41,481 nucleotides of DNA from Clostridia bacterium. GTDB lineage: Bacteria > Bacillota > Clostridia > UBA1381 > UMGS1253. The notes below the pieces were generated by a model that searched no databases, was not told the DNA's origin, and saw only the letters and a program-made list of their open reading frames with translations. This document shows, piece after piece, positions 1 to 41,481 of the stretch. Numbering within the stretch: the stretch's first letter is position 1; every line of letters begins with the position of its first letter. The translations under genes were made by a program, and so were the position numbers. The stretch lies in contig JAZNSA010000139.1 in assembly GCA_045590935.1 (NCBI GenBank), positions 1 to 41,481 on the forward strand, read 5' to 3'.

Positions 1-54
1 ACAGAACGACATGGCTACGATCCGACTTCGCACTATAAAAAGTGCGGTTTATAA
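1..54 (+). CDS. 3' end of an upstream gene (..TERHGYDPTSHYKKCGL*), product unknown
   Basis: Open frame from base 1 to TAA at 52-54; too short to identify. Confidence 0.35.
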   Translation, partial: TERHGYDPTSHYKKCGL

Positions 55-123
55 TTTATAAACATTGTGGTTTGTGTTTTGCAAATTGCGTGTGCCTTGA
101 TTCTATGTGGGAGGTGTATTTAG

Positions 124-294
124 ATGGCATATAAAATCGGAGATGAGTGCATCAGCTGCGGAGCTTGCGAAGCTGAATGTCCTGTAAGCTGTATCTCTGC
201 CGGAGATGACAAGTACGTTATTGATGCAGATGCTTGTATCGATTGCGGAACATGTGCAGGTGTTTGTCCTGTAGGCGCTCCTGTTGAGGAATAA
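124..294 (+). CDS. fdx: Clostridial-type 2[4Fe-4S] ferredoxin, 56 aa (not in ORF track)
   Basis: GGAGGTG RBS, then ATG 124; translation MAYKIGDECISCGACEAECPVSCISAGDDKYVIDADACIDCGTCAGVCPVGAPVEE has two CxxCxxCxxxCP motifs; terminator follows. Confidence 0.96.
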   Translation: MAYKIGDECISCGACEAECPVSCISAGDDKYVIDADACIDCGTCAGVCPVGAPVEE

Positions 295-301
295 TTACGG
301 C

Positions 302-332
302 AAAAAGCGTCAGCGAGAGCTGACGCTTTTTT
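302..332 (+). terminator. Rho-independent terminator after the ferredoxin
   Basis: aaaaagcgtcagc-gaga-gctgacgctttttt. Confidence 0.85.
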
Positions 333-367
333 CGTCTGAGAGAAATTTTGGCAGGGGGTGATTTTTT

Positions 368-1102
368 TTGGCAGAGCGAATTGATGATTTGCAGCTTAAA
401 AACTTAAAAATAATTCAGGATACGGAAAGCTTTTGCTTTGGGATTGATGCGGTACTGCTTTCGTATATGGCGGAAAATTCCAAGGCTGAGCGGATAGTTG
501 ATTTGTGCAGTGGAAACGGAATTGTTGGGATTTTGCTTGCGGGAAAGACTGATGCAAAGGAGATACATTGCGTTGAAATCCAAAAAAAGCAAGCAGATTT
601 GGCAAAGAGAAGTGTTGCCATAAATGAACTTTCGGACAGAGTTTTTGTTCACAATATAGATTTAAAAAATTCTTTTGATGTTTTGGGAAAAGGAGTTTTT
701 GATGCCGTAACCTGCAACCCGCCGTATATGAAGGCGATGGACGGAATTGTAAGCAAGGGCGACGAAATAGCAATTGCGCGTCATGAAATAATGTGCAATT
801 TAGAGGATGTGATTTTTGCGGCAAGCAAGCTGTTGAAATCTAAAGGAAAGCTATTTTTGGTACATAAGCCCGAACGCCTTGTTGATATATTTTGCCTTAT
901 GAGAAAATATAAAATTGAGCCTAAGAAGCTTTGTATGGTACACCCAAGCTCTGCTAAAAAGGCAAACATTGTTTTGGTTGAAGGTGCTTTGGACGGTGGC
1001 AGGGAATTGAAGATGACAGAGCCGATATATGTTTACGATGAAAACGGAAGCTATTCGGATAAAATAAATGAGATATATAGAAGGAATGAGTTAAATGAGT
1101 GA
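368..1102 (+). CDS. tRNA1(Val) A37 N6-methyltransferase (TrmN6/YabB family)
   Basis: FCFGIDAVLL, SAM motif DLCSGNG, NPPY, ARHE; adjacent to rsmI as is common in Firmicutes. Confidence 0.88.
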   Translation: MAERIDDLQLKNLKIIQDTESFCFGIDAVLLSYMAENSKAERIVDLCSGNGIVGILLAGKTDAKEIHCVEIQKKQADLAKRSVAINELSDRVFVHNIDLKNSFDVLGKGVFDAVTCNPPYMKAMDGIVSKGDEIAIARHEIMCNLEDVIFAASKLLKSKGKLFLVHKPERLVDIFCLMRKYKIEPKKLCMVHPSSAKKANIVLVEGALDGGRELKMTEPIYVYDENGSYSDKINEIYRRNELNE

Positions 1103-1925
1103 GTATGGAACGCTTTATTTATGCGCAACACCGATAGGAAATCTTGGAGATATAACAAATAGGTGCCTTGAGGTTTTAAAAAGTGTTGATTTGATTGCCG
1201 CAGAGGATACAAGGCAGACCTTGAAGCTATTAAATCATTTTAATATTGAAACTAAAATGACAAGCTATTATGAGCATAACAAGCAGCAAAAGGGAGCTCA
1301 GCTTATAGAAATGCTTAAAGAGGGAAAGAGCATTGCCGTTGTTTCCGATGCGGGAACGCCTGCAATTTCTGACCCAGGCGAGGATTTAGTAAGAGCTTGC
1401 GTAGAGCAAAATATAAAGGTTAGCCCTGTTCCGGGGGCTGTTGCGGGAATTTGTGCACTTATTTCCTCGGGAATGGCAACGGGAAGGTTTTGCTTTGAGG
1501 GATTTTTGTCTATGAACAGGAGACAGAGAAAGCTTCATTTAGACGAGGTGAAAAAGGAAAGGCGCAGTATGATATTTTATGAAGCGCCTCATAAGCTCAG
1601 GGCAACCTTAAGCGATTTTTATGAAACCTTTGGCAACAGGCGTATATGTCTTGCAAGAGAGATTACAAAAAGGTTTGAGGATATTTGGACAACGGATTTA
1701 AAAGCTGCAATAGAAAAATATGAAAATGAGACACCAAAGGGTGAATTTGTACTTATTATAGAGGGAGCGGCTGATGAGAAAGAGGATTTTTCATCGCTAA
1801 GCGTTGAGGAGCACTTTTTGATGTATATAAAAGGCGGTATGAGCGAAGGTGATGCGATGAAGGCTGTTGCAAAGGATAGGGGAGTTCGCAAAAATGAAGT
1901 TTACGCATTGCTAAAAAAGAAGTAG
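1095..1925 (+). CDS. rsmI: 16S rRNA C1402 2'-O-methyltransferase
   Basis: LYLCATPIGNLGDIT, AAEDTR, SDAGTPAISDPG, FYEAPH, REITK motifs. Confidence 0.96.
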   Translation: MSEYGTLYLCATPIGNLGDITNRCLEVLKSVDLIAAEDTRQTLKLLNHFNIETKMTSYYEHNKQQKGAQLIEMLKEGKSIAVVSDAGTPAISDPGEDLVRACVEQNIKVSPVPGAVAGICALISSGMATGRFCFEGFLSMNRRQRKLHLDEVKKERRSMIFYEAPHKLRATLSDFYETFGNRRICLAREITKRFEDIWTTDLKAAIEKYENETPKGEFVLIIEGAADEKEDFSSLSVEEHFLMYIKGGMSEGDAMKAVAKDRGVRKNEVYALLKKK

Positions 1926-1974
1926 CTATTTAGAACTTTGAATAAAAAAATATGTGAAAATAGCTTAAAGACTA

Positions 1975-2003
1975 TTGACATATTGCAAAGAAAGTGATAT
2001 TAT
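1975..2003 (+). promoter_or_regulatory. Sigma-A promoter for the surface-protein gene trio
   Basis: TTGACA(1975)-17 nt-TATTAT(1998), with TG extension. Confidence 0.6.
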
Positions 2004-2056
2004 TATACAGAACATAGTGTAGTATCTGTTATTGTACTTATTGTAGAGAGGGTGCA

Positions 2057-3256
2057 TTGGGAATGTTTAGGAAAATTATCGGAAGCATTTGCGTTTTGTT
2101 TATGCTGGTATCGGTTGTTTTTAATGCTTCTTTTGCTGAAGAGGAAGCCCCAAAAGCGCATATAGTTTTGGAGATTAGCGAGAAGAGTGATTCAGTAGAC
2201 GTAAGTGTTGCCGTGAAAAATACAAGCTTTGTAGTTATGCAAGCAACATTAAGGTATAATGATAAAGCTATTGTGCCAGTAGATGTAAACGGCGAGGAAA
2301 CAAAAAAGTTTAAGGATTTTGCTTCGTTAAGTGAAGAAGCGGGATTTTTGAGTACGCTTGGCGAAGGATTTGATGCCGAAAGGAAGTTTTTTGAGTTTGT
2401 AGTGTTCGTGATGCCTGAAACGGAAAGCGAATACGTTAATGAAAATTACGAATGCGCTTCGGGTGAAGACGGATTGGTTCTTTATAACTTTAAGTTTAAG
2501 CGGATTGCAGAGGGCGATTGCGGAATTGAGATTGCAAGAAAAGACGAAAGTAAAACATATAATGAAAAATTCCCTCAGGGAATCGGATTGATGGACTTTT
2601 CGGGAAACGATTTGGTTGCAGAGGTAACAACGGTAATAAATGGCGAGGAAAAGGGGTCTGTGTTGCTTGACCCAAGTATGCCTGAGGATAAACTCGCAGA
2701 GGATAAGCCCACAGAGGATAAACCCGCACAGGATAAACCTACGGTTAATTTGCCCGCAGATGAGGAGCTTTCAAGCGCAGAGCGTAAGAAAGATGTTATA
2801 TGCTTAAAGGTTGGCAAGAGTATGACGATTTCCTACGGCTTAAAGAAAAATATAGATGATGAAAATCCTCTTGTTGTTCCATATATTATACATGACAGGA
2901 CGATGGTGCCTATAAGATTTATAAGCGAGGCGCTTGGAGCAGATGTTTTATGGGAGAACGGTTGGAGCGGATGCATAATTAAAAAGGCTGGAAAGGAAAT
3001 AAAGCTTGAGTTTGGCTCGTCAGAGTTCTTTGTTAACGGTGAAAAGTTTTCGTTTGAAGTGCCTGTTGAGGTTGTTCACGACAGAACGATGGTGCCTATA
3101 AGATTTGTTTCGGAGCAGCTTGATTGCGATGTGTATTGGGAGGCTATAAACAGTGCGGTTATTATTTCGCCGAAGGATAATCCTTGGCAGCCCGAAAGAA
3201 AAGCAGAAATTAATGCAATAAATGAGATGCTTTTATCTATTCTTAATATACTTTAA
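2057..3256 (+). CDS. Secreted protein: type II cohesin-like domain, DKP linker and copper amine oxidase N-terminal (stalk) domain
   Basis: Signal peptide; YNDKAIVPVD..YNFKFK..GIGLMDFSGNDL recalls type II cohesins; two HDRTMVPIRF repeats typical of the CAO N-terminal domain; start may be ATG 2063. Confidence 0.7.
   Translation: MGMFRKIIGSICVLFMLVSVVFNASFAEEEAPKAHIVLEISEKSDSVDVSVAVKNTSFVVMQATLRYNDKAIVPVDVNGEETKKFKDFASLSEEAGFLSTLGEGFDAERKFFEFVVFVMPETESEYVNENYECASGEDGLVLYNFKFKRIAEGDCGIEIARKDESKTYNEKFPQGIGLMDFSGNDLVAEVTTVINGEEKGSVLLDPSMPEDKLAEDKPTEDKPAQDKPTVNLPADEELSSAERKKDVICLKVGKSMTISYGLKKNIDDENPLVVPYIIHDRTMVPIRFISEALGADVLWENGWSGCIIKKAGKEIKLEFGSSEFFVNGEKFSFEVPVEVVHDRTMVPIRFVSEQLDCDVYWEAINSAVIISPKDNPWQPERKAEINAINEMLLSILNIL
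2681..2740 (+). repeat. 4 x 15-bp coding tandem repeat (x-E/Q-D-K-P/L linker)
   Basis: cctgaggataaactc gcagaggataagccc acagaggataaaccc gcacaggataaacct. Confidence 0.85.
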
Positions 3257-3323
3257 TATGAAATTTTTTTAAAGAACTATATATTTACATATTGTTAAAA
3301 ATCCTGAAGGGGGATGCAAGAAA

Positions 3324-4166
3324 ATGAAAAAAATGTTATTGGTATTTGCGGTTAGTGTTATGCTGGTATGTTCAGCGGTAGGTGTTTGCGCGGCTGATTA
3401 TTCCGCTGACGAAAAGGGTTTGTATGAAATTGTTTACGAGAGTGAAGATCTTGTAAATGATGCACAGTATGGATTTATTGTAATCAATGGTATGGATGCT
3501 GTTTTAGACCTTAATGAGGAGAATATTTCTGAAGTAGTCCTTTATATTGACCAGGCTGCTGCAAAGGATAATACTCTTGATTTCGGTAAAATCGGCTTAA
3601 AGGACACAGAGGGTACGTTTAAGGGTGCAACTGCCTTTATTGGCGGCGGTGGAAAGCCTGTAACAGCTATAGGAAATCTTTTGGCGAGAAAACCGGAGTT
3701 TGAAATTAAAGGAACAATTAAAGATAATGTAGCGGGAACAAAGAAACTCGCAACTATAACAGTTATGGATGGTGCAACAAAGGTTGCAACAGTTAATTCT
3801 GCTGTTGGTACTGAAAATGTGGAAGAGTTTTCAGTGTTACTTGAGGCTGGAAAGACATATTCTGTTCTTTTTACAAAGGCAGGATATCTTGATATGGAGT
3901 ATAAAGGTGTTACCGTTGATAATGCAGATGTCAATATGGGAGTGATAGATGTGGGAAGTCTTGCAGGTGACGTTGATGGAAGTAATGCAATAGTTTACGA
4001 TGACTTGTCTGCAGTAATTTCTAATTACGGAAAAAAGACATCTGAAGCAACAAATGAAAATGCTGATATAGATTGCAGCGGAGCAGTTATTTATGATGAC
4101 TTATCTTTTATTATTGGTAAGTATGGAAAAGCAAATAAAGATTTTGTAAAGACTTATGCAAATTGA
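3324..4166 (+). CDS. Secreted protein with C-terminal X-module/type II-like dockerin
   Basis: Signal peptide; TKAGYL beta-sandwich, then duplicated Ca-loop/helix repeats GDVDGSNAIVYDDLSAVISNYG and ADIDCSGAVIYDDLSFIIGKYG. Confidence 0.75.
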   Translation: MKKMLLVFAVSVMLVCSAVGVCAADYSADEKGLYEIVYESEDLVNDAQYGFIVINGMDAVLDLNEENISEVVLYIDQAAAKDNTLDFGKIGLKDTEGTFKGATAFIGGGGKPVTAIGNLLARKPEFEIKGTIKDNVAGTKKLATITVMDGATKVATVNSAVGTENVEEFSVLLEAGKTYSVLFTKAGYLDMEYKGVTVDNADVNMGVIDVGSLAGDVDGSNAIVYDDLSAVISNYGKKTSEATNENADIDCSGAVIYDDLSFIIGKYGKANKDFVKTYAN

Positions 4167-4187
4167 TAATTTGGAGGAATAATTATT

Positions 4188-6101
4188 ATGAAAAGAACAT
4201 TTAAAAAGTTGTTTGCAACGGTTTTAACAATTGCTATGATGTTTAATACACTTGGAGTCGTAGCACTTGAAGCCGAAATAAAGGCTCATGTTACTATTAC
4301 AGAAGAAGAAACAGATTTTGATGGCATAAAGAAGCTTGTTTTTTCTGTGGAAACAAGTGATGTTGTTTTTGGAACGAATGTTGTGTTATCATACGATAAG
4401 GCGGCAGTTGCTCCTGTAAATGCATCTAACGGAGAAGATTTGACAATAACTGATAGAAATCTTAAAAAGTCATTTGTTTACTATGCAGACGAAGATTATG
4501 AGTTTACAGGAACAAAGATTTTGTTTTTCGATGGCGAAGACAGAGTTACATTAGCTGCAGGAAGCTATTGTGAGCCTGATGAAGACTATCCTGGTGTAGA
4601 TGCAAGCGAAGGAATGGATTTCTTGGAGTTTTATTTTAGGGTTATAGACAAAAGCAAGCTAAGTGAAGATACCTTTAAAATTGAAACGTCAGGGGAAGGT
4701 TTTGAAGCTATTAATCAGCTTAGCGGTATGAAGATAAATGATGATATAGTTTATAAAAATAAAACAGATGATAATTTAGTTATAGACTCATTCACGTTTA
4801 CAAATGCACCTTTTGTTTCAAATGATGCAACTCTTTCGGCACTTTCATATAGTGTTAGTGGTGCAACGGCAGTTTCGGTTGAGAACTTTGCCGCAGATAA
4901 GCTAAGCTACGTAGTTGATATTGTTGAAGGAACAGCAAATGTTAAGGTTACGGCAGCTTGTAATGATGCTTTTGCAAGTGCAGTTGTAACAGATGCTGAT
5001 TTAAGCGCAGATGTCAAGAAGGCAACAATAGTTGTTACGGCAGAGGACGGAACAACAAAAACTTATGAGATAACATTTAATATTGTTATTCCTGAGATAA
5101 AAGTTTCTGCTAATGCAAATAACGGAACAATAATAGCGAAAATAAACGGAATGGAAGCTGAATGGGAAGGAGTGCATGACAGTTCTTATCCTCGTGGTAC
5201 AACAATTGAGCTTACAGCAATTTCATTGAATGCTGAAGATTATGAATTCTTGTATTGGAAGGATAATACAACAGGCAGAATAGTAACAGATAAAGAGAAA
5301 TTTGAGTTTGTTGTTGGTACAGAAAAGAATTATACGGCAATTTTCGCAGACAGAACAAACGGTAAGGCATATATTGTATTCAGGTCAAACGGAAAAATTC
5401 TTTCTGCGGGATATGTTGGCGACGAGGTTATAGTTCCTGAAGTCCCATATATTGCAGGACATAAATTCAATGGTTGGTATAAAAATGCTGTAGAGAAGGT
5501 TGAAACTCCAGCTCTTGATGTAGATGAAGATACAACTTATTATGCAGGCTTCGTTGTTGAAGAAACAACTTACGAGGTTAAGATTAACGGCGTAGGAGCA
5601 ATGTATAAGTATAACGATAAGGTGGAGGCAAATGCTGAATTGACAAATGGTGAGCAGGTATTTGTATACTGGACTCGTGATGGTAAGATTGTTTCTTATG
5701 AACCAAAATATGTATTCTATGCAAACAGAGAAACAAAGCTTGAGGCTGTTTATGCAAGCGTTGCAGTTGAAAAGAAAGCAGTTGTAACAATTGCTGAGCC
5801 GATTGTTATGAAGGCTGACGGAAAGCTTGCGTTCTATGCAGAGCGTGATATTCCTGAGGATTGTACAATTGTTGAAACAGGTATTATCCTAAATAAGGCT
5901 GCGGACTTTGATGTAAATACAGCTGAGATTCGTGCGGTAGCAAGATATACAACAAATAAGGGACAGTATACAATAAGAAAGGCCAATGTTGAGGCGGGAG
6001 ACACATGGTACGCAAGGGCTTATGTAATTTATGCTGATGCTGACGGTGATATTAAGACAATATACTCAGAAGAGGTTAGCAAAACATTCCCTGAAGAATA
6101 A
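4188..6101 (+). CDS. Secreted surface protein: cohesin-like domain, cadherin-like beta-sandwich, InlB-B-like repeats and conserved C-terminal module
   Basis: Signal peptide; LSYDKAAVAPV..FLEFYFRV cohesin-like; SNDATLSAL..IVVTAEDGTTKTYEI cadherin-like; FLYWKD/FNGWY/FVYWT repeats. Confidence 0.65.
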   Translation: MKRTFKKLFATVLTIAMMFNTLGVVALEAEIKAHVTITEEETDFDGIKKLVFSVETSDVVFGTNVVLSYDKAAVAPVNASNGEDLTITDRNLKKSFVYYADEDYEFTGTKILFFDGEDRVTLAAGSYCEPDEDYPGVDASEGMDFLEFYFRVIDKSKLSEDTFKIETSGEGFEAINQLSGMKINDDIVYKNKTDDNLVIDSFTFTNAPFVSNDATLSALSYSVSGATAVSVENFAADKLSYVVDIVEGTANVKVTAACNDAFASAVVTDADLSADVKKATIVVTAEDGTTKTYEITFNIVIPEIKVSANANNGTIIAKINGMEAEWEGVHDSSYPRGTTIELTAISLNAEDYEFLYWKDNTTGRIVTDKEKFEFVVGTEKNYTAIFADRTNGKAYIVFRSNGKILSAGYVGDEVIVPEVPYIAGHKFNGWYKNAVEKVETPALDVDEDTTYYAGFVVEETTYEVKINGVGAMYKYNDKVEANAELTNGEQVFVYWTRDGKIVSYEPKYVFYANRETKLEAVYASVAVEKKAVVTIAEPIVMKADGKLAFYAERDIPEDCTIVETGIILNKAADFDVNTAEIRAVARYTTNKGQYTIRKANVEAGDTWYARAYVIYADADGDIKTIYSEEVSKTFPEE

Positions 6102-6106
6102 AAATT

Positions 6107-6147
6107 AAAAAAAGCATCTTGCAACTTTATGTGCAAGATGCTTTTTT
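6107..6147. terminator. Bidirectional terminator between convergent genes
   Basis: aaaaaagcatcttgca-8 nt-tgcaagatgctttttt. Confidence 0.85.
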
Positions 6148-6162
6148 ATATAAAATTATAAA

Positions 6163-7101
6163 TTATTCTGCTTTTCCGTCGCAACCTAAAACATTAACAA
6201 TCTTGTCTTTAACCAAATCCTTGATTGCCTCTCTTGCAGGCTTCAGGTACTGTCTTGGGTCAAAATGAGTTGGATTTTCAGCCATATGCTTTCTGATTGC
6301 CGCAGTCATAGCCAAACGAAGGTCAGAGTCTATATTGATTTTACATACTGCGCTCTTTGCCGCCTCACGGAGCATTTCCTCGGGAATGCCGATTGCATCA
6401 GGCATCTCGCCGCCGTTTGAGTTAATCATATCAACATACTTTGGAATAACAGAAGAAGCACCATGCAAAACGATTGGGAAATCAGGAAGCTGCTTCTCAA
6501 CCTCTTTTAAAATATCAAATCTTAGCTGAGGCTTCTGACCCGGTTTGAACTTGTATGCACCGTGACTTGTTCCGATTGCAATTGCAAGCGAATCAACACC
6601 CGTACGAGTAACAAAATCAACAACCTCTTCAGGTCTTGTATACGAAGCATCTTCAGCAGAAACGTTTACATCATCCTCAACGCCTGCAAGTCTGCCAAGC
6701 TCGCCTTCAACAACAGCGCCATGAGCGTGCGCATACTCAACAACCTTTTTTGTAAGCTCAATATTTTCTTCGTAAGGAAGATGAGAGCCATCAATCATAA
6801 CAGATGTAAATCCGCCGTCGATACACGATTTGCAAAGCTCAAAAGAATCACCATGGTCCAAATGAAGAGCTATTGGAAGACCTGTTTCCTCGATTGCCGC
6901 TTCAACAAGCTTAACCAAATATGTGTGATTTGCGTATTTTCTTGCACCGGCTGAAACCTGAAGAATCAAAGGAGCATTAACTTCCTTTGCAGCCTCTGTA
7001 ATACCTTGAATAATTTCCATATTGTTTACGTTAAAAGCACCTACCGCATATCCGCCTTCGTATGCTTTTTTAAACATTTCCTTAGTTGTAACTAATGGCA
7101 T
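6163..7101 (-). CDS. fba: Class II fructose-1,6-bisphosphate aldolase
   Basis: ALHLDHG, SVMIDGS, VEGELG, AIGTSHGAYK, VLHGAS, KINIDSD; start set at ATG 7101 by AGGAG spacing. Confidence 0.96.
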   Translation of the reverse strand: MPLVTTKEMFKKAYEGGYAVGAFNVNNMEIIQGITEAAKEVNAPLILQVSAGARKYANHTYLVKLVEAAIEETGLPIALHLDHGDSFELCKSCIDGGFTSVMIDGSHLPYEENIELTKKVVEYAHAHGAVVEGELGRLAGVEDDVNVSAEDASYTRPEEVVDFVTRTGVDSLAIAIGTSHGAYKFKPGQKPQLRFDILKEVEKQLPDFPIVLHGASSVIPKYVDMINSNGGEMPDAIGIPEEMLREAAKSAVCKINIDSDLRLAMTAAIRKHMAENPTHFDPRQYLKPAREAIKDLVKDKIVNVLGCDGKAE

Positions 7102-7271
7102 TAATATCACTCCTTGAAAAGATTTATAATATAATTATACCACTAAAAGAAAAAAATACAAGTCTTTTGTTAAAAAACTTTCAATCTTTTAAGCTTTTCT
7201 ACTATTTGTAAGAAAATAAATGAGTAAATCAAAAAAATTTGATAAAAATAAAATAAAAATGCAAAAAATAT

Positions 7272-7300
7272 TTGACACATATAAGCTAAGGGAGTATAAT
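7272..7300 (+). promoter_or_regulatory. Consensus sigma-A promoter of the corA leader
   Basis: TTGACA(7272)-17 nt-TATAAT(7295). Confidence 0.85.
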
Positions 7301-7334
7301 AGTAAGTATGAATACAGAAAAGGAGGAGCTTTTT

Positions 7335-7424
7335 ATGGGTGCGGACCCCGATAGTAGAAATTTTAATAATTTAATGCAGAAGGTATGCTGCAAGGCGCAT
7401 AAAAAGATTCCTTTTTATTTGTAG
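7335..7424 (+). CDS. Putative 29-aa leader peptide upstream of corA (MGADPDSRNFNNLMQKVCCKAHKKIPFYL)
   Basis: Strong AGGAGGAG RBS 7321-7328, ATG 7335, TAG 7422-7424, all within the corA 5' leader. Confidence 0.5.
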   Translation: MGADPDSRNFNNLMQKVCCKAHKKIPFYL

Positions 7425-7457
7425 TATGCTTTCTCGCGGAAAGCAGGTGAATTAAAT

Positions 7458-8396
7458 ATGCTTAATATTTATCGTACGAGTGATAAAGAAATTTATAGCG
7501 TAGGACAAGATGAAAATGTTTTCGATTGTTGGTACCATTTGTGTGCGCCAACAAGCTCGGAGCTTCAACAGGTTATCGCACAGACAGGTGCCTCTGCGGA
7601 CTTTTTGCGAGCTTCATTGGACGATGATGAGAGGTCTCGTATAGAAGTTGAGGACGGTCAAACCTTGATTCTGGTTGATACTCCGATTGAAGAAAAGGAT
7701 GATTCAAAAGGGGAATATATAACAATTCCGCTTGGAATAATTATGATGGAGAAATGTCTTATAACGGTTTGCTTAAAGGACCCGCCGCTGATAAGAGATT
7801 TTTACAAGGGCAGAGTTCAGAATTTTTCAACAAAAAAGCATAACAGATTTGTTTTGCAGCTTTTATACAGGAATGCGGCAAAGTTTTTGCACTATTTGCG
7901 CCATATGTATAAAATGAGTATTGATATAGAAAATGAGCTTCATAAGAGTATGAGAAATAAAGAGCTTATAGATATGCTGCAATTGGAAAAAAGCCTTGTT
8001 TATTTTTCAACGTCGCTTAAGGGTAACGAGGTTGTTTTAGAGAGGCTGCTGCGAATGAGCTTTGTAAGAGAATACCCCGATGATACGGATTTGCTTGAAG
8101 ATGTTATTATAGAAAACAAGCAGGCTATTGAGATGTGTACAATTTATCGTGATATTTTGGGCGGAACGATGGATGCCTTTTCATCGGTTATATCGAATAA
8201 TTTGAATATGATTATGAAGGTTTTGACTGTTATAACAATGATTTTAACAATTCCAACTATTATTGCAAGCTTGTGGGGAATGAATGTTCCCGTTCCGTTT
8301 GAGGGCAGTGAGTTTGGTTTTTGGATTGTTATAGGCATTGCCGTTTTGATTTCGGCTGTTGTCGGAGTTGTTTTAAAGTTTAAAAAGATGTTTTAG
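7458..8396 (+). CDS. corA: CorA-family magnesium transporter
   Basis: ERSRIE, SNNLNMIMKVLT, signature WGMNV between two C-terminal TM helices. Confidence 0.93.
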   Translation: MLNIYRTSDKEIYSVGQDENVFDCWYHLCAPTSSELQQVIAQTGASADFLRASLDDDERSRIEVEDGQTLILVDTPIEEKDDSKGEYITIPLGIIMMEKCLITVCLKDPPLIRDFYKGRVQNFSTKKHNRFVLQLLYRNAAKFLHYLRHMYKMSIDIENELHKSMRNKELIDMLQLEKSLVYFSTSLKGNEVVLERLLRMSFVREYPDDTDLLEDVIIENKQAIEMCTIYRDILGGTMDAFSSVISNNLNMIMKVLTVITMILTIPTIIASLWGMNVPVPFEGSEFGFWIVIGIAVLISAVVGVVLKFKKMF

Positions 8397-8424
8397 GCGG
8401 ACTTGATATGATTTTAGAAAGGTT

Positions 8425-8810
8425 ATGAAAACAAGAAACATTGATGAATTGATTCAAAAAATTCAAGCTGCTGTTGATAATCACCGTTTGGAAAATGAAG
8501 GCGAGTATACAAGATTTTTGTGGCAGAACGAAGAAAAAACAAGGAAAATGGATTTGAATGAATATAGTTGTGCAGATGCGGCAAATATTTTGTATACTAT
8601 AAATAATTTCGTTTGCGAGCCTGAAAAGAGGGCAAGCCGGGTTAAAACTTTGCAAAGCTTCCAAAATCCTGAAACGGGCATCTTTGAAGAGGGAACGCAT
8701 CACTTTATACATACAACGGCGCACTTGCTGAGCTGCAGCAGGCGCTAAGAGGTGAAATTGAAACGAAAAAGCTATTAAGGCTTGTTTTGGACAGAAGACC
8801 ATTTATTTAA
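8425..8810 (+). pseudogene. Internally deleted, frameshifted hypothetical gene
   Basis: N-terminal frame runs to ..HFIHTTAH and stops at 8748; a second frame 8724-8810 reads LAELQQALRGEIETKKLLRLVLDRRPFI*, a protein-like C-terminus ending just before the terminator. Confidence 0.6.
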
Positions 8811-8813
8811 TTA

Positions 8814-8858
8814 AATTTTGAGGGCTACAGTAATTTTTATGCTGTAGCCCTAAAATTT
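8814..8858. terminator. Bidirectional terminator
   Basis: agggctacag-11 nt-ctgtagccct with A/T-rich flanks. Confidence 0.75.
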
Positions 8859-8859
8859 T

Positions 8860-9351
8860 TTATAGTAGCTTTTCAATATCCTTAATTATATCATTGAATT
8901 TTCGTTTGTTACACTCAATGGCTATGTCGGCATATTTTTCGTATAGCGGGGTACGATAGTCATACACATCACGAAGCGTTTGACCGTTTCCGAAAGCAAT
9001 GCCTCTGCTGACTTGATTTCTTATGCGCTTTGATATATGGTGAAAATCAACCTTAAGGTAAATAACAGTTCCGTTTTTCTTTAGATGAGCCATAACCTTT
9101 TCGCTTAAAACAGCACTTCCGCCTGTTGCAATAACCATATTTTCGCTCTCTAATGAAAGAATATATTTTTCTTCAAGCTCTAAAAATTTTTCGACACCAT
9201 CAGAATTTATAATTTCCTGGAGCTTTCTTTTTTCAAATTGCTGAATTATTAAATCCGTATCGCAAAAGCCCATACTGAGCGCTTTTGCCAAAACTACACC
9301 AAGGGTTGACTTTCCGCACCCAGGCATTCCTATTAAAACTATATTTTTCAT
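8860..9351 (-). CDS. aroK: Shikimate kinase
   Basis: IVLIGMPGCGKST Walker A, DTD, VIATGGS, RTPLYEKYAD. Confidence 0.92.
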   Translation of the reverse strand: MKNIVLIGMPGCGKSTLGVVLAKALSMGFCDTDLIIQQFEKRKLQEIINSDGVEKFLELEEKYILSLESENMVIATGGSAVLSEKVMAHLKKNGTVIYLKVDFHHISKRIRNQVSRGIAFGNGQTLRDVYDYRTPLYEKYADIAIECNKRKFNDIIKDIEKLL

Positions 9352-9388
9352 TATATCAACTGCTTTCGTTTTTATATTATGTCAAATT

Positions 9389-10363
9389 TTAATTTATAGC
9401 ACTTAGAGTAAAATTGTAAATTGTAAGCGCAAAAAATGCAATCATGCCGACATTTATGCATGAAGCCTTTATTTTATCAAAGGTTGACAGCTCGGATAGC
9501 TTGTTTTTTTTGAAGGACAGGTTTTTAATAAACTTTGAAATCAAAAACAAGCTAGCAATCGACACCAAACACGTTATCACAAAGTAAACGCAAAAAACAA
9601 TTGTAAAAAACCACGAATTACAATACGAAAGAAGCATTGGAATTGCTGTGCCACAGAAATTTACAAATATGTGATAACCAATTGTTATTTTAATATTGTT
9701 TGTTTTAATATAAAGATAACCGAGAAGATATCCTAAACCAAAGCTATAGAATACCTGGAAAAAATTTCCGTGTGCAAAGGCGAAAATAAGAGCTGAAAAA
9801 ACAATTGCAAAATTCTCACCGTAAATTCGTATGCGGTCTAAAATCATTTTTCTATATATTATTTCTTCAATTATAGGACCAATTATAACAACAATGAGAA
9901 TTATAACAACAATATTTGTTTGAGAAATAATTTGATTAAGCTCGTTTTCCAAACCAACGCCTGTAACCCTTTCAAAAAATGAAGTAAACAAAGCACTGAC
10001 CATTGAGCCTATATTCATAATGCCAATACATATAATGGCGATAACTATTGCTTTATCGAGGCTCAACGTTATTTTTTTGCGCTTTAAGGCAATTGGCTTT
10101 TTAAGATGCATAAGAAAAAGAAAAAGCGAAAAGCCAAGACCGTATTGGCAAAGAATTGTTAAAATCCAATTGAGAGCAATCGAAGCGTTTCCGTCAATTT
10201 TTAAGTTAAAAACGTCCTTTAAAATAAAAGTCATAATCAAATATAAAAAAACTACGGAAATATCATATAAAGTAAGGCATACACCAATATGGGAAAAAGT
10301 TTTCTTTAACGATTTTTTCTTATAAACCCTTATTGAAGCGGGGGTTTTAATAATTTTATTCAT
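9389..10363 (-). CDS. CPBP/Abi (CAAX protease-like) intramembrane metalloprotease
   Basis: GPIIEEIIYRK, FAFAHGN and HIFVN motifs; multiple TM helices; start moved to ATG 10363 after GGAAAGGAAGG. Confidence 0.88.
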   Translation of the reverse strand: MNKIIKTPASIRVYKKKSLKKTFSHIGVCLTLYDISVVFLYLIMTFILKDVFNLKIDGNASIALNWILTILCQYGLGFSLFLFLMHLKKPIALKRKKITLSLDKAIVIAIICIGIMNIGSMVSALFTSFFERVTGVGLENELNQIISQTNIVVIILIVVIIGPIIEEIIYRKMILDRIRIYGENFAIVFSALIFAFAHGNFFQVFYSFGLGYLLGYLYIKTNNIKITIGYHIFVNFCGTAIPMLLSYCNSWFFTIVFCVYFVITCLVSIASLFLISKFIKNLSFKKNKLSELSTFDKIKASCINVGMIAFFALTIYNFTLSAIN

Positions 10364-10485
10364 AAAAACGGTACGCCTTCCTTTCCGATAAATTTGCAAC
10401 ATATTATATTGTATCATAAAAAAATACTTTTTGCAACAAATTTTAGTTGCACGATTTTTTTTACTGTGGTATAATTGATGTGTGC

Positions 10486-10599
10486 TAAATTTTGCAAAGC
10501 AAAATTTATTAAAGCCTGTCGGCTTTTTGTGCTCTTTCGAGCACTTCATCAATTGACGGCGTCGCAAAAATGCCCTTGCGAGCAAGCCCGTTCCCTACA
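10486..10599 (-). repeat. Cluster of short hairpins; minus strand begins with a GTAG-headed REP-like motif
   Basis: aaattttgc-aaa-gcaaaattt; aaagcc-tgtc-ggcttt; gtgctc-tttc-gagcac; cttgc-ga-gcaag; minus strand starts GTAGGGAACGGGCTTG. Confidence 0.45.
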
Positions 10600-10612
10600 A
10601 TTTTGTGGTACA

Positions 10613-10641
10613 TTGACTACATCGTTCAATGTTTATATAAT
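10613..10641 (+). promoter_or_regulatory. Sigma-A promoter of mnmA
   Basis: TTGACT-17 nt-TATAAT. Confidence 0.7.
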
Positions 10642-10684
10642 GAATTAGTAAAGTTGAATTGAAAGATTTAAGGATGATGAAAAT

Positions 10685-11761
10685 ATGAAAGAAAAGGTAA
10701 TGGTTGGAATGAGCGGCGGAGTAGACAGCTCTGTTACGGCGCTTCTTTTGAAAAATGAGGGCTTTGATGTTGTTGGAGCAACGCTTAAGCTTTTTTGCAA
10801 AAGTGATAAAAAAGAAAGTTCGGACGAGAGAACATGCGGCTCGCTTTCCGATATAGATGATGCAAAGCTTGTTTCAAAGAAATTAGGGCTTGAGCATTTC
10901 GTTTTTGATTTTGGGAATGAATTTAATGATAAGGTTATAAAAAACTTTATCGAAAGCTATAATCTTGCTAAAACGCCAAATCCATGCATCGAGTGCAATA
11001 AGCACATAAAATTTTCAAAAATGCTTGAAAGTGCACTTGATATGGGATGTGATTATATTGCTACGGGACACTATGTTCAAAGAGAATACGACGAGGAAAG
11101 CGGTAGATATTTGCTAAAAAAGGCGGCAGACGATTCGAAAGACCAGACGTATGTTTTATATAATTTAACTCAGCATCAGCTAAAGCATACTCTTTTCCCA
11201 CTCGGAGGATATTTAAAAAGTGATATAAGAAGGATTGCCGAGGAAAATGAGTTAGTAAATGCACGAAAGCCCGATAGTCAGGATATTTGCTTTGTTCCCG
11301 ATGGAGATTATGCAAAATTTATTGAGGAAACTCAGAAAATAAAGCCGAGGAGCGGAAGCTTTGTTGACAAAGACGGAAATGTTTTGGGCACTCATAGCGG
11401 AATAATTAACTATACTATAGGGCAAAGGAAGGGACTTGGAGTAACTTTTGGAGAGCCGAGGTTTGTAATAAAAAAGGATGCCGAAAAAAATACAGTTATG
11501 ATTGGGCGGCACGAGGAGCTTTTTTCGACGTCGCTCGTTGCAGAAAATGTAAATTGGATAAAAATTGACTCGCTTAAAGAGCCTATGAGGGTTAGCGTTA
11601 AAGCGAGATATAAGCAAAAAGAAACGCCCGCAACAATCTATCCGTTAGAAAACGGAGCTGTCAGGGCGGAGTTTGATGAGCCGCAACGTGCAATATCGCC
11701 GGGGCAATCTGCCGTTTTTTACGATGGCGATTATGTTGTTGGCGGCGGAATAATAAAATAA
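10685..11761 (+). CDS. mnmA: tRNA 2-thiouridine(34) synthase
   Basis: GMSGGVDSS, TPNPCIECN, ATGHY, KDQTY, DSQDICF, YTIGQRKGLG, PGQSAVFY. Confidence 0.97.
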   Translation: MKEKVMVGMSGGVDSSVTALLLKNEGFDVVGATLKLFCKSDKKESSDERTCGSLSDIDDAKLVSKKLGLEHFVFDFGNEFNDKVIKNFIESYNLAKTPNPCIECNKHIKFSKMLESALDMGCDYIATGHYVQREYDEESGRYLLKKAADDSKDQTYVLYNLTQHQLKHTLFPLGGYLKSDIRRIAEENELVNARKPDSQDICFVPDGDYAKFIEETQKIKPRSGSFVDKDGNVLGTHSGIINYTIGQRKGLGVTFGEPRFVIKKDAEKNTVMIGRHEELFSTSLVAENVNWIKIDSLKEPMRVSVKARYKQKETPATIYPLENGAVRAEFDEPQRAISPGQSAVFYDGDYVVGGGIIK

Positions 11762-12793
11762 CTAAAATTCTACAACTGAATAAGAACTGTCTAAAAGCTC
11801 AAAGTCTTGGCAATTTGTATAAATAGTTTTATCCTTTGCGATAAGAACGATTTTTATATCATTATCCTTTGCCAGATTTTGGGCTTCGTTTATGTCGCAC
11901 ATAAAAAGAGCGGTTGAAAAGGCATCTGCCATTGTACAATTGTCGCTTATAACAGTTACACTATCAAAAATACCGTTAAAAGGTCTGCCTGTTTTTGCAT
12001 CGAAAATATGGTGATAAAACGCACCGTCATCTGCTGTGAAATTTCGCTCATAAGCACCAGAGGTAACAACAAATGTTTTATTTGCGCTGCAAGAAATTTT
12101 TCCGATTGCTTCCCCGTTTTCGCCGAACGGTTTTTTTATTCCAACGCCCCAACCTTTGTTTGTTTTTGGATTTTTACCAAGGGCGCATATATTTCCGCCA
12201 AAATCCAAAAGTGCATTTGAAATGTTTTCGCTTTCTAATATATCGGCACAGGCATCGGCAAGATATCCTTTTGCAATTCCGCCCAAATCTATTTTTGTGC
12301 TTTCATTTTTAAATTCTATAAAATTTTCGCCAACATCAATATTATCAATACTGACGCCTTTGAGGGCAAAAGCTATTTCTTCGTCATCAGGAACATAGCC
12401 GCCGTCGTTTATTTTCCATAAATCCGTAATAGGTTTTATTGTTATATCGAATTTTCCGTTTGTTTTTTTTGAGTATTCTATCGCCTTTTTTACTATATCT
12501 ATAATCTTTTCGCTTGCTTTTCTCTTTTTTTCTTTTGATAGATTAATTTTATAAGTTTCGGAGCTTTCTTTGTAGGCGCTAAAAATATTTTCCGAAGAAG
12601 AAATTTCACTAACGCATTTTTCTAATGCATCCTCAGCACCTTTTCCGTATGCAGTCATAGAAATATATGTATCAAGCATAAAAACATTTTTTGTTGACAG
12701 TTCTTCGTTTTTCAGATTTTTAATAATTGTACCGACAAGCATAACGGCAAGCGCTAAAGCAGCAACTGTATAAACTATTGTCTTAGATTTCAC
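11762..12793 (-). CDS. apbE: FAD:protein FMN transferase (ApbE)
   Basis: FDITI, IDLGGIAKGY, DFGGN, TSGAYER, YHHIFD, ADAFSTALF; start moved to GTG 12793 after GGGGG. Confidence 0.92.
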   Translation of the reverse strand: MKSKTIVYTVAALALAVMLVGTIIKNLKNEELSTKNVFMLDTYISMTAYGKGAEDALEKCVSEISSSENIFSAYKESSETYKINLSKEKKRKASEKIIDIVKKAIEYSKKTNGKFDITIKPITDLWKINDGGYVPDDEEIAFALKGVSIDNIDVGENFIEFKNESTKIDLGGIAKGYLADACADILESENISNALLDFGGNICALGKNPKTNKGWGVGIKKPFGENGEAIGKISCSANKTFVVTSGAYERNFTADDGAFYHHIFDAKTGRPFNGIFDSVTVISDNCTMADAFSTALFMCDINEAQNLAKDNDIKIVLIAKDKTIYTNCQDFELLDSSYSVVEF

Positions 12794-12941
12794 ATTAAAT
12801 CCCCCAAAGATTTTTTTACTATATATGTCTATTGTACCAATAAATTTAAAAAAATTCAAGAATTTTAAAAAATATTTGCTTTTATTTGTTATATATGGTA
12901 TAATGTAGACGTAGTAATTTTGTTTAGTGGAGGTTTGAAAA

Positions 12942-13739
12942 ATGGACATTAATAAGTTTTCATTAGAAGGTAAGGTTGCATTGGTAACAGGTGCATCTTA
13001 CGGCATCGGTTTTGCTATTGCAAGTGCGTATGCTTCTTGCGGTGCTAAGATTGTGTTTAACGACATCAATCAAGAGTTAGTTGACAAGGGAATGGCAAGC
13101 TATAAGGAAGCGGGAATTGATGCTCATGGTTACGTTTGCGACGTTACTAATGAGGAGATGGTAAATGCTTTTATAGCTCAGGTCGAAAAAGAAGTTGGAA
13201 CAGTTGATATTTTGGTTAACAATGCCGGAATTATTAAGCGTATTCCTATGTGCGAGATGACTGCTGAGCAGTTCCGTCAGGTTATTGATATTGACCTTAA
13301 CGGACCATTTATCATGGCTAAGGCAGTTATTCCTTCAATGATTAAAAAGGGTCATGGTAAAATCATTAATATCTGTTCAATGATGAGTGAGCTTGGTCGT
13401 GAAACTGTTTCGGCGTATGCTGCTGCAAAGGGCGGATTAAAGATGCTTACAAAGAATATTGCATCTGAGTATGGTGAGTTTAACATTCAGTGTAACGGTA
13501 TTGGACCCGGATATATTGCAACTCCTCAGACAGCTCCTCTTCGTGAGAAGCAGGCTGACGGTTCAAGACATCCGTTTGATTCGTTTATTATTGCTAAAAC
13601 TCCTGCTGCTCGTTGGGGAACACCTGAGGATTTAATGGGTCCTGCTGTGTTCTTGGCTTCGGAAGCTTCGGACTTTGTAAACGGACATGTTTTGTATGTT
13701 GACGGCGGTATCTTGGCTTATATCGGTAAGCAGCCGTGA
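12942..13739 (+). CDS. Gluconate 5-dehydrogenase / KduD-like short-chain dehydrogenase
   Basis: TGASYGIG, NNAGIIKR, SELGRETVSAYAAAKGG, NGIGPGY, YIGKQP ending. Confidence 0.88.
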   Translation: MDINKFSLEGKVALVTGASYGIGFAIASAYASCGAKIVFNDINQELVDKGMASYKEAGIDAHGYVCDVTNEEMVNAFIAQVEKEVGTVDILVNNAGIIKRIPMCEMTAEQFRQVIDIDLNGPFIMAKAVIPSMIKKGHGKIINICSMMSELGRETVSAYAAAKGGLKMLTKNIASEYGEFNIQCNGIGPGYIATPQTAPLREKQADGSRHPFDSFIIAKTPAARWGTPEDLMGPAVFLASEASDFVNGHVLYVDGGILAYIGKQP

Positions 13740-13796
13740 TAATTTATAATTAAAAAATGTGCGTGGTGTGTCAATAGGCACACCACATTTTTGCGC

Positions 13797-13840
13797 AAAA
13801 AAGCTATGCAAACTGAAAACTTGTCTGCATAGCCTTTTTT
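13797..13840. terminator. Terminator between the convergent SDR gene and galE; a second hairpin lies at about 13763-13785
   Basis: aaaaaagctatgca...tgcatagcctttttt. Confidence 0.7.
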
Positions 13841-13852
13841 CTGTTATATCAA

Positions 13853-14866
13853 TTATTTATCGTATCCGTTAGGATTATTCTTTTGCCAATTCCACGAATC
13901 ACGGCACATATCCTCAATTGTAAGCTTTGCTTCCCAGCCTAATTCATTTTTTGCCTTAGATGGGTCTGCATAACAAATTGTTACATCGCCAGGGCGACGA
14001 GGAGCAATTTTGTAATTCACTTTAACGCCGTTTGCCTTTTCAAATGCTTTAATTAAATCTAAAACGCTATAGCCTACTCCTGTTCCGAGATTGTGAACAA
14101 AAATTCCCTTGTCTTTATTAACCTTTTCAAGCGCCTTGATATGACCAAAAGCCAAATCTACAACGTGTATGTAATCACGCACGCCCGTTCCGTCCTTAGT
14201 TGGGTAGTCATCACCAAAAACGCTTAGCTGCTCAAGCTTGCCTGAAACAACCTGAGTGATATACGGCATAAGGTTGTTTGGTATACCCTTTGGATTTTCG
14301 CCTATTGTTCCGCTCTTATGAGCACCAACGGGATTAAAGTATCTCAAAAGGGAAATTGACCACTCATCATCCGAAACAGATAAATCTTTTAACATTTGCT
14401 CAATCATAAGCTTTGTCTGACCGTATGGGCTATTTGCAGAGGTTGGGAGGTCCTCTGTAAGAGGCATTTTATCCGTAACGCCATATACTGTTGCTGACGA
14501 GCTGAATACTATTTTTTTAACGTTAAATTCGCCCATAACCTCTAAAAGGCAAACCGTTCCGCTGATATTGTTTTTGTAATATTTTAAAGGCTCTGCAACG
14601 GATTCGCCAACTGCCTTTAAGCCTGCAAAATGAATGACAGCAGTTATATCATTTTCAGAGAAAACCTTCCTCATACCGTCTTTATCTAAAATATCGCAAA
14701 GATAAAACTTAATTTTTTTTCCTGTTATTTTTTCAACACGATTTAAGGATTCCGACGAGCTGTTTGAAAGATTATCCAAAACAATAACGTTATATCCTTC
14801 CTCTAAAAGAGAAACACAAGTGTGCGAGCCAATATAACCTGCACCGCCCGTAACTAAAATTGCCAT
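13853..14866 (-). CDS. galE: UDP-glucose 4-epimerase
   Basis: [51 protein letters not shown]. Confidence 0.97.
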
Positions 14867-14899
14867 AATAATTCACATTCCTTTCAAAGCGATATAAGC

Positions 14900-15631
14900 T
14901 TAGCGAAGCTTTAATTGAGCTTCACAAAACTCCAAATCCTCAACAGTATTAACGCCGTATATTTCAGTTTCGTCGCTTGTTGAAAATGTTTCAACCTTTT
15001 TTCCGTCTGCAACAAAAATCTTTGGCATATCCGTTAAATAATACTCGCCTTGAGCATTGTTGTTTTTTAAGTTTTTCAAGCCTTCAAAAAGAAGCTTTGC
15101 TTTAAATACATATACACCAACGTTAAGCTCCGTAATCTTTTTTTGCTCATCGTTGCAATCCTTGTCTTCAACAATATCGCAAATTTTTCCGTTTTCATCT
15201 CTGATAATTCTTCCGTATGCAGGAGGAGGGTCAACTATACCTGTTAAAAGAGTACAATCTGCATTTGTTTCCTCGTGCTTTTTGATTAGATTTTCAAAGG
15301 TTTCTTTTTTAAATAAAGGCATATCCCCATAGGAAATAAAAACATTTCCGTCGTAGCCGTCAAAATGCTCACTTGCACAGCTAACAGCGTGCCCCGTACC
15401 TTTTTGTTCGTCCTGAACACTATATAAATATTCGTTGCCAAGGCTTTCCATAACCTTTTCTTTCATATAGCCAACAACTAAAACAGTATCTTTCTTATCT
15501 ATAAAATTTATACTGTCTAATGCATACTTTATTAGCGGCTTACCATTTGCCTCTCTCATTACTTTAGGAAGGTTAAACTCCTCACTGTGAAGCCTTTTTC
15601 CTTTTCCTGCAGCCAAAACTATTGCTTTCAC
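14900..15631 (-). CDS. GlmU-like sugar-1-phosphate uridylyltransferase, N-terminal domain only
   Basis: LAAGKGKRL, QKGTGHAV, YGDMP, YGRIIR, NNNAQGEYYLTD, GVNT; ends before the hexapeptide acetyltransferase domain; likely GTG start at 15631. Confidence 0.85.
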   Translation of the reverse strand: MKAIVLAAGKGKRLHSEEFNLPKVMREANGKPLIKYALDSINFIDKKDTVLVVGYMKEKVMESLGNEYLYSVQDEQKGTGHAVSCASEHFDGYDGNVFISYGDMPLFKKETFENLIKKHEETNADCTLLTGIVDPPPAYGRIIRDENGKICDIVEDKDCNDEQKKITELNVGVYVFKAKLLFEGLKNLKNNNAQGEYYLTDMPKIFVADGKKVETFSTSDETEIYGVNTVEDLEFCEAQLKLR

Positions 15632-15781
15632 ACAAAACACCCCTTTTATATAATTTACTTAACTGCTATTATACACCTTTTACCATATTTAGTCAAGTGA
15701 TAAATATAGGATGAGGCTGAAAATGGCTTGTAATAAAAAAGTCGGTTCAATCTGCAACCGAATCTTTTTGAAATGCTTAAT

Positions 15782-16582
15782 TTATTCTGGTTTATAATTT
15801 TTGGTCCATTCTGCGTATTGGGGAGTGCCTATTCCGTAGCCGCCTGCAACATCTAAAATATGACCTGTTATATATGAGGAATCTTCTGAGGCAAAGAAGG
15901 CTACTGCGTTTGCAATATCTTCAACTGATGCCATACGATTGAGAGGAACGTGAGAAAGAAAAGACTCTAAAAATTCCTTGGGCATATTTTTTATTGCCGC
16001 ATCGGTAGCCGTTAAACCCGGGAGCACTGCGTTGACACGGATGTTGTTTTTGGCATATTGGAGAGCGATTTGCTTAGTTATATTATTTACGGCGGCTTTT
16101 GAAACACCGTAGCCTATGCGGGTAATATCGGGGATAATTCCGCCGATTGAAGAAATGTTTACAATGCTTCCGCCACCGTTTTTAATCATATTTGGAATGA
16201 CCAGCTTTGATAACTTATATACACTTCCGAGATTTAGCTTTATAATTTCAAAAAATGCAGATTCGCTTCCTTTGAGAAGGTCTAAATCCTCGCTCGGCTT
16301 TCCGATACCGAAATTATTCACTAAAACATCTATTCTGCCTCGTTGCTTTAAAACTGTTTCTATCATAGAATTATAACTGCTTTCTACTGTTGCATCAAAA
16401 TAGACGGGTGTCATCGGAAGGGCTTCGTATTCAGAAGAGCTACAGATATTTTTTGTGTCTTCAACTCGACGCACTGCCAAAAAAACATCAAAACCGTTTT
16501 TTGCGAGCTTTAACGCACAAGCAAATCCAATTCCCTTAGTAGCAGAGGTAACTACGGCAACTTTTTTTGTTGAATCTTTCAT
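15782..16582 (-). CDS. hdhA: 7-alpha-hydroxysteroid dehydrogenase-like SDR (clostridial type)
   Basis: VTSATKGIG, LVNNFG, IPDITRIGYGVSKAA, IALQYA..NIRVNAVLPG, HVPLNR and GTPQY match my recollection of clostridial 7alpha-HSDHs; ATG 16582 after GGAG. Confidence 0.82.
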   Translation of the reverse strand: MKDSTKKVAVVTSATKGIGFACALKLAKNGFDVFLAVRRVEDTKNICSSSEYEALPMTPVYFDATVESSYNSMIETVLKQRGRIDVLVNNFGIGKPSEDLDLLKGSESAFFEIIKLNLGSVYKLSKLVIPNMIKNGGGSIVNISSIGGIIPDITRIGYGVSKAAVNNITKQIALQYAKNNIRVNAVLPGLTATDAAIKNMPKEFLESFLSHVPLNRMASVEDIANAVAFFASEDSSYITGHILDVAGGYGIGTPQYAEWTKNYKPE

Positions 16583-16687
16583 AAAAAGCAACTCCTTTTA
16601 TCTTTAGCGTGTTCAAAAATGAAAAAAGTATGTATATGAATAGGAAAACACGAGAAAAATATATGATATAGAAAAGGAGTGTCATTA

Positions 16688-17932
16688 ATGAATAAAAGAA
16701 TAAATCAAGCGTGGCTGATATTGATAGGTGTTATTTTGATAAGAGGCTTTGCGGGAAGTGGGATAAATATGACTGCCAGCTTGTTTTTAAAGCCTGTTGC
16801 TGATGAGATTGGCGTGGGAATAGGAACGCTATCAATTTTTTTCAGCATTGCATCGGTTGTTATGTTATTGTGGCTACCGTATGCGGGAAAGCTTATGGAA
16901 AAATATAATATTCGCACAATAGTTTTGATTTCTGCGGCTTTGCAGGCACTTTCGTTTGCGGGGCTCGGACTTATGAATAACGTTGTGGGGTGGTATTTGC
17001 TTACGATTCCTCAAACGATAGGAGCGGCGATTTTGGTAAATCTTTTGGGACCTGTTATGATAAATAGATGGTTTCCTGAAAAGACTGCTTTGATGCTCGG
17101 AATTCAAATGGGCTTTGTTTGGCTTTTTGCGGCTTTTTTGCAGCCTTTAGCCTCGCAGATTATTGGGAACAGCGGTTGGCGAAACGGGTACTTTTTTATA
17201 GGGTTAAGTACGTTTGCAGTAGTTGTAGTATCTGCGCTGACATTAATTAAAAATAAGTCAAGCGAGAATGTACACATTTTAGAGGCTGATAGCTCTGACG
17301 GAAAAGAAAAGACGGCAGATATGATTGAAATTCCCGAAAAGGTTGCTGTTCGTTCGGTGTCCTTTGTTATGCTTCTTATATTTATGATTTCGATGACAGG
17401 CACAGCCGTTTTTACTCAGCACATTCCAAATTATGGTGATATGATAGACTACTCTATAAACCAAGTGGGAATTGCTATGGCTCTGTCATCGGTTGGAAGT
17501 GCAATTGGTTCTGTTGCTATAGGGGTAGTTTGCGATAAAATAGGTGGGCTTAAAACCTGTTTTGGAATTATTATTCTTTGGATTGTAGCGATTATAGGTT
17601 TTTTGCTCAGCGGTATAAGCTTTGCGGTTTTTGCAGGAAGTGCATTTTTGCACGGCGCCTCCAGCTCCAGCATTGCTATTATATCACCCATTTTGATACT
17701 ATTGTTTTACGGGAAAAAAGATTATGAAAAAATTTATGCAAAGGTAGCAACAGGTGCGCCTATAGCATCTGTTTTACTTGTTCCGCTGTATGGATTTATC
17801 TATGACATTACAAGAAGCTATTTTCTCGTGTTGATTTTTTTGTTTGTTTTACTTTTGATTGCAGGAATTGGAATTTTAGTTGGTTGGAAGAAGCGTTGCA
17901 CGTCGCTCGGTTGCCCTGCGTGGCGAAAGTAA
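16688..17932 (+). CDS. MFS transporter, possibly for bile acids
   Basis: About 12 TM helices; MFS motifs GKLMEKY, INRWFP, CDKIG, YGFIYD; divergent from the HSDH-like gene. Confidence 0.8.
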   Translation: MNKRINQAWLILIGVILIRGFAGSGINMTASLFLKPVADEIGVGIGTLSIFFSIASVVMLLWLPYAGKLMEKYNIRTIVLISAALQALSFAGLGLMNNVVGWYLLTIPQTIGAAILVNLLGPVMINRWFPEKTALMLGIQMGFVWLFAAFLQPLASQIIGNSGWRNGYFFIGLSTFAVVVVSALTLIKNKSSENVHILEADSSDGKEKTADMIEIPEKVAVRSVSFVMLLIFMISMTGTAVFTQHIPNYGDMIDYSINQVGIAMALSSVGSAIGSVAIGVVCDKIGGLKTCFGIIILWIVAIIGFLLSGISFAVFAGSAFLHGASSSSIAIISPILILLFYGKKDYEKIYAKVATGAPIASVLLVPLYGFIYDITRSYFLVLIFLFVLLLIAGIGILVGWKKRCTSLGCPAWRK

Positions 17933-17937
17933 AAGCT

Positions 17938-17970
17938 TTATAAAAAGCGGTAAAATATAGCTTTTTATAA
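17938..17970 (+). terminator. Hairpin after the MFS gene
   Basis: ttataaaaagc-11 nt-gctttttataa. Confidence 0.5.
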
Positions 17971-17997
17971 ACAAATTATTGCAGAAAGGAAAAATGT

Positions 17998-18185
17998 GTG
18001 GTATAATGAGTTCAAATGTAATTTGAACTCATTGAATTGCACTTCGTGCATTAAAAGGCAATTCAATTCATGATGGAACATCAATTCATGGCTTTGCCAA
18101 TTCATTAAAAGTAAATTTTTAGAAGATTTATATTTTTATGATGCAATTTTGAGTGGCATCTAAACCGTTCATTGATTATATAATG
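17998..18185 (+). repeat. Modular TGAATT/AATTCA-hairpin element, copy 1 (short)
   Basis: TGGTATAAT, TGAGTT..AACTCA hairpin, TGAATT-gcac ttc gtgc, three AATTCAT separated by mini-hairpins, and a 38-bp tail shared with 30603-30640. Confidence 0.8.
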
Positions 18186-18207
18186 AATTCACATAGTGAA
18201 TTCATTA

Positions 18208-18311
18208 GCGATATAAATTCCAGACGGAATTAGCGATATGTATTTCATACGCGATATATCTACGATGCGATATGTTGCTTTGCAACGAGAAAAGGAATTT
18301 ATAGTATATCG
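18208..18311 (+). repeat. GCGATAT-hairpin array (4 units)
   Basis: GCGATAT at 18208, 18233, 18251 and 18267, each followed by a different mini-hairpin; inverted ATATCG at 18306. Confidence 0.8.
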
Positions 18312-18330
18312 AAAAAGAAATGAAAGGAGC

Positions 18331-18411
18331 GTGCATACCATTGACCCGAAAGCCTTTATGACAATTTCAGAGGTTGCAGATGTTTTTACGTATGCACACG
18401 CAAAAGAGTGA
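18331..18411 (+). pseudogene. 3' remnant of a YitT-family (DUF2179) gene
   Basis: VHTIDPKAFMTISEVADVFTYAHAKE* resembles the IDPxAF..SEV C-terminal motif of YitT proteins; no upstream coding part. Confidence 0.55.
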
Positions 18412-18458
18412 TTGATTTTTATTTGGTTTGAATAAAATATGGGGTGAGGCGTTGAAAA

Positions 18459-19379
18459 ATGAATATATTACATATGAAATATGCTTATGAAGTAGCAAAG
18501 CATGGCTCTCTCGGCAAAGCCTCGGAAAAGCTTTTTATTGCTGTTCCGAATTTGAGCCGTTCAATTAAAGAGCTTGAGGCTGACTTAAATATAACAATTT
18601 TTGACAGAACTGCAAAGGGAATGCGCCTAACGCCCGACGGCGAGCAGTTTATGAATTATGCAAAAAGCATACTCGGGCAAATTGAAGAAGTAGAAAATGT
18701 GTATAAAGAGGGGTGCACACCAAAGCAGAAGTTTTCAATTTCGGTTCCTCGCGCTTGCTATATTTCAGATGCTTTTGCAGAGTTTACAAGGTCGCTTTCT
18801 TCTGAGGATGCCGAAATATTTTATAAAGAAACAAACTCTGAGCGAGCAATTAATAATATTTTGAATCATGATTATAAGCTTGGAATTGTTCGCTATGCTG
18901 AAAATTATGACCAATATTTTAGGCAGATGCTTGAAGAAAAGGGGTTTTCGTATGAGACGGTAGTTGAGTTTTCGTATCGGCTGATTATGAGCAAAAACCA
19001 TCCTCTTGCAAAAAAGGAAGAAATTTCGTATGATGATTTATGCGAGTATATCGAAATAGCTCATGCTGACCCATACGTTCCATCTTTGCCGATGTCAAAG
19101 GTTATTAAGGCGGAGCTGCCCGACAATATAAAAAGGCGTATTTTTATTTTTGAAAGAGCAAGTCAGTTTGATTTGCTATCAAAGAATAATCAAACGTTTA
19201 TGTGGGTATCGTTAACGCCTGACAGCGTTTTGGAAAGATATGATTTGGTGCAGAAAAAATGTGCGGAAAACAAGAAAATATATAAGGATGTTTTGATTTA
19301 TAAAAGCGGATATAAGCTTACGAAGCTGGATAAGGATTTTATAACGTCGCTTTGCGATGCGAAAAGGAAATATTTATAA
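18459..19379 (+). CDS. LysR-family transcriptional regulator
   Basis: N-terminal HTH GSLGKASEKLFIAVPNLSRSIKELE..IFDRTAKGMRLTPDG; about 300 aa. Confidence 0.93.
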   Translation: MNILHMKYAYEVAKHGSLGKASEKLFIAVPNLSRSIKELEADLNITIFDRTAKGMRLTPDGEQFMNYAKSILGQIEEVENVYKEGCTPKQKFSISVPRACYISDAFAEFTRSLSSEDAEIFYKETNSERAINNILNHDYKLGIVRYAENYDQYFRQMLEEKGFSYETVVEFSYRLIMSKNHPLAKKEEISYDDLCEYIEIAHADPYVPSLPMSKVIKAELPDNIKRRIFIFERASQFDLLSKNNQTFMWVSLTPDSVLERYDLVQKKCAENKKIYKDVLIYKSGYKLTKLDKDFITSLCDAKRKYL

Positions 19380-19393
19380 TAACTTTTTATTTG

Positions 19394-19427
19394 AAGTGGG
19401 TATTATCGAAAAGGATAATACCCACTT
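19394..19427. promoter_or_regulatory. 14-bp perfect inverted repeat: candidate LysR site and/or terminator
   Basis: aagtgggtattatc-gaaaag-gataatacccactt; contains T-N11-A; centred about 65 bp upstream of the predicted adhE start site. Confidence 0.5.
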
Positions 19428-19440
19428 AACATTTTAAGAA

Positions 19441-19477
19441 TTGTAAATCATAAAAAAGTTTGTTATAATTTTAACAA
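19441..19477 (+). promoter_or_regulatory. adhE sigma-A promoter overlapped by a Rex-like operator
   Basis: TTGTAA(19441)-17 nt-TATAAT(19464); TTGTTATAATTTTAACAA (19460-19477) fits the clostridial Rex consensus TTGTTAANNNNTTAACAA with one mismatch. Confidence 0.75.
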
Positions 19478-19594
19478 GCGCTAAGGAAAAGAGATAAGGT
19501 AAGCGGAAGATAAAATGAGTAAGAAAGAAAAGCTTGCGTTATCTGGGCGTTTGAAAATCAATAAATTTGTATTTTAAATAGGAGGAGAAATATA

Positions 19595-22297
19595 ATGGAA
19601 AACAAAACGTATGAAATTATCGACAGTGTGGAAAAGCTTGAAGCTGCTCTTGGAAATTTGAAAAAGGCTCAAAGAGAGTTTGCAAAATTTTCTCAAGAGC
19701 AGGTTGACAAAATTTTCTTAGCAGCTGCATCTGCCGCAAACAAAGCCAGAATTCCTTTGGCGAAGATGGCGGTAGAGGAAACGGGTATGGGTATAGTTGA
19801 AGATAAGGTTATTAAAAATAACTATGCTGCAGAGTATATCTACAACGCATATAAGGATACAAAAACGTGCGGAGTAGTTGAGGAAGATAAGGCTTTCGGA
19901 ATTAAAAAAATTGCTGAACCTATTGGCGTTGTTGCCGCAGTTATTCCTACTACAAACCCAACATCAACTGCAATATTTAAATGCTTATTAGCACTTAAAA
20001 CAAGAAATGCGATTATAATTTCTCCTCATCCAAGAGCGAAGAATTGTACGATTGCAGCTGCAAAGCTTGTTTTAGAGGCGGCAGTTAGTGCAGGTGCTCC
20101 GAAGGGAATAATAGATTGGATTGACATTCCGTCGTTAGAGATGACAAATGTTGTTATGAAAGAAGCAGATATAATTCTTGCAACAGGCGGTCCGGGAATG
20201 GTTAAAGCCGCATATTCAAGCGGAAAGCCCGCTCTTGGAGTTGGAGCAGGAAATACCCCTGCTATCATTGATGACAGTGCGGATATTCTTTTGGCAGTAA
20301 ACTCTATTATTCATTCAAAAACCTTTGATAATGGTATGATTTGTGCATCTGAGCAGTCTGTAATAGTTCTTGAGGGTGTATATGATATAGTAAGAGAAGA
20401 ATTTGCAAACAGAGGATGCTACTTCCTTAATGAGCAAGAAATAGAAAAGGTAAGAAAAACAATTATTATAAATGGTGCTCTAAATGCGAAAATTGTTGGA
20501 CAGAAAGCAGCAAAAATAGCGGAGCTTGCAGGCGTTAGCGTTCCTGAGGGAACAAAAATATTGATAGGCGAAGTTGAAAGCGTAGAAATTTCAGAAGAAT
20601 TTGCACACGAAAAGCTTTCTCCTGTTCTTGCAATGTATAAGGCTAAAGATTTTGAAGATGCTCTTACAAAGGCAGAACAGCTTGTTGCTGATGGCGGATA
20701 TGGACATACATCTTCTGTATACCTTAATGAGATAAATGAAACTGAAAAGCTTGCTGAGTTCAGCGCAAGAATGAAGACTTGTCGTATATTGGTTAATACG
20801 CCTTCTTCTCAAGGCGGTATCGGAGACCTTTACAACTTTAAGCTTGCTCCGTCATTAACTTTAGGTTGCGGTTCTTGGGGAGGAAACTCGGTTTCGGATA
20901 ATGTTGGCGTAAAACATCTTTTAAATATTAAAACAGGTGCAGAAAGAAGGGAAAATATGCTTTGGTTCAGAGCTCCTGAAAAGGTATATATCAAGAAAGG
21001 ATGCTTGCCTGTTGCACTTGATGAGCTTAAAAATGTTATGGGCAAAAAGAGAGTATTTATCGTAACAGATACATTCCTTTATGAAAACGGATATACAAAA
21101 CCGATTACCGATAAGTTAGACGAAATGGGCATTGCGCATACATCCTTCTTTGATGTTCAGCCTGACCCAACGCTTCTAAATGCAAAAAATGGTGCGGCAC
21201 AGATGTCGGCATTTAAACCTGATACTATTATTGCATTGGGTGGCGGAAGTGCGATGGATGCGGCAAAGATAATGTGGGTTCTATATGAGCATCCCGAAGC
21301 GGATTTCATGGATATGGCAATGAGATTTATTGATATAAGAAAAAGAGTTTATACCTTCCCTAAAATGGGTGAGAAAGCGTACTTTATCGCTATCCCTACA
21401 TCTGCAGGAACAGGCTCAGAGGTAACACCTTTTGCAGTTATAACAGACGAGCAAACAGGCGTTAAATATCCTCTTGCTGATTATGAGCTTTTGCCGAATA
21501 TGGCAATTATTGATACAGATTTTCATATGTCTGCACCAAAAGGTTTAACTGCAGCATCGGGTATTGATGCGGTTACTCATGCGGTTGAGGCATACGCTGC
21601 AATGCTTGCAACAGATTATACAGACGGTTTGGCACTAAAGGCGCTAAAGACAATTTTTGAGTATTTGCCAAGAGCGTATGAAAATGGACAGACAGACGTT
21701 TTGGCAAGAGAGAAAATGGCAAATGCGGCTACGATGGCAGGTATGGCGTTTGCGAATGCATTTTTGGGAGTTTGTCATTCAATGGCACATAAGCTTGGTG
21801 CTTTCCACCACCTGCCACACGGCATTGCAAATGCTCTTATGATTGAAGAAGTATTAAGATTTAACGCTGCAGAAGCACCTGTTAAAATGGGTACTTTCTC
21901 GCAGTATGACTACCCGCATACTCTCAGTCGTTATGCTGAAATTGCAGACTATCTCGGCTTGGGTGGCAAAAACGATAGCGAAAAGCTTGAAAACCTTATT
22001 AAGGCAATTAATGAGCTTAAAGCAAGGGTTGGAATTAAAGATACAATTAAGGAATACGGAATTGATGAAAAAGATTTCTTAGATAGACTTGATGAAATGA
22101 CAGAGCAAGCATTTGACGACCAGTGCACAGGCGCAAACCCACGTTACCCACTTATGAGCGAAATTAAGCAGATGTATCTTAATGCATATTATGGCAAGCA
22201 TTTTGAAGAACCAAAAATGCCCAATGCCAATGATGCGGCAAAAGAAACAAAAGGCGATGCGGTAAAAAAAGCTTACCGCAAAAGCAAGAATGCGTAA
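19595..22297 (+). CDS. adhE: Bifunctional acetaldehyde-CoA/alcohol dehydrogenase
   Basis: PTTNPTST, ATGGPGMV, FDNGMICASEQ, GCGSWGGNS linker, GGGSAMDAAK, HSMAHKLG. Confidence 0.98.
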   Translation: MENKTYEIIDSVEKLEAALGNLKKAQREFAKFSQEQVDKIFLAAASAANKARIPLAKMAVEETGMGIVEDKVIKNNYAAEYIYNAYKDTKTCGVVEEDKAFGIKKIAEPIGVVAAVIPTTNPTSTAIFKCLLALKTRNAIIISPHPRAKNCTIAAAKLVLEAAVSAGAPKGIIDWIDIPSLEMTNVVMKEADIILATGGPGMVKAAYSSGKPALGVGAGNTPAIIDDSADILLAVNSIIHSKTFDNGMICASEQSVIVLEGVYDIVREEFANRGCYFLNEQEIEKVRKTIIINGALNAKIVGQKAAKIAELAGVSVPEGTKILIGEVESVEISEEFAHEKLSPVLAMYKAKDFEDALTKAEQLVADGGYGHTSSVYLNEINETEKLAEFSARMKTCRILVNTPSSQGGIGDLYNFKLAPSLTLGCGSWGGNSVSDNVGVKHLLNIKTGAERRENMLWFRAPEKVYIKKGCLPVALDELKNVMGKKRVFIVTDTFLYENGYTKPITDKLDEMGIAHTSFFDVQPDPTLLNAKNGAAQMSAFKPDTIIALGGGSAMDAAKIMWVLYEHPEADFMDMAMRFIDIRKRVYTFPKMGEKAYFIAIPTSAGTGSEVTPFAVITDEQTGVKYPLADYELLPNMAIIDTDFHMSAPKGLTAASGIDAVTHAVEAYAAMLATDYTDGLALKALKTIFEYLPRAYENGQTDVLAREKMANAATMAGMAFANAFLGVCHSMAHKLGAFHHLPHGIANALMIEEVLRFNAAEAPVKMGTFSQYDYPHTLSRYAEIADYLGLGGKNDSEKLENLIKAINELKARVGIKDTIKEYGIDEKDFLDRLDEMTEQAFDDQCTGANPRYPLMSEIKQMYLNAYYGKHFEEPKMPNANDAAKETKGDAVKKAYRKSKNA

Positions 22298-22306
22298 GTC
22301 ATAAGA

Positions 22307-23071
22307 ATGGAGGAGAAAATAATGAAACTTGATAGAGTAATTGCTGTAAGAAATAATAAAACAATTTATCGTGATGGAGAAAAGTGTGTAAAGGTTTTTG
22401 ATAATCACTATTCAAAGGCTGACGTTTTAAACGAGGCGCTTAATCAGGCAAGAATAGAGGAAACGGGACTTAATATTCCTAAAATTTTAGAAGTAACAAT
22501 GCTTGATGGCAAATGGGCAATTGTATCGGAGTATATTAAGGGCAAAACCTTAAGTCAGCTTATGGAAGAAAATCCTGATAAGAAGGACGAATACCTTGAG
22601 CTTTTTGTAGATTTGCAAATTGATGTTCATTCAAGAACGTGTCCTCTTTTAAACAAGCTCAAAGACAAAATGAACAAAAAAATCAGTATGTCAGAAATTG
22701 ATGCAACAACACGCTACGACCTTCACACTCGTCTTGAGGGAATGCCTAAGCATGCTAAAGTTTGTCATGGCGATTTTAACCCTTCAAATATTATTATCAC
22801 AGACGATGGAGTACCGTATATATTAGACTGGGCGCACGCAACTCAGGGAAATGCATCTGCAGATGCCGCAAGAACGTATCTTCTTTTCTGGCTGAATGGC
22901 GATATAGAGGGCGCAAAAAAGTATCTTGATTTGTTCTGCGAAAAGAGCGATACTGCTAAACAGTATGTGCAAAAGTGGATGCCTATTGTTGCAGCTTCGC
23001 AATCTGTTAAAGGCAATGAGAAAGAAAGAGAATTCCTTCTTTCATGGATTGATGTAGTAGACTATGAATAA
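22307..23071 (+). CDS. APH/protein-kinase-like phosphotransferase
   Basis: CHGDFNPSNI catalytic loop and ILDW motif; start may be ATG 22322. Confidence 0.85.
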   Translation: MEEKIMKLDRVIAVRNNKTIYRDGEKCVKVFDNHYSKADVLNEALNQARIEETGLNIPKILEVTMLDGKWAIVSEYIKGKTLSQLMEENPDKKDEYLELFVDLQIDVHSRTCPLLNKLKDKMNKKISMSEIDATTRYDLHTRLEGMPKHAKVCHGDFNPSNIIITDDGVPYILDWAHATQGNASADAARTYLLFWLNGDIEGAKKYLDLFCEKSDTAKQYVQKWMPIVAASQSVKGNEKEREFLLSWIDVVDYE

Positions 23072-23112
23072 GACTATTTGATTAAAGAATAAAAACAGAG
23101 AGGAAAATCATT

Positions 23113-23352
23113 ATGAAAATAACAGTTTGTATAGGAAGTTCTTGTCATATTAAGGGTTCACGCCAGGTAGTTGAGCAGCTTCAGTATCTTGTAGATAAAA
23201 ATAAGCTTGGAGATAAGGTAGAGCTTGCGGGAACATTTTGTATGGGTAAATGCCAGCAGGGCGTTTGCGTAACAGTTGATGAAAAGTTTCATTCAGTAAC
23301 CCCTGAAACTGTAGAAGAATTTTTTAACAAGGAAGTTTTGGTAAACTTTTAA
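23113..23352 (+). CDS. Thioredoxin-like [2Fe-2S] ferredoxin (NuoE/HfsA-like), copy 1
   Basis: VCIGSSCHIKGS..FCMGKC. Confidence 0.88.
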   Translation: MKITVCIGSSCHIKGSRQVVEQLQYLVDKNKLGDKVELAGTFCMGKCQQGVCVTVDEKFHSVTPETVEEFFNKEVLVNF

Positions 23353-23612
23353 TGCTTATACAGATTTGCGTAGGAAGCTCGTGCCATTTAAAGGGCTCGC
23401 CTGAGATAGTTGAGCTTTTTAAGGAATATGTAGAAAAGAATAATCTGACAGATGAAATTACACTTGCCGGTAGCTTTTGTATTGGTAAGTGTAATCGAGT
23501 AGGGGTTACTGTGCAGATAGATGATGTTATTCATACGGGTGTAACACGAGAAGACTTTAAGGAGTTTTTTACAGAAAATGTTTTAAATGTAATTGCTGAG
23601 GAAAGGAAGTAA
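23352..23612 (+). CDS. Thioredoxin-like [2Fe-2S] ferredoxin (NuoE/HfsA-like), copy 2
   Basis: ICVGSSCHLKGS..FCIGKC; TAATG overlap with the previous gene. Confidence 0.88.
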   Translation: MLIQICVGSSCHLKGSPEIVELFKEYVEKNNLTDEITLAGSFCIGKCNRVGVTVQIDDVIHTGVTREDFKEFFTENVLNVIAEERK

Positions 23613-23618
23613 TGAAGA

Positions 23619-25295
23619 ATGCCGAATTGTTTAACTCTTAAAAAATCGAATTGTAAGAATTGTTATAAATGCATTCGTCATTGTCCTGTAAAATCCATTC
23701 GCTTTTCGGGAAATCAGGCGCACATTATAGGCAATGAGTGCATCCTTTGCGGTCAGTGCTTTGTTGTATGTCCGCAAAATGCGAAACAAATTGCTACTGA
23801 GCTTGAAAAGGCAAAGGTGTTGGTGCAAGGAAGTGAGCCCGTTATTGTTTCGCTTGCACCGTCGTTTGTAGCAAATTATGATTTAGTAGGCATTAATTCT
23901 ATGCGTGATGCCCTTCAAAAGCTTGGATTTTATGATGTTGAAGAAACTGCAATTGGCGCAACAATTGTAAAAAAAGAATATGAGAGAATATTGAGGGAAG
24001 AAGAAAGAGATATTGTTATTTCTTCGTGCTGTCATTCTATAAATCTGCTTATTCAAAAGCATTTCCCAAAAACACTTGGATATCTTGCGGATGTTGTTTC
24101 ACCGATGCAAGCGCATTGTAAGGATATAAAGAAACGCTATCCCAATGCAAAAACTGTTTTTATTGGGCCGTGCGTTGCAAAAAAGGATGAGGCTGAATAC
24201 TATGAGGGTATTGTTGATGCGGTTTTGACCTTTGAGGAGCTGACGCAGTGGCTGAAAGAGGAAAATATAGAGCTTAAGGAAGGCAGAGATTATACTGAGG
24301 AGAGCAGGGCACGTTTCTTCCCGACAACGGGCGGCATACTAAAGACGATGGAGCCTGAAATTGAAGGGTATACCTATTTTGCTCTGGACGGCGTTGAAAA
24401 TTGTATGGCGGCACTTAAGGATATAGAAAGCGGTAAAATTCATAAATGCTTTATAGAGATGTCGGCTTGCGTAGGCAGCTGCGTTGGCGGACCTGTTATG
24501 GAAAAATTTCATAGATTGCCAATAAAGGATTATGTGTCTGTTTCAAGCTATGCGGGCAAGAAGGATTTTGATGTTGCGCCTGTAAAGGCGGTGGAGCTCA
24601 AGAAAAACTTTTCATATATAGACCATAGATTGCAGCAGCCAACGGAAACGGAAATTTCTAATGTTTTAAGGCAAATGGGTAAATTTAAAACGTCTCAGGA
24701 GCTAAACTGCGGGTCGTGCGGATATAATACTTGCAGAGAGAAGGCTATTGCAATTTATCAGGGAAAAGCAGAAATATCTATGTGCCTTCCTTTCTTGAAG
24801 GACAAGGCAGAGAGCTTTTCCGACAGCATTGTAAACAATACGCCAAACGGAATTATTGTTCTTAACGAAGAATTGGAGGTTCAGCAGCTTAACAGAGCGG
24901 CTCGCAGTATTATGAATATACGCTCAAACTCTGACGTTTTAGGTGAGCCTGTTATTCGCATTTTGGACCCTGTTTCATTTATGCATGTTAAAAATACGGG
25001 AGAGAGCATAAAAAATCAAAGAACATATTTTGCAGAATATAAAAAGTATGTTGAGCAGACTATAGTCTACGACAATGAATCTAAGCTTTTAATCGGAATT
25101 ATGAGAGATGTAACCGATGAAGAAATTCAAAAAGAGAAAAAAGAAAATATAAGTCGTCATACTATAGAGGTTGCCGACAAGGTTGTTGACAAGCAGATGC
25201 GTATAGTTCAGGAAATTGCATCGCTTCTCGGTGAAACAGCCGCAGAAACAAAAATTGCATTATCAAAATTAAAGGAGACGATTGCGGATGAATGA
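23619..25295 (+). CDS. Putative sensory [FeFe]-hydrogenase with PAS domain (HydS/HfsB-like)
   Basis: Two [4Fe-4S] motifs; H-cluster motifs SSCCHS, GPCVAKKDE, EMSACVGSCVGG; NCGSCGYNTC FeS motif; C-terminal PAS (NTPNGIIVLN). Confidence 0.9.
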   Translation: MPNCLTLKKSNCKNCYKCIRHCPVKSIRFSGNQAHIIGNECILCGQCFVVCPQNAKQIATELEKAKVLVQGSEPVIVSLAPSFVANYDLVGINSMRDALQKLGFYDVEETAIGATIVKKEYERILREEERDIVISSCCHSINLLIQKHFPKTLGYLADVVSPMQAHCKDIKKRYPNAKTVFIGPCVAKKDEAEYYEGIVDAVLTFEELTQWLKEENIELKEGRDYTEESRARFFPTTGGILKTMEPEIEGYTYFALDGVENCMAALKDIESGKIHKCFIEMSACVGSCVGGPVMEKFHRLPIKDYVSVSSYAGKKDFDVAPVKAVELKKNFSYIDHRLQQPTETEISNVLRQMGKFKTSQELNCGSCGYNTCREKAIAIYQGKAEISMCLPFLKDKAESFSDSIVNNTPNGIIVLNEELEVQQLNRAARSIMNIRSNSDVLGEPVIRILDPVSFMHVKNTGESIKNQRTYFAEYKKYVEQTIVYDNESKLLIGIMRDVTDEEIQKEKKENISRHTIEVADKVVDKQMRIVQEIASLLGETAAETKIALSKLKETIADE

Positions 25296-26460
25296 TTTAT
25301 GTGCGGATATTGGATACAAAAGTATAAATCATTATGGCGAAGAGCTTTGCGGCGACCATGTTGATGTAATTGAACAGGACGATAATTCTACTGTTATCGT
25401 GCTTGCAGATGGACTTGGCAGCGGTGTTAAAGCAAGTATTTTGTCTACGCTTACGTCTAAAATTATTTCTACAATGATGGCACAGGGGCTTTCTTTGGAG
25501 GATTGCGTTTCAACCATTGCGGCAACGTTGCCTGTTTGTTCGGTGAGAGGGGTTGCGTATTCAACCTTTACAATACTTCATTTGCTGAAAAATGAAACTA
25601 TGGAAATTATGCAATACGATAATCCTCATGTTGTTGTCATAAGAGATTTTAAAAGCTATGATTACCCTAAAACGGAAATGAATGTTGAGGGTAAAAAAAT
25701 ATATAAAACAACTATCAAGCTTCGGGAAAATGATATTTTTGTTGCTATGAGTGATGGTTGTCCGCACGCAGGTATCGGACTTGCATATAACTTCGGATGG
25801 AAAAGGGAGGACATTGTTGAATTTATAGAAACTATTTCTATTGCGGGATATACGGCAAAGAACCTGTCAACAATGCTTATAGATGAATGTGATAAGCTAT
25901 ATGGCGGAAAGCCGGGTGATGATGCAACGGCGTGTATAGTTAAAATCAGAAAAAGAGAGCCTATGAATATTTTGTTTGGACCGCCTTCAAATCGTGATGA
26001 TGCGGATAGAATGATGTCTTTATTTTTTTCAAAAGAAGGAAAGCATATTATTTGCGGGGGAACAACATCTTCTATTGCTTCAAAGTACCTTGGCAAACCG
26101 ATAGAGGCATCGCTCAATTTTGAAGAATCCGATGTTCCGCCAATAGCGCATATAGATGGCGTTGACCTCGTTACAGAGGGCGTTATTACAATGAATCGCG
26201 TAATTGAATATGCGAAGGATTATTTGGGGGAAAATGAAATGTACGAAAAGTGGAATTTCAAAAGGGATGGTGCATCGCTTATTTGTCAGCTGCTTTTTGA
26301 AGAAGCAACAGATATTAATTTTTATGTGGGAAGAGCAATAAATCCTGCTCATCAAAATCCTGACCTTCCAATAAATTTCAATATAAAAATGAATCTTGTT
26401 GAAGAGCTTTCAAAAAGCCTTCGCAAAATGGGAAAAAGGATAAAGGTAAGCTATTTTTAA
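25288..26460 (+). CDS. SpoIIE-like PP2C Ser/Thr phosphatase (HfsC-like)
   Basis: LCGD, LADGLGSG, MSDG, PGDDAT; ATG 25288 overlaps the upstream gene end. Confidence 0.9.
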   Translation: MNDLCADIGYKSINHYGEELCGDHVDVIEQDDNSTVIVLADGLGSGVKASILSTLTSKIISTMMAQGLSLEDCVSTIAATLPVCSVRGVAYSTFTILHLLKNETMEIMQYDNPHVVVIRDFKSYDYPKTEMNVEGKKIYKTTIKLRENDIFVAMSDGCPHAGIGLAYNFGWKREDIVEFIETISIAGYTAKNLSTMLIDECDKLYGGKPGDDATACIVKIRKREPMNILFGPPSNRDDADRMMSLFFSKEGKHIICGGTTSSIASKYLGKPIEASLNFEESDVPPIAHIDGVDLVTEGVITMNRVIEYAKDYLGENEMYEKWNFKRDGASLICQLLFEEATDINFYVGRAINPAHQNPDLPINFNIKMNLVEELSKSLRKMGKRIKVSYF

Positions 26461-26471
26461 GGAGGATTGAA

Positions 26472-27896
26472 ATGAGAAAGTTTGATACAAAGGTGCAGCA
26501 TCTTAAATATAAGGTACTAAGAGAAGTGGCAAGAGAGGCGTGGAATGATACTCTTCTTGAAAATATTATTGAAATCCCTAAAAAAATAGTTCCCGGAAAA
26601 ACGTCGACTATGCGTTGCTGTATTTATAAGGAACGGGCAATTCTTGCGGAGCGTGTTAAAATTGCAATGGGGGGTAATGTTGAAAATCCCAATGTTATAG
26701 AGGTTATAGATATTGCGTGCGACGAATGCCCCGCTGCAGGATACGAGGTAACGGATTCGTGCAGAGGATGTCTTGCACACAGGTGTGAGGATGTTTGCAA
26801 GAAAGGTGCAATTTCATTTGACCATAATCACGTTGCTCATATTGATAAAACGAAATGCGTGGAGTGTGGGCAGTGCGCAAAGGTGTGTCCATATTCGGCA
26901 ATTATTAATCGTAAACGCCCATGTCAGGTTGCTTGTAAGGTTAAGGCGATATCAATAAGCGATGATAATGCGGCACTTATTAATAATGACAAGTGTACGG
27001 CTTGTGGAGCGTGCGTTTATCAGTGCCCGTTCGGAGCAATATCCGATAAATCATATATACTAAACGTTATAGATTTGATTAAAAAAAGTGATAACGGAGA
27101 AAAACACAAGGTTTATGCCGTTGTTGCGCCTTCGATTTCAAGTCAGTTTTCTTATGCAAAGCTTGGTCAGGTTATAACAGGGTTAAAGAAGCTAGGCTTT
27201 TATACTGTTGTTGAGGCTGCATTAGGAGCGGATATGGTTGCTATGAGTGAGGCGAGAGAGCTTGTAGAGAAAGGATTTTTAACAAGCTCGTGCTGTCCTG
27301 CTTTTGTGTCATACATAAAGTCGACCTTTCCTGATTTAGCAGAGCATATATCTCATAACCTTTCGCCTATGGCAGAGATATCGAAATATATAAAAGGTAC
27401 CGATAAGGATGCAAAGATAGTGTTTATAGGACCTTGTACTGCAAAAAAAGCAGAAGCTCATCTTGAAACGGTTAAGCCTTATGTTGATGCTGTGCTTACC
27501 TTTGAAGAGCTTCAGGCTCTTTTCGATAGCCGTGATATAGATATAACAGAGCTTCAGGAGGATGTTTTAAATAATGCATCGTACTATGGAAGAATATTTG
27601 CGCGAAGCGGAGGCCTTTCCGATGCAGTTAAACAGTCGCTGAAGGAACAGGGACTTGACAGTTTTGACCTAAAAGCCGTATCATGCGACGGAATTGAAGA
27701 ATGTCGCTTGGCGCTTTTAAAGAAAGGTAAAAATGTGCTTGATGCTAATTTTATTGAAGGAATGGCTTGCGTTGGCGGTTGCATAGGCGGTGCAGGATGC
27801 TTAACGCATGGTGAGAAAAATAAGGCAGAGGTAGACAAATACGGCAGAGAAGCTTTGGAAAAAACAATTTACGATGCAGTTTCAATTTTAAAATAA
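26472..27896 (+). CDS. Monomeric ferredoxin-type [FeFe]-hydrogenase (group B-like)
   Basis: Several CxxCxxCxxxCP motifs; TSSCCPAF, GPCTAKKAE, EGMACVGGCIGG. Confidence 0.9.
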   Translation: MRKFDTKVQHLKYKVLREVAREAWNDTLLENIIEIPKKIVPGKTSTMRCCIYKERAILAERVKIAMGGNVENPNVIEVIDIACDECPAAGYEVTDSCRGCLAHRCEDVCKKGAISFDHNHVAHIDKTKCVECGQCAKVCPYSAIINRKRPCQVACKVKAISISDDNAALINNDKCTACGACVYQCPFGAISDKSYILNVIDLIKKSDNGEKHKVYAVVAPSISSQFSYAKLGQVITGLKKLGFYTVVEAALGADMVAMSEARELVEKGFLTSSCCPAFVSYIKSTFPDLAEHISHNLSPMAEISKYIKGTDKDAKIVFIGPCTAKKAEAHLETVKPYVDAVLTFEELQALFDSRDIDITELQEDVLNNASYYGRIFARSGGLSDAVKQSLKEQGLDSFDLKAVSCDGIEECRLALLKKGKNVLDANFIEGMACVGGCIGGAGCLTHGEKNKAEVDKYGREALEKTIYDAVSILK

Positions 27897-28031
27897 AAAT
27901 CAGTGGCTACAGAAAAGTGATTTTAAAATCATACCCCAGCCTGTTTAAGTTTCAGTATAGCAAGGCTTGGGCATCTGTGAGAAGGCTTAGGAGCTTAACG
28001 GCACAAAATTAAATGCTGAGTAAATTATGGC

Positions 28032-28065
28032 AAGAGTCATTCGGAAACGGAGGACTCTTTTTTTT
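28032..28065 (+). terminator. Terminator of the adhE-hydrogenase operon
   Basis: aagagtc..ttcggaaacgga..gactctt followed by a T tract. Confidence 0.7.
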
Positions 28066-28106
28066 CAGGAGATTTATATTTTTTTAATATAGCCAAAGAG
28101 GATATT

Positions 28107-28136
28107 GTATAAATAGGTTATACTAAGGAAAAAATA
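28107..28136 (+). promoter_or_regulatory. SigF-like forespore promoter upstream of trxB
   Basis: GTATA-15 nt-GGAAAAAATA fits the B. subtilis SigF consensus GYATA-N15-GGnnAnAHTR. Confidence 0.45.
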
Positions 28137-28180
28137 AGTTTAAAGGGCAACAATTTTAATCATTACTGAGGAGAAAATTT

Positions 28181-29107
28181 ATGAAACGCATTTATGATAT
28201 GCTTGTTATCGGCGGAGGACCTGCGGGATATACAACTGCACTTTATGCAGCTCGTGCAGGACTTGATACTTTAGTTTTGGAAAAAATGTTAATTGGCGGA
28301 CAGATGACACAAACTCAACAGATTGATAATTATCCCGGGTTTGATGAAGGTATTAAAGGCTTTGTTCTCGGTGAAAAAATGAAAAGAGGCGCTGAGCGGT
28401 TTGGCGCTGAAACCAAGCTTGAAAAAGTGGTTCACACAGACCTTATAGGAGATATTAAAAAAATCGAAACTGTCAAGGGTGAATTTTTGGCAAGAACTGT
28501 TGTTGTTGCAACAGGTGCCCACCATAAGCATTTGGGCATAGAAAAGGAAGATGAATATGCGGGCAGCGGAGTTGCGTATTGTGCTATGTGCGATGGAATG
28601 CTTTACAAGGGCAAAACGGTTGCGATTGTAGGAGGGGGGAATTCTGCGGCGGCGGATGCCACCCTTCTTTCCCGCATTTGTGAAAAGGTAGTTTTAATCC
28701 ATAGACGAGATAGCCTTCGTGCCACAAAGATTTATCACGACCAGCTTATGAATTTAAGAAACATTGAGTTTAAGTGGAATAGCAAAGTTAGTGAGCTATT
28801 GGGCGAGGATAAAATTTCAGGTATCAAGATTAAAAATGTAAATACGGGTAACGAAGAAGAATTAAGGCTTGATTGTATATTTATAAGTATTGGTCGCAGT
28901 CCTGAAACGTCGCTTTTTACAGGTCAGCTTGAGCTTGATAATAGAGGGTACATCATTGCAGATGAATCTACAAAGACAAATATTTCGGGTGTGTTTGCTG
29001 TTGGTGATGTGAGAACGAAAGCACTTCGTCAGGTAATTACTGCGGAGTCAGATGGTGCCGTTGCGGCTTACTATGCCGAAGAATATATCGCTAAAACAAA
29101 AAAATAG
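28181..29107 (+). CDS. trxB: Thioredoxin-disulfide reductase
   Basis: IGGGPAG, NYPGF, YCAMCDG redox motif, VGGGNSA, HRRD, FAVGDV. Confidence 0.94.
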   Translation: MKRIYDMLVIGGGPAGYTTALYAARAGLDTLVLEKMLIGGQMTQTQQIDNYPGFDEGIKGFVLGEKMKRGAERFGAETKLEKVVHTDLIGDIKKIETVKGEFLARTVVVATGAHHKHLGIEKEDEYAGSGVAYCAMCDGMLYKGKTVAIVGGGNSAAADATLLSRICEKVVLIHRRDSLRATKIYHDQLMNLRNIEFKWNSKVSELLGEDKISGIKIKNVNTGNEEELRLDCIFISIGRSPETSLFTGQLELDNRGYIIADESTKTNISGVFAVGDVRTKALRQVITAESDGAVAAYYAEEYIAKTKK

Positions 29108-29329
29108 TAATTTTTAAAAGATGGGGACTGATTTTGGCATACTTGATTGCTGTAATCTAAAATTCTTCTTGTATTCAAAGAGCGTTATTGCGTATTTCCT
29201 TTTAAAGCAATATGGAAAGTGAGATGTAGCGAAAAAATCTGTTTTATCAAAACGGGAAAACTTTTGTATATATATTATTGCTTTTGCCTGTAATATGGTA
29301 TCATAAGCTCGTAGAATGGAGGGGCGGTA

Positions 29330-29428
29330 ATGCCTTTACATATAGTTAGACAAGATATAACGAAAATGGAAGCTGATGCGATTGCGAATGCAGCGGACCC
29401 GTCGTTACTTGGCGGTGAGCGGAGATAA
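29330..29428 (+). pseudogene. 5' remnant of a macro-domain (ADP-ribose-processing) gene
   Basis: Promoter TTGCTT..TGGTATCAT and GGAGGGG RBS; MPLHIVRQDITKMEADAIANAADPSLLGG then an abrupt stop. Confidence 0.75.
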
Positions 29429-29444
29429 AACCACATTATAAAGA

Positions 29445-29831
29445 TTATTTCTTTGCCGTATTAACGCCTATAATTCCGCCGATTGCGCCTATAATTATTC
29501 CAAATAAAATTACGGAAACAGATGCAGGGGCAAAATCAGCTCTTATTCCTAAAAAGCAAGACGTTATATATAAAATGGAAAAATAAAGAGCAGCAAGAAT
29601 TGTACCAAATATTAAACCACGGCGTTTTTTCATTTTTGCACAAACTATTGAGCCAATGAAAATTGAGAGAAGAGAAATGGCAAGAACGATTATTCCCGAA
29701 GCGGACTCAGGAATAGGGCCGATAAAAATAATCCACGAAAAGACAAGGATTAATAAAATGCTCAATATGAATGAAATTGCAAGACCAATACTGATGCTTT
29801 TGATAGCTGAGTAAGTTTTTGTATCCTTCAA
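29445..29831 (-). CDS. TIGR04086-like four-TM membrane protein
   Basis: Four hydrophobic helices, KKRRGLIFG, GAIGGIIGVN; downstream of yajC. Confidence 0.75.
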   Translation of the reverse strand: MKDTKTYSAIKSISIGLAISFILSILLILVFSWIIFIGPIPESASGIIVLAISLLSIFIGSIVCAKMKKRRGLIFGTILAALYFSILYITSCFLGIRADFAPASVSVILFGIIIGAIGGIIGVNTAKK

Positions 29832-29889
29832 AATAAACTCCCCCTTGAATTATAATGTTATTACACTATATTCAAAGGGGAGTTTATTT
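29831..29889 (-). promoter_or_regulatory. 20-bp stem that sequesters the RBS of the TIGR04086-like gene
   Basis: Arms 29831-29850 and 29870-29889 with one mismatch (G.U on the minus-strand RNA); the 3' arm holds the GGGGGAG SD. Confidence 0.6.
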
Positions 29890-29898
29890 ATTCTAAAA

Positions 29899-30234
29899 TT
29901 ATTCTTCTGTTTCAGCTTCTTCTTCGTCAGTATCTTCACCTGCTTCTTTTTGAGAAGAGCTCTTTTTGATAACTGTATCAACAGAGCCGATTGCAAAACG
30001 AAGCATACTGCGCTCGGATGGGTTTCCTACGATGCCTGAATAAATCAAAATTTCATCGTCCTTAACCTTTGCAACCTTGCCTATAATTCCGCCGATTGTT
30101 CTTATTGTGTCGCCTACCTGAATAGAAGCAAGCATCTGCCTCTTCTGCTTTTCACGCTTTCTCTGCGGAATAATCATAACCGCAAACATAACAATCATAA
30201 ACAAAATAAGTGGAAAAATTGAACCATTACCCAT
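29899..30234 (-). CDS. yajC: Preprotein translocase subunit YajC
   Basis: TM helix, then IIPQRKREK..GDTIRTIGGIIG; ATG 30234 after AAGGAGG. Confidence 0.9.
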   Translation of the reverse strand: MGNGSIFPLILFMIVMFAVMIIPQRKREKQKRQMLASIQVGDTIRTIGGIIGKVAKVKDDEILIYSGIVGNPSERSMLRFAIGSVDTVIKKSSSQKEAGEDTDEEEAETEE

Positions 30235-30391
30235 AATACAAACCTCCTTAAAATTTATGTCATCATTTATTATACATTGTTTCAATGAAATATGCAAGTG
30301 TTTTTTGTCGAAAGGTTAAAAAATTAACTAATTGTTAAAATATGTAAAAAGTATCTATAAAAAATGTACTATTGATTTTTTTGAAAAAATT

Positions 30392-30640
30392 TGGTATAAT
30401 GAGTTTGCAGAGCAAACTCAATGAATTGCCTTCGGCGTGAATTGAAATCTACGATTTCATGAATTGAGCCTTATGGCTCATGAATTGCACTAAAGTGCAT
30501 TATAAAGGCATTTCAATTCATGGAGCGAAGCGAGAATTTATGGCTTTGCCAATTCACGACAACGCAGTTGTCAATTCATTAAAATATATCTATATGAATG
30601 AATTTGAGCGGAATCCAAACCATTCAGTTTTTATATAATG
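30392..30640 (+). repeat. Modular TGAATT/AATTCA-hairpin element, copy 2 (4+4 units)
   Basis: RTGAATT at 30421/30437/30459/30480 and AATTYAY at 30515/30535/30551/30573, separated by distinct mini-hairpins; same head and tail as copy 1. Confidence 0.85.
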
Positions 30641-30763
30641 GGTGGTGTTTTGTATATGAAAAAGAGAAAAATTGCTTGACAATTTTGGAGCAATAGTATA
30701 ATCTATATAATTAGGGAATTATGTTATAATTAATATATGTTGTTTGGGAAGGGAGTAATTTGT

Positions 30764-32740
30764 TTGGCAAAAAAAGCATACGGAAACGACAGTATTTCTT
30801 CGCTTAAAGGAGCAGACAGAGTAAGGACAAGGCCTGCTGTTATATTTGGCTCTGACGGATTGGAAGGATGCTTTCATTCGTTTTTTGAAATTTTGTCTAA
30901 CTCGATAGACGAGGCAAGAGAAGGCTTTGGAAATGCAATTGAAATAACGAGATTTAAAGATAATTCAATAGAAGTTGTTGACCACGGACGAGGAACGCCT
31001 GTTGAGTTTAATGAAAGAGAAAACAGGTATAATTGGGAGCTTATATTCTGCGAAATGTATGCGGGTGGAAAATATAAGAATTCTGACGGCGGAGATTATG
31101 AATACAGCTTGGGATTAAACGGCCTTGGTGCGTGTGCAACGCAGTATTCGTCGGAATATATGGATGTTACCGTTATGCGAGATGGGCATAAATATTCGCT
31201 TCATTTTGAAAAGGGAGAAAATATTGGCGGACTTTTTAAAGAGCCTACAAGATTTAAGCAAACGGGAACAAAGATTAAATGGAAGCCTGATTTGGATGTT
31301 TTTACGGATATTGAAATACCGTCGGAAATGTTTATTGAAACAATAAAAAAGCAGGCAATTGTTAATCCGAACGTTGAGTTCACATTTTATAATGAAACCG
31401 CAGAAGGAATGGAAATGATGCAATTTTCATATCCTAACGGAATTGTTGATTATGTTGGCGAAAGAGCAGAGGGAAAGAACGTAACGGATATAAAATATAT
31501 TGAGGCAGAGCGCAGAGGACGAGACAGAGAGGACAAGTCCGAATATAAATTAAAAATGCAGATTGCATTTTGCTTTTCTAATGAAACGCCTATGCTTGAG
31601 TATTACCATAATTCAAGCTTTTTGGAGCATGGCGGCTCGCCCGATAAGGCGGTCAGAAGTGCGTTTGTTTCGGCAATCGACCAATACTTGAAGCAAACGG
31701 GAAAATATCAGAAAAACGAAAGCAAAGTAAGCTTTGTTGACGTAAGCGACTCGCTTATGTTTGTTTCAAGCTCGTTTTCAACGCAGACAAGCTATGAAAA
31801 TCAAACGAAAAAAGCAATAACAAACAAGTTTATTCAAGAGGCGATGACTGCGTTTTTAAAAGAACAGCTTGATATATACTTTATTGAAAACAAGGCAGAG
31901 GCTGAAAAAATTGCCGAGCAGATGCTTATAAATAAGAGAAGCCGTGAGTCAGCAGAAAGAGCAAGAGTTAATATAAAGAAAAAGCTTACAGGCACTATGG
32001 ACGTAACAAACAGGGTGCAAAAGTTTGTTGACTGCAGAAGTAAGGATGTTGACAAAAGAGAGGTTTATATAGTTGAGGGGGATTCGGCGCTTGGTGCGTG
32101 TAAGCAAGGGCGAGATAGCGAATTTCAGGCGATTATTCCTGTAAGAGGAAAGATTTTAAACTGCCTGAAGGCGGATTACGACAAGATATTTAAAAGCGAT
32201 ATAATAGTTGATTTAATAAGAGTTTTGGGATGCGGAGTTGAAATTAAAACAAAGCACAACAAGGAATTTAATTCGTTTGAGCCTGAGAATTTGAGATGGA
32301 GCAAAATTATTATATGTACGGATGCTGACGTTGACGGCTATCAGATTAGAACGCTTATTCTTACTATGATTTATCGTCTTGTTCCGAGCCTTATCGAAAT
32401 GGGAAAGGTTTATATTGCGGAGTCGCCGCTTTTTGAAATTACTCATAAAAAGGAAACTTATTTTGCATATACGGAAGCTGAAAAGGTGCAGATACTTGAA
32501 AAAATTAAGGATGATAACTATAAAATTCAGCGTTCTAAAGGTCTTGGTGAAAATGAGCCTGATATGATGTGGCTTACAACTATGAATCCCGAAACACGCA
32601 GACTTATAAGAGTTGAGGCGGAGGACGCAGAGCGTACATCGGAAATGTTTGAGCTTTTGCTTGGCGATAACCTTTTAGGAAGAAAAGATTATATCGCAAA
32701 CGAGGGAAATCGTTATGCGGAAATGCTTGATTTAAGCTAA
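30764..32740 (+). CDS. Type IIA topoisomerase subunit B (ParE/GyrB family, topo IV-like)
   Basis: EILSNSIDE, DHGRG, VEGDSA, PVRGKILN, DADVDG, RSKGLGE; TTG 30764 after GGGAG. Confidence 0.9.
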   Translation: MAKKAYGNDSISSLKGADRVRTRPAVIFGSDGLEGCFHSFFEILSNSIDEAREGFGNAIEITRFKDNSIEVVDHGRGTPVEFNERENRYNWELIFCEMYAGGKYKNSDGGDYEYSLGLNGLGACATQYSSEYMDVTVMRDGHKYSLHFEKGENIGGLFKEPTRFKQTGTKIKWKPDLDVFTDIEIPSEMFIETIKKQAIVNPNVEFTFYNETAEGMEMMQFSYPNGIVDYVGERAEGKNVTDIKYIEAERRGRDREDKSEYKLKMQIAFCFSNETPMLEYYHNSSFLEHGGSPDKAVRSAFVSAIDQYLKQTGKYQKNESKVSFVDVSDSLMFVSSSFSTQTSYENQTKKAITNKFIQEAMTAFLKEQLDIYFIENKAEAEKIAEQMLINKRSRESAERARVNIKKKLTGTMDVTNRVQKFVDCRSKDVDKREVYIVEGDSALGACKQGRDSEFQAIIPVRGKILNCLKADYDKIFKSDIIVDLIRVLGCGVEIKTKHNKEFNSFEPENLRWSKIIICTDADVDGYQIRTLILTMIYRLVPSLIEMGKVYIAESPLFEITHKKETYFAYTEAEKVQILEKIKDDNYKIQRSKGLGENEPDMMWLTTMNPETRRLIRVEAEDAERTSEMFELLLGDNLLGRKDYIANEGNRYAEMLDLS

Positions 32741-32768
32741 GATTTTGGAAAGGAGAGGATATTGAAAT

Positions 32769-34958
32769 ATGGAAGAAAAACAGCTTTTTTATAATCAACC
32801 TATAACCGAAACGCTTACGGAAAATTATATGCCGTATGCAATGAGTGTTATTATATCCCGTGCCATTCCTGAAATTGACGGCTTTAAGCCTTCGCACAGA
32901 AAGCTTCTGTATACAATGTATAAAATGGGTCTTTTGACGGGGGCGAGAACAAAATCGTCGAATGTTGTTGGTCAAACAATGAAGCTTAATCCTCACGGAG
33001 ATATGGCGATATATGAAACAATGGTAAGACTGACAAGAGGTAATCAGGCGCTTTTGCATCCGCTTGTTGATTCAAAGGGTAACTTTGGTAAGCAGTATTC
33101 GAGGGATATGGCGTTTGCGGCTTCTCGTTATACGGAAGTAAAGCTTGATGCAATTTGTGCGGATATTTTTGGAGATATTGATAAAGATACGGTTGATTTT
33201 GTTGACAATTTTGATGCAACAATGAAAGAGCCTGTGCTTTTGCCGACGGCTTTTCCAAATATTTTAGTAAATCCTAATCAGGGAATTGCGGTTGGTATGG
33301 CATCTAATATTGCAAGCTTTAATTTGAAAGAGATATGCGAGGCGACAATTGCATACATTAAGGATGAACATTGCGATTTGTCGGAATATATTAAAGGCCC
33401 CGATTTTTCAACGGGGGCAACGCTTATATATTCGGCGGAGGAAATGGAAAAAATTCTTCGTACGGGAAGAGGAAGCTTCAGGCTCAGGGCAAAATACAAT
33501 TACGACAAGAAAAACAATTGCATTGAGGTAACTGAAATTCCGTATACAACAACATCAGAGGCAATTGTTGACAAAATAGTAGAGCTTATAAAGGCAGGAA
33601 AGCTTCGTGAGGTTTCGGATGTACGAGATGAAACGGATAAATCGGGACTTAAAATTGCGATTGATTTGAAGCGTGGCGTTGATGCGGATTTATTGATGAC
33701 AAGGCTATATAAGATAACGAGCCTTCAGGATTCGTTTGGATGCAATTTTAATGTTTTAATTGGCGGAAAGCCTCAAGTTCTTGGCGTTTACGGCATATTG
33801 GACGAGTGGGTAAAATTCAGAGTTGGATGCATAAAGAGAATGCTTGCGTTTGATATTGATAAAAAATCCGCAAAGCTTCACTTGCTTGAAGGTCTTAAAA
33901 AGATTTTATTGGATATCGACAAGGCAATTATGATTATAAGGCATACGGAGCTTGAAAGCATGGTTGTTCCAAACCTTATGAAGGGCTTTGATATTGATAA
34001 GGTTCAGGCGGAGTATATTGCGGAAATCAAGCTAAGAAATCTGAATAAGGAATATATTTTAAAGAGAACAGACGAAATTGAAAGTCTCAGGGATGAGATA
34101 GATGATTTGAAAAAAACCTTAGATAGCGACAGACGTGTTAAAACGCTTATCTGCAAACAGCTTGAGAGCCTTAATAAAAAATATGGCGAGGAAAGAAAAA
34201 CGGATTTGATTTTGGAAGATGAGGTTGTTGTATATAACGAGGAAAACTTTATTGAAGATTATGCGCTGACAGTTTTTTTCACAAGAGAGAATTATTTCAA
34301 AAAAGTTCCTGCCGTATCGCTCAGAAGCTCAAACGGGGAGCATAAGCTAAAGGACGGCGACGTTATTTTACAGACTGTTGAGAGTTCAAATAAAAGCGAT
34401 ATGCTCTTCTTCTCAAACAAATGCAATGTATATAAAATGCGCCTTTGCGATATTAATGATTCAAAGGTGAGCCTTATTGGAGATTATCTGCCTAATTTGC
34501 TTGCTATGGAGGAAGGGGAAGAAATTGTTTTTGTTCACCCGACAAGTGATTATTTGGGTAATCTGATGTTTGTTTATGAAAACGGAAAAATGAGCAAGGT
34601 ACCCGTTTCGGCTTATGAAACAAAGACAAATCGTAAGAAGCTGACAAGCGCATATTGCGATAAGTCTAAACTTGTTTGTATATTGGCTTTGGGCGGCGAG
34701 GATAAAGATTTTGTTGTTTATTCAAATCTTGGAAAAGCGCTTTTCTTTAACAGCGCTAAAATTCCTTTAAAAACAACAAAGAGTACGCAAGGCGTTCAGG
34801 TTATGATTTCAAAAAAGGGAAGCCTTGTAAGCAGAGTTTTGCCTGCCGAAACTTGCGGAATAACAGATTTGGATTATTATAAAACAAAGAATATTCCTGC
34901 AATGGGATGCTTTTTGAAGGATGAGGATTTGCCCGATAAACAGCTATCTCTGTTTTAA
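32769..34958 (+). CDS. Type IIA topoisomerase subunit A (ParC/GyrA family, topo IV-like)
   Basis: RAIPEIDGFKP, NPHGD, AASRYTE active-site Tyr, GIAVGMA; no QxRGGxG GyrA box seen. Confidence 0.9.
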   Translation: MEEKQLFYNQPITETLTENYMPYAMSVIISRAIPEIDGFKPSHRKLLYTMYKMGLLTGARTKSSNVVGQTMKLNPHGDMAIYETMVRLTRGNQALLHPLVDSKGNFGKQYSRDMAFAASRYTEVKLDAICADIFGDIDKDTVDFVDNFDATMKEPVLLPTAFPNILVNPNQGIAVGMASNIASFNLKEICEATIAYIKDEHCDLSEYIKGPDFSTGATLIYSAEEMEKILRTGRGSFRLRAKYNYDKKNNCIEVTEIPYTTTSEAIVDKIVELIKAGKLREVSDVRDETDKSGLKIAIDLKRGVDADLLMTRLYKITSLQDSFGCNFNVLIGGKPQVLGVYGILDEWVKFRVGCIKRMLAFDIDKKSAKLHLLEGLKKILLDIDKAIMIIRHTELESMVVPNLMKGFDIDKVQAEYIAEIKLRNLNKEYILKRTDEIESLRDEIDDLKKTLDSDRRVKTLICKQLESLNKKYGEERKTDLILEDEVVVYNEENFIEDYALTVFFTRENYFKKVPAVSLRSSNGEHKLKDGDVILQTVESSNKSDMLFFSNKCNVYKMRLCDINDSKVSLIGDYLPNLLAMEEGEEIVFVHPTSDYLGNLMFVYENGKMSKVPVSAYETKTNRKKLTSAYCDKSKLVCILALGGEDKDFVVYSNLGKALFFNSAKIPLKTTKSTQGVQVMISKKGSLVSRVLPAETCGITDLDYYKTKNIPAMGCFLKDEDLPDKQLSLF

Positions 34959-34996
34959 AATAAAATACAAAAAATAAATTTTAAGGATGTGAAGTT

Positions 34997-36119
34997 ATGC
35001 TAGAGTATGAAGAGTACAGATTAAAGCTTGCGGCTTTAGAAGATAAAATAACAGAACTGAGGGATTCACTTTGACATCGCAGGAGCGATAAAAAAGGCAG
35101 AAGAGCTCGAAGCGCAAACTATAGAGCCTGATTTTTATTCCGATATGGAAAATTCTCAGAAGGTTATGCAGAAAATTAAGCAGTATAAGGGAAAAATTGA
35201 GAAATACGACGGATTGGTTTCTGCGTGGGAAGATGCAAAGGTTTTGGTTGCGCTTGCAATAGAAGAGGATGACGATGGTCTGCTTTCTGAGGTTGTGGAC
35301 GGATATAATTCCGTTTCGGAAATTTTGGAAAAGATGACTTTGGAAACATTGCTTTCAGGCAAATATGATAAGTGCAACGCTATTTTGACATTTCATGCGG
35401 GAGCAGGCGGAACAGAGGCTCAGGATTGGACTCAGATGCTTGTTCGTATGTATCAGATGTGGGCGGCAAAGCGTGGGTACGCTTGTGAAATGCTTGATTT
35501 TCTTGACGGTGATGAGGCGGGGTTAAAGAGCGCAACAATTCAGATAAGCGGAGAGAACGCTTATGGATATTGCAAGAGTGAAAAAGGTGTTCATCGTCTT
35601 GTAAGAATTTCGCCGTTCGATGCTTCGGGAAGAAGACATACATCTTTTGCATCGGTTGAGGTTATGCCTGAAATAGATGACGAAATTGATATCAAAATAA
35701 ATCCTGACGATTTGAAGGTTGATACGTATCGTTCGAGCGGAGCGGGCGGGCAGCACGTTAATAAAACGGAGTCTGCAATAAGAATAACGCATATTCCGAC
35801 GGGCGTTGTTGTTGCTTGTCAGAATGAGCGTTCTCAGCATAAAAATCGTGATACCGCAATGAAGATGTTAAAAGCTAAGCTTGCAGAAATTGCAGAGCAG
35901 CAGCAAAAGGACAAGATTGATGATATTAAAGGCGTTCAAAAGGAGATTGGTTGGGGAAGTCAGATAAGGTCGTATGTTTTCCACCCATATAATATGGTAA
36001 AAGACCATAGAACAAATTATGAGGTAGGAAATATTGGAGCTGTTATGGACGGCGACCTTGATGGGTTTATCAATGCGTATCTTCAGGGAGCGAGCCTTGG
36101 TCAGCTTAATTTGAAATAG
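34997..36119 (+). CDS. prfB: Peptide chain release factor 2 with programmed +1 frameshift
   Basis: ATG 34997 opens 25 codons ending AGGGATTCA CTT TGA C (35060-35075); the +1 frame continues into the ORF containing SPF and GGQ. Confidence 0.96.
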
Positions 36120-36150
36120 AAGCTTTTAATTTGAATTTAAAGACAGAAAC

Positions 36151-36195
36151 GGCACTTTGCACAAATTGATATATGGCTTTTTGTGCAAAGTGCCA
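36151..36195 (+). terminator. Hairpin terminator after prfB
   Basis: ggcactttgcacaaa...tttgtgcaaagtgcc. Confidence 0.7.
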
Positions 36196-36232
36196 TTTGA
36201 CGTTTTGGGGAAACAAAAATTGCTAAAAAGCA

Positions 36233-36262
36233 TTGACAAACGCTACCGTTAAGTGGTACAAT
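36233..36262 (+). promoter_or_regulatory. Sigma-A promoter of the large surface protein
   Basis: TTGACA-18 nt-TACAAT with TG extension. Confidence 0.6.
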
Positions 36263-36323
36263 ATGAGTATTGGTAAATGATATTTACTATGTAAAAATAT
36301 ATTGAAAAAAAGGAGCGAAAAAA

Positions 36324-39300
36324 ATGAAGAAATTCAGAAAAATTTTGTCATTGATTTTGAGCATATCAATGCTTTTAACGATGACGCAGTTTGTTCTTCC
36401 AACGTCGGCTTCGGCGGAAGAGGTAACGGTAACTGATCTTAACCTGGGAGAAGTCGGAGATGGTAGCTCGGATAAGGCTATAACAATGTATGCTGGTGAT
36501 GCTACTATTGAGTATGACGTTGGGGGTATTGGAGGAAAAGCCAGTACGGATGTTGCATACAAAGTAAAAACCAATGCACCGGATGGTAACCGTGCGACGA
36601 ATAGGTATATAAAACCAGCTATTACAGTTCAGCACCCGACGTATCCGTCGGCTGTTAAAGATTGGGAGCTACTTATTTCGTTCGACTTTATGTTTACGAC
36701 GTCGTCCGACAGGTTTGATCTTGTGTTCTACAGTTTCCTCGAGGGAAAAACTGATTACACCCCTGGCAACTTCGAGGACCATTATGTTATATTTACTCCT
36801 GCGGGAATAAGTGGTAATTCTTCAATTACGATGGGTGGAATTTCTCTTAACCAATGGCACAGAGCTTCAATTTATATTCCAAACGGAGGATCGAATGAGA
36901 TTATAGTTTATCTTGATGGAACATCTTATGAGGGAAAGCTAAAAAAGGAAATGGCTTCTTTCGGAACAAGATCGGCATGGATATATCTTGTTGATGGGGA
37001 AATGAACTTTGATAATTATTGTATGGTTCAGGACACAGCATACAATCCTGCAGAAGATCGTGTTGCAGATGTTGACTTTACTGAAAATGAAAACTGCGAA
37101 TATACTCCAAATTCGGGAGTTATAGGTTTTAAGCGAAATGACGTTACGGTTGGCGATATTAAAGATGCAACTGTTTCTGTTGAGGGATACAAGCAGAGAT
37201 TTTATTCCGACAGTACATATACGACATTGTTAGAGGATACTGATGTTATTTCAAACAACACGGTTATGGTTTGGGAAAATGCCAAAGGCGTAATGAGATA
37301 CTACAGTTTTGATTATGATTCTAATTTGGAGCACCCGCCTGTTAATGAAACCTATTACAAAATTTCTAATAATCAGGACGGAACAGTAACGGTAACAGGC
37401 TTTGACCGCGATAAAATTACCGATGTCGACGACCTTAGTGCGATTTCTATTCCCGAATATATTGCAGGAGCTAAGGTTACTGCAATCGGAATCGAAGCAT
37501 TCAGAGACGAGCCCGAGATTCAAAGTGTTGTTATTGCAGATTCAGTTGAAACAATCGGAAACTATGCATTTTCAGGTGAGGCCGAAAATGGAGCTCCTAC
37601 AGGAAATCTGACAAGCGTTACTCTTCCAAAAAATCTTAAAACTATTGGTCCAGGTGCGTTTGCGAGAAATGGAAGACTTGCCGAGATTGAAATTCCTGAC
37701 GGAGTAGAGACAATCGGTGCAGAAGCCTTTTATTGGTCAGGTTTAACCTCAATAACAATTCCTAACTCTGTAACATCAATGGGCTTTGATGTTTTTAGAT
37801 TGTGCGGAAATCTTAAGTATGCTAAATTATCTGCAGGCCTTACAAGTATTCCAAAAGGAACGTTTACCTCTTGTGGCGGAATTGCAGAAATTGTTATCCC
37901 TGAAACAATAACAGGAGAGGAACTCCAGGGAGGAACATTTACCGAATATGATATTGACCTTACAATTTATGGTATAGAGGGAAGCTTTGCTGAAAGCTTT
38001 GCAAATGCCAACGGGTATGAATTTGTTGAGGTTTTAGGCGGAACAATAGTTTCTGACTCTAAGCTTTTGGGCGATGCGAAAAAGGTTATCAAAGGAACAG
38101 ATTATGATATAAAAACAGGCTTTGAAAAAATCAGCTTCAATGCTCAGCTTGCAAATATAGGCACAGATCCTGTCGAAGTTGTTACAACAATGACGCTTTA
38201 TGATGAGAGCGGTGAAGTTGTTGAAAGCGACGTACTTGAATCGGAAATTGCATCCGGCAAGGTTGCATTAATAAACGAAGAAAGTGATTTATTTGTTGAT
38301 GCGACAGGTATTAAAGACGGTTATAAAATAACAGTTACATTTGAAAAAAAATCAGATAATCTGAAGCTTTGCGATGATTATACTATAACCTTTGACGAAA
38401 GCTACAGAGAGATTCACGTTCTGGCAATCGCTAACAGCTTCTGTAACGATTCTTTCGGATATATCAATAACATAGCCGAGGCAGACGGCGTTCTTTTGCA
38501 CGTTCAGAATATGTATATCGGCGGTGCATCATTAACAAACCACTTTGACAATATGAAGTTTGACAAACCTGCATATCAGCCTATTGTTAATATGAAATAC
38601 GGCGAAGAAGGTTTGAAAATGAAGGATGCATTGCAGTCGGATAAGTGGGATGTTGTTGCACTTCAGTGCGCTACTCACGGGCTAAGTAACGACCTTGCTT
38701 TTGTTGACTACGAAACAGCAAATCATACTGTTGAAGAGAACGGCGAAATTGTTGCTTATACAACAGGTGAGATATATGAATTTATAAGAGACTATGTTGC
38801 TGAGTATGCTCCCGATGCAAAGAGAATGATGCATATGTCATGGGGCACTAACGACGAGACTTCAAGAACAATTTATAACAATAGATTCGCAGATGCAGGT
38901 GAATATCCTGCCGCAAGATTGGCAGTTTACAATTTGCATAAAGAAGCCTACCACTATGGTGCAAGCATCTTCTCAACAGAGGACCATATGCTTGTTCCTA
39001 CCTCTGAGGCAATTAAGTATGCTATAGATGATTTGGGCTTTGAAGAATATGTTGACGATTCTAATCTTAATGACATATATTATGATAGCAGTGCAAGAGC
39101 AATGTTTCGTGATACAACCAGCCACCTATCATTGCCATACGGACGTGTGCTTGCAGGACTTACGTGGTATGAGTATTTAACAGGAAACGACGTAAGAAAC
39201 AATCCATATCAGATTTCAGGAATACCAGAAAGTGATATGGCTCTCTTGAAGCAGGCTGCTCACTATGCTTGCTCAATGGCTGAATACAATCCTGAAACAG

Positions 39301-40319
39301 AAGAGGTTGAGATTGATATTTCTGCAATCGGCGGAACAATTAAAGCAAGCATAAACAGCGGTACTGAGGCTGACTTTGAAACAGGAAAGAAAGACACTTA
39401 CGCAGTTGGAACAGAAATTTCACTTACTGCAGTTCCAAGCGAGACATCAAAGTTCTTGTATTGGAAAGATAATTCTTCTAATGCAATCGTTTCAACAAAT
39501 GAAACATTTGAGTTTGTTGTTGGAACAAGCAGAGGCTATACAGCAGTATTTGCAGATAGCGATAATGGAGCTTATATAACATTTAGGGTAAATGGCAAAA
39601 TCGTTGCAAGCGGCTATAGCAACAGCGACAATGTAACAGTTCCTGCTGACCCGTATGCTATGGGCTACAAGTTTGAAAAGTGGTTCTGTAATGGAGAGGA
39701 AACAACAGTTCAAGCAGGAGATAGCGTTACAGCAGAGGAAAATGTTGAGTATGTTGCAGGATTTATTCTTGATTCAACGCAGTATGATGTATCAATAAAT
39801 GATGGTAACACTACTGCTACAGAAGCTTACAAGTACAATGAAGAGGTAACTGCAGAGGCTGCTGACAAGAGCGGCGAAGGCTTGGAATTTACTCATTGGG
39901 AGAAAGACGGCAAAATCGTAAGCTACAGTAAAACCTATACCTTCTATGTAAACGGCATAACATCGGTTGTTGCTAAGTATGCAAGCGAGGCGGCAGAAAA
40001 AGCCCCTGTTCTTGTTATGGCAAGTCCTGTTAAGATGGCAGACGTAGGAAAGATTGCATTCTACGCAGAGCGTGATATTCCTGCTAATTGTACGGTTATC
40101 GAAACGGGTATACTTCTTGACGAGGTTGCAGGTTCTAAGCTGGATACGGCAGGTGTTATAAAGAGCGTTGCAAAATCAAAGGCAAACAAAGGACAGTATA
40201 CAATCAGAAAGGTAAATGTTGAAACGGGCAATACATGGTATGGTAAGGCTTATGTTATATACAAAGACGGCGACAGCATTAAAACAATTTATTCTAACGA
40301 AGAAAGCTTAACTTTCTGA
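36324..40319 (+). CDS. Large secreted mosaic protein: beta-sandwich N-terminus, BspA-type LRRs, DUF4886/SGNH-like domain and C-terminal module shared with 4188-6101
   Basis: Signal peptide; VETIGNYAF/LKTIGPGAF/VETIGAEAF LRRs; VLAIANSF..YIGGASL..WDVVALQ..DTTSHL; C-terminal ETGILL..WYGKAYVIY..TIYS. Confidence 0.8.
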   Translation: MKKFRKILSLILSISMLLTMTQFVLPTSASAEEVTVTDLNLGEVGDGSSDKAITMYAGDATIEYDVGGIGGKASTDVAYKVKTNAPDGNRATNRYIKPAITVQHPTYPSAVKDWELLISFDFMFTTSSDRFDLVFYSFLEGKTDYTPGNFEDHYVIFTPAGISGNSSITMGGISLNQWHRASIYIPNGGSNEIIVYLDGTSYEGKLKKEMASFGTRSAWIYLVDGEMNFDNYCMVQDTAYNPAEDRVADVDFTENENCEYTPNSGVIGFKRNDVTVGDIKDATVSVEGYKQRFYSDSTYTTLLEDTDVISNNTVMVWENAKGVMRYYSFDYDSNLEHPPVNETYYKISNNQDGTVTVTGFDRDKITDVDDLSAISIPEYIAGAKVTAIGIEAFRDEPEIQSVVIADSVETIGNYAFSGEAENGAPTGNLTSVTLPKNLKTIGPGAFARNGRLAEIEIPDGVETIGAEAFYWSGLTSITIPNSVTSMGFDVFRLCGNLKYAKLSAGLTSIPKGTFTSCGGIAEIVIPETITGEELQGGTFTEYDIDLTIYGIEGSFAESFANANGYEFVEVLGGTIVSDSKLLGDAKKVIKGTDYDIKTGFEKISFNAQLANIGTDPVEVVTTMTLYDESGEVVESDVLESEIASGKVALINEESDLFVDATGIKDGYKITVTFEKKSDNLKLCDDYTITFDESYREIHVLAIANSFCNDSFGYINNIAEADGVLLHVQNMYIGGASLTNHFDNMKFDKPAYQPIVNMKYGEEGLKMKDALQSDKWDVVALQCATHGLSNDLAFVDYETANHTVEENGEIVAYTTGEIYEFIRDYVAEYAPDAKRMMHMSWGTNDETSRTIYNNRFADAGEYPAARLAVYNLHKEAYHYGASIFSTEDHMLVPTSEAIKYAIDDLGFEEYVDDSNLNDIYYDSSARAMFRDTTSHLSLPYGRVLAGLTWYEYLTGNDVRNNPYQISGIPESDMALLKQAAHYACSMAEYNPETEEVEIDISAIGGTIKASINSGTEADFETGKKDTYAVGTEISLTAVPSETSKFLYWKDNSSNAIVSTNETFEFVVGTSRGYTAVFADSDNGAYITFRVNGKIVASGYSNSDNVTVPADPYAMGYKFEKWFCNGEETTVQAGDSVTAEENVEYVAGFILDSTQYDVSINDGNTTATEAYKYNEEVTAEAADKSGEGLEFTHWEKDGKIVSYSKTYTFYVNGITSVVAKYASEAAEKAPVLVMASPVKMADVGKIAFYAERDIPANCTVIETGILLDEVAGSKLDTAGVIKSVAKSKANKGQYTIRKVNVETGNTWYGKAYVIYKDGDSIKTIYSNEESLTF

Positions 40320-40351
40320 TTAAATATTTGAAATTTGAATATTTAAAATCA

Positions 40352-40388
40352 AATAGGCGGATGCAAATTTTGCATCCGCCTATATTTT
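40352..40388. terminator. Bidirectional terminator
   Basis: ataggcggatgcaaa-t-tttgcatccgcctat. Confidence 0.85.
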
Positions 40389-40427
40389 GTATATTTGTAT
40401 TTTAGTTAAATTTGGAAGATTGAAATT

Positions 40428-41024
40428 TTATGCTTTTACATACCATGGAGATAATTCAAAGCGCATAAAAAAACCTTGGTCGTGCTTACAAACGGGGCAA
40501 ATTTCGGGCGCTTTTTCCGCAGAGTGAACATAGCCGCAGTTTAAACAAATCCAATCGCAAGAAACATCGGAAACAAAAAGCTTCCCTTCTTCAAGCAGAG
40601 TGGCATATTTTTTAAATCTTTCACCGTGAATTTTTTCGATTTTTGCTATGTTATGAAAGGCTGTTGATATTAATTGAAAGCCCTCTTCCTTTGCCGTATC
40701 GCCAAAGCTTTTGTATACACTGTCGTGCTCTTCAAATTCATTTCTTGATGCAAAGAGCAAAAGCTGCGAAACGGAGTTGCTTATATCAACGGGGTAGCCT
40801 CCGCTTATGTTTATATTTTCGCCCGCACTATCCTTTAGGAAATCATAAAAAACTTTTGCGTGAGCCATTTCCTGGTCGGCAGTAAAGTTAAAAATTTCCT
40901 GGATAACGTAAAGCTTTTGTGATTTTGCTTGGCTTGCCGCAATTCTATAGCGGTTTTGTGCTTGGCTTTCGCCTGCAAAAGCTCGCATAAGGTTTATTTT
41001 TGTTTCGCTGTTTTTAAAATCCAT
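40428..41024 (-). CDS. rbr: Rubrerythrin
   Basis: NLMRAFAGESQA, QEMAHA, IEKIH, WICLNCGY..CPVCKH rubredoxin-like domain; ATG 41024 after AAGGAG. Confidence 0.93.
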   Translation of the reverse strand: MDFKNSETKINLMRAFAGESQAQNRYRIAASQAKSQKLYVIQEIFNFTADQEMAHAKVFYDFLKDSAGENINISGGYPVDISNSVSQLLLFASRNEFEEHDSVYKSFGDTAKEEGFQLISTAFHNIAKIEKIHGERFKKYATLLEEGKLFVSDVSCDWICLNCGYVHSAEKAPEICPVCKHDQGFFMRFELSPWYVKA

Positions 41025-41159
41025 ATAAAAAACTCCTTTCTTGATATTGAGTAGTTTATGCAAAAAAATAGTCGTTATGCATTGAGGATTAAAAACATAA
41101 AAAGATATGAAAAAAAGACCGACAAAATCGGCCTTTAAATCAAAATCAAAAAAATTAAA

Positions 41160-41345
41160 TTAAATTCTTTCAACCTTACCTGAACGCAGACACCTGCTAC
41201 AAACGTTTACAGAAGTAGATGTTCCGTTAACCAATGCTCTAACCTTTCTAACGTTTGGTTTCCACATACGATTACTTCTTCTGTGAGAGTGGCTAACCTT
41301 TATACCAAATGTTACACCCTTACCGCATACTTCACACTTTGCCAT
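41160..41345 (-). CDS. rpmB: 50S ribosomal protein L28 (zinc-binding form)
   Basis: MAKCEVCGKG..SHSHRRSNRMWKPN..VCSRCLRSGKV. Confidence 0.97.
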   Translation of the reverse strand: MAKCEVCGKGVTFGIKVSHSHRRSNRMWKPNVRKVRALVNGTSTSVNVCSRCLRSGKVERI

Positions 41346-41481
41346 ATCTATCTACACCTCCCGAAAATTAACTGCATTAAAATATTCGTCTAAATAAAGA
41401 CTATTATAAAACACAAACTATTTTAACACATTTTTTAATTGAAATCAAGTCTTTTTTGAAAAAAACCTTAAAATTTTATCT

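Follow-up and report, generated by a model that had tools for sequence, protein, structure and literature searches.

What is the ladder-like palindromic element that lies between a yajC-like gene and the genes for topoisomerase subunits B and A, on the same strand as the latter, in the metagenome-assembled genome (MAG) of a gut clostridium, and to what does it belong? The window, by which we mean the whole 41,481-nt stretch of DNA analysed here, had already been read from its letters alone, and that sequence-only reading hesitated between a structured non-coding RNA and a REP-like single-stranded DNA element. Our own answer, which we hold about as readily as we doubt it, is that the window carries an orphan (that is, gene-less) copy of a mobile, transcribed and structured element of the Gut-1 superfamily, comparable to the intervening sequences (IVSs) of rRNA genes.

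Anatomy and covariation of the element

The units listed earlier (extended -10, head hairpin, linkers and mini-hairpins) are all where they had been placed. On the plus strand, to which the coordinates below refer, the element's parts occupy 30392-30579 and comprise four ATGAATT-type and four AATTCAT-type linkers, with every mini-hairpin different. A promoter scan finds a sigma-70-type promoter-like site at 30372-30400 (TTGATT, a 17-nt spacer and a TG-extended TATAAT, with 10/12 matches), whose extended -10, TGGTATAAT, fills 30392-30400 and is followed by the head hairpin (30401-30419; arms of 8 bp, loop of 3 nt). The left arm, a Gut-1-like array at 30421-30498, is made of linkers L1 (30421-27), L2 (GTGAATT, 30437-43), L3 (30459-65) and L4 (30480-86), each with its hairpin behind it: H1 (30428-36), H2 (30444-58), H3 (30466-79) and H4 (30487-98). 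Beyond a centre at 30499-30515 comes the right arm (30515-30579), with linkers R1 (30515-21), R2 (AATTTAT, 30535-41), R3 (AATTCAC, 30551-57) and R4 (30573-79), a tandem-G.A module (30522-34) and two hairpins (30542-50, 30558-72). A long-range helix, P1, would join 30422-30431 (bases 2-7 of L1, then the 5' arm of H1 with its first loop base) to 30506-30515 in the centre, with one T.T mismatch in the window copy. Behind the element, 30598-30640 represents, in degenerate form, a separate module, repeated and promoter-like (a 'GGCATC box', then TATAAT at 30633-38), which in other copies forms the promoter region ahead of the head hairpin. The word ATGAATT is not enriched over the whole window (22 found, 18.7 expected) and clusters at two places, this element and 18032-18105. 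The folding energy of the window copy lies well below that of shuffled sequences (z = -5.5 on the plus strand, -4.5 on the minus strand).

Across copies conservation is highest in the linkers (L1, L3 and L4 are kept in 42-43/43) and the hairpin sequences turn over, being inherited slot by slot from copy to copy; we find nothing in support of the earlier idea that an enzyme builds the element unit by unit. Among the 53 canonical copies, those parsed as 4L+4R and used for the loop and linker counts and the constrained energies, left-arm loops read T-N(N)-C in 38/53 at H1, 35/53 at H3 and 28/50 at H4 and never G-N(N)-A, whereas in the right arm T-N(N)-C is never seen and G-N(N)-A accounts for 23/53 and 32/53 of the loops, so that a loop asymmetry first noticed in a single copy extends to the family. 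Loop-loop complementarity between the arms was also considered and dropped, since GGA, the commonest loop on the right, meets no TCC in the left arm. The arms of the head hairpin covary between copies and take several unrelated sequences. The tandem-G.A module keeps its flanking G-A...G-A in other subfamilies and families while its inner stem varies, and in about a quarter of the family's copies a plain hairpin replaces it. Read from the letters against the published definition of the k-turn motif (PMC5061560), 30515-30538 resembles a k-turn as a sequence pattern only, with a helix (30515-19/30534-38), a 3-nt bulge (30520-22), G.A and A.G pairs (30523/30533 and 30524/30532) and a 2-bp stem with a GAA loop (30525-31); several sister families differ in keeping the tandem G.A without the bulge, and only 20/67 copies have an unbroken C-stem between R1 and R2.

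Do these parts really pair? For the side hairpins the answer is yes. Ten of 77 full-length references were left out of the alignment (A1), the copies concerned being near-duplicates, shortened or marked by long insertions (L038, L034, L120, L097, L132, L152, L082, L185, L047, L053 and L087), which leaves 67. In the side hairpins 97.5% of cells are paired and 153 show double changes, where shuffles give 27.6 and 0/500 shuffles score as high; the compensatory change suspected earlier is real. P1, which pairs linker 1 and the hairpin-1 arm with the centre and was chosen by RNAalifold, shows 20 double-change cells against 4.6 expected (again 0/500 shuffles), and in divergent subfamilies the centre covaries with the H1 arm.

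The nested pairing of left with right linkers, the ladder of the earlier reading, fares less evenly. Complementarity as such is a rule: in at least eight linker families left and right linkers are exact reverse complements of each other, pairing stands at 95.6% for the 4 x 7 linkers across 67 copies, and an unbiased scan of the element's own MAG finds two or more reverse-complement heptamers within 220 nt in 18 of 27 arrays, against one hit in total for a reversed-word control. Within the family, however, the rungs do not covary above shuffles in the 67 copies, all four are intact in only 23/67, and frequent R2 and R4 variants go uncompensated. The supposed match between the sole GTGAATT and the sole AATTCAC turns out to be peculiar to the window copy, that position being A-U in 54 of the 67 copies, G.U in 10, G-C in 1 and unpaired in 2. 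P1 competes with the rungs and excludes the outer one. Modelled thermodynamics cannot choose between the two folds, the median constrained energies being -46.9 kcal/mol for the ladder, -48.4 for P1 and -52.6 for the unconstrained minimum, with the ladder better in 22/53 copies. We count it against our own IVS-like reading that the rungs of what would be a 28-bp stem lack covariation within the family, and that P1 excludes the outermost of them.

What the pairs are made of is also telling. In 477 hairpins, with K-type modules and centre segments excluded, we counted 2150 Watson-Crick, 9 G.T, 11 A.C and 11 other pairs, so that stems are 98.6% Watson-Crick and show no excess of G.U over A.C. Such an absence is unusual for an RNA under selection on one strand and is compatible with selection acting on both strands or at the level of DNA. 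The near-pure Watson-Crick stems and the mirror-image loops are two further observations that we set against the IVS-like reading.

Gut-1 and the four-helix-bundle gene

Has such an element been seen before? In part, and the earlier statement that no named family would take it has to be revised. At the gathering score (50 bits for Gut-1) Rfam finds no match in the whole window, rRNA included; a 601-nt E-value search returns no Gut-1 at E <= 10, only chance-level matches; and a genome-wide Gut-1 search recovers 0/12 of the own-MAG family-1 copies at E <= 0.01. In a 201-nt search, however, the left arm (30419-30491, plus strand) matches the full length of the Gut-1 model (1-77) at 25.2 bits (E = 0.0041), and the right arm matches weakly on the minus strand (14.9 bits, E = 1.6). 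Sister families close the gap: on the minus strand their right arms score 26-46 bits, families 2 and 3 of the own MAG reach 37-52 bits, and the sister-family loci L203, L215 and L209 lie above the cut-off at 51-54 bits. Judged by model score, then, the window element is a sub-threshold relative of Gut-1 (RF01706). Both have tandem mini-hairpins split by a constant heptamer of the purine-UGAA type (GUGAAAU type in the model consensus) and both come from uncultured gut bacteria; the window linker (A/G-UGAAUU) is one base off the consensus, and there are four left hairpins against three in the model. The Rfam model has no P1, mirror-image right arm, tandem-G.A module, promoter and head, or gene linkage. 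That right arms should match Gut-1 on the minus strand is another point that we hold against the IVS-like reading.

In the account of Weinberg et al. 2010 (PMC2864571), Gut-1 is judged an RNA ('Y') and not cis-regulatory ('n'), a non-coding RNA unaffiliated with mRNAs, and it is listed as 'human gut only'; the passages on Gut-1 consulted in published accounts do not mention a four-helix-bundle gene. Nor did literature searches on modular interspersed repeats in Clostridia and on PF05635/TIGR02436/S23 turn up such arrays.

It is precisely such a gene that accompanies part of the family. The PF05635 four-helix bundle is the protein family encoded in 23S rRNA IVSs and has a homologue in Avd, a protein of diversity-generating retroelements (DGRs). 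By Pfam and NCBIfam, a PF05635 gene begins within about 12 nt after a family-1 copy in 10/91 cases (by start pattern) to 16/91 (by flank cluster). Seen from the other side, of 20 PF05635 genes examined (17 genomes), 10 are preceded by ladder arrays and another 5 by plain inverted arrays of heptamers, and the Gut-1 model matches within 350 nt upstream in 12 of 56 PF05635 matches. In a true 23S IVS of a relative (G006), the gene lies between stems of heptamer repeats. The gene is nevertheless no obligatory partner, a role that we considered and rejected: it occurs in 9/10 carriers of the element, in 14/31 non-carriers as well, and is absent from G040, which has seven element matches and no PF05635 match. 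In the own MAG (84% complete) only a frameshifted PF05635 stump survives, beside a family-1 copy. That the gene is dispensable also counts against the IVS-like reading. A PADLOC search with the four-helix-bundle protein gave a chance-level match only.

How close, then, is the element to an rRNA IVS? As summarised in PMC4990558, a 23S IVS (in Coxiella or Leptospira, for example) has a 28-bp terminal stem, is excised by RNase III and carries the S23p ORF. The likeness lies in the linked protein family, in terminal inverted repeats that could give some 28 bp of pairing (4 x 7 in the element) and in a sporadic distribution that suggests horizontal transfer. The differences are that the window copy lies outside any rRNA gene (IVS sites being 23S helix 9, 25 or 45), that the element's pairing is broken by side hairpins, and that most copies, this one included, have no ORF at all. 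Where there is one, both arms lie upstream of it, whereas the rRNA IVS holds its ORF inside the stem-loop, and this too stands against the IVS-like reading.

Copies, insertion sites and transcription

The own MAG has 12 loci of the family, four of them running into contig ends, which bears out the claim of a structured and repeated element; it is no CRISPR array, its repeats being 7 nt long and its 'spacers' palindromes conserved between copies. Beyond this genome there are more than 117 loci in MAGs of uncultured gut and rumen Clostridia, with goat, deer, buffalo and sheep gut among the hosts named in record titles, next to other gut MAGs. The distribution is patchy: 10/41 genomes of relatives carry the element, as do 37/300 genomes (25/178 genera) in a survey of the class, which scored only two candidates per genome, so that its copy numbers are floors. 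Identity reaches 94% in other families, against only 77% within the genus for the neighbouring topoisomerase gene. Several linker families coexist in the own MAG (1.4 Mb), the number of modules varies from copy to copy and truncations are of many kinds (nhmmer matches below 60 were dropped from the truncation analysis and those below 100 from the orientation count).

Do the copies move? At least one appears to have done so. The empty-site comparison suggested by the sequence-only reading reveals an insertion polymorphism in the dnaK-dnaJ spacer, where the own MAG (G000) has a partial copy right behind the native -10 and its congeners G001, G002 and G003 have none. A phage contig has one copy between its terminase gene and the next gene. 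For the window copy, the gene of topoisomerase subunit B (ORF 30737-32740; Pfam) probably has its native promoter at 30676-30702, outside the element, and the stretch TTGACAATTTT also stands upstream of the topoisomerase orthologue in congener G002, where the parE orthologue keeps its native promoter and has no element. At the second copy in the window the flanks are too diverged for such a comparison, and a search for same-species strains with a 24-nt word of the topoisomerase gene gave no matches in metagenome contigs. Compared with a MITE, the element has inverted ends (L1 and R4) and no recognisable target-site duplication at the flanks of the copies examined. We did not find a transposase-bearing relative, the only gene-bearing form being the PF05635-bearing one.

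Orientation is strongly biased with respect to genes. In 81 copies the nearest downstream ORF is on the same strand in 59 and on the opposite strand in 8, the figures upstream being 48 and 22. The downstream genes are as varied as dnaJ, a LysR regulator and four-helix-bundle genes, and other copies follow tRNA genes.

Is the element transcribed, and from where? A -10-like box sits in the same place in 57/105 family copies and is TG-extended in 39 of these, which makes transcription from an own promoter plausible. The head hairpin starts 1 nt past the -10, so that a transcript from the usual start would lose most of its 5' arm, and we set this against the IVS-like reading as well. The promoter scan of the window copy found no minus-strand promoter, and no terminator was found after that copy and no sequestered ribosome-binding site in it; only two divergent copies end in terminators. 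In 9/105 copies a terminator hairpin with its T-run takes the place of the head hairpin, six of them after tRNA genes, and the low sense transcription to be expected directly behind a terminator is one more count against the IVS-like reading. In sequencing runs, seen as assembled contigs that cover about 30383-30591 only (absence elsewhere being uninformative), related copies begin to align at about 30383-30392. One related copy lies in a 1268-nt contig of a bovine metatranscriptome, a matter of presence only.

Competing explanations and what they would mean

How might all this fit together? In the reading that we prefer, the full unit would consist of a promoter, or read-through from the host, followed by the left array of linkers and mini-hairpins (Gut-1 proper) and its mirror-image right array, to which an 'autonomous' form would add the PF05635 gene. 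As DNA, copies would travel both inside a genome and from one genome to another, some of them on phages, and would persist at sites where transcription reads them in the same sense as the neighbouring genes. In the transcript, the hairpins, together with P1, the 4 x 7-bp linker pairings or both, would compact the insert, and these pairings would probably, by analogy with rRNA IVS stems, offer a site for double-strand-specific processing of the RNase III type, making the insertion little harmful. The four-helix-bundle protein may bind the element, and some means of mobilisation would have to go with it.

The strongest rival, which we think a good deal less probable though well worth taking seriously, is a palindromic repeat that lives at the level of DNA in the manner of REPINs or MITEs, its single-stranded hairpins or cruciform being used by an enzyme that acts alike on both ends and any RNA structure being a by-product. 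The mirror-image arms, whose loops are of the T..C type on the left and of the G..A type on the right, the right arms that match Gut-1 on the minus strand, and the pure stems without surplus G.U would all follow naturally, as would the copies behind terminators and between transcription units, the insertion polymorphism, the phage-borne copy, the high identity across families and a module number that varies as slippage between identical linkers would make it. REP, REPIN and BIME elements, with their RAYT enzymes, and BOX-type repeats are short intergenic palindromic units, inverted, modular, present in many copies and cotranscribed with their neighbours, and the element resembles them by analogy in its inverted intergenic palindromic units, in modular variation of copy number, in many copies per genome and perhaps in joint transcription with neighbouring genes. 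It differs in that its constant part is the linker and not the hairpin, with at least eight linker variants on one architecture, and in that its gene is a four-helix-bundle gene and not a Y1 (RAYT/IS200) transposase. A REP-like element built by an enzyme encoded elsewhere had been proposed, and REP-type Y1 (PF01797) is not associated with ours: it has no match in the carriers G000 (84% complete), G002 (98%) and G034 (96%) and is present in 21/31 genomes without the element. It tells further against the DNA-level rival that no cognate nuclease or transposase was found and no target-site duplication could be defined, that the tandem-G.A module occurs on the plus strand only, that orientation is strongly biased with gene direction (a replication-strand bias could mimic it), and that linkers, were they protein sites, would call for nine different protein specificities to match their own nine.

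A trans-acting RNA with a host function, for instance a decoy that shows single-stranded heptamers to an RNA-binding protein, strikes us as rather unlikely. It would explain why linkers are conserved and hairpins turn over, and it agrees with the promoter-like box, with the tandem-G.A module as a possible protein site and with the published verdict on Gut-1 as an RNA that is not cis-regulatory (PMC2864571). It sits badly with the scarcity of terminators, with the patchiness among relatives, the many truncations and the absence at orthologous sites in congeners, with several linker families in one small MAG, and with recurrent fusion to a gene of the selfish type. A 5' leader that serves the downstream topoisomerase genes in particular, as a riboswitch or attenuator might, is very improbable and largely refuted by gene contexts, for although the element stands upstream of the subunit B and A genes on their strand and its alternative H1/P1 pairings look switch-like, the topoisomerase gene has its own promoter 3' of the element, the G002 orthologue does without the element, other copies precede unrelated genes or follow tRNA genes, and neither a terminator nor a sequestered ribosome-binding site was found.

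Returning to the IVS-like reading, we are tempted by a broader proposal, which we hold with distinctly less confidence than that reading itself: Gut-1-type arrays and PF05635 proteins might form an unrecognised class of mobile element in which the protein reads its own heptamers and aids propagation or processing, gene-less copies are non-autonomous riders, and rRNA IVSs are a specialised branch. At least eight linker specificities have been seen, each with a different protein variant.

Why should this matter? Since 2010 Gut-1 has stood as an orphan among RNA motifs; the analysis joins it to the gene of an IVS protein; to our knowledge, 23S-IVS/Avd-like four-helix-bundle proteins have no known role outside DGRs. 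The Gut-1 motif becomes one half of a mirror-image, multi-copy, mobile element that comes in many linker 'dialects' with complementary left and right linkers, and both orphans gain a testable hypothesis, namely recognition of heptamers by the protein, processing by RNase III, and mobility. For annotation, there is now a repeat family to watch for that breaks MAG assemblies in small-genome gut Clostridia, and the element may also explain the origin and spread of IVS elements.

A ladder of hairpins and its competing fold

Every unit listed by the sequence-only reading can be located in the window element, which occupies 30392-30579 on the plus strand. It begins with a TG-extended -10 at 30392-30400 (TTGATT-17-TATAAT in a promoter scan, 10 of 12 matches) and, as read from the sequence, a head hairpin at 30401-30419. 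The left arm then carries four ATGAATT linkers (L1-L4, with L2 as GTGAATT), each followed by a distinct mini-hairpin, and after a centre comes a right arm of four AATTCAT linkers (R1-R4, with R2 as AATTTAT and R3 as AATTCAC) with three modules in between, the last linker ending at 30579. A yajC-like gene (minus strand) and genes for topoisomerase subunits B and A (plus strand) are the neighbours. Both strands fold far better than shuffled sequences (z = -5.5 and -4.5), and no terminator was found 3' of the element. In most promoter-bearing copies the head hairpin lies 1 nt 3' of the -10 hexamer (in the window, 30401-30419 against 30395-30400), a position to be set against a transcription start about 7 nt downstream. 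Its first seven bases, taken with the last two of the -10, resemble a degenerate left linker and its end a matching right linker, so that the head can be read as a one-rung mini-ladder.

We gathered 118 unique copies for comparison. Each hairpin slot keeps its own stem among copies of one subfamily, and divergent subfamilies carry wholly different stems at the same slots with the linkers unchanged. In a 67-copy alignment, the five best-aligned hairpins are paired in 97.5% of cells and have double-change cells numbering 153, where shuffles give 27.6 and none of 500 is as high. The linkers are the most conserved part, L1, L3 and L4 being unchanged in 42, 43 and 42 of 43 canonical copies; AAATCAT replaces the usual sequence at R2 in 15 of the 43 and at R4 in 11, and L3 and L1 do not change to compensate. 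Within the family, the nested pairing proposed earlier shows no compensation: 95.6% of the 28 nested rung pairs are complementary across the 67 copies, and all four rungs are intact in 23, but there is no rung covariation beyond that of shuffles. The match of GTGAATT (L2) with AATTCAC (R3) is true of the window copy but does not extend to others, its G-C end-pair being a single case, with G.U in ten other copies.

RNAalifold selects not the ladder but P1, a long-range helix in which L1 and the hairpin-1 5' arm pair with the centre, enclosing hairpins 2-4. P1 does covary, with 20 double-change cells where 4.6 are expected and none of 500 shuffles reaching that count; some subfamilies have joint changes of 11-13 complementary bases. 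The hairpin-1 5' arm has two possible partners, its own 3' arm or the centre; the outer rung and P1 are mutually exclusive, and nearest-neighbour energies do not discriminate among the competing folds.

Mirror-image arms, promoters and mobility

The earlier remark on loop strandedness extends to the whole family: in 53 canonical copies, the typical loop is T-N(N)-C in the left arm, where G-N(N)-A does not occur, and G-N(N)-A in the right arm, where T-N(N)-C does not occur, which makes it a family rule. The stems of 477 hairpins are nearly all Watson-Crick (2150 pairs against 9 G.T and 11 A.C), without the excess of G.U over A.C that would mark an RNA selected on one strand. In the right arm, the R1 module at 30515-30538 matches the sequence pattern of a k-turn, following the definition available from PMC5061560; the G-A...G-A on either side persists as the inner stem varies, both in subfamilies and in sister families. 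Not all members have the bulge, and in roughly a quarter of copies a plain hairpin occupies this site.

Of 105 copies, 57 have a -10-like box ahead of the head hairpin, and 9 lie directly behind a terminator T-run, six of them after tRNA genes. Copies tend to run in the direction of their neighbours: among 81 copies, same-strand and opposite-strand cases number 59 and 8 for the downstream ORF and 48 and 22 for the upstream one. Mirror-image arms, the missing G.U excess, a head hairpin abutting the -10 and copies behind terminators make a palindromic repeat acting at the DNA level the main rival to an RNA reading, although it is compatible with an IVS-like RNA.

The empty-site comparison suggested earlier gives a result at dnaK-dnaJ, where three congeners of the window's genome have a promoter region or short spacer without the element; the site is filled in the window's own MAG, whose dnaJ leader has a partial copy joined to the native -10. 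The orthologue of the window's topoisomerase gene in one of these congeners (G002) keeps its native promoter, again without the element. Contigs from four sequencing runs match the window only at about 30383-30591, the limits of the repeat.

The window has a second, shorter family copy at 17997-18105, flanked by an MFS transporter gene on one side and a LysR-type gene on the other; behind a TG-extended -10 and a head hairpin it carries a single left linker (TTGAATT) and hairpin 4, then the centre and three right linkers accompanied by two hairpins. The MAG (1.44 Mb, 175 contigs, 84% complete) holds 12 loci of this family, four of which reach contig ends. Carriers are patchy across genera, with 10 of 41 relatives (the best foreign copy, at 94% identity, being in a different family) and, in a class-wide sample, 37 of 300 genomes and 25 of 178 genera. 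An exact pattern scan of genome contigs found at least 117 stretches, all of them, among the matches listed, in MAGs of uncultured gut or rumen Clostridia. Two viral contigs also carry the element, in one case in the gap separating the large terminase gene from the next and in the same orientation as these genes, and a related copy is present, as presence only, in a 1268-nt bovine metatranscriptome contig.

Other repeats occur alongside. A promoter-like module, in which about 19 nt separate a 'GGCATC box' from TATAAT, is repeated at 18152-18184, 30598-40 and 10617-46; its pattern has 19 places in the MAG, of which about 12-15 look true, alone or before head hairpins of ladder elements, with a spacing unlike the standard -35/-10. 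Upstream of an mnmA-like gene, 10465-10600 holds a third type of repeat, a promoter with a hairpin series, having at least three hairpins and no constant linker, related to a copy on contig C24 of the MAG. In four loci of the window element's family (C156, L034, L035 and L049) a module of about 110 nt, rich in CCCTCC/GGAGGG pairings, follows the last linker; the L034 module, when searched, reached no Rfam family at gathering score.

Sister families and kinship with Gut-1

The same architecture recurs with other heptamers: promoter or terminator, head hairpin, left linkers with hairpins, P1-type centre, tandem-G.A module, and right linkers with hairpins. The pairs are GCGATAT/ATATCGC (which includes window 18179-18312), GTGAAGT/ACTTCAC, AGCTAAA/TTTAGCT, TGATATT/AATATCA, TGGTATT/AATACCA, TGAAATA/TATTTCA and ATGAAAT/ATTTCAT, plus partial cases; each right linker is exactly the reverse complement of its left partner. 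Judged by sequence, this is family-level covariation for left/right complementarity, which can mean base pairing or inverted protein sites. In the MAG, an unbiased scan detected 27 heptamer/hairpin arrays, 18 of them with two or more reverse-complement heptamers inside a 220-nt span; a control with reversed words yielded a single match in total.

The GCGATAT copy at 18179-18312 has a -10, a head hairpin, four linker and mini-hairpin units and a centre complementary to linker 1 and the hairpin-1 arm, and fuller copies with ATATCGC right arms are found elsewhere in the MAG and in relatives. The GTGAAGT/ACTTCAC and AGCTAAA/TTTAGCT families occupy MAG contigs C164 (6999-7166), C18 (two sites), C24, C46, C68 and C3 (131-279); the C164 copy scores 52 bits against Gut-1 and has a PF05635 gene directly downstream.

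Gut-1 (RF01706), whose consensus is three hairpins with a GUGAAAU-type linker between, is a related named family where the sequence-only reading could assign none. Several of the sister-family arrays are Gut-1 by Rfam: loci L203, L215 and L209 reach 51-54 bits against a cut-off of 50, with minus-strand scores of 26-46 bits for their right arms. The window's left arm reaches 25.2 bits (E = 0.0041 in a 201-nt search); being below the cut-off, the window element is a sub-threshold relative of Gut-1 and, by the Rfam rule, not a member. Gut-1 matches occur in 21 of the 41 relatives, up to 16 per genome, frequently as plus/minus pairs spaced 100-150 nt apart. The account of Gut-1 in the 2010 paper describes a likely RNA, not cis-regulatory and from human gut only, placed among 'noncoding RNAs unaffiliated with mRNAs' (PMC2864571).

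Linkage to PF05635 and an IVS-like reading

Downstream sequence is available for 91 copies of the window element's family. In 10 (judged from the start pattern) to 16 (judged from flank clustering) of these, a ribosome-binding site and an ORF of 116-122 aa come about 12 nt past the last linker, and two copies have 31-aa stumps. The ORF is PF05635/TIGR02436, the four-helix-bundle protein of 23S rRNA intervening sequences (IVS), a family described in PMC10053308 as resembling the Avd of DGRs. Upstream of 20 PF05635 genes from 17 genomes we read ladder arrays in 10, plain inverted heptamer arrays in 5, tandem heptamers immediately 5' of the ORF in 3, a true IVS in a 23S rRNA gene with heptamer-repeat stems in 1, and a position directly after or within tRNA-like sequence in 1; a Gut-1 match lies within 350 nt upstream of 12 of 56 PF05635 hits. 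The element does not require the protein, one relative (G040) having seven element hits and no PF05635 hit, and Y1 transposases showed no association with it. The genuine IVS, with its PF05635 ORF and flanking heptamer-repeat stems, is at L196/L216 in a relative (G006:C9, about 42300-43300). At L198 (G002:C7 720-1220, minus strand) a PF05635 gene starts about 70 nt after the apparent 5' two-thirds of a tRNA, a possible IVS-like insertion into a tRNA gene or beside one.

In the Coxiella IVS, as PMC4990558 outlines it, RNase III cuts a terminal stem of 28 bp, and the encoded protein is of the same family as the PF05635 ORF. In the ladder family, 4 x 7 complementary linkers could form a segmented duplex comparable to that stem. 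The reading we favour for the window element is an orphan copy of a structured element of the Gut-1 superfamily that is IVS-like, mobile and transcribed.
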